Of a stretch of 64,000 nt of DNA, positions 1 to 64,000 are shown piece after piece. The notes under the pieces were generated by a model. It was given only the letters and a program-made list of their open reading frames with translations. It was not told the origin of the DNA and ran no database searches. The DNA lies in the NCBI GenBank assembly GCA_964607485.1, contig CAZSKP010000012.1, positions 1 to 64,000 of the forward strand, written 5' to 3'. How positions within the stretch are numbered: the first letter of the stretch is position 1; every line of letters begins with the position of its first letter. Source of the stretch: an uncultured bacterium. Lineage in GTDB: Bacteria > Abyssobacteria > SURF-5. Made by a program: the position numbers and the translations under genes.

Positions 1-5
1 GCCTG

Positions 6-380
6 TTGGGGGCGGTTGCCGCGGGATCAGTCTATCTGTTCTCTCTTGACCCCTCCGGTTCGACGCTGTATCCCCCCTGCATTTTTCATGCAATGACCGG
101 GCTGTATTGTCCCGGCTGCGGCACGCTGCGCGCGATGCACCAATTACTTCACCTCAATGTCGCGGCGGCGTTTTCTCTGAACCCGCTTGCGGTATTGTCG
201 CTGCCGTTTCTGGGGTACGCTTTTGTGTCTTACGGTATGCTCGGGCTGAGAGGACGACGCTTGCCGAGCGTCTTCGTTCCGCCTGCTTTGATCTGGATAC
301 TGTTAGCGGTTATTATCACCTTCTGGGTGTTGAGAAATATCCCGTTGCACCCATTCGCACTGCTGGCGCCATTGAAGTAG
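6..380 (+). CDS. DUF2752-family membrane protein (5' end may lie upstream of the window)
   Basis: PPCIFHAMTGLYCPGCGTLRA motif, NPLA, hydrophobic helices, C-terminal VLRNIP. Confidence 0.85.
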   Translation: MGAVAAGSVYLFSLDPSGSTLYPPCIFHAMTGLYCPGCGTLRAMHQLLHLNVAAAFSLNPLAVLSLPFLGYAFVSYGMLGLRGRRLPSVFVPPALIWILLAVIITFWVLRNIPLHPFALLAPLK

Positions 381-415
381 GCGCAGGTATCGCACGCAAA
401 CACGGAGGTGAGAAG

Positions 416-1060
416 ATGACTACCATACCAGCCGGCGTTCCCGAGGTGAAAATGGGAGATTGGCTAAGAGAAGGATGGGAAGTGTTCGTGTCCGATGTCG
501 GCATGTTTTTGCTGGCAAGCCTCATCTACAACGTCATAATGTTCACCTGTCTGGGCGGGTTCATACTTTTCGGTCCCTTGACGTGCGGCTTCTACCTGAT
601 GATTTTCGACCGCATGAATGGCGGGCAGGCGGACGTGCGGCGACTCTTCGGGGGGTTCGACGTCTTCGGCCAGGCGTTCCTTGCGGGGCTCATTTTTTTC
701 CTGTTGTCGATGGTAGCCTTGTCTGTTGTTTATGTCGGGTTCATTTTGTGTGTCATCCCCTCGCTCGCCGGAATAGCGCTTTCGGTGCTGATCCAGACGG
801 CGTTCCTTTTCACGTTCCAGCTCATCATTCAAAAAAACATGGACGCCACCGAGGCGATCTCTACGAGCTTCAATAAGGTCAAAGAGAACCTGTGGGAATT
901 CCTTCTGCTCGGGCTGGTGCTCTGGCTGATAAACATGGCGGGATATTGTGTGATGTTGGGATGGCTGTTGACGACGCCTCTGACGCTCGCGGTTTCCGCC
1001 GCGGCATATCGGAGCGTTTTCGGCCTCGAAGCTTCTCAGCCGGAAGTGCAGACGGCTTAA
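416..1060 (+). CDS. Integral membrane protein of unknown function
   Basis: ATG at 416 after GGAGGTG RBS, in frame with ORF 107..1060; several TM helices. Confidence 0.75.
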   Translation: MTTIPAGVPEVKMGDWLREGWEVFVSDVGMFLLASLIYNVIMFTCLGGFILFGPLTCGFYLMIFDRMNGGQADVRRLFGGFDVFGQAFLAGLIFFLLSMVALSVVYVGFILCVIPSLAGIALSVLIQTAFLFTFQLIIQKNMDATEAISTSFNKVKENLWEFLLLGLVLWLINMAGYCVMLGWLLTTPLTLAVSAAAYRSVFGLEASQPEVQTA

Positions 1061-1110
1061 GCCTGAATCATCGGCCTTAGACGGCCCGGCGCATCCCAAG
1101 AACGGAAACG

Positions 1111-1614
1111 ATGGAACGAATGCAAATCAGTTCGCAATCACACGGCGAACATCCAGTATATGCGACACGTTACCCGGACGTCCGCGCGGAAAACAGAGCT
1201 TTCGCGGTGCGGCTCGCGCATGCATGCATCGCCGTTGGGCTGGCGGCCACGCTGCTTCTTTCTCTCTGGCTCAAACCCGACCCGCGAGGGCTGGGAACGC
1301 ACGAGCAGTTGCTGCTCCCGCCCTGCAACTTCCACAGGCTCACCGGGCTGCCGTGTCCGTTCTGCGGCATGACGACAGCATTCGCGCACATGGCGCGGGG
1401 CGAGGTGCGCGAGGCGCTCATGGCGCAGCCGCTCGGCGCCCTGGGGTTCGTCGTCTGCGTGTTGCTTCTTCCGGTGAGCATATGGGCTGCCGTTCGGGGG
1501 CAAAACGTCCTCGCGGCGGCGATGCGACTCCCATGGTACAGGCTTTCGTGGGCGATGCTCGCGCTGGCGGGCGCCGCCTGGCTGTTCAAGATTGCGGTCA
1601 CCCTGACAGGCTGA
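1111..1614 (+). CDS. DUF2752-family membrane protein
   Basis: GTHEQLLLPPCNFHRLTGLPCPFCGMTTAF motif. Confidence 0.85.
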   Translation: MERMQISSQSHGEHPVYATRYPDVRAENRAFAVRLAHACIAVGLAATLLLSLWLKPDPRGLGTHEQLLLPPCNFHRLTGLPCPFCGMTTAFAHMARGEVREALMAQPLGALGFVVCVLLLPVSIWAAVRGQNVLAAAMRLPWYRLSWAMLALAGAAWLFKIAVTLTG

Positions 1615-1656
1615 AATTCCGTCCGATGACTGCGTACGCCACTATATAGTCACAAG

Positions 1657-2010
1657 ATGACCGAGCAACTTCCAGACACATCCGGCATGGAGACGACCCC
1701 GCAGCCCGTGCCGCCCGTGACGCCTCGGCCGCAACCGCTGTCGCCGAGCGGATACGCGATCACCGCCTTCGTTCTTGGAATCCTCTCCTTCGTCACGTGC
1801 GGTCCGTGTGCAGGGATACCGGCGTTCATCATCGGCATGGTCGAGCTGCGCAGCATAAAGAATCGCACCTCGTCCGTCGAGGGCCGACCGTTTGCCCTGG
1901 CCGGAGCGATCTTGGGCGGAATAAGCTCGGCGCTCGCGATTCTCATAATCATGTTCTATTTCGTGTTCATCCTGATTGCTATCCTTGCGCACGGCTCGTT
2001 CGGGCCGTAA
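1657..2010 (+). CDS. DUF4190-like membrane protein
   Basis: Pro-rich N-terminus, then AITAFVLGILS...GIPAFIIG...GRPFALAGAILG. Confidence 0.8.
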   Translation: MTEQLPDTSGMETTPQPVPPVTPRPQPLSPSGYAITAFVLGILSFVTCGPCAGIPAFIIGMVELRSIKNRTSSVEGRPFALAGAILGGISSALAILIIMFYFVFILIAILAHGSFGP

Positions 2011-2082
2011 TGAAGCCGTTACATCCACACATTATGGGAAAGATGGTAATGCACAGTGACCGACCATCTATGTGGAGGAGAC

Positions 2083-2622
2083 ATGTCTGAGCTCAAAAAC
2101 AGGGACAACTATATACTGCTGCCAAATAGCGACGCTCATAACTGTTTCGGATGCAGCCCCGTAAATTCCTCGGGACTGCAAATGAAAATCTACACGAATC
2201 GAGAAACCGACGTAGTGGCATCATGGTTGTCGGTTCCCGGCGCCTTCTCCGGTTGGGCCAACTTTGCCCATGGAGGCATCATATCAACCATACTCGATGA
2301 AGTTATGGGGTGGGCCGGTCTCGTGATACTGCGAAAGCTTGTCGTTTCAAAATCGACGACTGTTGATTATTTGAAGCCCGTCTTTATAGACAGCGAGATA
2401 AGAGCTGAGGGGAGCGTGCTCAGAGTCAACAGCGAAAGAGAAGGCGTGATGCAGGGATGCATCTATAACGACAGCGGCGAGGTGTGCGCAAAGTCCTCCA
2501 GCGTTGTTTCGCTCTTTACCATCGAAGCCCTCAGAAAAATGGGCGCCACGGACGAGGAAATGCTCAGCGGCATCGAGCAGGTCATAAACGCGAGCAACGA
2601 AATATCCCAGTCACAGGAATAA
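2083..2622 (+). CDS. PaaI-family (hotdog fold) thioesterase
   Basis: CFGCSPVNSSGL and AHGGIISTILDEVMG motifs; GGAGGAG RBS before ATG 2083. Confidence 0.85.
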   Translation: MSELKNRDNYILLPNSDAHNCFGCSPVNSSGLQMKIYTNRETDVVASWLSVPGAFSGWANFAHGGIISTILDEVMGWAGLVILRKLVVSKSTTVDYLKPVFIDSEIRAEGSVLRVNSEREGVMQGCIYNDSGEVCAKSSSVVSLFTIEALRKMGATDEEMLSGIEQVINASNEISQSQE

Positions 2623-2729
2623 CGCCTCCATTCATCCCTCTTCTCAACCAGAGTTCACATCATCATTTCTCATAATTGTCCGACATCAGCGATTCATCTG
2701 ATTGCTCCGGTCAAGGAGCGATTGCTCAC

Positions 2730-2774
2730 TTGACATGATGGGCAGTTCTGTGTTATATTGCTAATTGGCGATAT
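2730..2774 (+). promoter_or_regulatory. sigma70-type promoter of arsR with overlapping imperfect palindrome (candidate ArsR operator 1)
   Basis: TTGACA 2730-2735, TATATT 2754-2759; palindrome ATATTGCTAATTGGCGATAT 2755-2774. Confidence 0.6.
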
Positions 2775-2777
2775 ATT

Positions 2778-3140
2778 ATGGAACAGATACGAGAGTACAC
2801 AAAGGTCTTCAAGGCGCTGGCGGACAGAAACCGGGCGCGCATTCTCAAGATGCTGGAGGACCACGAGCTGTGCGTCTGCCAGATTGAGGCGGTGCTGGGA
2901 TTGAAGCAGTCCACCGTTTCCAAGCATCTCTCGGTCCTCAAGAAGGCGGGCCTGGTAGAGGCCAGGCGCAACGGCACGTGGGTCTTTTACAGCCTCTCCC
3001 GCCGAAGACGCAACGACTTCGACCAGGCACAGTTGGGGTTGATGCGCAACTGGCTGAACGCCGACCCCTCCGTCCGGTCGGACCGGGCGAAATTGAAGGA
3101 AGTTTTGAAGATAGATATTCGCGAGCTGTGCCGCGGCTGA
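2778..3140 (+). CDS. arsR: ArsR/SmtB transcriptional repressor
   Basis: FKALADRNRARIL, ELCVC metal box, QSTVSKHLSVLK HTH; upstream of acr3. Confidence 0.92.
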   Translation: MEQIREYTKVFKALADRNRARILKMLEDHELCVCQIEAVLGLKQSTVSKHLSVLKKAGLVEARRNGTWVFYSLSRRRRNDFDQAQLGLMRNWLNADPSVRSDRAKLKEVLKIDIRELCRG

Positions 3141-3156
3141 TTTTTGTGTTCCGAAT

Positions 3157-3179
3157 ACATCGCCGGATGGCGATATAAT
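3157..3179 (+). promoter_or_regulatory. Candidate ArsR operator 2 overlapping a TATAAT -10 box upstream of acr3
   Basis: ACATCGCCGGATGGCGATAT 3157-3176 resembles operator 1; TATAAT 3174-3179. Confidence 0.55.
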
Positions 3180-3230
3180 ATTTCAACAAAGCACAAAAAT
3201 CGATAGCTTGGAAATAACGGAGGCTGTTTG

Positions 3231-4475
3231 ATGGCAAGACCGGCCAACGAGGGCAACGCCAAGGGATTGAGCGTATTCGAGAAGTACCTGTCGGTATGGG
3301 TGGTGTGCTGCATCGTCGCGGGCATCCTGCTCGGCAAGGTCGCGCCTGAGCTGGCGCGATGGCTCGACGGAATCGCAATTTACGTGGGCGGCGCGCCGGT
3401 GGTTTCGATCCCGATCGCGGTCTGCCTGTTCTTCATGATGTATCCCATCATGGTCAAGATCGACTTCGCCGAGGTCGTCAAGGCGGGCAAGAGCGTCAAG
3501 CCGGTCGGCCTCACGCTGTTCGTGAACTGGGCGGTCAAGCCTTTCAGCATGTACGCGATTTCGCTCCTGTTTCTCGGGGTGGTGTTCAGGGGCCTGATAG
3601 GCGCGGAGGCCGTGGACTACGTCAAGATGCCGTTCGGCCTCGACCTGCCCGTGGGGGCGATGTACGGCGCGGGGAAAGTGGTGTTGGTGGGGAGCGTCAA
3701 GATGCTGCAGGTGCCCCTGTGGCGCAGCTACCTTGCCGGGTGCATCCTCCTCGGCATTGCTCCATGCACGGCGATGGTGCTCGTGTGGGGGTACCTCGCC
3801 CGCGGGAACGATGGCCACACGCTCGTCATGGTCGCCATCAATTCTCTCACGATGCTGGTGCTTTACGGCGTGCTCGGCGGCTTTCTGCTGGGAGTAGGCC
3901 GCCTGCCCGTGCCGTGGCAGGCGTTGTTTCTTTCCATCGGCATCTATGTCGCCCTGCCGCTCGTGGTGGGGTATCTGTCGAGAAGATGGATTATCGCCGC
4001 CAAAGGCGAGGCGTGGTTCAAACAGAAATTTCTCCATCTCCTCACCCCTATCACGATTGTCGCGCTGCTCATCACGCTGGTGCTCCTGTTCTCGTTCAAG
4101 GGCGACGTAATCCTTTCCAACCCGCTGACGATTCTGTGGATCGCCGTGCCGCTGTTCATCCAGACAAACGTGATTTTTCTGCTCGGATATGGCCTGTCGA
4201 AGGTACTGAACCTGTCGTACGAGGACGCGGCCCCGAGCGCGATGATAGGCGCGTCGAACCACTTCGAGGTCGCCATAGCCACGGCCACGATGCTGTTCGG
4301 CCTTTCGAGCGGCGCGGCGCTCGCGACGGTGGTCGGCGTGCTGATAGAGGTTCCCGTGATGCTGATGCTCGTCGGGTTCTGCAAGCGCACGGCGGGCTGG
4401 TTCAGAGCCCCGGCGGGGGCAACCGAGGCGGCCGAGCTGCAACTGAGCGGGTCGGCGCCGATGGAGGAACGATGA
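3231..4475 (+). CDS. acr3: ACR3-family arsenite efflux permease
   Basis: [56 protein letters not shown]. Confidence 0.95.
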
Positions 4476-4867
4476 AACGAGTGCTGTTTGTCTGCGTGCG
4501 CAATTCCTGCCGGTCACAGATGGCCGAGGGCTTCGCGAAAAAACTCGGCGCGGACTTCGTCGAGGCCCACAGCGCGGGCTCGGAGCCCTCGGGCGTCGTC
4601 AACCCCATGTCCATCGCCGCCATGAAGGATGCGGGCATCGACATTTCATCGCATTGGTCGAAAGGATTCGACGAGCTGCCGCCGGGCGAATGGGACACCA
4701 TCGTCACGATGGGCTGCGGCGACGCCTGCCCCTTTCTTCCCGCCAAGCTGCGGCTCGACTGGGACCTGCCCGACCCTCGCGGACTGTCCCAGGCCGAATT
4801 CAACACCATCCGCGACGAAACCCGCCAGCGCGTGAGCAAGCTGTTAGAACGGCTTCGCACAGAATAA
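4472..4867 (+). CDS. arsC: Arsenate reductase, LMW-PTPase (thioredoxin-type) family
   Basis: ATG overlaps the acr3 stop (ATGA); [33 protein letters not shown]. Confidence 0.92.
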
Positions 4868-4910
4868 TCACCACCGCTCCTTCCTTCCAATTCGCCGGAA
4901 ATCAGGCATA

Positions 4911-4939
4911 TTGACAAGGGTCACCCGGTCTGGTATAGA
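4911..4939 (+). promoter_or_regulatory. sigma70-type promoter of the deaminase gene
   Basis: TTGACA-17 bp-TATAGA with extended TG. Confidence 0.5.
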
Positions 4940-4997
4940 ATGCGGCGGTGTGTGGGTTCGACCGTAATCGCGATGAGAAGCTCATCCGAGGCGCGGA

Positions 4998-5393
4998 ATG
5001 GGATTCCAACCAATTGACAGCGAAGACCGGCGGCTGATCGACGCGGCGACCGAGGTTCTGCGGAAGCGGCATCATCCGCCGCGGCATACCGTCGCCGCCA
5101 TTGTTCTCACCGACTCGGGACGGGTATATGCCGGCGTGAATATCGAGGCGGCCGGCTACGGCCCCTGTGCGGAACCCATCGCCATCGGCCGCGCCATCAC
5201 CGACGGCGACGCGGGCATCAAGACCATCGTGGCCGTTTCGAAGGACGGCGTCATTTCGCCGTGCGGAAACTGCCGTCAGTTGATCCTCGACTACGCGCCC
5301 GACGCCATGGTGATTTTCAAGGACGGCGGAGACATCGTGAAAACCCGCGCCCGCGACCTCTTGCCGGGACATTATACATCGCCATTCGACTAA
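4998..5393 (+). CDS. Cytidine deaminase family protein (three-Cys Zn site; blasticidin-S-deaminase-like)
   Basis: GPCAEPIAIG and SPCGNCRQLILDYAP motifs. Confidence 0.85.
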   Translation: MGFQPIDSEDRRLIDAATEVLRKRHHPPRHTVAAIVLTDSGRVYAGVNIEAAGYGPCAEPIAIGRAITDGDAGIKTIVAVSKDGVISPCGNCRQLILDYAPDAMVIFKDGGDIVKTRARDLLPGHYTSPFD

Positions 5394-5424
5394 TGAGGCA
5401 TGCAAGAATAATGTTCTAAACGAT

Positions 5425-5451
5425 GTCGTACTGAGCGAAGCAAGGAATCTC
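5425..5451. repeat. Half copy of the GTCAT...ATGAC palindromic repeat
   Basis: gtcgtactgagcgaagcaaggaatctc resembles the arms at 7757, 10720 and 41069. Confidence 0.5.
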
Positions 5452-5460
5452 GCGTTTAGG

Positions 5461-5568
5461 CCAGACTTCTCCGACCTCGGTCGCTTCCCCCAGCCCCAAT
5501 TCAACACCATCCGCGACGAAATCCGCAAGCGGGTGAGCGACCTTATTGACAAGCTAAAAGCCTACTAG
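5461..5568 (+). pseudogene. Orphan 3' remnant of a second arsC
   Basis: Translates PDFSDLGRFPQPQFNTIRDEIRKRVSDLIDKLKAY* versus ArsC ...[32 protein letters not shown]; 24 bp identical to 4797-4820. Confidence 0.75.
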
Positions 5569-5763
5569 AGCCCCATAGTCTTGAGAAGATAGATTCTGCA
5601 AAGACCTTCCCTTCGCTGCACTGGCCCTTCCGCACTCCTTTCTATATCAAGCTATAATAAGGATTTGCATCTTCGCCAGATTTACTCATTTGACAAATTA
5701 TAATTTAAATGATAAAAAGTGCTTTTAGTTCATAATATTTAACCAAATTAAGGAGGAGAAATC

Positions 5764-7125
5764 ATGAAAACCCTGACACCAATTCTTGTAGTGGTTACTC
5801 TGGTCTCATTGATTTCCGTTTCTCCGGCCGCAACTGCCTCTACCCTTTATGTTGGCCCGGGCGAGACCTACACCGAGATTCAGCCGGCCATAGACGCGGC
5901 CGTTGACGGCGTTGATACTGTCGTTGTGCGCGATGGCACGTATACCGGCGCCGACAACAAAAACCTTGATTTCGGCGGCAAGGCAATCACCTTAGAGTCC
6001 GAGAATGGACCCGACAGTTGTGTTATTGACTGTGAATATAGCGGTAGAGGGTTTACTTTTCATAACGGGGAAACATCAAGTGCCGTGCTTGATGGTTTCA
6101 CGATAACCAACGGCTCCGGCGTTGATCGAGGAGGAGCGATACATTGCGACAACGGATCTTCTCCGACAATAGCTAACTGTGTCATTACAGGAAACACGGC
6201 GAGCGCCGGCGACGGTGGGGGATTCTGGCTAGGCCACGGCTCCTCGCCGCATGTTAAGAACTGCCTCATCAAAAATAATTCTTGCGTCTCCGCGGGCGGC
6301 GGTGCGTTCCTATGCTATAGAAGCTCCAATCCTATCATTGAAAACTGTACCATAGTAGAAAACACGGCTCCATCTGTTAACCCTCTTCCCATTGGCAATG
6401 GAATCTACGGTATGATCGGCGGGGGAATTTATGTAGATGGTTCCCATGTAACCTTGACAAACAGCATTGTGTGGGGCAATGTAGCTGGCAGAAACGGCGA
6501 TCAGATAGCCGTTATAGACATCCAAGGTCCCTCTTCAATCACCGTTAGTTATAGCGATGTGCAAGGTGGCGTCTCGGAGATTTATAACCACGGTTCCGCT
6601 GTAAATTGGCTTGCCGGCAATATCGATTTAAATCCACTTTTTTTGGACGCGGGAGACTACCATCTTCAGTCCTGCTCACCTTGCATTGACAAGGGCGACT
6701 CCGTGTCGCCCTACTCAAGCGAGCCGTTACCAAATGGTGCGCTGATAAACATGGGCGCATATGGCAATACCGCAGAGGCAACTGACAGCAGCCAGATAAT
6801 TGACGATGATGGCGATGGATTCTCTGAGTGCGAGAACGATTGCGATGATACGCCCTGTCCGGGTGATCCGAGCATGTGCTATTACCCGCCATCAGGGCCA
6901 TGGGTAAATCCGGACGCGCCAGAGCTTCCGGGAAACCTTGTTGATGAAAACTGTGATGGTTCTCTCGGAGCATGTAATCCAAATGCGGAGTGGAAAAACC
7001 ATGGTCAATATGTTCGTTGCGTCGCACACGAGACTGACGCGCTCATCGAAGCCGGATACCTCACACAGGAGGAAGGGGATGAGTTGATAAGCTCGGCAGC
7101 GCAATCAAATGTTGGTAAGAAGTGA
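5764..7125 (+). CDS. Secreted right-handed beta-helix (pectin-lyase-like) protein with a C-terminal Asp/Cys-rich putative metal-binding (MopE-like) repeat
   Basis: Signal peptide, YTEIQPAIDAA, GG(A/G)I repeats, DYHLQSCSPCIDKG, DDDGDGFSECENDCDD...DENCDG; AAGGAGG RBS. Confidence 0.75.
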   Translation: MKTLTPILVVVTLVSLISVSPAATASTLYVGPGETYTEIQPAIDAAVDGVDTVVVRDGTYTGADNKNLDFGGKAITLESENGPDSCVIDCEYSGRGFTFHNGETSSAVLDGFTITNGSGVDRGGAIHCDNGSSPTIANCVITGNTASAGDGGGFWLGHGSSPHVKNCLIKNNSCVSAGGGAFLCYRSSNPIIENCTIVENTAPSVNPLPIGNGIYGMIGGGIYVDGSHVTLTNSIVWGNVAGRNGDQIAVIDIQGPSSITVSYSDVQGGVSEIYNHGSAVNWLAGNIDLNPLFLDAGDYHLQSCSPCIDKGDSVSPYSSEPLPNGALINMGAYGNTAEATDSSQIIDDDGDGFSECENDCDDTPCPGDPSMCYYPPSGPWVNPDAPELPGNLVDENCDGSLGACNPNAEWKNHGQYVRCVAHETDALIEAGYLTQEEGDELISSAAQSNVGKK

Positions 7126-7147
7126 GTTCTGAAGCCGAGATTCCAAC

Positions 7148-7186
7148 AAAGCGAGGGCATGCCATTGTGCCCTCGCTTTTTCTTTT
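7148..7186 (+). terminator. Rho-independent terminator
   Basis: GCGAGGGCA/TGCCCTCGC stem followed by TTTTTCTTTT. Confidence 0.8.
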
Positions 7187-7441
7187 ATATAGTGCAATCT
7201 CTCCTCCACCCCTTCCAACTTGATAAAATACATTATCAAGAATACAATAGGTGTATGAGTATTCTCAGAGGAAGAACCATCCACCGGCGTGGTCGGCGCC
7301 GCATCGCATGCAGGGGCCACGTGCGCAGGACTGACAGTTGACCTTTCCCGTTCTGTTCCACCGTGATTCTAAGCCTCCGATGCAATGTCCAATCAGCGCG
7401 TTGCCCGAGCCCAAAACGCTGTCGTCCTCACCAAAAGCCAC

Positions 7442-7493
7442 GTGTAGGTGCGAATTCATTCTCACAATTTGGTCGAACGAATATGTCCTTACG
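7442..7493. repeat. GTAG-type REP doublet (degenerate)
   Basis: gtgtaggtgcgaattcattctcaca; homologous inverted copy at 38026-38088. Confidence 0.65.
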
Positions 7494-7756
7494 TCCTTAT
7501 CTTGGAAATAGGCCACAATCTGTTGACACCTCTCCGCCCCGGAAATTATAATCGAGTCGAGAAACAAGATCAGGAATTTTCAACCACGGGGAGCACGGAG
7601 AACACGGGGAATGACCTCATTTTTTGGATTTTCTTCTTCTCCGCATTTCTCGCTTTGCGACCTTTGCGCCTTCGCGGTGAAAAAAGGGTTTTCTCGGGCA
7701 GAAATGATTGTCTATCAGGTATGAAACGCAACACTGGCAGTATTTCCGCAACACTT

Positions 7757-7907
7757 TGTCATGCTGAGCAAAGCGAAGTATCTCGTCGTATGATGTGGAG
7801 AGATTCTTCGGTCGCTTCGCTCTCTCAGAATGACAGACAGAGAGAAGGCGCCCAGAATGACAGAGAGTAGAAGCCCAGAATGACAGAGAGTAGAAGCCCA
7901 GAATGAC
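7757..7907. repeat. GTCAT...ATGAC palindromic element whose right arm is tandemly expanded (23-bp unit CCCAGAATGACAGAGAGTAGAAG)
   Basis: Element 7757-7835; CAGAATGAC occurs four times; exact units 7851-7873 and 7874-7896, partial unit to 7907. Confidence 0.8.
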
Positions 7908-7975
7908 GAAGTGAAGGATCTCGGAATAACAGCGAGACTGAGCTACCTAACAAGCGCTGAGGGAGGCGGCACATC

Positions 7976-8356
7976 GTGAAACTCGAAATTTGCATCGACG
8001 TGGACGACGTGGATCGCGCGGTCGAGTTCTACGGCAAAGGCCTCGGCCTCGTTGTGGCGGAACATCATGCCGATTGGGCGCAACTAAAACTGAACGAGCA
8101 GACCTTCTGGATCGTGAGGATCGAGCCGGGACCGGACGGCCCGATCTCACGCGACTATCGCCGCCACTGGACGCCGATACATCTGGATTTCATAGTGGAC
8201 GACCTCAAAGAGGCGGTAAAGCGCGCCCTTGCAGCCGGTGGCCGGCTCGATCGTGAGATCAACACTCAGGTTGAACCATTGGGGAATAGCGCCGACGTTG
8301 CGAATCTTGCCGACCCGGCTGGCAACGGAATCGACTTGCTTCAACGTCGCGAGTAG
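7976..8356 (+). CDS. VOC/glyoxalase family protein
   Basis: IDVDDVDRAVEFY, RDYRRHWTPIHLDF, ADPAGNGIDL. Confidence 0.85.
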   Translation: MKLEICIDVDDVDRAVEFYGKGLGLVVAEHHADWAQLKLNEQTFWIVRIEPGPDGPISRDYRRHWTPIHLDFIVDDLKEAVKRALAAGGRLDREINTQVEPLGNSADVANLADPAGNGIDLLQRRE

Positions 8357-8434
8357 AATGCAGACGGCAATGACATCTTTGCCGAGACTTCTTATTGAAA
8401 CGCCATTGTCTCCCGGTGTTGATAGGAGTGTCAG

Positions 8435-9850
8435 ATGAAAAAGGTGTTTGTGGACAGGTGGGATGAGCAGATTGAGATAAGCGTGCCGGAGTCGGCGACT
8501 GTGATTCAGGCTGAGCCGAGGGCGGAGTATCCCGTGCTCGACGACCCGATTGAGGCGATACGCCGGGCGCTCGCCTCGCCGCTCGGCATGCCCCCGTTGC
8601 GCGAGCTTGTGAGCAAGAACAGCAAGGTCGCCATCGCGTTCGACGACCCGCTGAAATACGGCCCCAAATATCTGACCGTGCCGATTGTGATAGAGGAGCT
8701 CGAGCGGGCGTGCGTGAAGAGGGCGAACATCACGCTGGTGAGCGCCAACGGCACACACGACCGGCCCGCGAAGGAAGACTTCAAGGGGATGTTTCGCGAG
8801 CGGTATCCCGTGCTGCCCGACGAGCTCGTCGAAGAGTTCTGGCCCGACCGCTTCATCAACCACGACGCGCTCGACGCCGACATGCTGGTTGACATGGGCG
8901 CCTCCCGGCTGGGCGACCCTGTCGAGCACAACCGCGTGCTCGTCGATTCGGACCTCACCATTTACACCGGCAGCGTGTTTCCGCTCATCTGGGGCGGCTA
9001 CAGCGGCGAGGGCGTCGCGGTCGGTCTCGCGAGCGCGCGTAGCATCTACTCGCATCATCGCTATTCGGTCGTCGGTCCGGCCGACGCCATCAACGGCGAC
9101 CCGCGCACGCAGGAGTACCGCCGCCACAAGGACGCCATCATGGAGCACATCGAGGAGTTCCTTGGAAAGCGGGTCTTCTACCTGAACGGAGTGCCCGACC
9201 CGACGGGCGACTGGGCCGGCTTTTTCGCGGGACATTACAAGGAGATTCAGGAGCCGGAGTGGGAATGCGCCGACCGCCAGCACCTTCACAGGACACCGCA
9301 GGCGGACGTGATCGTCGCCGGATTGCCGCGTTACGTGTGGTACGGCGACACGCGCAACCCGATCATCAACATTCTGGCAGCGACGACCATCATGCGCAGT
9401 TGGCGCAATAGGCCGCTCCTCAAGCAAGGCGGCGTTGTCGTCCTCGTGAGCAAGTGCGACGGCCACATCGATTCGGCGAAACATCCGTCGTATGCGCGCG
9501 CGCTCAAGCTGTTCGGGGAGACCGGCTCGGCCGCGGCGCTCGAGGAGAAGCATTTCGAGAGCCTGCTCTCCGATGAGGGCCTGCTGATGAAGTACCACGA
9601 ATCGAACGCTTACCCGCCCATTCATCCGATATGGCTGTTCAACGAAAACCAGTATGCAATCGATCACGCCGCGAGCGTCATCATAGCGACCGCCGAAGAT
9701 GCCGCCGCACCCGCGCTCGTCGGCGCGAAGCATGCCGCCACCGTCGAGGACGCGATGGCCAGCGCGCTCAAGCAGACGGGACGCGACGCGCGCATCCTGG
9801 CGCTTCCAAACTTTTTTTCGTACGTGCCGATGGTATTTCAGGTGGAATGA
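8435..9850 (+). CDS. LarA-like (lactate racemase domain / DUF2088) protein
   Basis: ALASPLGMPPLREL, KVAIAFDD, ANGTH, NHDALD, DSDLTIY motifs. Confidence 0.75.
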   Translation: MKKVFVDRWDEQIEISVPESATVIQAEPRAEYPVLDDPIEAIRRALASPLGMPPLRELVSKNSKVAIAFDDPLKYGPKYLTVPIVIEELERACVKRANITLVSANGTHDRPAKEDFKGMFRERYPVLPDELVEEFWPDRFINHDALDADMLVDMGASRLGDPVEHNRVLVDSDLTIYTGSVFPLIWGGYSGEGVAVGLASARSIYSHHRYSVVGPADAINGDPRTQEYRRHKDAIMEHIEEFLGKRVFYLNGVPDPTGDWAGFFAGHYKEIQEPEWECADRQHLHRTPQADVIVAGLPRYVWYGDTRNPIINILAATTIMRSWRNRPLLKQGGVVVLVSKCDGHIDSAKHPSYARALKLFGETGSAAALEEKHFESLLSDEGLLMKYHESNAYPPIHPIWLFNENQYAIDHAASVIIATAEDAAAPALVGAKHAATVEDAMASALKQTGRDARILALPNFFSYVPMVFQVE

Positions 9851-9866
9851 GAGGGAGGATGAGGAC

Positions 9867-10682
9867 GTGGAGCTCAAGGGAAAGTGCGCGCTCGTCACCG
9901 GCGCGGCCAGGGGCCTCGGACGCGCGATAGCGCTGGCGCTTGCGGCGGAGGGGGTGAACGTCGCGGTCGCCGATATCGGCGGCGGGGGCAAGAATGCGCC
10001 CGGCTACGAGCTTGCCGGACAAGATGAATTGCAGGCGACGGCCGAACAGATTGCCGCCCTCGGAGTCAAAGCGGCCGCCATACAGGCCGACGTTACCAAC
10101 TCCGCACAGGTCGCCGACATGGTCGAGCAGACGATCAAGGAGCTTGGCGGACTGCACATCCTCGTGAACAATGCGGGCATCATCATAGCCGCGCCCGTGC
10201 TGGCGCTGGAGGAATCGCAGTGGGACGCCGTGCTCAACGTGAACCTCAAGGGCGTGTTCCTGTGCTGCAAGGCTGTGGCCGCCCACATGATCGACCAGAG
10301 GCTGGGACGCATCGTGAACATTTCCTCCATCGCGGGAAAGCGCGGCCACGGGGGCGTGTCGGCCTATTCGGCGTCGAAGGCGGGAGTAATCTCCTTCACG
10401 CAATCGCTCGCCGAAGAGCTCGGTCCGTTCAACATAACGGTGAATGCGATATGTCCGGGCTATTTGGAGACAGCGATGTGGTCGGGATGCCTTTCGCCGG
10501 CTGCATCGGCGGTGTTGGGAGTGGAAGTAGAGCAGGCCTTCGACGAGTTTGTCAAGCGAAACACGCCGTTGGGACGCCCTCAGACCCCCGAGGACATCGG
10601 CGAAGGCGTGGTGTTCCTCTGCAGGGCCGAGAACATCTCCGGTATCGCAATGAACATAGCGGGTGGCGCCGAGATGATTTGA
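9867..10682 (+). CDS. Short-chain dehydrogenase/reductase
   Basis: TGAARGLG, NNAG, YSASK, NAICPG; GTG start after a purine-rich RBS. Confidence 0.9.
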   Translation: MELKGKCALVTGAARGLGRAIALALAAEGVNVAVADIGGGGKNAPGYELAGQDELQATAEQIAALGVKAAAIQADVTNSAQVADMVEQTIKELGGLHILVNNAGIIIAAPVLALEESQWDAVLNVNLKGVFLCCKAVAAHMIDQRLGRIVNISSIAGKRGHGGVSAYSASKAGVISFTQSLAEELGPFNITVNAICPGYLETAMWSGCLSPAASAVLGVEVEQAFDEFVKRNTPLGRPQTPEDIGEGVVFLCRAENISGIAMNIAGGAEMI

Positions 10683-10719
10683 GAGTAACTGCGGAGAGCA
10701 CGAAATACTTTACACTCTT

Positions 10720-10827
10720 GTCATCCTGAACGAAGGGTCTCGGACCCGTGGGCCGCAGGCCCAAGTGAAGGATCTCATTTTTTGCCAGACCACAAACTTT
10801 GAGATTCTTCGCTGCGCTCAGAATGAC
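10720..10827. repeat. GTCAT...ATGAC palindromic repeat element
   Basis: gtcatcctgaacgaagg...gagattcttcgctgcgctcagaatgac; close inverted copy at 41069-41166. Confidence 0.8.
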
Positions 10828-10997
10828 GACTATTAGCTGCCCCGAGCAGTAAGTGCTCAAGAGCATTTCAACAAGAAGAAGCGGAGAAGAACGAAGCCGA
10901 GCCACGACGGCAACGCTTCGGCGCAGCCTGCATGGCTCGGCTTGACAAGTCCAAGCCGAGAAGCCAAGACGAATGTGAGAGCGGCGCGGTTTCCGAT

Positions 10998-12173
10998 TTA
11001 CTCCTTAACGAACGACCGCACCTCGTCGCTCGTGACTATGACGCGCGGGGAGACATCCAGGTCCGCTCCACGCACCCGCCAATAAACGGTCTTGCCGGAA
11101 GGAATCTTATTCCAAATTGTTGAAGGCATCGTCCAGCTTGTATCGTAAATGAGCTGGTGAAGGTTCGCTTGAGTGGACCAGAGCGGCACGTTGGGCGGTA
11201 TGGAGAAATCCACGGCATACACGTTGCTTGTCCCGCCGTCAACGGTCCAGAAGAACGTCGGAGGAGCGCTCAGAGTGGGCACGCCCTCGGGAGAAACCAG
11301 ATTTATCTGGGTCAGCCCGGCGTCAGCGGAGAGTTCGCAATTCGCCATGCCGAAGCTCAGGCTATTGGCGTGTCCCCCCCACCCAATCCAGAAGGTGCCG
11401 TCGCGATTCGGCCCTCCGGTTGCGCCCCAACTGTTCTTGCACAACAGAGCCGCTTTCGCATCATCCCAACCGATGACCAGCACCGCGTGCCCGCCTTCGT
11501 ACACGCCGCTGGCCTGCCTGTAAACATCTCCGGGGCGCCCACTCCCCCAAAAGGAGAAGAAGTCCGAATATACCAGGAAGCTGAAGTAGGCCGGCCCGTC
11601 CTCGTAAATCGAGGTCTTGACGCTATTCAAATCGCTCGTGTTGATTGTGTAGAGGTTTGCCGTTCTATATGGCACAGGACTACAAACGAGATCATCACAC
11701 AGAACGGTCGTTTCCTCCGGGCATTGCGTATAGAAATCGCCGTAGTGAGTGCAGGATTCCTGCAGAGGATTGTTGGTGTACCAATATTGAAAGGCGCCGT
11801 AGTAGCCCCCGCAGCAGCCCCACATCGAATCGTTGCAGGAAAGCTGTTGCTGCTCCGACAGGTTGTACACGGGGCCGCCTGCAAGGATGATTTTGGATTC
11901 CAAGCATCCCACCGTGGCAAATGCCCAGCATGACCCACAACTGTGTTGGTCTTTGGCAGGAGTGACGACACCGTAATCGCGCCAGTCGAATGAGGACGGC
12001 AGCGGAGCCATCATGTGGCGGGGCGGAAAATGCTTAAGGGTCGCCTGGTATTCGATCGGGTCAAATCCCAAGTCACCCAGTGCCCATCTCTGTTCTTCCG
12101 CCCGGGCGTCTTTGCCGATAAGCAACAACCCGAAAACGGCTGAAACCACGAATACTTTCAGAAAACTCTTCAT
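10998..12173 (-). CDS. Secreted papain-like (C1) cysteine peptidase with a C-terminal beta-rich domain
   Basis: Signal peptide, LPSSFDWRD, QHSCGSCWAF, GGHAVLVIGW, KNSWG. Confidence 0.9.
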   Translation of the reverse strand: MKSFLKVFVVSAVFGLLLIGKDARAEEQRWALGDLGFDPIEYQATLKHFPPRHMMAPLPSSFDWRDYGVVTPAKDQHSCGSCWAFATVGCLESKIILAGGPVYNLSEQQQLSCNDSMWGCCGGYYGAFQYWYTNNPLQESCTHYGDFYTQCPEETTVLCDDLVCSPVPYRTANLYTINTSDLNSVKTSIYEDGPAYFSFLVYSDFFSFWGSGRPGDVYRQASGVYEGGHAVLVIGWDDAKAALLCKNSWGATGGPNRDGTFWIGWGGHANSLSFGMANCELSADAGLTQINLVSPEGVPTLSAPPTFFWTVDGGTSNVYAVDFSIPPNVPLWSTQANLHQLIYDTSWTMPSTIWNKIPSGKTVYWRVRGADLDVSPRVIVTSDEVRSFVKE

Positions 12174-12270
12174 GTCCTCGTCCTTTCGAGCCGAAAGCCG
12201 CGCTGGCCGTTCGTGATGCGGACTACCCATGTTTTGCCGGTGGCAATTGCATGTTTAATCTCCTGATTAA

Positions 12271-12287
12271 CGCACGAACTATGCCAA
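12271..12287 (-). promoter_or_regulatory. Candidate sigma54 (-24/-12) promoter of the C1 peptidase
   Basis: TTGGCATAGTTCGTGCG, GG-N10-GC spacing. Confidence 0.4.
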
Positions 12288-12583
12288 AATGCCGCTTCAG
12301 GCCCGCCTCCGGGCATATTGACGCAACCATGTATAAATAGAGACGTTACACCATTAGGGCGGTCCTCCACCTGCACTCATCCGCTTCGAGAGCCGCCTGC
12401 GAGATGTTCCCTTTTTCGTAAATATAGGCCGAAATACTGACAAATCTTGTCGGTGCAAGCGATAATGCGGCCGCTGAGTGTGCGACCGAAAAAAGGCTCC
12501 GGTATCGTGTGTTTCAGGAAGGATTTTGGAGAGACAAGTCGAGATAGCTGGGGCGGATGGGCTGCTGGTTCGTTGTCGTCGAT

Positions 12584-12844
12584 TCAACCGGCCGTGTATT
12601 GTTTCCATTCGGCGTCGCGCAGCGTGACCTCACCCATACGGTCAACGATATCGGGTCGTCCGAAGAAGAACAGCTTCCCCTTTGAATCTCTGGCCACCAG
12701 CACAATGGGCATACTCGGAAATACAGACTGAAGAGGTTTGATGAAGTCCCTCGCCCTGCCGGGCACATCGAGGACATCTTTATCCACTTTCACTACAGCC
12801 ACCGTGAGGCCCTCTTTTTCGATGAACGCACCTTGAACCTTCAC
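12584..12844 (-). CDS. Small hypothetical protein
   Basis: AAGGAG RBS, protein-like composition, co-oriented downstream of recA. Confidence 0.65.
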   Translation of the reverse strand: MKVQGAFIEKEGLTVAVVKVDKDVLDVPGRARDFIKPLQSVFPSMPIVLVARDSKGKLFFFGRPDIVDRMGEVTLRDAEWKQYTAG

Positions 12845-12918
12845 TTCATGTCTCCTTGCTCATCCACCAGCCCGCTCTACAAGAAACAAGAGGGCTGAAT
12901 CATATCTTGGCTCTACGC

Positions 12919-13941
12919 CTACGTCGCGGACTCCGATGGAATCATGCCGAGGCGCTTCTTGGTCTCTTCCGATATTTCTCTGAAGATATCGGGGTTCTCT
13001 TTCAGAAACTTGCGGGCGTTCTCGCGGCCCTGTCCGATGTGTTCGTTCTTGTAGGAGAACCACGCGCCGCTCTTGGAGATCACCTTCTGCTCGACCGCGA
13101 CGTCGATCAGGCTGCCCTCTTTTGAAATTCCCTCGCTGAACAGGATGTCGCACTCGGCGTCTTTGAACGGAGGTGCCACCTTGTTCTTGACAACCTTCAC
13201 CCTCGTGCGCGCGCCCACCGTCTCCTGACCATCCTTTATCGTTCCGAGACGCCTCACGTCGAGCCGGAGCGAAGAGTAGAATTTCAGCGCGCGCCCGCCC
13301 GGCGTGGTTTCGGGATTGCCGAACATGACCCCTATCTTTTCGCGTATCTGGTTTATGAAGATGACCGTCGTCTTCGACTTGTTGATGGAGGCGGTCAGCT
13401 TGCGCAGCGCCTTCGACATCAGTCGGGCCTGCAATCCCATCTGCTGGTCGCTCATCTCGCCCTCGATTTCCGCACGCGGCGTGAGCGCCGCCACCGAATC
13501 GACTACCACGACGTCGATCGCAGCGCTGCGGACCAGCATGTCCGCTATCTCCAGCGCCTGCTCGCCGCTGTCGGGCTGGGAGATGAAGAGGTCGTCGATG
13601 TTCACGCCGATCTTCTGAGAATAGTCGGGGTCGAGCGCGTGCTCGGCGTCTATGAATGCGGCCACGCCTCCATGTTTCTGCGTCTGCGCGACGACGTGCA
13701 GCGCCAGAGTGGTCTTGCCCGAGGATTCCGGCCCGAACACCTCGACGACTCGGCCGCGCGGGATGCCGCCGACTCCGAGAGCGCGGTCCAGAGCGATGAT
13801 GTCGGTGGGTATGGCCGGGACGCGCGACGCCTTCGCCGCATCGCCGAGCCTCATGATGGCGCCCTTGCCGAACTGTTTCTCGATCTGGGTGATCGCGAAC
13901 CCGAGAGCCTTTTCCTTGGTGTCACTTTCCTTGGTGGTCAT
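12919..13941 (-). CDS. recA: Recombinase RecA
   Basis: [44 protein letters not shown]. Confidence 0.99.
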
Positions 13942-14071
13942 ATCCGATCCCCTCTATGAATATCATGTGTGCGAAGCGTTCCGTCTTCTCCCCTGTAGAT
14001 TTTAGCTGATAAGACGATTATTTTCAAGTGAATAAATGGGGGACTGAAAAACCACAGGCGTGCCGCTCACA

Positions 14072-14653
14072 TCAGGCCGGGCGTCGGAAGGGAATCGCCT
14101 CCAGCTCGGTATAGACAGGGCCGGTGGACAAGGTCTTGCTTTTCATGACGGAAATCTTGTCGGCGCGCATCGAGCCGATAAAGACGTTGCGTTCCTCTTC
14201 GAGAAGCCGGCAGAGGTGCGACATGCCCTGCTGTCCCTTGACGCGCCCTATGGTGAGATGCGCCCTGAACTGCCGCTCTTCTTTGGGGAATCCGATCATC
14301 TCCAGCTCGCTCTCCACCCGCTGCTGGAGCCGCTTCACGTCTTCGGCGCCCTTCTCGATTCCGAGCCAGACCACCCTCGGGCGCTTCATGTTGGGAAAAC
14401 AGCCGACCGCCCTCAACTCGAGCTCTATTGGGTCGAAGCCCTCGACGGCCCTGTGGCAGGCGGCGAACACTTCGGGCAGGCGCGCCTCTTCCACGTTCCC
14501 GAGAAATTTCAGGGTGAGATGAGCAATCTCGGGCGCGACCCACCTGACGCTCGCCTTCGACGAGGCGAACTTGTCGATCACTTCACTGAGCGTTCTCTGG
14601 AGAGTGTTGCCGAGGTTTATCGCGATGAAGGTGCGGACGGTCGCCATGCGCAT
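14072..14653 (-). CDS. thpR: RNA 2',3'-cyclic phosphodiesterase (2H family)
   Basis: RTFIAI, two HLT motifs (HLTLKFLG, HLTIGR); adjacent to recA. Confidence 0.93.
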   Translation of the reverse strand: MRMATVRTFIAINLGNTLQRTLSEVIDKFASSKASVRWVAPEIAHLTLKFLGNVEEARLPEVFAACHRAVEGFDPIELELRAVGCFPNMKRPRVVWLGIEKGAEDVKRLQQRVESELEMIGFPKEERQFRAHLTIGRVKGQQGMSHLCRLLEEERNVFIGSMRADKISVMKSKTLSTGPVYTELEAIPFRRPA

Positions 14654-15384
14654 CAGCCTCCCGGCGGGGATGCAGCGGCCGTTTCGGGCGAATACAAGTG
14701 CAGCGGGATGCCGATATCGACGACCTTCAGTTGACCGGTATAGTTGCGGGCAAGAGGGTTTTCGAACCCCCTCTTCGCAAGCTGAAAGGTAATCGTCATG
14801 TTGGCGACGATCGCGACGCCGAGCGGCCTTCCGGTGTCGCCGTCCAGTCCGGAGGGGATGTCGATGGCAAGAACCGGACAGCCGGCCTCGTTGATGAACG
14901 TGATCACATCGCGGTAAAGGCCCGACACCTCGCCCGTCAGCCCCGTTCCCAGCAGAGCGTCGATGATGATTCCGCAGCGCTTCATTCGCTCTCGAAGCGC
15001 GGGCAGCCCCTTCTTCGTGACGCGGTGTATCGGCACGCCCATCTTCTGCAGAATCCGGAGGTTCACGCGGGCGTCGCCCCTTATCTTCGAGAGAGCCCCC
15101 ACGAGGAACACGTCGGTCTCGATTCCGTTGTTTATCAAATGACGCGCCACAACGAAGCCATCGCCGCCGTTGTTTCCCCGTCCGCAGAACACCAGCGCTG
15201 GCATGTCGCGACCCGCCAGCGCGTCATATGCCGCCTGGAACACGGCGCGGCCGGCATTTTCCATCAGCACGACGCCGGGAATGCCGATGGTATTAATGGC
15301 AAACGCGTCGATCCGTTTCATTTCCTCCGGGGTCACGGACCCGTGGGTCACAGACCCATGCGTCGCTGATCCGAACTCGGCCAT
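14653..15384 (-). CDS. nnrE: NAD(P)H-hydrate epimerase (stand-alone YjeF N-domain)
   Basis: LMENAG, CGRGNNGGDG, DALLGTG, AIDIPSGL, VVDIGIP. Confidence 0.92.
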   Translation of the reverse strand: MAEFGSATHGSVTHGSVTPEEMKRIDAFAINTIGIPGVVLMENAGRAVFQAAYDALAGRDMPALVFCGRGNNGGDGFVVARHLINNGIETDVFLVGALSKIRGDARVNLRILQKMGVPIHRVTKKGLPALRERMKRCGIIIDALLGTGLTGEVSGLYRDVITFINEAGCPVLAIDIPSGLDGDTGRPLGVAIVANMTITFQLAKRGFENPLARNYTGQLKVVDIGIPLHLYSPETAAASPPGG

Positions 15385-15531
15385 TTTCTCCGTTACCCTC
15401 TTTCCCGGCTGCTCGTTCGATCCAGCCGGTTTTGCCACTCCGCCTGCGGGAAGGCGCCCCGTGTGCGCGACCATGATATCACAGCCCGAAATGCTTTTTC
15501 AATTTGTCCAAGCATGGCCCCACAATGGCAG

Positions 15532-15560
15532 TGGACAAGCGGCGGGGTTTGATGTATAAT
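15532..15560 (+). promoter_or_regulatory. sigma70-type promoter, possibly giving a near-leaderless MFS transcript
   Basis: TGGACA-17 bp-TATAAT; ATG 9 nt downstream without RBS. Confidence 0.5.
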
Positions 15561-15569
15561 CCGCTTCCT

Positions 15570-16796
15570 ATGGAAACGAGTACTCCCTCCGTGCAGAAGG
15601 CCGCCGGGCTGAAGCAGATGTTTATCATCGGAAGCGCCTGGCTGGGGATGAGCGCCTTCTTTGCCTTCGACATGTCTTCCATGCCGCTGTTCTTCAACGC
15701 CCGCATCGAGCAGAAATGGATAGTGGGATTGATACTGGGCATGATGGGCGGTTTCGGAATAGTCATGGCCCCCGTGGTGGGAATAATGAGCGACAAGATA
15801 CGCCACCGCCTGGGTCGCCGCAGACCTCTCATGATAGTCGGACTGCCCCTGTTCGTGCTCGTTCTGGTGGGGACTCAATACATCCCGTGGGTGTGGCTCA
15901 TAGCGCTCGTCTGGCCGCTGGCATATTTCTTCCATCTAATCATTGAGCGGCCGTGGAGCGCGCTGATTCCCGACCTCTTTCCGCGAGACAAACGGGCCAC
16001 CGCCAACGGCGTAGCCCAGTTGATGGGAGGCTGCGGCAACCTGCTGTTCTTTGTGGTTGGCGCGTATCTGTGGGCGAGGAACGAGGAGGCCACGTTCTAC
16101 CTGGTGGCCGCCGTGTATGCGGTCGGTATCCTGACCGTTCTGTTCGGAATCAAGGAAAAGCCCACGCATCTGGTTGAGCCTCGAGGGGTGACGGGCGAGA
16201 AGCTGCGCGATTACGTCAAGGGGCTGCGCAAGCACAAGGCGCTCCTGCGCTTCACCTTCGCCCAACTGTTCTGGCAGACGGGATTCCAGGGGGTGCTGCC
16301 GTGGCTCACATCCTTCGGCACAAAGGACATTGGGATGAGCATGGAATTGTCATTCATGCTGCTCGCATTGGCGGTGGCAGTACAAATCGCCTTCTCGATT
16401 CCCGTGGGAATGCTGGCCGACAGGGTCGGGCACAAGCTTGTGACCAGCGCCGGGCTGGTGATTTTCGCAGGCATTAATGTTTGGATTGTTTTCGTCCACT
16501 CGGTTCCAATCCTGTTTGTGATGATGGGGCTCGTGGCGCTGGGCTTCTGCATTGTCATGGTGGTTCCCTATGCCATGGTCGTGAACCTGATTCCGGATGA
16601 CAGGATGGCCGAGTTCATCGGCATCGCATGGATTTCGATATACGTATCCGTATTTCTGGGGCGGTTGCTCACGGGGTTCCTGATAGATTCGTTCGGCAGC
16701 TATCGCTCCATCTTCGTGTTTGCAGCCATCTGCCACACGGTGGGCCTGCTTCTCTTGCAGGGAGTGGAGGAGAAGAGAGAGCAGGAAAAGGGGTGA
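15570..16796 (+). CDS. MFS transporter (sugar/glycoside-like)
   Basis: About 12 TM helices, GIMSDKIRHRLGRRRP and GMLADRVGHK loops. Confidence 0.9.
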   Translation: METSTPSVQKAAGLKQMFIIGSAWLGMSAFFAFDMSSMPLFFNARIEQKWIVGLILGMMGGFGIVMAPVVGIMSDKIRHRLGRRRPLMIVGLPLFVLVLVGTQYIPWVWLIALVWPLAYFFHLIIERPWSALIPDLFPRDKRATANGVAQLMGGCGNLLFFVVGAYLWARNEEATFYLVAAVYAVGILTVLFGIKEKPTHLVEPRGVTGEKLRDYVKGLRKHKALLRFTFAQLFWQTGFQGVLPWLTSFGTKDIGMSMELSFMLLALAVAVQIAFSIPVGMLADRVGHKLVTSAGLVIFAGINVWIVFVHSVPILFVMMGLVALGFCIVMVVPYAMVVNLIPDDRMAEFIGIAWISIYVSVFLGRLLTGFLIDSFGSYRSIFVFAAICHTVGLLLLQGVEEKREQEKG

Positions 16797-16896
16797 TATC
16801 TTGAACTATAAGGTTTATGTGGTTACACTTCTTCCTCAGTCTCAAATGAATTTCAAAACCCTATTATTCAACGGCCTGTTGCCCAAATGATTCAGA

Positions 16897-16994
16897 GTCA
16901 TTGCGAGGGAGAGTCATAGACTCGACCGAAGCAATCTCGGAGGCGTTTTCCTATGCCATCGGGATTGCTTCGTCGCTTTGCTCCTCGCAATGAC
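16897..16994. repeat. GTCATTGCGAGG...CCTCGCAATGAC palindromic repeat element
   Basis: Terminal inverted repeats; similar copy at 57056-57169. Confidence 0.8.
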
Positions 16995-17397
16995 GAGGCC
17001 GGGGAACGTTTCTTGGTGAGGAATCATTTGCGCAACACGCCACCAAGATCTGACCCCAGCGGGGCGCAAAAAAAACATCGCGCCGCCGCTCCCTTACCTA
17101 TCATTTTGTCCTGTCTTTCCCTTCTCAACGTTAATAAAATAGGAACGCGGCGCGATGTCGTAAACGCTCGGGAAAGTTTGTTTGAATCATAGCATTGGCA
17201 TTTTCCGTGCCATTCCCGGAAAACTCGTTCAGGCAAGGGCACTGCTAGCGCGTTTGGTCAAAAGAGTCGGGTGTATTCCGTTCATTCGCATGTCCGTTCA
17301 AGAGTTAACGACCGTCCGATAATAAGAGCGAGGTTCTTGTAGCAGGCACAAGAAGTTTATCAAATCGACAAGCCTGCTCCTGGGGTCGATCTCACCG

Positions 17398-17436
17398 AAA
17401 AAAAAGAAAGGTCCCCGCCCTCCGGAGCGAGGACCT
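17398..17436 (-). terminator. Rho-independent terminator closing the radical SAM/peptide operon
   Basis: 12-bp stem AGGTCCTCGCTC/GGGCGGGGACCT (two G-U pairs), loop CGGA, then TTCTTTTTTTT. Confidence 0.85.
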
Positions 17437-17457
17437 CTCCTCGGCCTCATCGCCTTG

Positions 17458-17520
17458 TCAGCACGAGGCCTTGCACTTGCAGGTTCCGCCGACCTTACGG
17501 GTCAACTTGCGGATCTTCAC
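17458..17520 (-). CDS. 20-aa Cys-rich peptide MKIRKLTRKVGGTCKCKASC, candidate RiPP precursor
   Basis: GTG...TGA ORF; RBS GGAGGAGGTG just upstream; starts 24 bp after the radical SAM stop; followed by a terminator. Confidence 0.8.
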   Translation of the reverse strand: MKIRKLTRKVGGTCKCKASC

Positions 17521-17544
17521 TGCTGACCACCTCCTCCGAGAGGT

Positions 17545-18708
17545 TCAGCGCGGCAACCCGTTTGCCGCACACATTACGGGATCTCTCCCGAACTTGTCGC
17601 CCTCAGCCTGCTCGGCCCTGTATCTGCAGCCTCCCCTGCATTGCTTGAGCATCTCGCAATCGCAGCGGAGTTCGTCAATCCGTATCCGGGGCACGTTTCG
17701 CCAGCCGGCGGCCAGCCCGTCGGCGATGACACCCGACGGAGAATCTGCATAAAACCCGCATTTACAAATGGTTCCGTCCGCCATCACAGCGCACAGATGC
17801 GCGCCGCAGGCCCAGTCGGAATCGGCGGAATGGTGGATGCCGCCGCCGAAGGCTCGGCCCAGGAGCGGCCCTGCGTCCTCGATGCCGACCTCGAGCGGGC
17901 TGCCCCGCCAGCGTCCCGCTTGGGAGGGCACGTCGATGTTCCACTCTTTCGCTCCGACACCCCTCACTATCTTCTCCAACTCGTCAAAATCCGCGACGTT
18001 CGCCGCGTGCACCATCGAGGCCACGGACACGTCGATTCCCGATGCGGCGACGTTCTCGATTCCCCGCAACGCCTTCCGATATGTGCCGGGCCCCCTCAGC
18101 GCGTCATGCGAAGGCCCCACGCCGTCGAGGCTTATCTGCACCTCCTGCGCGCGCAGGCGCTTTACCGTATCAGGGTAGGCGAGCGTCGTCCCGTTTGAAA
18201 GAATCACGGTGCGAAACGAAAACTTTTCGAAAAGCTCGTTGAGCTCCCAAAATCGGGGATGCAACAGCGGTTCGCCGCCCGAGACGAGCAGACGCAGCCC
18301 CTGCAGCTCGTCGAATTCCTCCATCACGCGCGCGATTTGTTCGACCGACAGGTCGAGCGGCTCGACATCCCCGAGGAAACAGTGGGCGCACTTGAGGTTG
18401 CAGCGCGTCGTGATGTGGAGCAGCAGGTAGCGAAGGGAGGGAATCGGGCTCTGCACGGCGCTTCTTCGGGGAACATGTTCTGAGACGCGCGCGAATATCC
18501 CCTCTTCGAAACAATAGTCGAGGAACTCCGTGTCAGCACCATCAAGCCGGAGCTCGTCCATTCGGACGGGCAGGCTCCCGACGAAGTCGCCCGCCCGGCG
18601 GTCGAGCTCGTAGAGCTCGTCGCGCGCCCTATTGTAAACGCACGGCGTTTCAAGCAGCCTCAGAGAACATTCCGGGCTAAGTGCCAGATACGTCGGAGCG
18701 GATTGCAT
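17545..18708 (-). CDS. Radical SAM/SPASM protein with an N-terminal RRE (PqqD-like) region; candidate peptide maturase
   Basis: CNLKCAHC, SGGEPLL, QISLDG, C-terminal CGAHLC...CKC...CDCEMLKQCRGGC...DPVMC; N-terminal VYNRARDELYELD. Confidence 0.9.
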   Translation of the reverse strand: MQSAPTYLALSPECSLRLLETPCVYNRARDELYELDRRAGDFVGSLPVRMDELRLDGADTEFLDYCFEEGIFARVSEHVPRRSAVQSPIPSLRYLLLHITTRCNLKCAHCFLGDVEPLDLSVEQIARVMEEFDELQGLRLLVSGGEPLLHPRFWELNELFEKFSFRTVILSNGTTLAYPDTVKRLRAQEVQISLDGVGPSHDALRGPGTYRKALRGIENVAASGIDVSVASMVHAANVADFDELEKIVRGVGAKEWNIDVPSQAGRWRGSPLEVGIEDAGPLLGRAFGGGIHHSADSDWACGAHLCAVMADGTICKCGFYADSPSGVIADGLAAGWRNVPRIRIDELRCDCEMLKQCRGGCRYRAEQAEGDKFGRDPVMCAANGLPR

Positions 18709-18913
18709 CCACAACTTCCTCAACAGTGATGACCTTCCTGTCGAGCAGAAGCTTGATGAGATAGAACGCGCCGCACGCTATCTCCTCATCTTCGCCCTCC
18801 TTATAAAATTCACAATCCCTGCAGATGAAGTCGGTCAGGCCTCTCTCCGTCTTCAGGCAGTCGGGATTATCGAGAAATTTCTGTGCATTTTTGAGGATGT
18901 TAGGAAAAGACAT
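18677..18913 (-). CDS. 78-aa four-Cys protein (C-x11-C-x2-C-x12-C), possibly metal/Fe-S binding
   Basis: ATG 18913 after AAGGGA; 3' end overlaps the radical SAM start. Confidence 0.7.
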   Translation of the reverse strand: MSFPNILKNAQKFLDNPDCLKTERGLTDFICRDCEFYKEGEDEEIACGAFYLIKLLLDRKVITVEEVVDAIRSDVSGT

Positions 18914-19017
18914 TTTGTGTTCCCTTATTGTTTGGAAGGATTTCCGCCCGCGTATACCCCCGAAGAGATTCAGTCCAATTTTATCACCGAAATCCCAACG
19001 TGTCCAACGCGGCGGGC

Positions 19018-19057
19018 AAAAAAGAACTCCCGCCCGCGTTGCGGCCGCGGGCGGGAG
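19018..19057 (-). terminator. Rho-independent terminator after the acyl-CoA dehydrogenases
   Basis: CTCCCGCCCGCG/CGCGGGCGGGAG stem followed by TTCTTTTTT on the minus strand. Confidence 0.8.
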
Positions 19058-19084
19058 ACTGAGAGGCAAACGGAGTGGTGAGTC

Positions 19085-20341
<1,257 letters not shown>

Positions 20342-20363
20342 CGCGTCCTGACCTCCTCATAGC

Positions 20364-21473
20364 TCAAATCGTGACGAGACCCTCGAAGGTGGCGAAGCCC
20401 CGGCCGTTGCGGAGCCAAAGCTCGACGGGATGCTCCCTGATGTACCCGTGCCCTCCGAGCACCTGGACGGCGCGGTCGGTTATCATCAGCACCTTCTCGG
20501 TGGCGTACTGCTTGGCAAGATACGCTTCGCGGTCGGCGTCGTGCCCCTTGTCGAGCCGCCAGGCGGCCTCCCACGTGAGCAGCCGTGTGGCATCGACTTC
20601 GATGGCCATTTCCGCGAGCATGAACGCGATCGCCTGACGCGAGGCAATCGGCTCTCCGAACGCCTCGCGCTCCTTCGCATAGTCGCGGGCGTATTCGAAC
20701 GCGGCCTTGGAGACGCCCGTGGCCATCGCGGCGAGGCCGACGTAGGTGTAGCTCATCAGCTTGGCCGCGTCGGAGCCCGCGTCGCCGCCCAGCCGGTTTG
20801 CCTTGGGGACGCGGCAGTCTTTGAATGTGACCTTTCGGGTGTCGAGCGCCTTGAGGCCCATGTTCTTCTCGCGCTCGCCGATTTCCATGCCCGCCGCGCC
20901 CTTGTCCACGAGGAACGCCTGCACGCCCTTGGCGCCCGCGGAGGCGTCGGTCTGCGCGTAGGCGAGAATCACCTCCGCCTCGGCCGCGAGCGGGACGAGG
21001 CATTTTTCGCCGTTGATGACGTAGTCGCCTCCGTCGGCCTTGGCGGTCGTCTGCATGGACGGAAGGTCGAAGTCGATGCGCGGCTCCATGAGTGCGGCGG
21101 CCGCCGGCTTGAACTCCTCTTCGCAGAATAGTGGGAGATACTTCTTCTTCTGCTCGTCCGTCCCGAACTCAATCAGCGGGTAAACGACGTTGGCGGGACA
21201 GAGCGCGCATACGGCCAGGGACAGGTCGCCGTATGCCAGCTCCTCGGCGATAATCGCGCCGGTAACCACCGAGCGGGGTTCGCCGACGCCGCCGTATTCC
21301 TCGGGGATGTTGTTGGGAATGAGGAAGAGCTCCCACGCCTTGCTGATGAACTCGGAAGGTATTTTGCCTTCCTCATCGCATTCGCGGTAAACGGACCGCA
21401 TCTCGTTCGCCGCAAATTTCCTGACGGTTTCCGAGATCATTCGCTGATCGTCGCTGAGTTCAAAAGATACCAT
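20364..21473 (-). CDS. Acyl-CoA dehydrogenase (FadE24-like partner subunit)
   Basis: INGEKCLVP, REAFGEPIASRQAIAFMLA, VQVLGGHGYIREHPVELW; short C-terminus. Confidence 0.93.
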   Translation of the reverse strand: MVSFELSDDQRMISETVRKFAANEMRSVYRECDEEGKIPSEFISKAWELFLIPNNIPEEYGGVGEPRSVVTGAIIAEELAYGDLSLAVCALCPANVVYPLIEFGTDEQKKKYLPLFCEEEFKPAAAALMEPRIDFDLPSMQTTAKADGGDYVINGEKCLVPLAAEAEVILAYAQTDASAGAKGVQAFLVDKGAAGMEIGEREKNMGLKALDTRKVTFKDCRVPKANRLGGDAGSDAAKLMSYTYVGLAAMATGVSKAAFEYARDYAKEREAFGEPIASRQAIAFMLAEMAIEVDATRLLTWEAAWRLDKGHDADREAYLAKQYATEKVLMITDRAVQVLGGHGYIREHPVELWLRNGRGFATFEGLVTI

Positions 21474-21900
21474 CTTTTCATCTCCCTCTGTCCGTGAACA
21501 ACCTTATGAAACGTGCGCCTCAGGCAATGTTCTCACGACCACCTGTTAACCTACCATCCTGTCGAAACTTACAGTCGGACGATTCAGCCCCCCGTCTCCC
21601 CTCCCACTTTGTAGCAAGCCCTTTTCAATTTCGATTTTTCTCGGCCTCTTTCTGTGATTCAGGGTGTTTGGGCCAGAAGCCGCTGAGGCAGGGAGACAAA
21701 CGCCAACATCGTCACACGATGCCTGATAGCTGATTTTATAAAGCCCTGCTCCGTCTTGTCAAGCAAAAAAGATGCGAAAGGATGTGCACATGCCCCGCCC
21801 ATCTGATATAATGGGTTTTCGACCGCAACGAGTATCTTATCATCCTGAAGCACCGGCAACATGTCGGCCCAGCAACTGTTTTAAGCGAAAGGAATGGAAG

Positions 21901-23541
21901 ATGGCTAAGGTAACGGGTGGCGCGCTGGCCGCGCAAGTGATGAAAAACGACGGCGTAAAGTATCTCTTCGGACTGGTGGGAGGCCACATATATCCCATCT
22001 TCGAAAGCTGCGTCGAGATGGGGATACGAGTGATCGACGTTCGGCACGAAGAATCGGCCGCGCACATGGCCGAGGGCTGGGCGCTCGCAACGGGCAAGCC
22101 GGGCGTGTGCACGGGCACCGCGGGCCCCGGCTTCACAAACATGCTCACGGGCATCGCCAATTCCTTCTCGGGAGGAACACCGCTTCTGGCCCTGGGAGGA
22201 CACGCGTCGATCGACGAGTTCGATACGGGGGCGCTCCAGGATTTCAACCAGCTCGACGTCGTCAAGCCGATGACGAAGTTTGCCCGCGCCGTCTATCAGG
22301 TCGAGCGGATTCCGGACTACATGGGAATGGCCTTCCGTCACGCCACGAGCGGCCGGCCCGGCCCGGCATACCTCGAGATACCGATGGACATCGCCTTTGG
22401 AGAGGTTGATGTTTCGTCGATTCGGATACCCGATTGTCATCGAATCCAATCCCCTCCGGCCGGCAACGCGGAGGACGTCGAAAGCGCGCTCGAGCTTCTT
22501 GCGAAAGCGAAAAAGCCGATAGCGGTCGCGGGCGGCGGCGTGTGGTGGTCGCAGGCGCACGAGGAGCTGAAGCGGTTCATCGAGAAAGTCGACCTCCCGC
22601 TCTATACCCGCAGCTCCGCCAGGGGTTCGGTGCCCGACGACCATCCGCTGTGCATCGGCCCGGGCTTCACGCTTGACCCGTCGTTCCAGGGAACGCTGGC
22701 CGAGGCCGACCTGCTCATCCTGCTGGGCACACGATTCGCTTACACATTCAAGGCGAACGCTATCCCGCCGTCATTGAAAATCATCCGCGTGGACATCGAG
22801 CCGTCCGAAATGTGCGCCGGGCGCGCGCCCGAAGTGGGAATCGTGGGCGATGTGAGGGTTGTCCTGCAACAGTTCATCGACGGCATCAAGAAGATGTCGC
22901 ACAAGGAATGGGTCGAGCAACTCAAGGCGAGCCGCCAGCAGATGCGCGAGGCGTTCGAGCCGATGTTCGCCTCGGACCAGGTTCCGATAAACCCGCTCAG
23001 GCTCTGCCGCGAGATGTCGAGCTTCCTCGACCGCGACACCATCATATGCACCGACGGCGGCGACATGTGCGTGTGGGGCAACCTGGCGCTGCCCGCGATG
23101 GGGCCCGGCCTGTTCATATCGCAGGCCTCGTCGATATTCGGATGCCTCGGAGTCGGCATACCTTACGGAATCGCGGCCAAGCTGGCCAACCCGGACAAGA
23201 GGGTTCTCGTGCTGACGGGCGACGGCAGCTTCGGCCTGACGCTGATGGAGTTCGACACCGCGCTTCGGCACGACATCCCGTTTGTGACCGTCATCGGCAA
23301 CGACAAGTGCTGGGGAATGATTCACCGCAAGTGGAGGAACGAGCAAGGCCTTGCCGTGGGCTGCGAGCTTGTGCACAGACGATACGACAAAATGATCGAG
23401 GCCATGGGCGGCCACGGCGAGTACGTGGAGAGGCCGGAAGACATCGGCCCGGCTATTCAAAGGGCGTTCGACTCGGGCCTGCCCGCGTGCGTGAACGTGA
23501 TGACCGACCCTGAAATAGGACCGGGCATCGGGAAGCTGTGA
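21901..23541 (+). CDS. TPP-dependent enzyme (acetolactate synthase / 2-hydroxyacyl-CoA lyase-like)
   Basis: GGHIYP, DVRHEESAAHMAEG, TAGPGFTN, GDGSFG...GNDKCWG. Confidence 0.88.
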   Translation: MAKVTGGALAAQVMKNDGVKYLFGLVGGHIYPIFESCVEMGIRVIDVRHEESAAHMAEGWALATGKPGVCTGTAGPGFTNMLTGIANSFSGGTPLLALGGHASIDEFDTGALQDFNQLDVVKPMTKFARAVYQVERIPDYMGMAFRHATSGRPGPAYLEIPMDIAFGEVDVSSIRIPDCHRIQSPPAGNAEDVESALELLAKAKKPIAVAGGGVWWSQAHEELKRFIEKVDLPLYTRSSARGSVPDDHPLCIGPGFTLDPSFQGTLAEADLLILLGTRFAYTFKANAIPPSLKIIRVDIEPSEMCAGRAPEVGIVGDVRVVLQQFIDGIKKMSHKEWVEQLKASRQQMREAFEPMFASDQVPINPLRLCREMSSFLDRDTIICTDGGDMCVWGNLALPAMGPGLFISQASSIFGCLGVGIPYGIAAKLANPDKRVLVLTGDGSFGLTLMEFDTALRHDIPFVTVIGNDKCWGMIHRKWRNEQGLAVGCELVHRRYDKMIEAMGGHGEYVERPEDIGPAIQRAFDSGLPACVNVMTDPEIGPGIGKL

Positions 23542-23545
23542 GGCG

Positions 23546-24739
23546 GTGGCGGCTTTGAAGGAAGGTTTCGCGCCCGACGAATCGGCAGAGCCCGGCCCGT
23601 TGCCAGAAGGAAAAGAGAGCGAGAAAGCCAAGGCCTACAACCGGGCGAAGCGCATCCTGTTTGTGTCGGAGCTCGGGCTCGGCGTCGCGTATCTCGTCCT
23701 GCTGCTCGTTTCGGGCGCTTCGGTCGCCGTGGCGCGGTGGCTGGAGGCTGCGGCGGGCAATGTGTGGCTGGTGATACTTCTGTACCTGATCGTTGTCGGG
23801 GCCGCCTACGACGTGATCGGAGTTCCGCTCGATTTCTACGGCGGCTTTGTCCTCGAACACAGGTACGGACAATCGACGCAGCGGTTTCGAGGCTGGGTGT
23901 GGGACCAGGTGAAGGGCAAGGCGGTCGGGTTCGCCATCGGCGCGCCGCTCGTCGAGGCGGTGTATTGGCTCCTGCGAAGCTTTCCGCACAGATGGTGGCT
24001 GATAGCGAGCGGGATGTTCATTGCGGTCGCCGTGGTGATGGCCAATGTGGCGCCGGTGGTGCTGATGCCGATTTTCTACAAATTCGTGCCGCTTCGAGAC
24101 GAGGAGCTCAGGAGACGCCTCGTCGCGCTCTGCGAGAAGGTGAAGACGAGGGTGAGAGGCGTGTATGAGATGGACATGAGCCGGAAGACCCGCGCGGCGA
24201 ATGCGGCGCTCGTGGGTCTCGGCAATACACGGCGAATCGTTCTCGGCGACACACTGCTCGACCGCTACGAGCCGGATGAGATCGAGGCCGTCCTAGCGCA
24301 CGAGCTCGGACATCATAAGAACTGGGACATGTGGAAAGGGCTGCTTTTCCAGTCGGCCATCTCGGTGCTCGGCTTCTACCTGGCGTATCTGATACTGAAC
24401 GCATACTCGACCTCGTTCGGCCTCCGCGGGCCCGCCGACATCGCGGCCTTTCCGCTTCTCATGCTCACGTTTGCGGGTGTCTCGCTCTTCTTTCTGCCGT
24501 CCTCAAATGCGTTCTCGAGGCGGCTCGAACGCAACGCCGACGAGTTTGCGCTGAGGCTCACGGGCAATCCCCGGGCGTTCGTCTCGATGATGAGCAAGCT
24601 GGGAGAGCAGAACCTGTCGGAATTCGAGCCCAGTCCGCTCGTGGAATTCATATTATTTTCCCACCCTTCGATAAATAAAAGGATTCGGCGCGCGCGGGAG
24701 ATTTTCCCCGAGAGCTTCCGCGAAGAGGCGAGAGCTTGA
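23546..24739 (+). CDS. M48 (Ste24-like) zinc metalloprotease
   Basis: ANAALVGLGNTRRIVLGDTL, HELGH, ERNADEFA, SHP. Confidence 0.92.
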   Translation: MAALKEGFAPDESAEPGPLPEGKESEKAKAYNRAKRILFVSELGLGVAYLVLLLVSGASVAVARWLEAAAGNVWLVILLYLIVVGAAYDVIGVPLDFYGGFVLEHRYGQSTQRFRGWVWDQVKGKAVGFAIGAPLVEAVYWLLRSFPHRWWLIASGMFIAVAVVMANVAPVVLMPIFYKFVPLRDEELRRRLVALCEKVKTRVRGVYEMDMSRKTRAANAALVGLGNTRRIVLGDTLLDRYEPDEIEAVLAHELGHHKNWDMWKGLLFQSAISVLGFYLAYLILNAYSTSFGLRGPADIAAFPLLMLTFAGVSLFFLPSSNAFSRRLERNADEFALRLTGNPRAFVSMMSKLGEQNLSEFEPSPLVEFILFSHPSINKRIRRAREIFPESFREEARA

Positions 24740-24823
24740 AAACCTCTACGGCTTTTGGGTACACTTAGAGTCGGCATGGGAGGATGGCGGGTGCATGGCC
24801 GAGCTTGCTCGAAAGGACCGGAG

Positions 24824-25342
24824 ATGACGACATCACATGGTGGGATTCGTGCGTCTGGCGCATTTGCCGGCGGAAGAACCGCATTGATGCCGGCCGTGGT
24901 TTGCCTCTCGATTCTTTTGCTCGCGGGCTGTTCCAACCTCACAGGGTGGCGCATCCCCGGCACCGAGAAGAGCGAGCTGCCTACGACAAAGGTGTACCTC
25001 GTCCTGGAAAATGTCGAAACGTTCCCCGAAGAGCTCAGGACTCAGGGCGAGATATACATTGACGACGCGTTCTTCGGCCACACAAGCAGGCCGACGTACT
25101 ACCGGTTTGTGGGGAACGCGCTCGTCGTGGGCACAGTCCAGATAGAGAAGGAAAAGACTCATACCGTGCGAGTTACCTTTCCGGGCTATGAGCCTTTTGA
25201 GCACACGCGCTATTTCGGGACTCTCAGCGAATATTCGCTTTCGTTCCGGCTGAAGCAGATCGCGGGGGAGTCGGCGACTGCGGCGGCGGAACCGGAGGCG
25301 AAACAGGCGGAAGAGAAGAAATGGTATAAATTCTGGAGATGA
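24824..25342 (+). CDS. Putative lipoprotein (PEGA-like beta domain)
   Basis: LLAGC lipobox, EIYIDD...PGYEPF; start uncertain. Confidence 0.6.
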   Translation: MTTSHGGIRASGAFAGGRTALMPAVVCLSILLLAGCSNLTGWRIPGTEKSELPTTKVYLVLENVETFPEELRTQGEIYIDDAFFGHTSRPTYYRFVGNALVVGTVQIEKEKTHTVRVTFPGYEPFEHTRYFGTLSEYSLSFRLKQIAGESATAAAEPEAKQAEEKKWYKFWR

Positions 25343-25576
25343 TACGGGGAGCAAGGCGAGGAGTCCCGCCGTTGCGGATTCAGGGTTGAACCATAGCGAG
25401 CACAGCTCTTGCGTTTTGTTGGAGTTCCAAGCAACAGCAAGCTTTTTCCCCTGCCGTCGGTTTCAGGTCCGCAGGCACAAGCGAGGCAGGCTCCTTCCAG
25501 TCGGACTTTCTCCCCGGAAAGCTGTCGCAGACCTTTATGAACAATCGCTCGGCATGTCCCGACGGGTTGAGGTGAA

Positions 25577-26401
25577 ATGGGGCTATATTACGGCGGTTCT
25601 GAGCTTCAGTTCTCATTCCGAATCTCATATGCGGTGAAGCGGCTGATCATAGCGAACGCCGCCATCTTCCTGCTTCAGGGAATATGCCGAATGACATTCG
25701 GGCTCGACTATCTGTCGCTCTACTTCGGGCTGAATTCCTATGAAGTGCTCCACGGGATGATATGGCAGCCGGTCACCTACATGTTCCTGCACTTCAACGT
25801 CTGGCACATTCTGTTCAATATGTTCGCCCTGTGGATGTTCGGCACCGATGTCGAGGGGGCATGGGGCGCGAAGGCGTTTCTGTACTATTATTTCTACACG
25901 GGCATCGCAGCGGGCCTGCTCAGTTTCCTGACGAGCATAGGCGTCAACGTCATCACTATCGGCGCGTCGGGCGCGATATTCGGAATTCTGGTCGCCTTCG
26001 GCATGTTGTTCCCCGACAGGACGGTGCTCGTGTTCTTCTTCTTCCCGATGCGAGCGAGAAATTTCGTCATCCTGTTCGCGGCAATCGAGCTGTGGATGAC
26101 GGTCGCCTCGGGTCCCCGTGCGGGCGGGGTGGCACGGTTCGCGCACATCGGCGGGATGCTGTTCGGCTACCTGTACCTCAAGTACGGCGACAGGATACGC
26201 TACTCGTTTCCCCGCTTTCCCCGTATCCGGCTCAACATGGGCTTGGGTCGAAAGAAGGGCAAACAGGACTGGACGCATTTCATGAACGAAGAGGTTGACC
26301 CGATACTGGACAAAATCAGCAGGCAGGGCATCCACTCTCTCACGCGTAAGGAGAGAAAGATATTGAAGAAGGCTCGCGGACGCCGGGGGGCCGGAGGATG
26401 A
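25577..26401 (+). CDS. Rhomboid intramembrane serine protease
   Basis: TYMFLH, HILFNM, GASG, AHIGG; C-terminal VDPILDKISRQGIHSLT. Confidence 0.93.
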   Translation: MGLYYGGSELQFSFRISYAVKRLIIANAAIFLLQGICRMTFGLDYLSLYFGLNSYEVLHGMIWQPVTYMFLHFNVWHILFNMFALWMFGTDVEGAWGAKAFLYYYFYTGIAAGLLSFLTSIGVNVITIGASGAIFGILVAFGMLFPDRTVLVFFFFPMRARNFVILFAAIELWMTVASGPRAGGVARFAHIGGMLFGYLYLKYGDRIRYSFPRFPRIRLNMGLGRKKGKQDWTHFMNEEVDPILDKISRQGIHSLTRKERKILKKARGRRGAGG

Positions 26402-27081
26402 GCGTTGGCGGCAATGGGACGTACGAAAGCCTGAAGGAACTGGCGCTGTCGAAGGGCGCGTGTCTCTTCGGAGTGGCCGACCTCGACAGGATACGCGCCG
26501 ACACGAGCCTGCTCGACGCCTGCTACGACAAGTACTCGCGCGGCCTCTCGGTGGGCGTGAAGCTGGACGAGTCGGCGCTCGAAGGCATCGTCGATGGGCC
26601 GACTCTGGCGTACTGCCGCGAATACCTTCAGGCCAATATAACCTTGAATTCCATAGCGGAAGCCCTGAGGGCGAGGCTCACGAAAGCGGGCGCCGACGCG
26701 GTTCGCATTCCCGCCTCAGAAGTTGTGGACTGGGAGAAACTGCGCGGCCACCTCCCCCACAAGCTGATCGGGCGCTACGCGGGGCACGGGTGGATAGGCA
26801 GGAGCATACTGCTCGTCAATCCCCGCTTCGGCGCGCGGGTGAGGTACGTGACCGTCCTCACCGACCTGACGCTCAGAGCCGATGCGCCCGTGGAGAACGA
26901 TTGCGGCACGTGCGCGCGCTGTGTGGCTGTCTGCCCGGCGCACGCGGCGACGGACGACCCCGCCGGTTTTGACCGCTGGGCGTGTTTCAACAAGCTGGCC
27001 GAGTTCAACCAACGACTGGGAGAACCCCATTTCATATGCGGGATATGTGTGAAGGTGTGTCGGGGCAAAGATGCAGGATGA
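26398..27081 (+). CDS. QueG-like (epoxyqueuosine reductase family) 4Fe-4S protein
   Basis: PHKLIGRYAGHGWIGRS, CGTCARCVAVCP, CGICVKVC. Confidence 0.8.
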   Translation: MSVGGNGTYESLKELALSKGACLFGVADLDRIRADTSLLDACYDKYSRGLSVGVKLDESALEGIVDGPTLAYCREYLQANITLNSIAEALRARLTKAGADAVRIPASEVVDWEKLRGHLPHKLIGRYAGHGWIGRSILLVNPRFGARVRYVTVLTDLTLRADAPVENDCGTCARCVAVCPAHAATDDPAGFDRWACFNKLAEFNQRLGEPHFICGICVKVCRGKDAG

Positions 27082-27093
27082 CGGAGCTGAATC

Positions 27094-27636
27094 GTGGGGC
27101 AAATCTGCACTCCGCGGCCGGTGAAGCTGTTCGTCGGAATGCTGGCGGCGCGCACGGACCTGTTTGAGGTCGCCCAACAGGAAACGGCCGCAAAATTCGG
27201 AGCCATCGATGCAGTCAGCGATATCATGCCTTTTGACTTCACGGATTACTATACGGAAGAGATGGGACCGAATCTTCTGCGCAAGTTTGTGGGGTTCGAC
27301 AGGTTGATAAACCCGAAGGAACTGGCCTCGGCGAAGCTGTTCACGAATGAGCTCGAAGAAAAGATATCCGAACAATTCGGCAGCGGGCGTCGGATCGTCA
27401 ACCTCGACCCAGGCTATGTGTCCCTCTCGAAATTGGTCCTGGCGTCCACGAAAGACTATTCCCATCGCATCTATCTCGGCGACGGGATCTTCGGGGAGGT
27501 GACGCTGCACTTTTCCGACAAGCGCTTTAATCCTTGGCCGTGGACATATCCCGATTATAAGACCGAAGCATACCGTCGGTTCTTTGAATCGTTGCGAGGA
27601 CAATACATTGAAACGCTGAGGAAAGTCGGCTTGTAG
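27094..27636 (+). CDS. DUF4416-family protein
   Basis: TDYYTEEMG, VNLDPGY, STKDYSHRIYL, WTYPDY. Confidence 0.85.
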   Translation: MGQICTPRPVKLFVGMLAARTDLFEVAQQETAAKFGAIDAVSDIMPFDFTDYYTEEMGPNLLRKFVGFDRLINPKELASAKLFTNELEEKISEQFGSGRRIVNLDPGYVSLSKLVLASTKDYSHRIYLGDGIFGEVTLHFSDKRFNPWPWTYPDYKTEAYRRFFESLRGQYIETLRKVGL

Positions 27637-27651
27637 GAACTGCCTTGGGGG

Positions 27652-28392
27652 GTGGACACCGTGCGATCCGTCAGCTTAGTCATACTGTTTTCTGCAGTGC
27701 TTTGGCTTGCCGCTTGGGCGCCGCCCCCGGCGAACGGGGACATCATCAAGTTCAAGCGGGGGGCGAAGAAGAAGTGTGTTGTCGTTGAAGAGGACGAGGG
27801 GTGGGTGAGCTTCCTGACTTCGATGGGCGTGGTGAAGATGCCGCGAGGGCGCATAGAATCGATTGAGCGCGAATCCGAGGAAACTAACGACGCGCTCCGA
27901 AAAGAGTGGGAAGAAGAAAACAAGAGAACGCCCAGCGAAAAGCCTAAGGAAGAACCAAAGCCCGCCGAAAAGGAGCCGAAGCTGCTCCGCACTTACAAGG
28001 TTGACATCAGGAAACGGAGGATAATGCTCGGCGGGCGCGCCTCCGGAATCAGAGACTCACAGCCGGTGGCTTTTTTCAAAGTCGAAGACATGGGAATGGT
28101 CGAGGGAAGCCGATTGTTCCGCGTGGGCGTTACGTGCTACCTGAGCGCCCGCCACAACATAAGGCCGGCGGATTTCTATGCGCTCACGGAGAACGACATG
28201 CGAGTTGATCCGCGTCCTCTTAAAGGATACGACGACCTGAACGCAACACTGAGCCGGAATGAGACGGCATCGGGCCACGTGGCATTTCCAACGAAGTTGG
28301 AATTGAAGACGATGATCGTGAGGTCGGACATCGCGAGTTTTCAGTTGAATCTCGAGACGGGGGGATTCGTCACCGAGAGCGGGCCGTTCTGA
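27652..28392 (+). CDS. Secreted hypothetical protein
   Basis: Signal peptide, charged linker, co-oriented in operon. Confidence 0.65.
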   Translation: MDTVRSVSLVILFSAVLWLAAWAPPPANGDIIKFKRGAKKKCVVVEEDEGWVSFLTSMGVVKMPRGRIESIERESEETNDALRKEWEEENKRTPSEKPKEEPKPAEKEPKLLRTYKVDIRKRRIMLGGRASGIRDSQPVAFFKVEDMGMVEGSRLFRVGVTCYLSARHNIRPADFYALTENDMRVDPRPLKGYDDLNATLSRNETASGHVAFPTKLELKTMIVRSDIASFQLNLETGGFVTESGPF

Positions 28393-28393
28393 A

Positions 28394-28840
28394 TTGATGT
28401 ATGCAGAGGAGTTATCGATGTTGGACTCAGCTCGAGGAGGGCGTCGCCGCACTCCGGCGTCGAGAAAGCTTGCCGCCGCGTTGCCGATTGCACTCTTCCT
28501 TGTCGTCTATTTTTCGGGAGATGTGTGTGCCGAGACTCGGATATATCATCTGCGTGTCACACTCCGCAGCGGCCAAAGATACGAGACACTCTCCACGTTT
28601 GACCCGATAAATTATTGCCATGAAAACGGCGGGTCGGTTGTGCGGCTGCGCGATCTCTCTCTCATCTACAGCGCGGAGATGAAGGTGAAAATATTGCGCA
28701 CGTGGATTGACCCGCGCCCTAACATTGCCGTGCATTGGCGAGAGATACTCCGCGCGAACAATATGCTGTCCAACAAGAACCATAAGGCGCTTCCGCGCGT
28801 GGGGCCGCTCTCGCTGGCGGACATGCAGCGGCCTGAATAG
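28394..28840 (+). CDS. Hypothetical exported protein
   Basis: Hydrophobic N-region; abuts the upstream gene. Confidence 0.55.
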   Translation: MMYAEELSMLDSARGGRRRTPASRKLAAALPIALFLVVYFSGDVCAETRIYHLRVTLRSGQRYETLSTFDPINYCHENGGSVVRLRDLSLIYSAEMKVKILRTWIDPRPNIAVHWREILRANNMLSNKNHKALPRVGPLSLADMQRPE

Positions 28841-28924
28841 ACGTCGGTCGGCGGGAAACGCAGTTCCCGCCGAGGCTGGCGGAAGGTCATTCTCAGAAGT
28901 TTTCGGAGATTTGGGGAAAGGGCA

Positions 28925-29713
28925 ATGCAGACATCGAAACGATATTCAAAGAACAAGAGTGCGTCCTCAGTGAGGGTCATGGAAATCGGCCATTCGACCA
29001 TGCTGATTGAACTGGCCGGGGTGAGGATTCTCACCGACCCGTGGTTCACCGATCCCATTCTCGGCGTTGTCACTCATTCGAGAACTATAGGGCTGGAGGT
29101 CGAGCAGGTGCCCGAACTCGACCTGATTCTCATCTCGCACGGCCACTTTGACCACTGCGACCTGAAGGCCCTCGCCAAGCTGAACAAGTCCGCCGTCGTC
29201 ATCGTTCCTGAGAAAAAGACAGCGGCCCGCATACGGAAACTTGGATATTCCGAGATTACCGTCCTCGCGCCGTGGGAGTCGAGGCTTGTCTCCAAGGTAT
29301 GCATCACCGCGTTGCCCGCCCGGCATCTGGCTCCCGAATGCACATATGTCATATCGAGCGGCGATGCGGCGGTGTATTTCGGCGGTGATACGCGCTACAT
29401 GAAGGAATTTCAGCAAGTGGGCGAAAAGTTCGACCTGACGGTGGCGCTGCTGCCTATGAACGGGCTCAGCTTTCCCTTCGTCGGGAGAGTGGTGATGGAC
29501 CCCGTGGACGCGGCCGAGGCGGCGGTCCAACTGAAGGCGCGAGTCGTCATTCCCACTCACTATAATATATCGATAACGGTCCCGTTCCTGAAGGCGCTGT
29601 TCGACCGGGGCGCTCCCGGAACGCCGGAACAGTTTGCCGCAGAACTGAGGCGCCGCAACCGCCATGTGAAAGTGGTCGCGCTCAGTCCCGGCGAGAGCTG
29701 GCAAAGCGAGTAA
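28925..29713 (+). CDS. MBL-fold metallo-hydrolase
   Basis: GHST, ILTDP, SHGHFDHCD, YFGGDT, IPTHY. Confidence 0.9.
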   Translation: MQTSKRYSKNKSASSVRVMEIGHSTMLIELAGVRILTDPWFTDPILGVVTHSRTIGLEVEQVPELDLILISHGHFDHCDLKALAKLNKSAVVIVPEKKTAARIRKLGYSEITVLAPWESRLVSKVCITALPARHLAPECTYVISSGDAAVYFGGDTRYMKEFQQVGEKFDLTVALLPMNGLSFPFVGRVVMDPVDAAEAAVQLKARVVIPTHYNISITVPFLKALFDRGAPGTPEQFAAELRRRNRHVKVVALSPGESWQSE

Positions 29714-29750
29714 CCGGGATAAGTGAGTCTCTTGTTCATCCATCGATACT

Positions 29751-31427
29751 TTGATGATCACGCATCAGTCCGAAGACGCGACGTTCCAGGCAGAATCCGG
29801 CGGTCGGCCCATGTTGCTGAAGTGGCGAAGCGCCATCGGTGCGGCGGTGTTGTTCGCCATCCTGTTAGAGAGTGCTTTTGTGTACTTGCCGGTGGCGCGT
29901 TTGGACCGGTATGAGTCTGACGATTACATTTTCCTGTCTCAAATCGCACGGCATGGCCTGGCTGAGTCTCTTGTAATTCCATGGAATGACCATTTCATTC
30001 CACTGTACCGCCTATTCTTGGGAGGCCTGGATCATCTTTTCGACACCGCCGTTCCCATCCGGTTCGTAATCCTGCTCTTTCATCTGCTGAACGTATGGTT
30101 CATCTTCCACATCGTCTTCACACACACGAAATCCATCACACTCTCATCCATTTCATCGTTGGTTTTCGGAACGGCATTGCAGCCGGTGTTCTGTTTCTTT
30201 AGCTGCATAAACGGCCATTGGCTAATGAGCTTAAGCTCAATTTTGCTCATGAGCATCTGCCTCGACAAGTTCATCGAACAACTCAGGGACACTGCCTCTC
30301 TATCCTTTCCTGTGGGGAAGCAGCCCGAAGGGGACGAAGGAAGTGCGAATCGGCCCCTAGAAACGCAAAGCGGCGTCCGCGCCCTCCCCTATCGGCCGCC
30401 GCTAAGATACTATTATGCAGGGCTGGCCTCGTTCGTCGTCGGCCTCGGAATCTTCTCGCTGACCTTGTTCGCCGGAGTGGCCCTATGGGTGTACATGTAC
30501 ACGCGTCTGCTCTTCATAGAAAAGCTCAGAAAACGCTTCTGGTTTCACGCAAAGGCCATACTCCCCTTTCTTGTAATCCTGGCTGCTTACCTGATGCTTC
30601 GCTCGTATTTCAATCACAAGTACTATTATTATCAAATTTGGTGGGGAATGCGTTTGGCAAGCCCCACGGAGATGCCAAACATGGGATTGGTGGCGGCCAT
30701 GCCGAAGGAATTCTACCTGGCCGCCGCCAAAAGGATGTTGCCCGTCCAGACAAAATATTATGTCCCGGTTCTTGTCCTGTTAGGTCTGTTGCTGATAAAA
30801 GAACTGGCATTCAGATGGAGAGAGGCGCATGTCCCGACATTCTGGTCGATTTTGGGATTGATGACGCTTGCTATTTCTGTCTCGGGCCGAATTATACTAA
30901 GGCTCGTGATTGCCCCGGTCCTCGGTTCAGTTCTCGAGTGGCGCCTGTTCTGCTATCCGGTTGCGGCGATGTCAATCGTGCTGGGGCTGCTGCTCAGGCC
31001 CCCTCCTTTTCTCGAGCGAGCGACTTCCCGACTTCCAGGCATCGTTCGCGGGCTGGTATGCACGGCGTTCGTGGGGACCTTGTTCGTTCTGACCATCGGG
31101 AACGCAAAGACTATAGAAGCTTTGGCGGATGTCAAGAAGGAAGAACAAATGCAGTTCTATCGGGTCGCGACTCAGCACAAGGAATCGATGACTCTGTTCC
31201 TGCATTCTTCCCGCTACTCACCCGGGAACAAGTTCTTTATCTTAAACGGCCCGGTTGCCCCGTTCGATAAATTCCCTGCAGGCATGTTCGTCGCGAAGGA
31301 CGACCTCTTTCAATTGTACTTCCCACGTATCCAGAACATACACTTCGTGAATCAAGTGCAGGCGGACGAGTACAAAGAGCTGTACGTGTGGACCGCAAGA
31401 GCCGTCGAACGGGAAAATGCTCGATGA
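29751..31427 (+). CDS. Polytopic membrane protein, possible GT-C-fold glycosyltransferase
   Basis: SDDYIFL after TM1, WNDHFIPL, HLLN, many TM helices. Confidence 0.55.
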   Translation: MMITHQSEDATFQAESGGRPMLLKWRSAIGAAVLFAILLESAFVYLPVARLDRYESDDYIFLSQIARHGLAESLVIPWNDHFIPLYRLFLGGLDHLFDTAVPIRFVILLFHLLNVWFIFHIVFTHTKSITLSSISSLVFGTALQPVFCFFSCINGHWLMSLSSILLMSICLDKFIEQLRDTASLSFPVGKQPEGDEGSANRPLETQSGVRALPYRPPLRYYYAGLASFVVGLGIFSLTLFAGVALWVYMYTRLLFIEKLRKRFWFHAKAILPFLVILAAYLMLRSYFNHKYYYYQIWWGMRLASPTEMPNMGLVAAMPKEFYLAAAKRMLPVQTKYYVPVLVLLGLLLIKELAFRWREAHVPTFWSILGLMTLAISVSGRIILRLVIAPVLGSVLEWRLFCYPVAAMSIVLGLLLRPPPFLERATSRLPGIVRGLVCTAFVGTLFVLTIGNAKTIEALADVKKEEQMQFYRVATQHKESMTLFLHSSRYSPGNKFFILNGPVAPFDKFPAGMFVAKDDLFQLYFPRIQNIHFVNQVQADEYKELYVWTARAVERENAR

Positions 31428-31724
31428 GGCGGGCAAATTCCCCTCGGAAATCATTGACAAAAGCGTCGCAAAGCTGATAATATTTATGTGCATTTGTTCT
31501 TGTCTCAAGCCTTCGATTCATAAAAAGAATGTTCGCCTGGTTCGAGCCATTTCTGCAAGGCGAATGTTCGTGGCGGAAGTCCAGAAAGGGCAGCTCCTTA
31601 TTCTTGTGTAGGAACACGCGCGCCAGGTCGAGAAAGCGATATCCCCCTTCTTTCCCCGTTTCTCCATAAATCTCACTCACGAGGATCCAGTATGTGGAAC
31701 AGCATACACGGCAGGAGTTGATAG

Positions 31725-33221
31725 ATGGCCGGTAAGAATCGCATATTACTTTTCTATCCCAGGTTCAACACGGAAAAGGGCGGCAGGTCATCCGCGACGA
31801 GCATATTCCTTCCGCTGTCATTGCTCTATGTGGCAAATCCCCTGTTGGAAGGCGGCTTCGATGTCACTATACTGGATGGTCGCCTGGAAGATTACAGGCC
31901 TAAGGTATTGGAGTTGAAGGACGAACTGCTTGCGTGCGGTGTGAGCTGCCAAATCCCCCAGATAAAACACGGCCTTGAGTTTTCCCGATTTGTGAAGAGC
32001 CTGGATGAGAATATTCCTATCGCATGGGGCGGATGGTATCCCACCACCCATCCGGAGCAGACGATTGCGGACCCCGCGATAGATTTCGTGGTCAAAGGCG
32101 AAGGTGAGGTCACGTTTTCGGAGCTGTGCGCGAGACTCCGAGACGGGGAGAGCGTCCAAGACCTGCAGGGAATCGTTTATATGAAGCAGGGAGAAATGGC
32201 GAGCAGCCCGGATCGTCCTCTCTTGAAGGAATATCCTTCAAAACGCCTGCCGTACGAGTTGTTGAAAATGGAGGCCTACCATATAGCCAACGGTACGATT
32301 AACTATGTGAGCAGCCGAGGATGTCCTCACAATTGCAGATTCTGCAGCATACATGGGTACACAAGACAATGGAAGGGGCTGAAGGCCGAGCAGATAGTCT
32401 CCGACCTGGCGTTTCTCAAATCGGAATTCGGAGTTCATAGCGTGATATTCCACGACGACAATTTCTGTGCGAATCCGAAAAGGGTCAGAGAGTTCGTCCA
32501 TCTGTTGGCCGAAGCACGTCTGGAGATCACATGGATGTGCAACTCTCACGTTCGCGAATTGAGCTTTCTCGATCAAGAGACATTTGACATGTGCCGCCAG
32601 TCGGGTTTGAGCAGGATGTCTATCGGCGTGGAGTCGGGCTCGCAGAAGACATTGGACTTCATCCGGAAGGCCTATAAAGTAAAGGAACTCGCGCCGGTGC
32701 TGGAGCGAATCCATAAGGCATCGATTCCTCTTCGTACGTTTTTCATCATCGGCTTTCCGGATGAGAGCGAAGCCGACCTTGAAGAAACATTCTCGTTGAT
32801 GAAGCACGTGGCCGAAACGTACCCGGACAGCGAATTGATAATGAGACTCTATCATCCGATTCCCGGGACGGACCTGTATGATTACGAGAAACAGAGCGAG
32901 ATTCCCATCCGGTTTCCGGAAACAATCGATGAAATGTCGGAGATCGAGCTCGACGTGGGCCACCCGTGGGACCCCGAGAGTTCCCATCTTATGAGCTATC
33001 GTGACCGAGAGTTCTTGAGAAAGAAGAGCTTCTATTTCTGGCTCGCTTACATATCTCCATCCGTGAAGAACAGGAGGAAGGCGGGCCGTTTCAAAATGAT
33101 GTTTGAGCTGCTTTCTCGCGCGGCAAGATTTCGATCCGAGAAAAACTTCTTCTCACTCCCAGTCGAATGGTGGAATTACAGGCTTCTGCAAGCTCTGAGA
33201 GGCAAGCACTCCCGGAATTAG
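31725..33221 (+). CDS. B12-binding-domain radical SAM protein
   Basis: PLSLLY, WGGWYPT, GEGE, SRGCPHNCRFC, DDNF, GVESGS. Confidence 0.92.
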   Translation: MAGKNRILLFYPRFNTEKGGRSSATSIFLPLSLLYVANPLLEGGFDVTILDGRLEDYRPKVLELKDELLACGVSCQIPQIKHGLEFSRFVKSLDENIPIAWGGWYPTTHPEQTIADPAIDFVVKGEGEVTFSELCARLRDGESVQDLQGIVYMKQGEMASSPDRPLLKEYPSKRLPYELLKMEAYHIANGTINYVSSRGCPHNCRFCSIHGYTRQWKGLKAEQIVSDLAFLKSEFGVHSVIFHDDNFCANPKRVREFVHLLAEARLEITWMCNSHVRELSFLDQETFDMCRQSGLSRMSIGVESGSQKTLDFIRKAYKVKELAPVLERIHKASIPLRTFFIIGFPDESEADLEETFSLMKHVAETYPDSELIMRLYHPIPGTDLYDYEKQSEIPIRFPETIDEMSEIELDVGHPWDPESSHLMSYRDREFLRKKSFYFWLAYISPSVKNRRKAGRFKMMFELLSRAARFRSEKNFFSLPVEWWNYRLLQALRGKHSRN

Positions 33222-33257
33222 TGACCTGCGTATAAGTGAGACAAAGCCGTATTTTTT

Positions 33258-33335
33258 GTCATTCCCGCGCAAGCGGGAATCCAGAATATCACAATAATTG
33301 CAGGCCTACTGGATGCCCGCTTCCGCGGGCATGAC
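33258..33335. repeat. GTCATTCCCGCG...CGCGGGCATGAC palindromic repeat between convergent genes
   Basis: gtcattcccgcgcaagcgggaatccag / ctggatgcccgcttccgcgggcatgac. Confidence 0.8.
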
Positions 33336-33412
33336 GACATTCCTTGCATTACCCATGCAGAAATTTATAATGCTCCGGCCGGCGACTCTCTTTCCACGCG
33401 CATGGTTCACCA

Positions 33413-34408
33413 TCATGGGCCGCCCGCGTCGGCCCCCAGCAGAAGGACGAACTCTCTGAACAGCTCCTGGTCGAGCGCCTCCTTCATCTCATCGCGCATG
33501 ATGCCGAGCGCGGGGAACGACCGCTCCGCCAACTTGTACGCCCGCCGCGTCGTGAGCGCGTCGAAGATGTCCACCAGCGCGGCAAGCCGAGCATGGGGGT
33601 GCACCGCGGCGCCCCTCAGTCCGCGAGGATAGCCGGAGCCGTCGAGCTTTTCGTGATGAGCCACGACGATGATGAGGGCTTCCTCGCTCACCTGCCCCGA
33701 ACCGCGAAGCAGCCTGACGCCGTTTTCCGGATGCTCTTTCATGATGGCCCATTCGTTCTTGTTGAGCGGGCCCCGCTTGTTGAGGATTCTCTGATCAATG
33801 AGGCTCTTGCCGACGTCGTGAACGATAAGGCCGGAGCCGATGGTATTCATCTCCTCTTCGCTGTACCGACCGAGCCGGTGCGCGAGCCCGATGCCGAACA
33901 CGGCCACATTCACGGAATGGGTGTACGTGTAGTAGTCGAACGACGTGCTCGCAAGCAGGCTGAAGAACGCCTGCGAATCATTGAGCATGTAGTTGACGAG
34001 GTTCGATATGACGGCTTTCGAGCGATGTATGTGCTCGCCCGAGCGGGGGTTCTCCAACAGCTCCTCCACGAGGCCCGTGGCGCAGGTGTATGCGATCTCC
34101 GATTTTTCCTCTATCGGGACCGCCTCGTCCGCGATGATGCCGTCGAGATTCCGCTCGAGGTAGATTTGATACTCCTTCTTGTCCGAAACGTCGATATACA
34201 GGGCGTCGGTTCCGTGGTCGGTCAGGTTGCTTCGCGTGCGCTCGGTAAACGACAGATTCCTCCTGCGATACAGGACGAAGCGCTCCTTTCGATTGCGTTC
34301 CACGAGTCTCATGTACATGTCGAAATTCGTCACGGTATCCATGCGGAGACTGTGAAGCGATATCGGATGGTACTTCGCGTGAACCTTGTCAGTCTGTTTT
34401 CTCGCCAT
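33413..34408 (-). CDS. HD-GYP domain phosphohydrolase
   Basis: YTYTHSVNV, HDVGK, HHEKLDGSGYP, DIFDALT. Confidence 0.93.
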   Translation of the reverse strand: MARKQTDKVHAKYHPISLHSLRMDTVTNFDMYMRLVERNRKERFVLYRRRNLSFTERTRSNLTDHGTDALYIDVSDKKEYQIYLERNLDGIIADEAVPIEEKSEIAYTCATGLVEELLENPRSGEHIHRSKAVISNLVNYMLNDSQAFFSLLASTSFDYYTYTHSVNVAVFGIGLAHRLGRYSEEEMNTIGSGLIVHDVGKSLIDQRILNKRGPLNKNEWAIMKEHPENGVRLLRGSGQVSEEALIIVVAHHEKLDGSGYPRGLRGAAVHPHARLAALVDIFDALTTRRAYKLAERSFPALGIMRDEMKEALDQELFREFVLLLGADAGGP

Positions 34409-34438
34409 GGGTCGTTGCGTTCGGATTGTCAGCCGGGC

Positions 34439-35773
34439 TCAGTCTACATCCATCGCACAGCGAAACCCGATGAAGGCGTAGTTCCGGCCCTCGGGCCTGA
34501 CTCCGGGCGCGCCGGGGAAAGCGCAGAACCGCATCGAACAACGCGCCAGAAAATCGTTGCCGCCATAGTAGGAACCTCTCACAACCTTCTTCCTCGGGTC
34601 GAACGTGACATCCTTCGACGTATTGCCGGGATAGGCGACGAAATTGCTCGATGTCCATTCCTGCACGTTTGCGGCCATATCGAGGACGCCGTAGGGGCTC
34701 TTGTCGCCCTCGAAGCTGCCGACCGGGGCGGTGCCGGAGCCGAGGTTGCACAGCCCGCGCTCGAATATGTTGCCCCAGGGCCATTTCCTGCCGTCGGTGC
34801 CACGAGCGGCTTTCTCCCACTCCTCTTCCGTCGGCAGCCGCTTGCCCGCCCACGCCGCATACGCCTGCGCGTCGTGCCAACTGATTCCGGTGACCGGATG
34901 GTCGGCCTTCTCTGGCGGGAAGCTGTGGTCGGGCCTGAATTTCTTGTATTCCGCGTTCGTGACCTCGTGTTTGTCCATCAGAAAAGGTTTGACATTCACG
35001 ATATGTTCCGGCTTTTCCGACGCCAGCAGCAACAGCCGGCTCACACCTTCCCGGCGCGACGGGTCCACCGGCATGTTGTCCGCATCGCTGTCATTGTCGT
35101 TACCCATCAGGAACCCGCCGCCCGGAATGTAGACCATCTCGGGATGTTTCCTGAGCAGGGCGGCCGTTCTGGGAGAAACGGCGTCTTTTCCCTTCTTCGG
35201 ATGTTGCTCCTCCGGCTGCTGCGCGGGAACGCTTCTATCCTTTGATTTCTTGGACGGAGAGAAGATGAGGCGGGCAAGCTCCTCGATCTTGGCCGGAATG
35301 TCATCGACGCTTCGCGCCCACGCGCGTTCTATCCGAACCCGCTCGACGTTCGAGAGGTCCACCAGCCGGAGCGTGACGCCGTACTGTTGATTCCACAGGT
35401 AAACGCTCCCGCCGAGGAGGTGGGTGGAACCTGTCGATTTCATCAGAGTTCTTGCCGTCGAGGGAGAGATGCTGTCGGCATCGATGGACGACCTCAGCCG
35501 AGCCAGCTCGGCCGCCTGCGCGCCGGTGATCATGCGGACTTCCGGGGCGGCCCGTGTGATCGAGTCCATGAGCCACTTTGTCGCAATCGGGCCGGCGTTC
35601 TGCACGCCTATATCGTTTTCCACGCGCACAGCCAACACGATGACCTTTCCCCGTGCCGCCCCCGCCGCTTCGGAGCAGAAAAGGGACAAGATGCAGAACA
35701 GGCCGACTGCGTAGTTGTGGAGAAGGCGTGCGCGCATATTAAGAGGTGTTCGGCTCATAGGAATCGCCAACAA
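34439..35773 (-). CDS. Exported FGE-sulfatase (SUMF1) domain protein with an N-terminal CsgG/TolB-like domain
   Basis: EVTNAEY, RLPTEEEWEKAARG, DMAANVQEW, GFRCA; start uncertain. Confidence 0.85.
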   Translation of the reverse strand: MLAIPMSRTPLNMRARLLHNYAVGLFCILSLFCSEAAGAARGKVIVLAVRVENDIGVQNAGPIATKWLMDSITRAAPEVRMITGAQAAELARLRSSIDADSISPSTARTLMKSTGSTHLLGGSVYLWNQQYGVTLRLVDLSNVERVRIERAWARSVDDIPAKIEELARLIFSPSKKSKDRSVPAQQPEEQHPKKGKDAVSPRTAALLRKHPEMVYIPGGGFLMGNDNDSDADNMPVDPSRREGVSRLLLLASEKPEHIVNVKPFLMDKHEVTNAEYKKFRPDHSFPPEKADHPVTGISWHDAQAYAAWAGKRLPTEEEWEKAARGTDGRKWPWGNIFERGLCNLGSGTAPVGSFEGDKSPYGVLDMAANVQEWTSSNFVAYPGNTSKDVTFDPRKKVVRGSYYGGNDFLARCSMRFCAFPGAPGVRPEGRNYAFIGFRCAMDVD

Positions 35774-36020
35774 TTTTAGTGAAAATGCAGTGGGCTGTCA
35801 ATCCGGTTCGGGTTTTGCCGCCGCCACAGCGCAGGACTGGGCACATGTCGGCGGAACGTTTGGAACAATCTCAAAAAAGGGGTTCAGTGGACTTGCAATT
35901 TGAGCAATCAATGTTACAATTTCACTAGATAGGGGGCCACGCAACAGTGGCAGGCATCGCTATACGTTTGTTATACTTAGAAAGGGCGCGGTCGAAAGCC
36001 GCGAAAAGAAGGAGGGGATT

Positions 36021-36551
36021 ATGAACGTGTTCGTATGCAGGATTTGTGGAGACCCATATGTGGGCAACACCAAACCTTCAAATTGTCCTCATTGCGGCGC
36101 GCCTGCGAAGTACATAATTCTCGCCGAGAACTGGGCGGAGCCGGAGATTCCCGAACTGAGCGACGTCTCGAGAAAGCACCTCGAGGCTTCATTGAAACTG
36201 GAGGTGGATAACGTCCAGTTTTACCGTTGCGCCACGAACGCCGCCGCCGACTCCCAGGCGCGGGCGATGTTCAAAGCGCTCTCAAAGATAGAGGCGGAGC
36301 ATGCCGCCACCGTCTGCAAACTCCTCAAGCGACCCAAGGAGGCCATCGAGGACAATCCCGCCACCTGCAGCGCCACCACGCAGGAGGAGCACCTTCAGGA
36401 AGCGCTCCGGCGCGAAGAGCAAGCGGTCAAGTTCTACACGTCGGCCGCCGACTCTGCCGTGGAACCGGTCGTGAAAGAGTTTTTCGAAGCACTCGTCGAA
36501 ATCGAGAGCGACCACATAAGCCTCTCGAATCTCGGTTTGGGGATAGCGTGA
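36021..36551 (+). CDS. Rubredoxin + ferritin-like (reverse rubrerythrin-type) protein
   Basis: CRIC...CPHC followed by EAEH and ESDH diiron motifs; AAGGAGG RBS. Confidence 0.85.
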   Translation: MNVFVCRICGDPYVGNTKPSNCPHCGAPAKYIILAENWAEPEIPELSDVSRKHLEASLKLEVDNVQFYRCATNAAADSQARAMFKALSKIEAEHAATVCKLLKRPKEAIEDNPATCSATTQEEHLQEALRREEQAVKFYTSAADSAVEPVVKEFFEALVEIESDHISLSNLGLGIA

Positions 36552-36571
36552 CCGGTTGATATACCCCATTA

Positions 36572-37897
36572 TCACTCTTTTCTGAAAAACAGTGGTAGAA
36601 TCTGCCATAACCACAGACAGATTAGTATCGCATATACGATGATTGGGACCGTGAAAATTGATGAAAAATAAACGAGGCAGACGGCCATAGCACATGCTAT
36701 TACCCTTTCTCCCTCTTTTGTTGTAAAAAAGAGAAATATTATGGACGGTAGTGGGGCTCCAAGCATGTAGAAGTCCCAGATGAGAGGAAGGGGTAAGAGT
36801 GTTATGAAAAACCAAGGTAACACATTGCTACCCGGTTTTTTTGATACAAAACACGCAATACCACTTAATAGCAGTATGGTAGTTATTGAAACAATTAGTT
36901 TGAAATCGTTGGGAATGTATCTCAGTGGAGAGATATTATGTTTCCATACTTCTTGGAATAGATCTCCCACGAGTGTTTTTGGAACTTCCGTCAGAAAAAT
37001 ATAATAATTTTCAATTGAACTTCCTACTATCAGCAGGCTTCCAAGAAAGCCAAGACATCCAGAAAATACAACACCTCCTATTGTATAGAAGTTCTTATTC
37101 TTCCAACTTGAGAAGAAAGGAAGATTAGAACTAGGAGTAAGTATGGTTTTATCATAAAACTCACTCCCAAGAACATACCTCCTAAAACATCTACCCATTT
37201 TTTCCTTGAAGAGTATTCACATAATAGGTAAATGAACACAAAGGCGGAGGCCCATATGACCACATTTCCACACTCTATAATCTGAGTTGCGGGAATGAAA
37301 CTAACGATACAAATACAGAGCAAGGAAACAACACTTAATCCTGAAGGGAGTCCTTCTCTTTTTACATATATTCCAAAAGATAGTATGATGCAGAGCATTA
37401 TGCTGATTATAGAGATATAGTTCCCCAAAGTGATAAATCTCTTAAAAGTTCCTAAATCTTCACTTCCCAACCTTAAATAAGCACTTTAGAAATGCGAATA
37501 ACGTTGGAGTGCTTACATTTCTCGCGTTTGTATAGGGGACATCCATTAAAGCTCCCTCATAAAGGAATTGAAAATCTACGCCCCCATGAATTACCGGAAC
37601 CTGTGTTACCCATGTTATAGAGACGTAACTTAGGAAGTAAATGGGTAAGATTAGAAAAAAGAGCAGAGATAGTTTTGCAATTCTCTTACCGCTCCTCTCC
37701 AAAGTCCCTTTGACTAGTTTTGCGAAGAATAAGGTAGCAAAGAATAGAGACAAAAACCATGGCAGTTCTCTTAACAAAATGACAATCACTCCTTTCTGAA
37801 AGACAATGGCACGTGAGATGTCCCCGTTTTTGGTGTGAAGTGCGAGATTCACAAAGGACGGCCTGTCACCGCATCCTCCTTTTACCACCAAAAACAT
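36572..37897 (-). pseudogene. Frameshifted GT87/DUF2029-like membrane glycosyltransferase (three fragments)
   Basis: Fragments carry consecutive motifs DFQFLY..PY, ECGNV...MIKPY, LIWDFY; shifts near 37470 and 37120; AT-rich. Confidence 0.65.
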
Positions 37898-38025
37898 TCA
37901 CGTAGTTCACATTCCATCCACTGGTCTCTCATGATTGGTCCGGGTAATCCTAACTCCGCCGACACAAGAAAGGATCGGATTCACTACCGGAATTATTAAA
38001 GCTCGCAGAATATGGTGAGAGAATC

Positions 38026-38088
38026 CGAAGGGCCGAATTTATTCGGCCAATTCTCGCAGGAAATGTGCGAATGAATTCGCACCTACAC
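38026..38088. repeat. GTAG-type REP doublet
   Basis: ggccgaatttattcggcc and tgtgcgaatgaattcgcacctacac hairpins; homologous to 7442-7493. Confidence 0.7.
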
Positions 38089-38210
38089 TTGCAAAACCTT
38101 TTGGAAGACGTCATCACTGTATTATGCGCGTTTCAATAATCTATTTGACAAATGGTTGTTATTGTGATAGATAATGTTAAGTATAAAGAAAAACTGACCT
38201 AGCTGCAAGG

Positions 38211-39521
38211 ATGAAATGCGCTTACTTTGTTTTAAGTATTAGAGCTATGAACTGGCAGAAATTCATTACGTGGTGTCTTGTTATTCTTTTTATAAGCTTT
38301 GCCTCTGCCTATTCAATTATGGGCTTTGGGCGCTCCTTTGAAATTAATGCGGGTGGCGCTGGAATATACAAGTTCGACCGTATGCAAAGTATCATCCTTG
38401 CCAAATCCTTTCTTGCTCGCGATTTCTCCTGCTACAAGAGGGGGTATAGAGGAGAATTTCTAACAGGTATTGGCAGATTTCATACTTACCCTCCTGTCTC
38501 AGGATTGGTAGTTATGCCCATGGTGCTTGCCTCAAAGTGCATAGGAATGGGAAACGATGATTTGTTCAACATCGTCATCCTACCATTTATTTTTTTGAGC
38601 GGTTTCGGCGTTTTGCTCGTTTTCAGTGTCTCGCAGAAGTATGCGAATAACCACTATACACCAGGTGGGCTGGTTTTGACGAGCATTTTCCTGTTTTCCG
38701 GTCTCCTGTTCTACTCGGTTGTTGAAGAGGGCAAACTCGAGGGGGTCGTGGCTTTCTTCATACTATTAGGGGTTTTCTTTCTGCCGGAGAGGAAGGTCTT
38801 GAGCGGAATCTGCTTCGGCCTAGCTCTCTGTACGAAACAGATAGCCGTCCTGTGTGTCATACCCACGTTTTTCGTTCTGGTTCGTGAAGGAAGTTACAGA
38901 AACCTGCTCAAATGGCTCTCAGGCCTAACTGTGGTCGTGGCGATTGTGTTGATCCCTTTCATCTGGGGCTCTGGACCTAAAGACATGTATATCGCCATGT
39001 TCAAGAACTTCGAGCTTCACAAAATTCAGAAGGACACCCCTTTCGGCTACCTGTACATGCTCATAAAACTTCTGCTTGGAGATGAGAGCGGAAGTATCGA
39101 ACGATTCATGCAGCTTTCCGCAAACAACGTGGTACTCTCAGCCTGCGTTTTGATCAGTCTCCTTCTCGTCTTGAAAAGGAACATCGATCTCTCGGCGCCG
39201 GAACGATACTTTGCCCTTCTTGTCGTTTGTTCCTTTCTGTTTATAACTTTCGGGAAATGGTATGCACCCGGTACCTATGAAGTAATGCCCTTGTACATCT
39301 TCCTCCTTTGGGCGGTTACTGCGGACGAAACCACGTCCTGCGGGATTCTGCTTCTGCTCCAAGCATTCATTGTGTGCTCATGGCCCGCTACTCTTTATAA
39401 GAAAGAATTACTGATACTACTATATGTCGTGATCTCTATCTATGTATACCACAAGACATTTCGCGCTAAGGGGCACGAACCGCTGATATCGCGCAAGCAA
39501 TATCTCAAGCCAGCGTCCTAA
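38211..39521 (+). CDS. GT-C-fold (GT87-like) membrane glycosyltransferase
   Basis: YPP, EEGKLEG, GLALCTKQ motifs, many TM helices; AT-rich. Confidence 0.65.
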   Translation: MKCAYFVLSIRAMNWQKFITWCLVILFISFASAYSIMGFGRSFEINAGGAGIYKFDRMQSIILAKSFLARDFSCYKRGYRGEFLTGIGRFHTYPPVSGLVVMPMVLASKCIGMGNDDLFNIVILPFIFLSGFGVLLVFSVSQKYANNHYTPGGLVLTSIFLFSGLLFYSVVEEGKLEGVVAFFILLGVFFLPERKVLSGICFGLALCTKQIAVLCVIPTFFVLVREGSYRNLLKWLSGLTVVVAIVLIPFIWGSGPKDMYIAMFKNFELHKIQKDTPFGYLYMLIKLLLGDESGSIERFMQLSANNVVLSACVLISLLLVLKRNIDLSAPERYFALLVVCSFLFITFGKWYAPGTYEVMPLYIFLLWAVTADETTSCGILLLLQAFIVCSWPATLYKKELLILLYVVISIYVYHKTFRAKGHEPLISRKQYLKPAS

Positions 39522-39711
39522 GATTGTTTATGAGGCTGCTTCGTATCGCTGCCAGCAGATGAGGGGCTAAAGCGCTTGAGGAAGGCAAGACGGCGAAACT
39601 CAGGCGTTGGGTGTGGGATGCATCCAATATATGTTGCTTTCTGGAATTGTCTCGCGTCGCTTTGTTCCAAAGAAAAGGGTTATGAAGACCTTCAGCGTGA
39701 TCGTATAGATT

Positions 39712-41028
39712 TCAGACGGGGCTGCGCTTCAATGTTTCCCTGCCCGGATCGTTGGCTTCATCCTCCACCTCGGCGATTCCGAAACGAAGATACAGTCGTG
39801 AAGGGTCGAAGCTCTCCTTGAAGAGTTCTTCTCGAAGCTCCCACGCCGGAACACGATCCCTGATAATCCTTTTGTAAAAGCCCGCCGCGCCGACATCGCC
39901 GAGCAGAGTCGCGCCGATGAGTCTGTCGCCCGAGAACACCAACCTAGCTCCGCGTCCCCGCTTCAGCGTGGGGCTGGCGAGCACCTTCGCAGCCGGCACC
40001 TTATCGGCCAGATAGCTCTGACCCAGTGTGACGACCGTCAAGCCGAAAACGTGGAGCGAGTTCTGCCATACCGCACCGGCGTACGCCACGCGCCTGCCCG
40101 CCATGTTCGCGCCGGCGACGTGGCCCTGTTCCGACGCGTTCGGCCACAACGGCATCACCACGGTCTTGCCGGTGGCCGCATTCTTGGTCTCGACGACATC
40201 GCCCGCAGCGAAGATGTTCTCGACGCTGGTGCACATGTGGTCGTCAACCACGATTCCCCTGTGCATGTTCAGGCTCATTGATTTCGCAAGCGCGATGTTT
40301 GGCGCCACGCCGGGGCACATGATGGCTGCGTCGCAGGGGATGGAGCGGCCCGAGTAGGTGACCAGATGCGACACCTTCTTCTCTTTCCCGGAGGTCAGAA
40401 ACTCCCTGAAGCGTTCGCCGAGGACTATCTTGAAGCCGTTCTCCCAGCACAGCCTTGAAACCGGCCCGAGCGAGTCGGGGTCGAGCACGCGGGGCAGGAG
40501 CCGCGACTCTTTTTCCACTATCGAGACGTCGATGCCCCTGTGGTGCAGCATGCAGGCGACCTTCAGACCGACGATTCCGCTGCCCACGACCGCGGCCTTC
40601 CTGACTTTTTCCCTCCTGAGGAAGGAATCGATTCTGCGGGCGTCCGCGATGGTCCGAAGCACGAATACGCCGTTTACGTTCAGGAGACTCAGACGGGGCA
40701 AGACGGGGCGGCCGCCCGTGGCGATGAGAAGCTTATCGTAGGCGTGCCTGCCGTCCGTTGTCGCGACGACGGCGTTATCGGCGTCGATTTCCTCGACCTT
40801 CTCCCCCGCCCGAAGCTCTATCCGTTTTTGGGCGAAGAAATCGGCCGGCCGAAGAGTGAGCGAGCTTTCTTCCATTTGACCGCCCAGGACATCCGGCAGG
40901 AGGTGCCGCGCGTAGGGAGGCTCTTTCTCCGCAGAGAGAACGACGATGCCGCCGGTCGAATCGTACCGCCGGATTGTCTCCGCGGCGCTGAGGCCGGCCG
41001 GGCCGGCGCCGATGATGACATATCTCAT
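39712..41028 (-). CDS. FAD-dependent pyridine nucleotide oxidoreductase (NirB/rubredoxin reductase-like)
   Basis: GAGPAG, YDKLLIATG, GSGIVG, IFAAGD. Confidence 0.9.
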   Translation of the reverse strand: MRYVIIGAGPAGLSAAETIRRYDSTGGIVVLSAEKEPPYARHLLPDVLGGQMEESSLTLRPADFFAQKRIELRAGEKVEEIDADNAVVATTDGRHAYDKLLIATGGRPVLPRLSLLNVNGVFVLRTIADARRIDSFLRREKVRKAAVVGSGIVGLKVACMLHHRGIDVSIVEKESRLLPRVLDPDSLGPVSRLCWENGFKIVLGERFREFLTSGKEKKVSHLVTYSGRSIPCDAAIMCPGVAPNIALAKSMSLNMHRGIVVDDHMCTSVENIFAAGDVVETKNAATGKTVVMPLWPNASEQGHVAGANMAGRRVAYAGAVWQNSLHVFGLTVVTLGQSYLADKVPAAKVLASPTLKRGRGARLVFSGDRLIGATLLGDVGAAGFYKRIIRDRVPAWELREELFKESFDPSRLYLRFGIAEVEDEANDPGRETLKRSPV

Positions 41029-41068
41029 CGATAACTCCCCGCTTTACTGCTTGGAGCACACAATAGTT

Positions 41069-41166
41069 GTCATTCTGAGCGTAGCGAAGAATCTGGAAAA
41101 GTGAAGCACATTCGGGTTAAACGCGAGATCCTTCGCTTGGGCCTGCGGCCCTTCGTTCAGGATGAC
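41069..41166. repeat. GTCAT...ATGAC palindromic repeat element
   Basis: Inverted close copy of 10720-10827, including the ACACTCTT flank. Confidence 0.8.
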
Positions 41167-41367
41167 AAGAGTGTGAAGCTCGTCATGCCCCCGGCAATAT
41201 TTTGCTTCGAGCTTCCGCCACCGCACAGCGTAATTATTATATCACAACAGGAGGGATTCGTGGTGAAAAGAGGCAAAACACCCGAAGTCGCGTGGTTGTA
41301 TTCGACTGAAGCTCCCGGCGAATGGATGCCGAGCGGTCTCGCGAACAGGCCGGTCTGCGCGCTCAAG

Positions 41368-44300
41368 TCAGTCGAACTTGAGCGGTTTGGCCGAGAACGA
41401 CTCGAAGTTCACCTTGCCGAGCCCGGGGTCGTCGTCACCGTCAACTATCTGTTTCGAAATAGTCTCTTCGTTGTCGGCGCCCCAATAACAATCCGTCGTC
41501 AGGAGGGGGGAAGATTGTGATTCGTTTCCATTATAGAGCTGGCTGCCGGCATTTCCGTAGATGTTGTTCCGCTCGAAGACGAGGTATCCCACGACGAACA
41601 CTCCGCCGTTGCCCCGCTCGGGTGTCGCAAGATTCGAGGTAACGGTATTGTTGGTGAAGACTTCGTTCTCGACCGACATGCCCCAGAAGTTGATATACAC
41701 GCCGCCTCCGAATTCGGACAGCGCCTTGTTCGAAGCCACGTAGTTGCGCGTGATGCTGCTGTTGCGCTCGGCATAGATTCCCCCGCCCCGTGCGGCGCTG
41801 TTGTCGCGCACCTCGTTTGCGGTCACAAGTCCGAAGGTGGCATATATGCCCCCGCCCTCTCCGTCGGCCCGGTTGGATTCGACCTTGTTGCCCACGGCCG
41901 ACGACCTGGAAAGGTAAATGCCTCCGCCGTTGCCGGTGGCCTCGTTGGAGAAAATGTCGTTGTCCTCGACGTGTATCGTGGAAGCGTTCATATAGCCGTA
42001 TGCGAAAACGCCGCCCCCCTCGCCGTCGGCGTGGTTGTGATGAATCCTGTTGGACATGACGCGTATGACGTCATTGGTGTAGGCGTAGATGCCGCCGCCG
42101 TTGGTCGGGGCGGCGTTGTGGTGAATGTCGTTGCCCTGTATGACGGCGCCGCCCTGCCGGACGGTTATCCCGCTGCCGTCGTTATACGCTATCGAACAGT
42201 CCTTTATGAGCGGCGACGAAGACTCGACAAGGATACCCTTTCCGTATTCCAGCAGGCATCGCTCGAGCACGTTCCCGTCTCGGTAATTTCCAGCATCGTC
42301 CAGCGAGGCGTCTTCGCTCGCATCGGCGAATATAATTCTCCCCCATTTCGCGTTCGATTCGCGCGTGAAGAGTATCGGCTCCGAAGGGGCGCCCCTTGCC
42401 ACGAGCTTGCCCCGAACCATGAGGTTCTTATCGGGCGCAAGTCGCACCTGCACACCCGGCTCCATCTGGAGCACGCCCTTGGGCATCACGAGCGTGTTGC
42501 CTGTGACTTGATAGGGACTGAAGCGTTTTTCGAGCTTGACCGACGACGATATAGGCCCCTGAAGGGCCGAGGGGTTGCCGACGATGGTGGTGAAGCAGGT
42601 GGGCTTGCTCCAGCCGGACCAACTGCCGGTGGCGGTGCGATGGGCGACTCGCCAGAAATATTTCTGCCCCTCCTGCAGGCTCTCGCGCGAGATTCTGAGC
42701 GTCGAGAGTTCATCCCCCGATGTGACGGCGTCGATTGTGAGAGTCGTGAAGTCTTCCGGGAAGGCGGAAACCTGCCATCGAGATTCGACGACGTCGTGGG
42801 ACGCGCGCGGCTTGCTTGCCTCCAAGGTCGTCTGTCGCGATACACTCATCTCGGCATCGGGAGGCGAAATGTTTCTCGGGGCGGCGATGGATTCGTCGGA
42901 GCCCGTGAACTTGACGCGAACTTCCTCGGACAGCCCGGTCTCTTTGTCCTCGCCGTCAATGTATCCATACCCGGATACGGCAAACCAGTACTCGGTCCCC
43001 GGTTCGAGTCCTTCAATCGTGAAGGTCTTCTCCGGGCCGGCCTGGACCACACGGTCATACGGGTAGCCGCTTGAGGACCCGAAATAAATCCTGTGCCCCT
43101 CGAAGCCGATGTCCTGAGGGTCGTCCCACGAGAGCCGCACGCCTCCCTTTCGGGCGACGGCCACGAGGTTCATGGGTGGCGGCGGCGGCGCATCGGGCGA
43201 CAAGCGCTCCAGGTAGGGAGTGCAAACGGCAAGGCCGGCGGCCTCGTCGTCGAACCAGTCGAAGATGAGACGCAGTATCTCTTTTTCCGAACGGGCGCCC
43301 CAAAAATTGTCGTCGGCCGGGACGTCGGGCGCGCCGGTCAGGTTTGCGACGTGCAGCGCATATCCGGAATTGTTGAAGATGTTGTTCCCATGGACCGAAG
43401 GATTTCCCGACACATAGATGCCGCCGCATGCGTCCTCGCCGGCGGCCGTGTTCGCTACAACGCAGTTGCGACCGATTTCGCCCGAGCCAAAGTAATAGAC
43501 CGCGCCTCCTTCGGCCTTTTGGGCCACGTTGCGGATTATGCTGTTCGATGCGATTTCGCTGTTCTCCGCGAAAATGCCCGCGCCCTGCTGTGCGAGATTC
43601 GATTGCACCAGGTTGTCGAGAATTCTCGACTCGACGGCGTAGATGCCGCCGCCCCGCTTGGCCGCCGTGTTGCCGACGAGCGTGTTTTGAGCGACAACGC
43701 ACTTGTAGGCGTACATTCCGCCGCCGAACTGGGAGCTGGTGTTTCCGAACAGGATGTTGTTTTTGATTACCGTCTGGCTGCCGTCGGAGGCATAGGCATA
43801 CACTCCGCCGCCGCCGTCGCGCCCGCCTTCGGACGTGTTGTTATAGATGAGATTGTCGGCGATGAGCACGTTTTTGTCGCTGTACGAGATGATTCCTCCG
43901 CCGTTGCCCGAAGCGGAGTCATATGCCGTCGAGTTGCCGTAGATGCGGTTTCGCACGATTCGCGGCGAACCGAATTCGACTCGGATGCCGCTCGAGAAAT
44001 TGTTTCGCACCTCGCAATCTGCGATCAGCGGAGCGCCGAATCGCACGAAAATCCCGCGGCCCTTCTCGATGATGCAGTTCTTGAGGATACACCCTTTGAT
44101 GTACCGGCCGTCTTCGGAGAAAATTGCGTCGTCGCTGAAGTCGGTGAAGTGGAGCGTTCCCCACGGCTCTTCCGAGTGGGCGGTGAATACGACCGGCGCC
44201 TCTTCGGTTCCGACCGCCGTCAATTTTCCCCTGACCTCGAGCATCTTCTCGGGCGCGAGCTCAACCCTCGCGCCGGGCTCGATCTTGAGCGTCACGCCTT

Positions 44301-44475
44301 CCTGGAGAACAACGTTTTCCGTGATCACATACGGGCCCTTCGCGGCGGTCCAAACGGAATTCTTCGAGATGTCCTTTGTGATCGTTGTATCCGCCTGCGA
44401 ATGCGGAGGGATTGCGGCGACGATTGCCGCCGACAGGATCAAAAACATCAACTGCTTGACGCCTGATGTGCTCAT
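41368..44475 (-). CDS. Exported protein with two right-handed beta-helix modules separated by FN3-like domains
   Basis: Signal peptide; duplicated PY...IEPG..V...G.L.A.G..P..FT modules; GGGIYA repeats; LEPGTEYWFAVS. Confidence 0.8.
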   Translation of the reverse strand: MSTSGVKQLMFLILSAAIVAAIPPHSQADTTITKDISKNSVWTAAKGPYVITENVVLQEGVTLKIEPGARVELAPEKMLEVRGKLTAVGTEEAPVVFTAHSEEPWGTLHFTDFSDDAIFSEDGRYIKGCILKNCIIEKGRGIFVRFGAPLIADCEVRNNFSSGIRVEFGSPRIVRNRIYGNSTAYDSASGNGGGIISYSDKNVLIADNLIYNNTSEGGRDGGGGVYAYASDGSQTVIKNNILFGNTSSQFGGGMYAYKCVVAQNTLVGNTAAKRGGGIYAVESRILDNLVQSNLAQQGAGIFAENSEIASNSIIRNVAQKAEGGAVYYFGSGEIGRNCVVANTAAGEDACGGIYVSGNPSVHGNNIFNNSGYALHVANLTGAPDVPADDNFWGARSEKEILRLIFDWFDDEAAGLAVCTPYLERLSPDAPPPPPMNLVAVARKGGVRLSWDDPQDIGFEGHRIYFGSSSGYPYDRVVQAGPEKTFTIEGLEPGTEYWFAVSGYGYIDGEDKETGLSEEVRVKFTGSDESIAAPRNISPPDAEMSVSRQTTLEASKPRASHDVVESRWQVSAFPEDFTTLTIDAVTSGDELSTLRISRESLQEGQKYFWRVAHRTATGSWSGWSKPTCFTTIVGNPSALQGPISSSVKLEKRFSPYQVTGNTLVMPKGVLQMEPGVQVRLAPDKNLMVRGKLVARGAPSEPILFTRESNAKWGRIIFADASEDASLDDAGNYRDGNVLERCLLEYGKGILVESSSPLIKDCSIAYNDGSGITVRQGGAVIQGNDIHHNAAPTNGGGIYAYTNDVIRVMSNRIHHNHADGEGGGVFAYGYMNASTIHVEDNDIFSNEATGNGGGIYLSRSSAVGNKVESNRADGEGGGIYATFGLVTANEVRDNSAARGGGIYAERNSSITRNYVASNKALSEFGGGVYINFWGMSVENEVFTNNTVTSNLATPERGNGGVFVVGYLVFERNNIYGNAGSQLYNGNESQSSPLLTTDCYWGADNEETISKQIVDGDDDPGLGKVNFESFSAKPLKFD

Positions 44476-44535
44476 CTCACGCCCCCAAAATCATGCCTCA
44501 TCCATTTCCCTGTTCTTGAGAAACACTTTGCCGCG

Positions 44536-46740
44536 TCAGTAGTCCATCTGAGTCCAGTCGATCTTCTCTTCGGTTTCTTCCTCGGGTTTGGGCTCAGGAA
44601 CCTTTTCCATGACCATCATGTATTTCGCCACGTAGTCGATCCACATCTCGGCATCCGACACCCTGGGGACGCCCTCGGGAGTGTAGAACACGTAGGGCAT
44701 CTTCGTGCCGGTGCCCGCATACTTGTCGGGGTTTCGCATGAAATTCTTCATCCACTCGAACCTCAGCCTGGATTTTGCGAGCATGAGGTTTATGGACAGG
44801 TCTTCGAGCTTCACGCCCTCGGGCAGCCCCGCGTCGAGCGAGACGGGATGGCATTGCATGCACTTGTCGCCGATGAAGCGATATTCGCCCATGTCGATTT
44901 CGATCTGGTGAATCTCCTCCTTTTGAGGGAGAAGGAGATAGGGCACGCGCGCGTTTGCGGGCGACGCGGCCTTCACGGAGAAGTAGTCTATCAGCCCTTG
45001 CGCCTGCTCGTATGCGAAAGAGAAGGTTGGCATCCGTATCTTGAGCCATGGCCTCATCGGAACAGGTTTGCTGAGATACTGGAAGGCCCACTGGGGCTGC
45101 ACCTTCTCCCCCTCTCCCACCAGCCGGGGAGGAACGTATGTTTTCAGCGCAATGAACTCATCTATGCGCGGCTTGACGTTTTCATCGAACATGTGGCAGC
45201 CGCGGCAGTTGCTTTCCGTTACGGTCCACTCTCCGTCCCGCCCCCTGCGCTGGTCCTGGGTGGCGGCGAGCATGTACTTTTCGGGCAGCTTGAGCCGGTC
45301 ATTGTATAGGTAGAAGGTGGTGAGAGCTTCCACTTCGCCTTCGTCGAATTTATACTCGGCCATCTTCAGCGGCATGTCTTTGGTTTCATAAATTTTCGGG
45401 GTCTTGATCTTGTTGTATATCCAATCCCACTTCGTGTGTTCGACCGTCGAATCGCCAAACGGCAACTCATCCAGCGCCTTCTTGGCGACCTCCGCCACCT
45501 CCACACCCGGAGCGGGCGCCTTTGCGAGGCTCTTGACGCTATGGCAACCGTAGCATCCCTGCAACTGGACCAGTTTCTCGCCGTTCTGCACCGAGGCTCC
45601 TTCGGTGGTCAGCTTCTCGGAGTCCACCATCTCCTTGTTGCCCTTGAGCGTCATCAGATATGCGGTGAGGTTCAGTCGGTCGGACTCTGTGATGTCGAGC
45701 TTCGGCATCCGCGTGTCGGGATTGTATGCCTTGGGGTCCTTGAGGTATTCGAACACCCAATCGGGCCTCAGTTTCGTGCCCGCGTCGGCAAGGTTCGGCA
45801 CGCGGCGCGTGAGCGAATCCTCGTCCGCCTTCGAAGAATGGCACGCCCTGCAGCCGAGGTCGGTAAAGAGCTTTTCGCCTTCCTGGGCCGATGCCTGGGT
45901 GAGATCGACCTTCGGGTATTCCTTGTCCGACTTCAAGGACAGCACGAAGGCCGTCAGGTCGCGGATTTCCGCGTCGGTCAGTTTGAACGTGGGCATGATG
46001 GTCTTCGGGCGCATCTTTTCCGGAGTCCGAAGCCAGCTCAGCATCCATTTCTCGTTCGACAGCTTATCGACGAATCCGTCGAACGGCGGCGCAAACTTCG
46101 GAAGGTTTTCAAATCCTCGCGCGCCGTGGCAGGCGTAGCAGCCGTATTTTTCGAAAGCCACCCTGCCGCCCTCAATCCTCTCCGCGCCGTCGAGGCCGTA
46201 CGAGGTCTCGTGACATTCGATGCAGGTGGCCTGAAGGTACTCGGCGGGAATGAGCGGGTCGAACCACGTTTCCTCCAGCCCGTGCGCGGCGCGAGTCGAA
46301 GCGCCCACCCCCTGCCCCTTATGGCACACGGTGCAGCCGAATCTCTCGGCCGGGTGCTGTTCCAGTATGCGGCCGGGATGAGTCCTGAAGGGCTCCGGCG
46401 CATCGGAGAAAAGCGGGTTCGCGATTCCCAGGTGACAGGTTGTGCAGAGGTCCCTAACGTTCGCGTCGGGCAAGAATATCTGGCGCAGGTGGGGCCTGGT
46501 GGCGTTCACCTCGCGGAGCTGCTTTTTCCACTTCTCCTTGCTTGCCGGATTATTATTCTCTTCCGGGTCGTGGAGCTTTGCGAGTATCTTCTCCTTGTAC
46601 AATTCATTGAATTCCCGCTGGTACTTGACCCATTCCTTCTCCGCCTCCCTCTGAAACGCACGATAGCTCAGCGCCGCAAACACTACCATCGCCGCGGAGA
46701 ATAACACGCGCTGGCTGGTTTTCGCTCTGATCAGACCCAT
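44536..46740 (-). CDS. Membrane-anchored multiheme cytochrome c (8 CxxCH)
   Basis: CTTCH, CTVCH, CIECH, CYACH, CRACH, CYGCH, CRGCH, CMQCH; N-terminal TM helix. Confidence 0.92.
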   Translation of the reverse strand: MGLIRAKTSQRVLFSAAMVVFAALSYRAFQREAEKEWVKYQREFNELYKEKILAKLHDPEENNNPASKEKWKKQLREVNATRPHLRQIFLPDANVRDLCTTCHLGIANPLFSDAPEPFRTHPGRILEQHPAERFGCTVCHKGQGVGASTRAAHGLEETWFDPLIPAEYLQATCIECHETSYGLDGAERIEGGRVAFEKYGCYACHGARGFENLPKFAPPFDGFVDKLSNEKWMLSWLRTPEKMRPKTIMPTFKLTDAEIRDLTAFVLSLKSDKEYPKVDLTQASAQEGEKLFTDLGCRACHSSKADEDSLTRRVPNLADAGTKLRPDWVFEYLKDPKAYNPDTRMPKLDITESDRLNLTAYLMTLKGNKEMVDSEKLTTEGASVQNGEKLVQLQGCYGCHSVKSLAKAPAPGVEVAEVAKKALDELPFGDSTVEHTKWDWIYNKIKTPKIYETKDMPLKMAEYKFDEGEVEALTTFYLYNDRLKLPEKYMLAATQDQRRGRDGEWTVTESNCRGCHMFDENVKPRIDEFIALKTYVPPRLVGEGEKVQPQWAFQYLSKPVPMRPWLKIRMPTFSFAYEQAQGLIDYFSVKAASPANARVPYLLLPQKEEIHQIEIDMGEYRFIGDKCMQCHPVSLDAGLPEGVKLEDLSINLMLAKSRLRFEWMKNFMRNPDKYAGTGTKMPYVFYTPEGVPRVSDAEMWIDYVAKYMMVMEKVPEPKPEEETEEKIDWTQMDY

Positions 46741-46762
46741 CTGTATCTCTGGCGCAATGCGC

Positions 46763-47512
46763 CTAAATGTTAAACCATGGTGTCGTCAATATGTACCGGA
46801 CATTGAACACAAGCCGCAGGATAATCTTCACGACCACACCGTACATCAACAGCACAAGCGTAAAGGCGGTGATGTACCTGACAGCGCCCATCTTCCTGAA
46901 GAGTCCCTTAGACAGGAGTGCCGGGAGCGTCAGCCCCGCTGCAAAGTACAGAACCAGAAAGCCGATGCCGAGCCAGCGGGGCAGATTGACGAGCGTTTCC
47001 TCAGCGCTCTTGGCAACGGACCAGTCTTCCCACAGCCAATAGAACTGCCAGTTGGGTCCGCGCAGAAACTGGCCGACCAGAATCAGCACTATCCACATCG
47101 CAAAGCCGAAGACAAAGACCGAGACGGCCGCCTTGCGCTTGCGGAAACTGTATTCGCCCACCCCGGCCGTGCTCGTGTCGAGGTATGGGATGAGCATGAG
47201 CCCGAATATTATCAGCAGAGGAATCACCACGCCGGCAATCCACGGGTCGAAGTACACGAGCAGCTCCTGGAGCCCGACGAAATACCACGGCGCCTTTGCC
47301 GGGTTCTCCGTCTTGTTGGGGTCGGCAATGCTCAACAGCGGCGCGTTGGCCGCCATCGACCACGCGAGCAACACGACGGAGGCGATGACGACGGCAATCA
47401 GCTCCTTGATGACGAGATGGGGCAGAACGAACTCGTAATCGTTGTCGAGTCTTTTTTCGGGAGCGTGCATCGCGGACCCCTTTGCGTCAGAGCGGATGAG
47501 AGATTCCGCCAT
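46763..47512 (-). CDS. Cytochrome b subunit IV (PetD/QcrC-like) of a Rieske/cytochrome b complex
   Basis: [28 protein letters not shown]; start may be 47470. Confidence 0.88.
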
Positions 47513-48248
47513 CTTTTCTCACCCGCCAGAAATGAACGAATATGAGGACGGTCGCGACCAGCGGCAGCAGTATGCAATGAAGCACATAGAACCGGAGCAG
47601 TGCGTTCTCTCCGACGACGGTATCTCCCAAGAGCAGGTAGCGGACATCGTTGTTGGCCCTGATTCCGAGCAGCGAGTGGAACGGTCCCTCGGCGCCAACG
47701 AAGGGAGCGGCTCCCCCCATCTTGGTGCCGACGGTAATCGCCCAGAAGGAAAGCTGGTCCCACGGCAGCAGGTATCCCGTAAAGCTGAGCAGAAGCGTCA
47801 GCACCAGGAGGCACACGCCCACCACCCAGTTGAATTCCCTGGGCGGCTTGTAGGAAGCCGTGAGGAAGACGCGGAGCATGTGCATCATCACCAGTATGAC
47901 CATCGCGTGCGCAGCCCACCTGTGCAGGTTCCTCATTATCGTCCCGAACTTGACCGCGTGCTCGAGCAGGCGCATGTCGAGGTACGCATATTCGACCGTG
48001 GGACGATAGTAGAACATCAGCAGCACGCCCGTTATGGTCTCCACGATAAACATGAAGAAGGTGAGTCCGCCGAGACAGAACGTGTGGCTGATCTTCAGAC
48101 CTTCCCTGTGAACCTTGGGCGGATGCAGATGGAGGAAAAAATTAGAAACGACCGTGAGCACCCGGTTGCGGGGGGTGTCGCTAAATTTGTGGCGGACTAT
48201 GGAACGCCATAGCTGACTCTCAGTGATCTTTTTCGAGATCTTGCTCAT
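47487..48248 (-). CDS. Cytochrome b6-type (PetB/QcrB-like) subunit
   Basis: FCLGG, RNLHRW...[28 protein letters not shown]...VHF. Confidence 0.95.
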
Positions 48249-48342
48249 TTCTGCCAGTGTTTGGGGTCATCATACCTGTCAAGGTGTTTCCTCGACTCCC
48301 GGCCGGTTGCTCAGGGAAGAGACGCGTGCTCCCGACCCCGGC

Positions 48343-49053
48343 CTATTTCCTGTCGGGATAAAGCGACCTGAGATATTTCAAGTCTGCTGCGCAAAAATTC
48401 GCCGAAAGTTCGATGAGGGCCCAGTAGAAAGACACAGCCGGCTCGCAGAGCTTGGGGATTTTCGCATGGAACACTTTCTCGGTTCTCTGAAAAAGCTGCG
48501 GCAGCCACTTCGTCGGGTGGCGGTCCAGGAAATCGATTTCCGCAAAACAATAAGGGGAAGGGTCCTCGTCGCGCTGGAGCGCGAGCACCTCTTTGAACGC
48601 CAGGTAGTGCATGAACTCGAGCTCCGTGGTGATATGGTCGGGCACTTCCCGTTCGCGCGCCTCGGCCACGCTGAGGCCGAAGTGGTTGTAGAAACGCACG
48701 AGGTCTTCCATGTTTGTCATTCTGTCGGCGACATATTGCCCCTCGTACAGCGGGCACGGCGGACCTCCGGGACCGGCATCGAAGACGCGGACAAACTCGG
48801 CCTCGAAGTCGTCCTGCGATACGTGCTTGAGCAATTGGCCCGAGAGCCCTCCTTCCTCAGCCGCGACTTCAAACGGAACATCATGCAAGACAGCCAGAGC
48901 CGATTCCAGATAGTCGCCGTGCTTTGCCATCTTGAAGAAATCCTTGTCGGGATACCGAAAAGATTCCGCCAGGAACCGGTACATCTGGCTCCGTCGGGCC
49001 CGCGCCATTTGGTCGGGGTCTTCTATGTTGTCGATCTCGGCGAACGTCTCCAT
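48343..49053 (-). CDS. TorD/DmsD-family molybdoenzyme maturation chaperone (EbdD-like)
   Basis: FRYP, CPLYEG, PDHITTELEFMHYL. Confidence 0.9.
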   Translation of the reverse strand: METFAEIDNIEDPDQMARARRSQMYRFLAESFRYPDKDFFKMAKHGDYLESALAVLHDVPFEVAAEEGGLSGQLLKHVSQDDFEAEFVRVFDAGPGGPPCPLYEGQYVADRMTNMEDLVRFYNHFGLSVAEAREREVPDHITTELEFMHYLAFKEVLALQRDEDPSPYCFAEIDFLDRHPTKWLPQLFQRTEKVFHAKIPKLCEPAVSFYWALIELSANFCAADLKYLRSLYPDRK

Positions 49054-49078
49054 CGCTCCCCTCCTTGACTGCGCATAT

Positions 49079-50236
49079 TCACACCGCAGTGATCGGGTCC
49101 TTATCGAACGGTCCGAACATCTTGTGCCATCGTTTCGCTATGAGTATCTCCATCAACTCCGACTTCTCTCCGTCGCGTGTGCGCTCCATTTCGCGCTGGA
49201 GCAGGTTCAGCGACTGCTCGACCTCCGGGCCGAACAGATGCACCATGTACTTCAGCGGAATGCGGGGCTTGGATGGGTCGAGCTTGCCCGAGTCATCCAG
49301 CCGTGGAGGCGCGAGCGGCGGAACGTAGAACACGTTGGGCTCGGTTCCGAACTGCGGGAACAGCGGCAGCGCGACTTTCCACTTCTTCACCAGTTGATAG
49401 ACCGGTCCCTGCTCGTTGTCGAGGTAATCCACGAACCGGACGCGTCCGGTGCACTGACGTGCGCAGGCGTTGGCCACCCCTTTCTCTATCCTAGGATAAC
49501 AGAAGATGCACTTCATGCTAGTCAGCGTCTCGAAGTTGAAGTATATCTTCTTGTACGGGCACGACTCCAGACAGAACCTGTAGCCCTTGCAGCGGTCCTG
49601 GTCTATCAAGACGACGCCGTCCTCTTCCCGCTTGTAGATGGCGTGCCTCGGACACGCGTCGATACAAGGAGGGTAGGTGCAGTGGTTGCAGATTCTGGGG
49701 AGATAGAAGAAGAAACTGTTGGGATAGTTGAAGGCGGCGGACCAATCATACGGCCCCTGGTCTTCATCCCAGTTCATGGCCCAGTCGGGTTCGGTGCCGT
49801 CGGGGTTCTTCGCCGTCAGCTTGACGGTGCCCCACTTGCTGGTCACCAATTCGTCATGATTGAACTTCCAGAGGTCGCCGAATTCCTTCCGGGTGGGCAA
49901 TTTGCCCAGAATCGGCTCGCGGACGCTCTTCTTCTCAAACTCGTCCTTGAACTCTTTGACCTTGTATCCTCCGCCGAGGTCTTCGACGTTCTTCGGAGTT
50001 CCCTTGCCGGGCATGGTGTTGACCGTGTTCCACCACATGTATTCCCGGCCCTCTTTCTTGGTCCATGTGTTCTTGCATGCCATGCTGCAGAGCTGGCATC
50101 CGACGCATTTGTTCAGGTCCATCACCATCGCAAGCTGGTGGTTGGTTCTGCGCAGCTCGTCTTTTATGGCGAGAAATTCCTTTGCGAGTTCTTCCTCTCT
50201 CTTCTTGTCTTCGGGGGTTGGTTCTATTACCGCCAT
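49079..50236 (-). CDS. Type II DMSO-reductase-family Fe-S beta subunit (EbdB/NarH-like)
   Basis: DLNKCVGCQLCSMAC, CNHCTYPPCIDACP, CKGYRFCLESCP, KCIFCYPR. Confidence 0.93.
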   Translation of the reverse strand: MAVIEPTPEDKKREEELAKEFLAIKDELRRTNHQLAMVMDLNKCVGCQLCSMACKNTWTKKEGREYMWWNTVNTMPGKGTPKNVEDLGGGYKVKEFKDEFEKKSVREPILGKLPTRKEFGDLWKFNHDELVTSKWGTVKLTAKNPDGTEPDWAMNWDEDQGPYDWSAAFNYPNSFFFYLPRICNHCTYPPCIDACPRHAIYKREEDGVVLIDQDRCKGYRFCLESCPYKKIYFNFETLTSMKCIFCYPRIEKGVANACARQCTGRVRFVDYLDNEQGPVYQLVKKWKVALPLFPQFGTEPNVFYVPPLAPPRLDDSGKLDPSKPRIPLKYMVHLFGPEVEQSLNLLQREMERTRDGEKSELMEILIAKRWHKMFGPFDKDPITAV

Positions 50237-50282
50237 GAGCTTTTTCTCCTGTTCATGCTCCGGGCTTCAGCCAATACCATTG

Positions 50283-50963
50283 CTAGGCCAACACGAGGTC
50301 GCGCCACTCTTTCGAGAAGGCCTTCACGCCGCCACGCTCGCCTGCGGATCCTTCCCATGCCGCAATGCCGATGGATTTCTTCCCGCCGGCGGCGATCTGT
50401 ATCGCCTGCTCCGGCGCCTCGAACGCGCGCCCGACGATCACCGTCCATTCTCCGTCCTTCCATGCGGAATTGGCGAAGATAGAGCTGTCGTCGGTGTAGA
50501 GGCTCGTTGAGAGCCCTTCGGAAACCTGGTTCTTCGGCTTGTTCTCGAAATCGGCCCGCCAGTACCACGCATTCGTGGGAGCCTCCTGCGTTCCCATTTC
50601 TTTTATCGGAGTGTCCTTGCCATCCTTCATGGGGAACAGCAGGGCCACGCCGTCGGGAAACGTGTTGAGGTCGCCGATTGTGAGGTTTGCCTCTTTGCTC
50701 TTCCACCTCAGCCGGAAGAAGATGTCCTTGCCGTTGTGGAGGGTCTTCAAGACGACCTGCGCCACCTTGCCCAGCTCCTTTTCATCGCGAGTCGCCTTGA
50801 TATACGGAGAGGGCTGGTTCGCCAGAGGAGTCGACGCCATTTCGATCGTGTATTCATTGCCGTTGGACCATACGGGCGAATCCAGTTTGAGCAATTCGTC
50901 CCTCGAGGCGGAGACCCTCGCCGCCACTATCTGGCCAACCAAAGCCGTTTCATTCTCAGCCAT
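50283..50963 (-). CDS. Heme b gamma subunit (EbdC-like)
   Basis: LHNGKDIFFRLRW, FPDGVA, EMG, AWEGSAGERGGVKAFS (candidate Met/Lys ligands). Confidence 0.88.
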   Translation of the reverse strand: MAENETALVGQIVAARVSASRDELLKLDSPVWSNGNEYTIEMASTPLANQPSPYIKATRDEKELGKVAQVVLKTLHNGKDIFFRLRWKSKEANLTIGDLNTFPDGVALLFPMKDGKDTPIKEMGTQEAPTNAWYWRADFENKPKNQVSEGLSTSLYTDDSSIFANSAWKDGEWTVIVGRAFEAPEQAIQIAAGGKKSIGIAAWEGSAGERGGVKAFSKEWRDLVLA

Positions 50964-50993
50964 AAGACATTGCCCCCTTACCTTTCACCAAAC

Positions 50994-53903
50994 TTATGCC
51001 TTCTCAACCTCGACCGATATCGCGCGGTCGATAGGCTGGGTGCACCAGTTCCATCGATAATAATTCAGATGACCGTAGCCCGCTGCCAGGTCGAGCCACT
51101 TCATCATGCCCGGGATCGCCGTGTCGTAGCTCTTCCACTTCTCAAACTGGTACGGCTCCCAGGCGTGATAGATTATCACCTGGCCCGGCCTCGGCCCCTT
51201 TTCCGAACGGGCCGCCGAGGTCAGCTTGACGTGAACCGTGAAATCGTCGAAGTCGTTGTGCACACGAACGAGGTCGCCGTCCTTGATGCCCCGCTTCTTT
51301 GCATCTTCGGCGTTCATGAACATGAACGGGCGGCCCTGGTGCGTGCGTGAGAGCACGTTGTCGGTGATCCATATCGAATGGATGCTCCACCTCTGGTGGC
51401 CGCTCGTCATGCGGAGCGGGTAGTTGCCCCCCATCTTCGGGTTGTCCTTGTGGACGGGGAAGCCCTCTCCGGCTTCGAGGAACCAGTCGTGGTCGATGTA
51501 GAAGCTGATCCTGCGATTGTACGTGGGATACGGGATCTTCTTCGGGCCGGTGTGGAACGTGAGCGGCACAATCGGCTCGTCGGGCTTGATCTCGGTCATG
51601 AGATGTTTGGCGATTATGTCCATGTCGGACACTTTCGTGAAGCGCACGATGCCGTCCCTGCGAAGAGTTTCGAGGGTCGTGTCCTCCGGCAGTGTGCCGA
51701 GCTTGGCGCTGAGCTTGAGCGCGTCGTCGAGCGTTTCGTCGCCGCTCGTACGCTCCAGCGTCTGTCGTTTGACCAATTGCGTCATGTCAAATTCAACCCC
51801 TTGGCGGGATTTGAACTTGGTGTAGTTCCTCTGCTCAGCAAGCTGCTTCATCCTCTCAGCCATCAGGCGGCCGACCTCCCATTCCTCTTTGGCTTCGCCG
51901 AGGGGCTGAACGGCCGCCTCGGTGAGCGTCAGCCACGGCACGTGAGGAGTGGGAAAACGTGTGTCGGTCTTCTCGTAGAACCCCGCCCCGGGCATGACCA
52001 TGTCGGACAGAAGCGCCGTAGTGCTCCAGCGGGTTTCTATCGTGAAGATGAATTTGTACTGCTTCCACAGTTCCGGATATATGTTCTTCCACCAGCCGCG
52101 GTTTTTTCGAGCGGGACTCGTGCCCATGAAGCAATAAACGAGCGGCTTCTGGTCGGGCGCCGGCCGCACGAGGCCGTCCCACCAGCCTTTGTCGATCGCC
52201 TCGTTCATGTATTCGTCGAAGCTGCGCTTCATCGTTGGGCAGTGCCACTCTTTCTTGTTCCATGTGTCGCGGTAATTGGAATGGAAGTAGTAGAGGAAAG
52301 CCGGCGGCACCATGCCCAGCCGTTCTCTGTCCGCGTTGCGCTCAAGCTCCCTCTGAATAATCTCGTCGGTTAGCTCGGGGTCTTTGGCCTTGAGCATGAA
52401 CTTGTCGAGCCTCGATTCGCCATACTGGAGGAGCGACGTCAGTCCCCTCCTTTCGCGGATCATCAGCGCCGTCGCCCCGTCGAACAGCGACTCGCTCCAG
52501 CCGCGGATTCCGCTGCCCTTGTTGCCCACGCTTCCGGTGAGCGCCAGCAGCAGGCACATCGAACGCTCCATCAGGTCGCCGTGGTAGTACTTGGACGAGT
52601 TCCAGCCGACGAGCACCTGCACATGGCCGCGCGCCTTCCACGCCTTGTGCGCAACACGCCGGATGGTGTCGGGATGCACGCCGCACAGCTCCGACGCCTT
52701 CTCGGGAGTGTAATCGCGGTCGAGTATCTCTTTATAGACGCCGAAACCGGGCCTCACCTCGACGCGTTTGCCGTCGTTCAGCGTGACGGTGTACGTGCCC
52801 TCGAGGGCGGGGTCGCACGGAAGCGCGAGCGTGCCGCGCGGCGCCTTGACGGGCGCATTGGTCGCCGGGTCCCAGAAATACATCTGGTCTTCCAATCCGC
52901 CGCCGGTCAGGTCGGTCTCGCGGAGGAACTTCTTGGTGTCCATCCTGATGAGCAGCGGGAAATCGGTCTGCTCTTTTAAGAACGACTTGTCGTACGTGCC
53001 CTCGGATATGAGCACCTGCGCCATTCCGAGCCCGAACGCCGCGTCGGCGCCAGGCTCCACCGGAACCCATTCGTCGGCGTGGACCGCCGAGGGCGAATAG
53101 TCGGGCGCGATGGTGATCACCTCGGTGCCGTTGTACCGCGCCTCGGATATGAAGTGGTACGACGGGATGCGGGTGTACACGGGGTTCATGTGCCAGATGA
53201 GGATGAGCTTCCCGAAGAACCATCCGTCGCACGAATCGCAGAACTGGAACTTGCCGAACGTTTCGTAAACGCCCTTGTTGAAATCTCCGATGGTGGAGTT
53301 GAGGTCGAGCTCGGTGGCGCCCAGGCCGCTGAAGAACCGGAATATCGTTATCAGATGTATCCAGCCCCCGTTTCCCGGGCCCGGCTCATAGATAATGGAT
53401 TCCGGACCCTCGGTCTGGATGGCGTCCATCAGGTGTGTGCACGTCGTGTCTATGGCTTCCTCCCAGGAGATCCTTTTCCACTTGCCTTCGCCTCGTTCGC
53501 CCACGCGCTTCATCGGATACTTCACGCGGTCGGGGTTGTACATCATGTTGCTGTACGAACAGCCCTTCTGACAGCCGCGCGGATTCCAGTCGGGGCCGGT
53601 CGCGTCTATGACCGGATACTTGCCCGCCTGCTCCTCGCGCCACACGACGCCGTCCTTGGTGTACACACGCCACAGGCAGTTTCCGGGATAGCAGTCCACG
53701 AGATGTGTGCCGTAGGTGATCTTGTCCCACTTCCATTCATCTCTGTGGAGGCCCTCCCAATTCTTGTACTCCCATTTCTGGAAGACCTTCTCGGTGGCGT
53801 GGGCCACTCCTCCGAGGAAACCCAGCGAGTCGAGCGAAAGCGCCAGCGCCGTAGTACCCGTAATCTTCAGGAACTGACGCCTCGTGAATCTGAACTCCGA
53901 CAT
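50994..53903 (-). CDS. Tat-exported Mo-bisPGD catalytic subunit, ethylbenzene dehydrogenase-like family
   Basis: TRRQFLK, GTHLVDCYPGNC...PRGCQKG (His-Cys3 FS0), IGDF (Asp ligand), HQRWSIHS, YHAWE. Confidence 0.88.
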   Translation of the reverse strand: MSEFRFTRRQFLKITGTTALALSLDSLGFLGGVAHATEKVFQKWEYKNWEGLHRDEWKWDKITYGTHLVDCYPGNCLWRVYTKDGVVWREEQAGKYPVIDATGPDWNPRGCQKGCSYSNMMYNPDRVKYPMKRVGERGEGKWKRISWEEAIDTTCTHLMDAIQTEGPESIIYEPGPGNGGWIHLITIFRFFSGLGATELDLNSTIGDFNKGVYETFGKFQFCDSCDGWFFGKLILIWHMNPVYTRIPSYHFISEARYNGTEVITIAPDYSPSAVHADEWVPVEPGADAAFGLGMAQVLISEGTYDKSFLKEQTDFPLLIRMDTKKFLRETDLTGGGLEDQMYFWDPATNAPVKAPRGTLALPCDPALEGTYTVTLNDGKRVEVRPGFGVYKEILDRDYTPEKASELCGVHPDTIRRVAHKAWKARGHVQVLVGWNSSKYYHGDLMERSMCLLLALTGSVGNKGSGIRGWSESLFDGATALMIRERRGLTSLLQYGESRLDKFMLKAKDPELTDEIIQRELERNADRERLGMVPPAFLYYFHSNYRDTWNKKEWHCPTMKRSFDEYMNEAIDKGWWDGLVRPAPDQKPLVYCFMGTSPARKNRGWWKNIYPELWKQYKFIFTIETRWSTTALLSDMVMPGAGFYEKTDTRFPTPHVPWLTLTEAAVQPLGEAKEEWEVGRLMAERMKQLAEQRNYTKFKSRQGVEFDMTQLVKRQTLERTSGDETLDDALKLSAKLGTLPEDTTLETLRRDGIVRFTKVSDMDIIAKHLMTEIKPDEPIVPLTFHTGPKKIPYPTYNRRISFYIDHDWFLEAGEGFPVHKDNPKMGGNYPLRMTSGHQRWSIHSIWITDNVLSRTHQGRPFMFMNAEDAKKRGIKDGDLVRVHNDFDDFTVHVKLTSAARSEKGPRPGQVIIYHAWEPYQFEKWKSYDTAIPGMMKWLDLAAGYGHLNYYRWNWCTQPIDRAISVEVEKA

Positions 53904-53958
53904 AAGAACCTCCTTGCTCCAAAAACCCCCTGGCCGCGGCGCCTCGCGCGGCCCTTTG

Positions 53959-55035
53959 TCACGGTTTCAGCGCAATCTTGATAACGTTATCGAGTTTTTT
54001 GTCAAACATTTCGTATGCTCTCACACCTTCGTCCAGCGACATGGTGTGAGTGATCAGCGGAGTAGTGTCGAGCAGTCCCGCCTCGATTATTTTCAAGAGT
54101 CTGTCCATGTGCACGACATTGACGAGGCCCATGGTAACGCCTATGTTCTTCACGGCGAGCTGCGGCATCAAGAGTTCCTGCGCTTCTTCAAAAAGGCCGA
54201 CGATCGACACGTTCCCGCCCGGCCTGACGGCCTGGAAGGCGGCATCCAGAGTGGGTTTTATCCCGACGGCCTCTATCGCCACGTCCGCTCCGCTGCGGCT
54301 GGTGAATTCCTCGAGCAGGTCCTGGGGCGCTCCGCCCGTCAGGTCCTTTATCTGCTCGACCGCATCGGTCTTGGAGGGATCGATCGTATGCGTCGCCCCG
54401 AGCTTCTTCGCCACTTCGAGCCGGTTTGCTATGGGATCGACGACGATCAGCTTGGACGGGCTGAAAAGCCTTGCGCACGCCGTCGCGCAGAGCCCCACCG
54501 GGCCGCCCCCGAAAACGGCGACCGCATCGCCCGGCGCCGTCTTCCCGTTGATTACGCCGAAATACCCGGTGGACAGGATGTCGCCCACGAACAGCACCTG
54601 TTCGTCGGTCAGCCCGTCGGGAATCTTGTGCATCCCGATCTGAGCGAACGGAACGCGCACGTATTCGGCCTGAGCGCCGACGAAGCTACCCAGTATCGGT
54701 CCGCAGCCGTATATGCCCCCCCGGACGCATTTGGCCGCCAGACCCTTCAGGCACATCTCACACTTTCCGCACTGCACCGTGGCCGCCACCGCCACCCGGT
54801 CGCCGACCTCGAATCCTTCGACCCGGTCGCCGAGCTCTTCGACGACGCCGACGAATTCGTGCCCGATGGTATCGCCGGGCATCATCGGCGCGGCGCCGCG
54901 GACCATGTGGATGTCGCTTCCGCAGATACTCGTCAGCGTGACCTTGACGATCGCGTCGTCGGGGTCCTGCAGCGTGGGTCTGGCGACATCGGCCACCGCC
55001 ACCTTATCGACTTCTTCGAACACTATCGCTTTCAT
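53959..55035 (-). CDS. Zn-dependent medium-chain alcohol dehydrogenase
   Basis: ICGSD, GHEFVG, CGKCEMC...C, GDILSTG, GGGPVG. Confidence 0.92.
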   Translation of the reverse strand: MKAIVFEEVDKVAVADVARPTLQDPDDAIVKVTLTSICGSDIHMVRGAAPMMPGDTIGHEFVGVVEELGDRVEGFEVGDRVAVAATVQCGKCEMCLKGLAAKCVRGGIYGCGPILGSFVGAQAEYVRVPFAQIGMHKIPDGLTDEQVLFVGDILSTGYFGVINGKTAPGDAVAVFGGGPVGLCATACARLFSPSKLIVVDPIANRLEVAKKLGATHTIDPSKTDAVEQIKDLTGGAPQDLLEEFTSRSGADVAIEAVGIKPTLDAAFQAVRPGGNVSIVGLFEEAQELLMPQLAVKNIGVTMGLVNVVHMDRLLKIIEAGLLDTTPLITHTMSLDEGVRAYEMFDKKLDNVIKIALKP

Positions 55036-55298
55036 GTTTCCCCGTTAGTAAATGGAACCATCGTTATGGCGTTCCACGGACAGCCCTCTATGCGGGCGCC
55101 GAGGTAACCGCGCGTCGTGCAACTGCGGCACCCGGTACATTTGTCCGGATTTACCCGCATGCGCTTAAAAAGAAAACTGCTTTCGTCGGCCACATACTCG
55201 AGCGCTCCCTCGGCCGGACAGTACATCTTGCAGACGGGCGTGCCCGCACAGCCCGTGCAGCTTTCGTCTATGGAGGCGACGAAGCGCTTTTTCGCCAT
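55032..55298 (-). CDS. Dicluster 4Fe-4S ferredoxin
   Basis: CTGCAGTPVCKMYCP and CTGCRSC...GCPWNAI. Confidence 0.88.
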   Translation of the reverse strand: MAKKRFVASIDESCTGCAGTPVCKMYCPAEGALEYVADESSFLFKRMRVNPDKCTGCRSCTTRGYLGARIEGCPWNAITMVPFTNGET

Positions 55299-55327
55299 GG
55301 GCCTGGTTTGCCCTCCACAAGGCCCGC

Positions 55328-55897
55328 TCAGCCGACGCGAACGAAAACCTTTTGCCTCTCGAATTCCTGTATGTCAAACACGACGCTGGTATCGACGACC
55401 AGGTTGCCGCGGTCGTTTGTGTATATCTTGAGCCTGTCGAGCGGCCTGGGCGCCGGGCCAGCGAAGTTGACTCCGTTTGAATGGAACTGGCTGCCGTGAC
55501 ACGGACACTTGTAGATGCCCAGTCCCGGAAACCAGTTCACCGTACAGCCGAGGTGCGTGCATCGCGCGAAAAGCGCATATATCCGCGAAGTTTCGCGGAT
55601 GACAAAAAACCGGTTCTGTTTCTTCCACCTGGGCTCGACGTAGATGACGCCGTACGCGTCGGGGTCGGCGCCGGTGGAGAAATCGTCAACCGTTCCTATT
55701 TCGAAGGTGCTCGGCGGGTGAAACACGACGGAGGGCGAGAAAAAGCGGACCGTCTCGACGGCGCCCGCAGCCGTCAGGCCGAACAGCGTTCCCCATCCGA
55801 TGACGGAGAGGCTCTTCTCCAACAGCTCGCGCCGCGTTATGCCGAATGAGGACGCCGCGGCCGCTGCATCGCTCAACGTTGTCTTGGCTTCCGTCAT
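55328..55897 (-). CDS. Rieske [2Fe-2S] subunit (PetC/QcrA-like)
   Basis: TRRELL Tat-like motif, TM helix, CTHLGC, CPCHGSQF, GPAPRPL. Confidence 0.95.
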   Translation of the reverse strand: MTEAKTTLSDAAAAASSFGITRRELLEKSLSVIGWGTLFGLTAAGAVETVRFFSPSVVFHPPSTFEIGTVDDFSTGADPDAYGVIYVEPRWKKQNRFFVIRETSRIYALFARCTHLGCTVNWFPGLGIYKCPCHGSQFHSNGVNFAGPAPRPLDRLKIYTNDRGNLVVDTSVVFDIQEFERQKVFVRVG

Positions 55898-55930
55898 GTG
55901 TGTGCTCACGGTCAAGCCACGGGCAAAAAC

Positions 55931-56677
55931 TCAAATCCGCTCGCGCTCGAGCTCGCGGCTTATCTTGAGTATCAGCCTCTTCCGAAGTATCCCGATGAGG
56001 CTGTTCAGCAGGTTTATGCCGCTTTCGGCCATTTCGACCATCTCATCGAATGACAACCTGCCCGTGACGCTCCTGGAGAAAAACCTTACCTCTTGCTTTG
56101 CCAGGACCTCGATCAGGTCCGAGTACATCTTCAGGAACTCCGACGTAAAGCCGGCCTCTCTCGTATAGCCCGCCTCGCGGAGCTTATTGAGTATTTCCAC
56201 TATTCTCACGCAATCCTCGTCGAAAAGCCCGTCGGGCCGGCGCGAGATGACGCCAATGCGCTCCAGCTCCTCCACCTCGTCAATGCTGACCCCTGCGCGG
56301 GCGCTCAATTGCTGTATGTCCGGGGGTTGAAACTTAGGAAGGGCGGAAAGGTTCTTGAAGAGCTTCCCCTCGAGCTGCAGGAGGGTCTTGACCTCCTCGC
56401 TGTCCATTGGGTTTTCGTTCTCCTCGAGCATCTGCTTGATTATGCTGAGCGGGAGAAACCTCTTTTCCTGCAATTCCCTTATCAGCTTTATTCTGCCGAC
56501 ATAGCTCTGGTCGTAATAGGCCATGTTGCGATGCGTCTTGAGCGGTTTCGGCAGGAGCCCCTCGTTGATGTAATACCGAATCGTGCCTGGCGGCACACCA
56601 GTCATTTTCGACAGTTCGCGCATCTTGAGGAGCTTTTCGCGGGCGGAGGGTTTGCTTCTTGCAGAAGAGAAATCCAT
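55931..56677 (-). CDS. MerR-family transcriptional regulator
   Basis: MRELSKMTGVPPGTIRYYINEGLLP, second HTH-like segment. Confidence 0.9.
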   Translation of the reverse strand: MDFSSARSKPSAREKLLKMRELSKMTGVPPGTIRYYINEGLLPKPLKTHRNMAYYDQSYVGRIKLIRELQEKRFLPLSIIKQMLEENENPMDSEEVKTLLQLEGKLFKNLSALPKFQPPDIQQLSARAGVSIDEVEELERIGVISRRPDGLFDEDCVRIVEILNKLREAGYTREAGFTSEFLKMYSDLIEVLAKQEVRFFSRSVTGRLSFDEMVEMAESGINLLNSLIGILRKRLILKISRELERERI

Positions 56678-56716
56678 ATCCCTAAAATCGCATTGCCGAG
56701 TGTATGGAGAGGGATG

Positions 56717-56782
56717 GTTAAAAGTTAACAGTTTAACTATGTACCTTGCGCATAACTTACCATATAGCAGAGGTTTTGTCAA
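56717..56782 (-). promoter_or_regulatory. sigma70-type promoter of the redox operon with a downstream inverted repeat
   Basis: TTGACA (56782-56777)-17 bp-TAAGTT; GTTAAA-N9-TTTAAC at 56717-56737. Confidence 0.55.
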
Positions 56783-57055
56783 GTTCTTTTTCCCGATTTC
56801 TGACGCCTAAACAGTGTCTAAATCGGCTCCTGACATGGATTTATTGAGTCCAGTATTTTTTCTGAACATGGTTCATATTCGCTGCGCACGGTTCATCAGA
56901 CGCCGACCTTCCGGCATGTCCAGAGCCTTCGTCAAAGGTAGGCTGAGTCATTGGGACAAGCATGTTGTCACCCCGGCCCCATTGTTCGGGACAGTGAATG
57001 TGTCCGGCGAATGTGGGAGTGCAAACCTCCGATCGGTGTCGGGGACAAGTTCGCA

Positions 57056-57169
57056 GTCATTGCGAGGGAGAGTCACCGACTCGACCGAAGCAATCTCGGA
57101 CGCGTCTTCCCAATAGTCTCGGGATTGCTTCGTCGCCCGAGCTTGCAGCTCTTTGCTCCTCGCAATGAC
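57056..57169. repeat. GTCATTGCGAGG...CCTCGCAATGAC palindromic repeat element
   Basis: Similar to 16897-16994, with an extra internal segment. Confidence 0.8.
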
Positions 57170-57397
57170 GAGGCAGGGAACATTGGAGGGTGAGGAACTA
57201 ATTGGACAGCAGTCCATATAGTCCCGGCAGTCGTATGACGTAGGATGACGCTCCGATGAATGTCAAACGGTCACGAGGGAAGTGCCTCTCCTGTGGCTGA
57301 CCGCGGGCGGTCAGGTGGGAGCCGGCCGCAGCGGCGCTCTCTCGATTACTTCTACTACCATATTTAATCATGGCGAAATTAAGTGTGAATAAAACTC

Positions 57398-57426
57398 TTG
57401 ACAAACAATAGACGCCGTGGTACAAT
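57398..57426 (+). promoter_or_regulatory. sigma70-type promoter of the exopolysaccharide locus
   Basis: TTGACA-17 bp-TACAAT with extended TG. Confidence 0.65.
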
Positions 57427-57533
57427 CTCCTAAACCTCAACATAGTGCATTATTGTAAACAGGCCATACCACATGTTGGAGAGACGAATTCAAAACCAAC
57501 GGGGACTGAAGACCAGAGAAAGGGAGGGTTCCA

Positions 57534-57986
57534 ATGCGCTATAGGTCAATTGTTGTGCCGGCGCTCGCACTATGCCTGTCGCTGTGTATGACGCCGGAAC
57601 CGGTCGGCGCGGCTCAGAAGCGGGTAACGCAGGGTGAGTATGCCGTGGCGCTCGCGAAAAAGCTTGAGATTGCCGAGTCTCCGACCGTCGCCGAAGCCGT
57701 CAGCCGACTCAAGCATTTGGGTGTCGAACCCGACAAGGGTTGGAAGTCGGACGCGGAAATGACCCCGGAGCTGGTTGAGCAGCTTTACCGTCGGTTGGTC
57801 GACGCAGTCGAGGAGGGCAAGCTCGATTTCTCGGTCGATCAGCTGAAGAAAATACTTCGCGACCTGGCTGTGAGCTTCGACCTGCCTTTCCCGTCAAAGC
57901 TGCCTCGCAGTTCGGGGGCGCCGCCGGCCCCATCTCCATCCAGTATCGGCGTGGGCGGCGGCGGGGGCGCGAGCGTATCCGAGTGA
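57534..57986 (+). CDS. Exported hypothetical protein with a Pro/Gly-rich tail
   Basis: GGAGG RBS, signal peptide, VTQGEYAVALAKKL. Confidence 0.7.
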   Translation: MRYRSIVVPALALCLSLCMTPEPVGAAQKRVTQGEYAVALAKKLEIAESPTVAEAVSRLKHLGVEPDKGWKSDAEMTPELVEQLYRRLVDAVEEGKLDFSVDQLKKILRDLAVSFDLPFPSKLPRSSGAPPAPSPSSIGVGGGGGASVSE

Positions 57987-58051
57987 GTGCGCGGGCGCTG
58001 TGAGAAGACTCTCCGTTTGCATTTCTCATAGATAAGGAAAAGGAGAGCGAA

Positions 58052-59317
58052 ATGACCAGAAAAGCATTCTTTCTCCGGTCACACGGATTGAGTCACTGCG
58101 TCTTGGCTGCGGCAGTTGTCGGTCTCCTCGCGACGGTGAGCGCCCGCGCTCACGCGCAGGGGCCCATCGTGTATCCGGGCTATGTTCCGCCGCTCGAGCT
58201 TCGGGAGTATCCGGGCAACATACGGTGCGGGCCGGTTCGCATCTATTCCGGGCTGGCATTGTCGGAAGAATACACCGACAACGCCTTCCTGACCGCCAAC
58301 AACGAGAAAGAAGATTTCCTCAGCATCTTCAGCCCTTCGCTCGCGCTGCAATTGCCCATGCGGCGGCACGAGTTGCAGTTGGAGTACCGCATCGACGTGA
58401 TACGGCGCGGGACCTATGAGCGCTACGATACCGAAGATCACTACGCGCAGGCTCTGGCGAACTTGCGCTTCGGTCGCGGGCTGACGCTCAAGCTGGGCGA
58501 CACGTTCCTCCGCACCGCGACGCCCCCGGATTTTTTGGGCGACACGCTCGACGAGTTCAACTTCAATGCGTCAACCGTCCAGGCGACCTACGAGTTCGGC
58601 ACGCGCTACAGGCTCCAAGCCGACTACACGTATTCGGTCAAGGACTACGACAGGTCGGCGGCGGAGATAGACAATTTTCGGGAACATGCCGCCAGCACGA
58701 CGCTGTACTATCGCTTCCTGCCGAAGACGTGGGCGCTGGTGGAATACTATTTCTCCCGCGTTGACAACAACGATAAGGGCGGCCCCTCGACGGACAACGA
58801 CAATCACAGAGTGTGGGCGGGGCTGTCGTGGGAGCCGACGGCGAAGATTCGGGGAACGGCAAAGGGCGGATACATCGAGCGGGATTACGACCGAGGCATA
58901 AGCAGCCGCGACAGCTTCGGGATGCAGGCGGCGGTGCAGTACTCGCTCACGAACCGAACGACGTTCGACCTCTCTGCCTCGCGCGAGATCATCCAGACCG
59001 AGTTCACCCGCGAAGAGCAGTTTTACGGTGTGGACTACTATCGCACCGGGGGAACGCTCGTGCTGAGGCAAAAGATGGCGTCGAAAATATACGGTGTTGC
59101 CGAAGGCTCTTTTTTCACTGACGACTACAACTCAAAGGGGGTCATCGGGAAGAAGAGGGAAGACGACCGGGTCTCCGTCGGGCTGGGTCTGGAATACCAC
59201 CTCAGAAACTCGATGGCCCTGATATTCAAGTACTTGTATATCGACAACGATTCAAACGTAGCAAGCGAGGATTACACCGAAAACCAAGCCTTTGTCTCGT
59301 TATCGCTGGCGTTCTGA
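58052..59317 (+). CDS. Outer-membrane beta-barrel protein associated with polysaccharide export
   Basis: Signal peptide, EYTDNAF, amphipathic beta strands, C-terminal Phe. Confidence 0.85.
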   Translation: MTRKAFFLRSHGLSHCVLAAAVVGLLATVSARAHAQGPIVYPGYVPPLELREYPGNIRCGPVRIYSGLALSEEYTDNAFLTANNEKEDFLSIFSPSLALQLPMRRHELQLEYRIDVIRRGTYERYDTEDHYAQALANLRFGRGLTLKLGDTFLRTATPPDFLGDTLDEFNFNASTVQATYEFGTRYRLQADYTYSVKDYDRSAAEIDNFREHAASTTLYYRFLPKTWALVEYYFSRVDNNDKGGPSTDNDNHRVWAGLSWEPTAKIRGTAKGGYIERDYDRGISSRDSFGMQAAVQYSLTNRTTFDLSASREIIQTEFTREEQFYGVDYYRTGGTLVLRQKMASKIYGVAEGSFFTDDYNSKGVIGKKREDDRVSVGLGLEYHLRNSMALIFKYLYIDNDSNVASEDYTENQAFVSLSLAF

Positions 59318-59339
59318 TGCAACGCTGAAAGGAATGGCG

Positions 59340-60296
59340 ATGCGGCTGAAATCGTTGCTCCCCATAGTCCTGGCGGCAGTCTTGTTCGGATGCGCGCGGT
59401 ATCCCACTATACCTGCCGTTCCCGAACCGGCCGAGACCGCGGCCGACGCCGCCCAGGATGTTCCGGCCGAATTTTCAGGCGGGTTGCCCGAGTTGAAGGG
59501 GGTCGCCCTCAGCCGGGCGGATTCGGACTACGTCGTCGGCCCGGGGGACAGTCTGAAGATAACCGTGTGGGGCCATGACGATCTCACCCGCACGGTGCAA
59601 GTGTCGGAAGAGGGAAATTTCTCGTACCCGCTCATTGGCAAAGTTCACGCCGACGAGCTGTCGGTCTCGCAGATCGAACAGGAGATAACCCGGCGGCTCG
59701 ACGGAAAGTATCTCATCAATCCTCAGGTCACGATCGTGGTGGAGGAGTTCAGAAGCAAACGAGTGTTCGTCCTTGGAGAGGTCGGCGGACCCCAGGGCCA
59801 CGGCAAGGGCCCCGGAGCCTATCCGCTGACCGGGCAAACCTCGTTGATCGAGATTCTGTCGGCCGCGGGCGGTCTCACGTCCGAGGCCGGAGGCGAGGTC
59901 GTCGTCGTGCGTCCCATCTCCGACAAGAAGAGCGACCAGCCTCTGCCGCCGCAGGAATCGGAGACGGCGAAGGTGATCAGGCTCAACGTGAAGCACCTGC
60001 TCGGAGGGGATGCGACCCAGAACATCCTGCTCGAGGACGGCGACACGATTTACGTTCCGTCGGCGCAATATTTCTTCGTCTTCGGACAGGTGAAGAATCC
60101 GGGCCGATACGTGCTCGAGTCGGAGACCACCGTGCTGAAGGCCATCACCATGGCGGGCGGTCTCACCGAGATTGCGGCGGTCAAGAAGACTCGAATCCTC
60201 CGGGAAGAGAGCGGAGCGCGGATAGAAAGGCGCGTTGAGATGACCAGCAGGGTGATGCCCCAGGACATCATAATGGTTCCCGAAAGTTTCTTCTAA
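59340..60296 (+). CDS. wza: Polysaccharide export lipoprotein (Wza family)
   Basis: Lipobox LFGC, YVVGPGDSL, SLBB repeats, VPESFF. Confidence 0.9.
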   Translation: MRLKSLLPIVLAAVLFGCARYPTIPAVPEPAETAADAAQDVPAEFSGGLPELKGVALSRADSDYVVGPGDSLKITVWGHDDLTRTVQVSEEGNFSYPLIGKVHADELSVSQIEQEITRRLDGKYLINPQVTIVVEEFRSKRVFVLGEVGGPQGHGKGPGAYPLTGQTSLIEILSAAGGLTSEAGGEVVVVRPISDKKSDQPLPPQESETAKVIRLNVKHLLGGDATQNILLEDGDTIYVPSAQYFFVFGQVKNPGRYVLESETTVLKAITMAGGLTEIAAVKKTRILREESGARIERRVEMTSRVMPQDIIMVPESFF

Positions 60297-60310
60297 ACAA
60301 TGAGGAGAGC

Positions 60311-62599
60311 ATGAACGAACGGACTGTCAGCAGAGGCGGAAATAAGCTTGCATCTTTGCCCGAGCCTTTTGACGTGGGGGTAGTGCTCCGAACGCTGTGG
60401 AAGCGTCGATGGGCTGTTGCATCGATATTCCTCGTGACCGTCACCGCGGCGGCGATACGGTCTTTCGGCGCGACGCCCATCTACAGGGCGACGACTCAAG
60501 TGCTCATCGACCGCGAGAACCCCAACATCGTGAACGTACAGGAGGTGCTGGCCATCGACACGGCCGACACCGACTATTACCTGACCCAATACGAGATATT
60601 GAAGAGCCGCTCGCTCGCACAGCGGGTCATAAAATCTCTGAAGCTGGACTCCGACGAAGTATTCAACCCGTCACCCAGGAGAACCTCGCTGAGCAAACGT
60701 CTGGGTTTGACGGGGCTCATCGAGTCTGTTCGCGGTGCCTTTCGGAAACAGGAAGAGAAGCCCGGCGCCGAAGAATCCCAGCTCCAGGCCCTCACAGACC
60801 GGTATCTTCGTTCCCTCAGCATCGAACCCGTCAGGAACAGCAGGCTGGTCGACATAAGTTTCGAGTGCCCGGACCCACGCCTGGCGGCCCGCATCGCCGA
60901 CGCTCACGGCCGACTCTACATAGAGGCATCGCTCGACAGGAAGTTTTCCGCCTCACAGGATGCGGTCGAATGGCTCAAGGGGCGAATCACCGCCATCCAG
61001 GCAAAACTTGAGGCGTCCGAGCGGGCGCTCCAAAAATACCGGCAGGAGAACAATCTCGTGTCGGTGGACTTCGAAGAACGCCACAACATAATCGTTCAGA
61101 AGCTGGGCGACCTCAATGCCGCCCTCACACGGGCGAGAACCGACTCCATCGAAAAAGAGAACCTTTACGCGGAATTTGGAAAGGCGCGTTCAGACCCTCG
61201 CATGCTCGAATCCATTCCTGCCGTGGTCAACAACTCACTCATCCAGCGATTGAAATCCGAAAAGGTGGACCTCGAAACGAAGGAATCGGAGCTCGCGCAG
61301 AAGTTCGGGCCGGAACATCCCAAAATGATAAGCGTACGCTCGGAGCTGGAGGAGTTGAAGAAGAAGATCAACATGGAGATGTACAAGATCGGGGAGAGCA
61401 TCGAGCTGGAGTACAGAATGGCGCTCGCGAAAGAAAAGTCGCTCCTGGCGGCGCTCGAGGAACAGAAACGCGAGGCGCTCGAATTGAACCAGAAGGAGAT
61501 TCACTACAACGTGCTCAAACGCGAGACCGAGACGGAACGGCTGATGTATGAAAACCTGCTCAAGAGGGCCAAGGAAGCCAGTCTGACGGGCGGCATACGC
61601 GCCTCGAACATCGCCATTGTGGACCCCGCGTACGTCCCCGGCACGCCCGTGCGTCCGCGCCGCGCGCTCAACATGTTCATCGCGGTCGTCGGCGGATTGG
61701 CTCTGGGCCTGGGGCTGGCGGCGCTTCTGGAATATCTGGACAACACCATCAAGAACAGCGAAGACGTGGAGCTGTCCGTTGAAGTGCCCTTCCTCGGCAC
61801 GGTCAGGCACTTCAAGAAGAGCAGCGACAGCAAGGTGGACGGTGAACTCGTCACGGCGTCTCATCCCAAGTCTGCGGTGTCGGAGGCGTTCCGAAACATC
61901 CGAACCAACGTGCTCTTCTCCACGCTGGGGACCCGAGGACAGACGCTGCTGGTCACCTCCGCAAGCATGCTGGAGGGGAAGACGGTTTTCACTTGCAACC
62001 TTGCAGTCACGCTGGCCCAGTTGCAGAAGAAGGTGTTGCTCGTGGACGCAGACCTCCGGCGCCCCCGCATCCACAAGGTCTTCGGCATAAAGGACACGCC
62101 CGGACTCAGCGATATCCTGACCGGACAGATGCCGCTCGACAAGTGCGTTCGTCAGACCACCGGCGGGAACCTCTCGATACTCCCGTGCGGGCCGATCCCG
62201 CCCAATCCGTCCGAGCTTCTTTCCTTGAAAGTCATGGATGAGTTCATTGAAGAAGCGAGACAACTATATGACATCGTGCTGCTCGATTCGCCGCCGGTGT
62301 TGTTTGTGACCGACCCCGTCATAATCTCCAAGAAGGTGGACGGGACCATTGCCATCGTCAGAAGCGGCAGGACACCGCGCCAAGCTCTCCGAAGGATTAT
62401 CTCGACGCTGCAGGAGATCGAGGCGCGCGTGATCGGGGTCGTGCTCAACAACGTGGATGTGGACACCGAGTCCTACTATTATCCCTACTATTACCGGTAT
62501 GGGAAGCACGGATATTACGAGCAGGATGACAGCGAAAAGGAGCGCACCGCTTCAACGAGAAAGCGAAAAGCTTCGGAGAAACCATACGCAAAGGTTTGA
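60311..62599 (+). CDS. wzc: Polysaccharide co-polymerase/tyrosine autokinase (Wzc family)
   Basis: Two TM helices and coiled coil, EGKT Walker A, DADLRRP, LLDSPP, Tyr-rich tail. Confidence 0.95.
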   Translation: MNERTVSRGGNKLASLPEPFDVGVVLRTLWKRRWAVASIFLVTVTAAAIRSFGATPIYRATTQVLIDRENPNIVNVQEVLAIDTADTDYYLTQYEILKSRSLAQRVIKSLKLDSDEVFNPSPRRTSLSKRLGLTGLIESVRGAFRKQEEKPGAEESQLQALTDRYLRSLSIEPVRNSRLVDISFECPDPRLAARIADAHGRLYIEASLDRKFSASQDAVEWLKGRITAIQAKLEASERALQKYRQENNLVSVDFEERHNIIVQKLGDLNAALTRARTDSIEKENLYAEFGKARSDPRMLESIPAVVNNSLIQRLKSEKVDLETKESELAQKFGPEHPKMISVRSELEELKKKINMEMYKIGESIELEYRMALAKEKSLLAALEEQKREALELNQKEIHYNVLKRETETERLMYENLLKRAKEASLTGGIRASNIAIVDPAYVPGTPVRPRRALNMFIAVVGGLALGLGLAALLEYLDNTIKNSEDVELSVEVPFLGTVRHFKKSSDSKVDGELVTASHPKSAVSEAFRNIRTNVLFSTLGTRGQTLLVTSASMLEGKTVFTCNLAVTLAQLQKKVLLVDADLRRPRIHKVFGIKDTPGLSDILTGQMPLDKCVRQTTGGNLSILPCGPIPPNPSELLSLKVMDEFIEEARQLYDIVLLDSPPVLFVTDPVIISKKVDGTIAIVRSGRTPRQALRRIISTLQEIEARVIGVVLNNVDVDTESYYYPYYYRYGKHGYYEQDDSEKERTASTRKRKASEKPYAKV

Positions 62600-62711
62600 G
62601 GCGGTGTTCGCGGAGGCCGCGGGGTCGCTTGCGCCTGTCTGGGTGTGCGAGCGTGAACCTGAGTTAAGCGTCTCGCCGGTAGGAGGCTGACGAGACGAAT
62701 AGAGGAGGACA

Positions 62712-64000
62712 ATGGTTGGTTCAACCTTTTGTTCCGAGTCTCAGCAGCGGCGGCCTCCGCAGCTGTCTCGCAGGGTGGACGAATCGAACACTACTTCTCC
62801 CCTCGCCGCTATGAACTCCGGCCGGTGCAACCGGACGCTGACCAGGGGCGTGATTGTACTCCTCGTGTTTATGCCGTTGGCCCTCGGCTCCGTTCACATG
62901 TGGTCTTCCTCACTTTCCTTAACAGTTGTGTTTCTGATGACGGCCGTGTTTCTCGCCCGAAGGGTGCTCGACGGCGGCCTCGTGATTCCGGCGGTTCCTG
63001 CGTGGCCGTTTCTTGGTCTGATCTTCCTAGTCGCGTCGGTCCAGATCCTGCCCATGCCGCTTCGCGTGTTGGAAGTTATATCTCCGGAGAAGGCATCGCT
63101 CGGGCAGGCCGCTGCCGTGCCGTTCGCCGTCGGCGGGCTGCACTCCTTGAGCCTGTACCCCCGCGCCACGATCGGGGCCGTCTTGAAATTGTCGGCGTTC
63201 GTCGCGCTGTTTCTGCTTGTCACCAACCTCTTCCGCACCGACCGAGCCCTCAAGAAGCTGGCGCTCGCCATCGCGTGCACGGGATTCGCAGTGGCGCTGG
63301 TCGGACTCCTCCAGCACGCAGCCGGTACAGACGGCATCTACGGATTCTGGCGGTCAAGATACTGGAAAGCCGGCGAGGGCAGCTTCTTCGGGTCGTTCGT
63401 GAACAAGAATCACTTTGCCGGGTACATGGAGATGTCGATTCCGCTGACGCTCGCGCTGGGGGTCGGCCGGCGTTCGCGCAGGCGCGTGAAAACGCTGTCA
63501 CGCCGATTCGTCGATGCCGAGTCGGGAATATTCCGGACTTTGTTTGTGTTGTTCTGCGCGTCGGTCATGTTCTGGGCGTTACTGTGCTCAGGTTCGATAG
63601 GGGGAATCGCGAGCCTCGCGCTGGCCGCGGCGATTGTGGTTCTCACGCCCGCGCTGCGAAGGGGCTCATGGAAATTCCGGTTCTTCGCGATCGTCGGAGT
63701 CCTGCTCGCCTGTGCGGGAATCAGCGCTTACGTCGGAGACGCATCGCCCTTGGCGTTCGCGGGAATCGATTCCTCCCGCGCGCACGTGTGGCAGGACTCA
63801 CTCACGATGGGCTCGAAACACCCGTGGATGGGAACGGGCCTCGGCACGTTTGAGCACGTGTTTCCCGTCTATAGCACGCTTCATGACGGCGTCACATACA
63901 GACACGCGCACAACGAATACGTGCAGTTTTTCGCGGAGATGGGCATCTTCGGCCTGATAGGTCTGGCCGGCGTCTTCGTCGTTCTTGCTTTCCTGTCCCT
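62712..64000 (+). CDS. O-antigen ligase/Wzy-like membrane protein (runs off the window; not in the ORF track)
   Basis: GAGGAGG RBS; PLALGSV, GSFVNKNHFAGY, GTGLGTF, HAHNEYVQFFAEMG. Confidence 0.88.
   Translation, partial: MVGSTFCSESQQRRPPQLSRRVDESNTTSPLAAMNSGRCNRTLTRGVIVLLVFMPLALGSVHMWSSSLSLTVVFLMTAVFLARRVLDGGLVIPAVPAWPFLGLIFLVASVQILPMPLRVLEVISPEKASLGQAAAVPFAVGGLHSLSLYPRATIGAVLKLSAFVALFLLVTNLFRTDRALKKLALAIACTGFAVALVGLLQHAAGTDGIYGFWRSRYWKAGEGSFFGSFVNKNHFAGYMEMSIPLTLALGVGRRSRRRVKTLSRRFVDAESGIFRTLFVLFCASVMFWALLCSGSIGGIASLALAAAIVVLTPALRRGSWKFRFFAIVGVLLACAGISAYVGDASPLAFAGIDSSRAHVWQDSLTMGSKHPWMGTGLGTFEHVFPVYSTLHDGVTYRHAHNEYVQFFAEMGIFGLIGLAGVFVVLAFLS

Follow-up and report, generated by a model that had tools for sequence, protein, structure and literature searches.

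A 20-residue cysteine-rich peptide tightly co-occurs with a radical SAM/SPASM enzyme family and a small three-cysteine protein in bacteria and archaea

A 20-residue peptide tightly co-occurs with one radical SAM/SPASM enzyme family and a small three-Cys protein, and this combination marks an undescribed peptide-modification system. We consider it rather likely that the three genes constitute a conserved, self-contained module for a radical-SAM-modified peptide family, with a thioether-type crosslink and a product that is proposed to be intracellular. The peptide probably carries a thioether crosslink, a chemistry that we infer, and its role may be housekeeping rather than antibiotic. The DNA analyzed (the “window”) is a 64,000-nucleotide stretch of contig CAZSKP010000012.1 from an uncultured bacterium of the Abyssobacteria (SURF-5). 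On its minus strand, bracketed by two terminators, lies a three-gene unit encoding a 78-aa Cys protein, a radical SAM enzyme and a 20-codon ORF, whose features are given below by window coordinates.

19027..19057, minus strand: upstream intrinsic terminator (12-bp stem with 11 GC pairs, then a T-run), which ends the acyl-CoA dehydrogenase gene and insulates the unit
18978..19006, minus strand: promoter-like site of the three-gene unit (TGGACA and TAAAAT spaced by 17 nt, plus a TG extension), proposed only from its agreement with the consensus at 10 of 12 positions
18677..18913, minus strand: ORF of the 78-aa Cys protein (the partner)
17545..18708, minus strand: radical SAM/SPASM enzyme gene (PF04055) encoding 387 aa, the same length as in database gene call P0001; the N-terminal domain of the product is RRE-like
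17550..17568, minus strand: predicted 7-bp RNA hairpin (minimum-free-energy fold) spanning the final codons of the enzyme gene and lying immediately 5' of the peptide ribosome site
17528..17537, minus strand: Shine-Dalgarno site of the peptide gene, GGAGGAGGTG, strong and 7 nt before the start
17458..17520, minus strand: 20-codon peptide gene, MKIRKLTRKVGGTCKCKASC plus stop (GTG start at 17520, stop to 17458), the presumed substrate
17403..17442, minus strand: intrinsic terminator closing the unit, a terminator-like stem-loop followed by the T-run TTTTTTTT

The peptide ORF, its ribosome-binding site, the 24 nt between the enzyme stop codon (17547-17545) and the peptide start, and both terminators were all located where an earlier, sequence-only reading had placed them. 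The gene upstream of the unit was assigned by Pfam as an acyl-CoA dehydrogenase. The enzyme ATG at 18708 falls inside the 78-aa gene, giving an overlap of 32 nt, and an alternative TTG start is present at 18723. No Rfam family was matched at E ≤ 0.1 when positions 16000-19500 were searched.

Judged by comparison of its homologs, the 20-codon ORF is a real gene for a ribosomally made peptide that gene callers have missed. The ORF length, the CKC...C core and a Shine-Dalgarno-like site recur together in 41 of 41 collected copies, which is far beyond chance; the site is of the GGAGG type, lies within 20 nt 5' of the start and is imperfect in some copies. Three Cys within 20 or 21 residues are found in all 40 aligned peptide copies, where M1, C14, K15, C16 and C20 are invariant. 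The N-terminal half of the peptide is basic; the core, [T/L/M]-C-K-C-x-x-S-C, is invariant, and some variants add a C-terminal G, A or S. All 97 distinct peptides have K or R at position 8, which the search pattern left unspecified. Entropy at the three codon positions is 0.81, 0.79 and 1.37, the third being the most variable; Ser19 codons are drawn from both families, TCN and AGC; and the stop codons TGA (13 copies), TAG (11) and TAA (13) interchange at a fixed position. Amino acids are kept where the DNA diverges, from bacteria through archaea, and the peptide is nearly identical between Hydrogenedentota-like bacteria and Archaeoglobus.

Although HMMER filters perform poorly with 20-mers, a 20-position profile of the peptide itself works genome-wide, and it revealed a second peptide copy in this genome. 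Stand-alone extra peptide genes also exist, with a Shine-Dalgarno site, a downstream hairpin and, at one of them, a promoter-like site. In related genomes the stand-alone copies are preceded by a hairpin of the same predicted stem-loop shape 5' of the Shine-Dalgarno site. Such additional genes fit a substrate that is consumed. Pfam annotation of 48 genes neighboring 23 of the stand-alone copies revealed no copper genes.

Conservation of the ORF beside maturase homologs, the lack of which would have refuted the sequence-only reading, was borne out by a wider set of loci with an orthologous enzyme, drawn from archaea and several phyla of bacteria, in which the peptide was found inside the fetched flanks at 34 of 42; the 8 genomes with no adjacent copy all encode one elsewhere. 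Loci of other radical SAM enzymes gave none (0 of 49). Within the window's own taxonomic family, the peptide adjoins the enzyme at 6 of 8 loci, the other two ending at contig ends, and across 41 related genomes it was present in 8 of the 9 with an ortholog of the enzyme and absent from all 32 others. The association also holds in the reverse, peptide-first direction: at 80 metagenome loci collected by peptide, the enzyme was within 2 kb at 65, while 8 were stand-alone copies and 7 had too little flank to judge. The module is carried by numerous anaerobic bacteria and by some archaea, its range being Nitrospirota, Desulfobacterota, Actinomycetota, Rokubacteria, Dehalococcoidia, Hydrogenedentota-like bacteria and Archaeoglobi.

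All ORFs of at least 60 aa were clustered across 51 loci, and the enzyme and the Cys protein were the only ones widely shared. No protease or exporter was conserved around the unit in this clustering, in agreement with the earlier remark that the unit has neither. The next cluster of real genes was rubrerythrin, at 8 Nitrospirota loci; one larger ORF cluster looks like a frame overlap inside the enzyme gene. A link to dissimilatory sulfite reduction was considered and rejected, dsrA (TIGR02064) being over its cut-off in 3 of 9 module-bearing genomes, in 2 module-free genomes and not in this genome.

The enzyme had been described as a RRE-radical SAM-SPASM maturase. The radical SAM and SPASM parts of this description are well founded, and the RRE part rests on predicted fold. 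The core matches PF04055 at 73 bits, and the CX3CX2C cysteines (C103, C107 and C110) are invariant in 30 homologs. SPASM is a C-terminal motif of seven Cys, and seven invariant Cys are present here (C301-x10-G312-x4-C317, C349-x-C351-x5-C357-x3-C361 and C380), the second block being CxC, not CxxC. In the N-terminal domain C66 is invariant, C14 nearly so, and C23 is in the consensus only. This domain gave no PqqD/RRE match in Pfam at E ≤ 1; in the structure model (pLDDT 91.8) it is predicted to consist of strands (residues 7-34) and helices (37-68), and we call it RRE-like from that predicted fold inside full-length alignments. The model aligns to SuiB with Z 25.8 over residues 7-386 (7-385 to SuiB 1-439), so the N-terminal peptide-binding domain of SuiB is included. 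SkfB is the best sequence match (E 1e-22; Z 26.0, in an alignment that includes residues 13-375), and CteB aligns with Z 23.1 over model residues 90-385. These three peptide maturases are the nearest solved structures; anSME (Z 22.8) and PqqE are also among the structural matches.

The enzyme reaches no NCBIfam family. Its best partial matches there are NirJ, AhbD and MftC at about 90-95 bits, over the radical SAM core only, compared with 58 bits for AlbA and 70 bits for StsB from the sactipeptide maturase families. Since NirJ, AhbD and MftC outscore AlbA and StsB, the sequence points to no thioether chemistry in particular.

The partner had been read as a small four-Cys protein. It is present at 18913-18677 with four Cys, of which only three (C32, C35 and C48) are conserved. 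Its motif is C-x2-C-x-F-Y ... C-G, with C32, C35, F37, Y38 and C48 invariant (window numbering) and C19 not conserved. The partner adjoins the enzyme in loci L002-L008 and was found by HMM in 27 of the 42 wider loci; a 1225-aa match to its profile, P0271, is a CAP-domain repeat protein and was discarded as a false positive. At 8 loci, 2 from genomes (L040 and L044) and 6 from metagenomes, the partner frame runs stop-free into the enzyme frame. The protein matches no Pfam or NCBIfam family, its homologs being labelled “Fe-S-cluster containing” or “predicted metal-binding” by two sources. It is predicted to be all-helical, with no match to its fold in a wide PDB comparison (best Z 4.2); look-alikes of this fold in the structure atlas are unnamed clusters. 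A complex prediction for the enzyme with the 78-aa partner scored 0.00 and was counted neither for nor against an interaction.

In the mechanism that we propose, the RRE-like N-terminal domain of the enzyme would bind the peptide through its basic half. SAM cleavage by the radical SAM cluster would give the 5'-deoxyadenosyl radical, which would take a hydrogen from a core residue, the candidate donors being Thr13, Lys15, residue 17 and Ser19. A core Cys at the SPASM auxiliary cluster would then trap the carbon radical to give one or more intramolecular thioethers of the sacti- or ranthipeptide type. The three-Cys partner might act in complex with the enzyme as an accessory that binds metal or Fe-S, and our guess is that it presents the peptide or feeds electrons. 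The product would probably be kept in the cell, with a conserved redox, metal or cofactor role and not that of an antibiotic. That it is probably intracellular and has a conserved role is suggested by the absence of a conserved leader peptidase or exporter together with the near-invariance of the peptide across phyla, and for the latter reason a housekeeping product fits better than a typical antibiotic RiPP. Note that a near-invariant 20-mer in bacteria and archaea is unusual for crosslinked RiPPs, resembles PQQ or mycofactocin precursors and speaks against this explanation. The invariant Lys15, for which we know of no role in thioether RiPPs, is also counted against it.

The earlier view that the family is not a described one is upheld by the SCIFF models. 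TIGR03973 (cut-off 50 bits) has no match anywhere in the genome at E ≤ 10, and of the 9 genome matches to TIGR03974 (cut-off 425 bits) at E ≤ 0.001, not one lies at this locus or exceeds the cut-off; TIGR03974 is also absent from the 25 best NCBIfam matches of the enzyme, and at E ≤ 1 no NCBIfam family matches the peptide. SCIFF precursors with their CteB/Tte1186-type maturases (ranthipeptides; PDB 5WGG, 5WHY) do resemble the present unit in having a Cys-rich precursor with a basic N-terminal part beside a radical SAM/SPASM enzyme with an RRE (predicted in the present case), and a core unit with no dedicated protease or exporter. Identity with the SCIFF system was rejected on the two HMMs and on the presence of three Cys in 20 residues, not six in about 45. 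Furthermore, the module here has an obligatory extra three-Cys partner, and whereas SCIFF is found mainly in Clostridia, it spans many phyla and Archaeoglobi. The SkfA/SkfB (sporulation killing factor) and SuiA/SuiB (streptide) systems provide the best sequence and fold matches and likewise have a precursor gene adjoining the enzyme gene. However, SkfB and SuiB are only about 18-20% identical to the enzyme, the SkfA and SuiA precursors are longer, variable and exported, and neither system has the three-Cys partner. Instead of a full SPASM, SkfB has a twitch domain, and SuiB forms a C-C bond between Lys and Trp. Among openly accessible papers, no published account of the system was found, either by keyword or by looking through full texts for the core motif CKCKSSC and four variants of it.

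The peptide could instead be processed into a small cofactor, in the way that PqqA gives rise to PQQ and MftA to mycofactocin. The enzyme would then begin by crosslinking or decarboxylating the CKC...C core, and housekeeping enzymes encoded elsewhere would excise or finish the product; we regard this as unlikely. PqqA/D/E and MftA/B/C each comprise a short precursor, a small partner and a radical SAM/SPASM enzyme, which the trio parallels. Also shared are the very short, highly conserved precursor (near-invariant here over phyla and domains), extra precursor copies (several stand-alone ones here) and an intracellular product, which for the present system we infer; exporter and protease genes are not conserved nearby, MftC is one of the best NCBIfam partial matches and PqqE one of the PDB matches. 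Against these parallels, the scores are far under the family cut-offs (53.6 bits versus 381.35 for PqqE, TIGR02109, and 90.6 versus 265 for MftC, TIGR03962), the 51 clustered loci have no conserved tailoring genes (PqqB/C/F; MftD/E/F) beside the module, and the extra C-terminal G, A or S of some variants indicates that a free C-terminal Cys is not required. The partner also differs, being predicted all-helical with three Cys and no PqqD match, and the enzyme already carries a predicted RRE-like domain of its own. The PQQ and mycofactocin precursor cores are Glu/Tyr or Val/Tyr, whereas the core here is Cys/Lys. Quite improbable, in our estimate, is that the peptide is a tiny Cys-ligand subunit or metallochaperone, binding metal or an Fe-S cluster with the three-Cys protein for or with an enzyme whose real substrate is elsewhere. 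The three invariant Cys of the peptide, the three of the partner, Cys 14, 23 and 66 of the enzyme N-terminal domain and the labels of the partner homologs would suit such a role; the stand-alone copies, predicted to be separately transcribed, suit a consumed substrate better than a stoichiometric subunit, and the architecture and nearest structures are those of peptide maturases.

It is very improbable that the 78-aa Cys protein (or its form of about 120 aa with two domains) is the substrate, as with CrpC on CrpA or with anSME, and that the 20-mer has a separate role. The partner is linked to the enzyme as tightly as the peptide is, and the structural match to anSME accords with this assignment. 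There is also precedent in CrpA/CrpC of Methanococcus voltae, where a SPASM radical SAM enzyme with an RRE is reported to install thioethers on an adjacent Cys-rich gene product (PMC13692751). The two cases share a Cys-rich neighbor and a setting outside classical antibiotic RiPP clusters. CrpA itself is a large repeat protein, and the family of CrpC, TIGR04463 (PMC13692751), is absent from the 25 best NCBIfam matches to the enzyme of the window. Continuation of the partner frame into the enzyme N-terminus at 8 loci is typical of accessory domains (self-modifying fusions do exist), and the strongly conserved peptide would be left unexplained. Finally, structured RNA on both sides of the ORF (the 5' hairpin and the terminator) might suggest that the frame is untranslated and that its conservation is that of an RNA element, a 3' UTR or small RNA, beside the enzyme gene. 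We hold this to be extremely improbable given the third-position variation, both Ser codon families, the three interchanging stops at a fixed position, the Shine-Dalgarno-like sites at most 20 nt before the start, the lack of an Rfam match at E ≤ 0.1 and the amino-acid sequence kept despite DNA divergence from bacteria to archaea.

With only 20 codons, the peptide is missed by annotation pipelines and by RiPP miners that need a called precursor; because of this invisibility, the label of the enzyme everywhere stops at “radical SAM protein”, and that of the partner at “hypothetical”. The peptide would rank among the shortest radical-SAM precursors. Its near-identity in carriers as far apart as Hydrogenedentota-like bacteria and Archaeoglobus suggests a conserved cellular function, not chemical warfare. 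At about 1.5 kb for all three genes, the system is compact and easily tested. Solving it could bring to light new radical chemistry of Cys/Lys, an accessory protein with a new metal-binding fold and perhaps a cofactor new to anaerobes. As a tentative suggestion, less probable than not by some distance, the module might join the PQQ and mycofactocin pathways as a third route from a ribosomal peptide to a cofactor or carrier. With help from a new metal-binding partner, the invariant C-K-C-x3-C core would be turned into a Cys/Lys-based carrier (redox, sulfur or metal), which would serve a housekeeping role in strict anaerobes of both Bacteria and Archaea.

The module lies on the minus strand of the window and comprises the following features, listed in the direction of transcription.

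19085, minus strand: end of an acyl-CoA dehydrogenase gene, upstream of the unit
19057-19027, minus strand: 12-bp, GC-rich terminator after the acyl-CoA dehydrogenase gene
19006-18978, minus strand: promoter-like site downstream of the 12-bp terminator
18913-18677, minus strand: 78-aa ORF (partner Cys protein)
18708 (ATG) to 17545, minus strand: radical SAM ORF, 387 aa, start as in the database gene call (P0001)
17568-17550, minus strand: predicted hairpin of 7 bp, overlapping the last enzyme codons just 5' of the peptide Shine-Dalgarno (SD) site
17520 (GTG) to 17458 (TGA), minus strand: 20-codon peptide ORF, MKIRKLTRKVGGTCKCKASC
17442-17403, minus strand: hairpin and T-run, end of the unit

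The radical SAM ORF starts within the 78-aa gene (32-nt overlap) and is followed, after a 24-nt gap containing GGAGGAGGTG, by the peptide ORF. Because the ORFs, GGAGGAGGTG, the spacing and both terminators were all found at minus-strand coordinates in the window, the sequence-only reading had described the unit accurately. By Pfam, the flanking genes are unrelated to the module (two acyl-CoA dehydrogenases, an MFS transporter on the opposite strand, YjeF_N, LigT and a TPP enzyme). The ∼600 bases between the MFS transporter gene and the unit's terminator (16800-17400) hold short ORFs only and gave no Rfam match at E ≤ 0.1.

Comparison of peptide gene sequences establishes that the 20-codon ORF is a conserved coding gene and not an RNA element. 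Across 37 copies, entropy averaged 0.81 at the first codon position, 0.79 at the second and 1.37 at the third, Ser19 is encoded by both TCN and AGC, and the stop is fixed in position and varies in identity (TGA 13, TAG 11, TAA 13). The collected copies have SD-like sites ahead of their start codons, and no Rfam family was found in the peptide gene region. When 40 copies were aligned, M1, C14, K15, C16 and C20 were invariant and I3, K5 and S19 nearly so; actinobacterial and archaeal variants carry one extra C-terminal residue.

Within the window's own taxonomic family, L002, L003, L004, L006 and L007 all have the peptide ORF after the enzyme gene. At L008 a contig end interrupts the enzyme gene, whose 3' fragment, found on a separate contig, has the peptide after it; the L005 contig stops 178 nt past the enzyme gene. 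To cover wider diversity, the enzyme alignment was scanned against one genome per species, giving 80 loci, 42 of which (L021-L062) are enzyme orthologs with 37-50% identity. By record title, these belong to Nitrospirota, Thermoleophilia and other Actinomycetota, Rokuibacteriota, Dehalococcoidia and several Desulfobacterota families, and among archaea to Archaeoglobus, Geoglobus and one Methanobacteriota archaeon. The proposal that the ORF is conserved beside maturase homologs was borne out: 34 of the 42 orthologous loci have the peptide within the flanking sequence retrieved, versus 0 of 49 control loci with other radical SAM enzymes (L010-L020, L063-L100), and all eight genomes lacking a nearby copy encode it elsewhere, as does G028. 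It is directly downstream of the enzyme gene in 23 of the 34; nine have it upstream, the genes then running from peptide through Cys protein to enzyme; in the remaining two it is ∼1.6 kb downstream or on the opposite strand. One short contig (L039) carries two identical peptide genes 1.4 kb apart (1758-1817 and 3201-3260) with near-identical upstream sequence.

Among 41 genomes of relatives, the peptide occurs in eight of the nine with an enzyme ortholog and in none of the 32 without (E ≤ 0.01), a co-occurrence that is not a statistical test because all but one of the nine carriers are kin; in G009, the enzyme-bearing genome without the peptide, a contig end truncates the enzyme locus. A peptide-first search of metagenome contigs, using a degenerate DNA pattern, returned at least 121 stretches, and 80 of those listed were analyzed, each with at most 2 kb of flanking sequence. 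Among the matches listed, 65 of the 80 carry an enzyme ortholog (peptide downstream in 53, upstream in 11 and on the opposite strand in one), eight are stand-alone peptide copies and seven have insufficient flank. Peptide positions left free by the pattern are still family-like: among the matches listed, all 97 distinct peptides have K or R at position 8, and residues at position 13 are limited to T, L, M, I and V.

The partner completes a tight three-gene association. It is encoded beside the enzyme in L002-L008 and, using an HMM built from it, was detected at 27 of the 42 wider orthologous loci, at none of the 49 controls and, among the matches listed, at 40 of the 65 metagenome loci that carry the enzyme. 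The earlier expectation of a four-Cys protein held in part: a Cys protein is present, but its fourth Cys, C19, is not conserved, the only invariant residues being C32, C35, C48, F37 and Y38 (window numbering). The partner frame runs stop-free into the enzyme frame at L040, L044 and six metagenome loci (L146, L151, L152, L153, L162, L188), a gene-fusion argument for physical association. A two-domain form of ∼120 aa occurs in Nitrospirota and Desulfobacterota, often on the opposite strand. The partner reaches no Pfam or NCBIfam family, is labeled "hypothetical" almost everywhere, and has an all-helical model (pLDDT 79) with no PDB match above Z 4.2; its family comprises ∼200 clusters at 50% identity, including at least one false positive. 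In one Nitrospiraceae lineage (L047 2367-3821, minus strand; P0342) the two-domain form is the C-terminus of a 474-aa protein with receiver, PAS and HisKA_3 domains and without an ATPase domain.

Pfam assigns the enzyme the radical SAM core (PF04055) only, and its 75 partial NCBIfam matches all lie far from their own cut-offs (the best being NirJ, 95 bits versus 515, and MftC, the mycofactocin enzyme, 90.6 versus 265). Aligning 30 homologs demonstrated an invariant CX3CX2C motif (C103, C107, C110) and seven invariant C-terminal Cys, C301-x10-G-x4-C317, C349-x-C351-x5-C357-x3-C361 and C380, which form a SPASM pattern. The AlphaFold model is confident (pLDDT 91.8), and the closest solved structures are peptide maturases: SkfB (Z 26.0, model residues 13-375), SuiB (Z 25.8, residues 7-385 against chain residues 1-439), CteB (Z 23.1, residues 90-385), anSME (Z 22.8, residues 91-386) and PqqE (Z 19.9, residues 88-387). 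The N-terminal domain of ∼90 residues has no PqqD match in Pfam. Because the full-length SuiB and SkfB alignments cover it, the model supports its assignment as a putative RRE-like peptide-binding domain. This domain contains Cys 14, 23 and 66 (window 18667-18669, 18640-18642 and 18511-18513); C66 is invariant, C14 nearly so and C23 present in the consensus only. Together with the three invariant Cys each of peptide and partner, these may form a shared metal or cluster site.

Relatives carry one or two stand-alone peptide copies. The window's genome has a second copy, MKIRKLTKEVSGTCKCKSSC, on another contig (G000:C39:31693-31752; L101 1498-1560, minus strand). This copy stands alone, flanked by DUF5619 and photolyase genes, and comes with an SD site of its own and a hairpin downstream; a DUF5619 gene also neighbors L107, a stand-alone copy from a related genome. 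Pfam showed no copper genes among the neighbors of 23 stand-alone copies. Stand-alone copies in the window's family retain the hairpin 5' of the SD site (L101, L107 and L113, upstream), with a predicted stem-loop shape identical to that in the window; it is 7-9 bp long and is present in four of five minimum-free-energy folds. Since it is kept there without a coding role, the hairpin may be an mRNA processing or stabilizing element. In G028, a promoter-like TTGACA/TATAAAT pair and a separate terminator accompany the stand-alone copy. In four Nitrospirota genomes (L164, L238, L239, L245) the gene after a stand-alone peptide gene, on the same strand, encodes a large TPR-repeat protein (465-599 aa), an adjacency that could be mere synteny as these genomes are possibly kin.

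By every membership test the module fell outside SCIFF (six-Cys peptides with CteB-type maturases), and neither enzyme nor peptide reaches an NCBIfam family, in line with the suggestion that this is not a described family. Full-text searches of openly available papers returned no relevant publication on the core motif or such a system. When all ORFs of at least 60 aa were clustered across 51 loci, the enzyme and partner were the only widely shared families; one 29-locus cluster is an apparent frame overlap within the enzyme gene, and the next real cluster, rubrerythrin, is confined to eight Nitrospirota loci. No conserved peptidase, exporter or tailoring enzyme was found near the module in this clustering.

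The module would work like the SCIFF/CteB-type and SkfB-type systems. The RRE-like domain would bind the peptide's basic N-terminal half, radical SAM chemistry would then act on the CKC...C core to yield one or more thioether crosslinks, and the partner would serve as a metal- or Fe-S-binding accessory. We favor, with moderate confidence, the peptide being a substrate modified by the enzyme. Thioether crosslinks would be the most likely modification by analogy with the enzyme's nearest structural relatives; such chemistry, given a modified substrate, is roughly an even bet. The main rival is a cofactor-like fate of the peptide. Three features speak for an intracellular, housekeeping role of the product of the favored enzyme-modified peptide: the whole 20-mer is nearly invariant from bacteria to archaea, its gene occurs in additional copies, and export genes are lacking.
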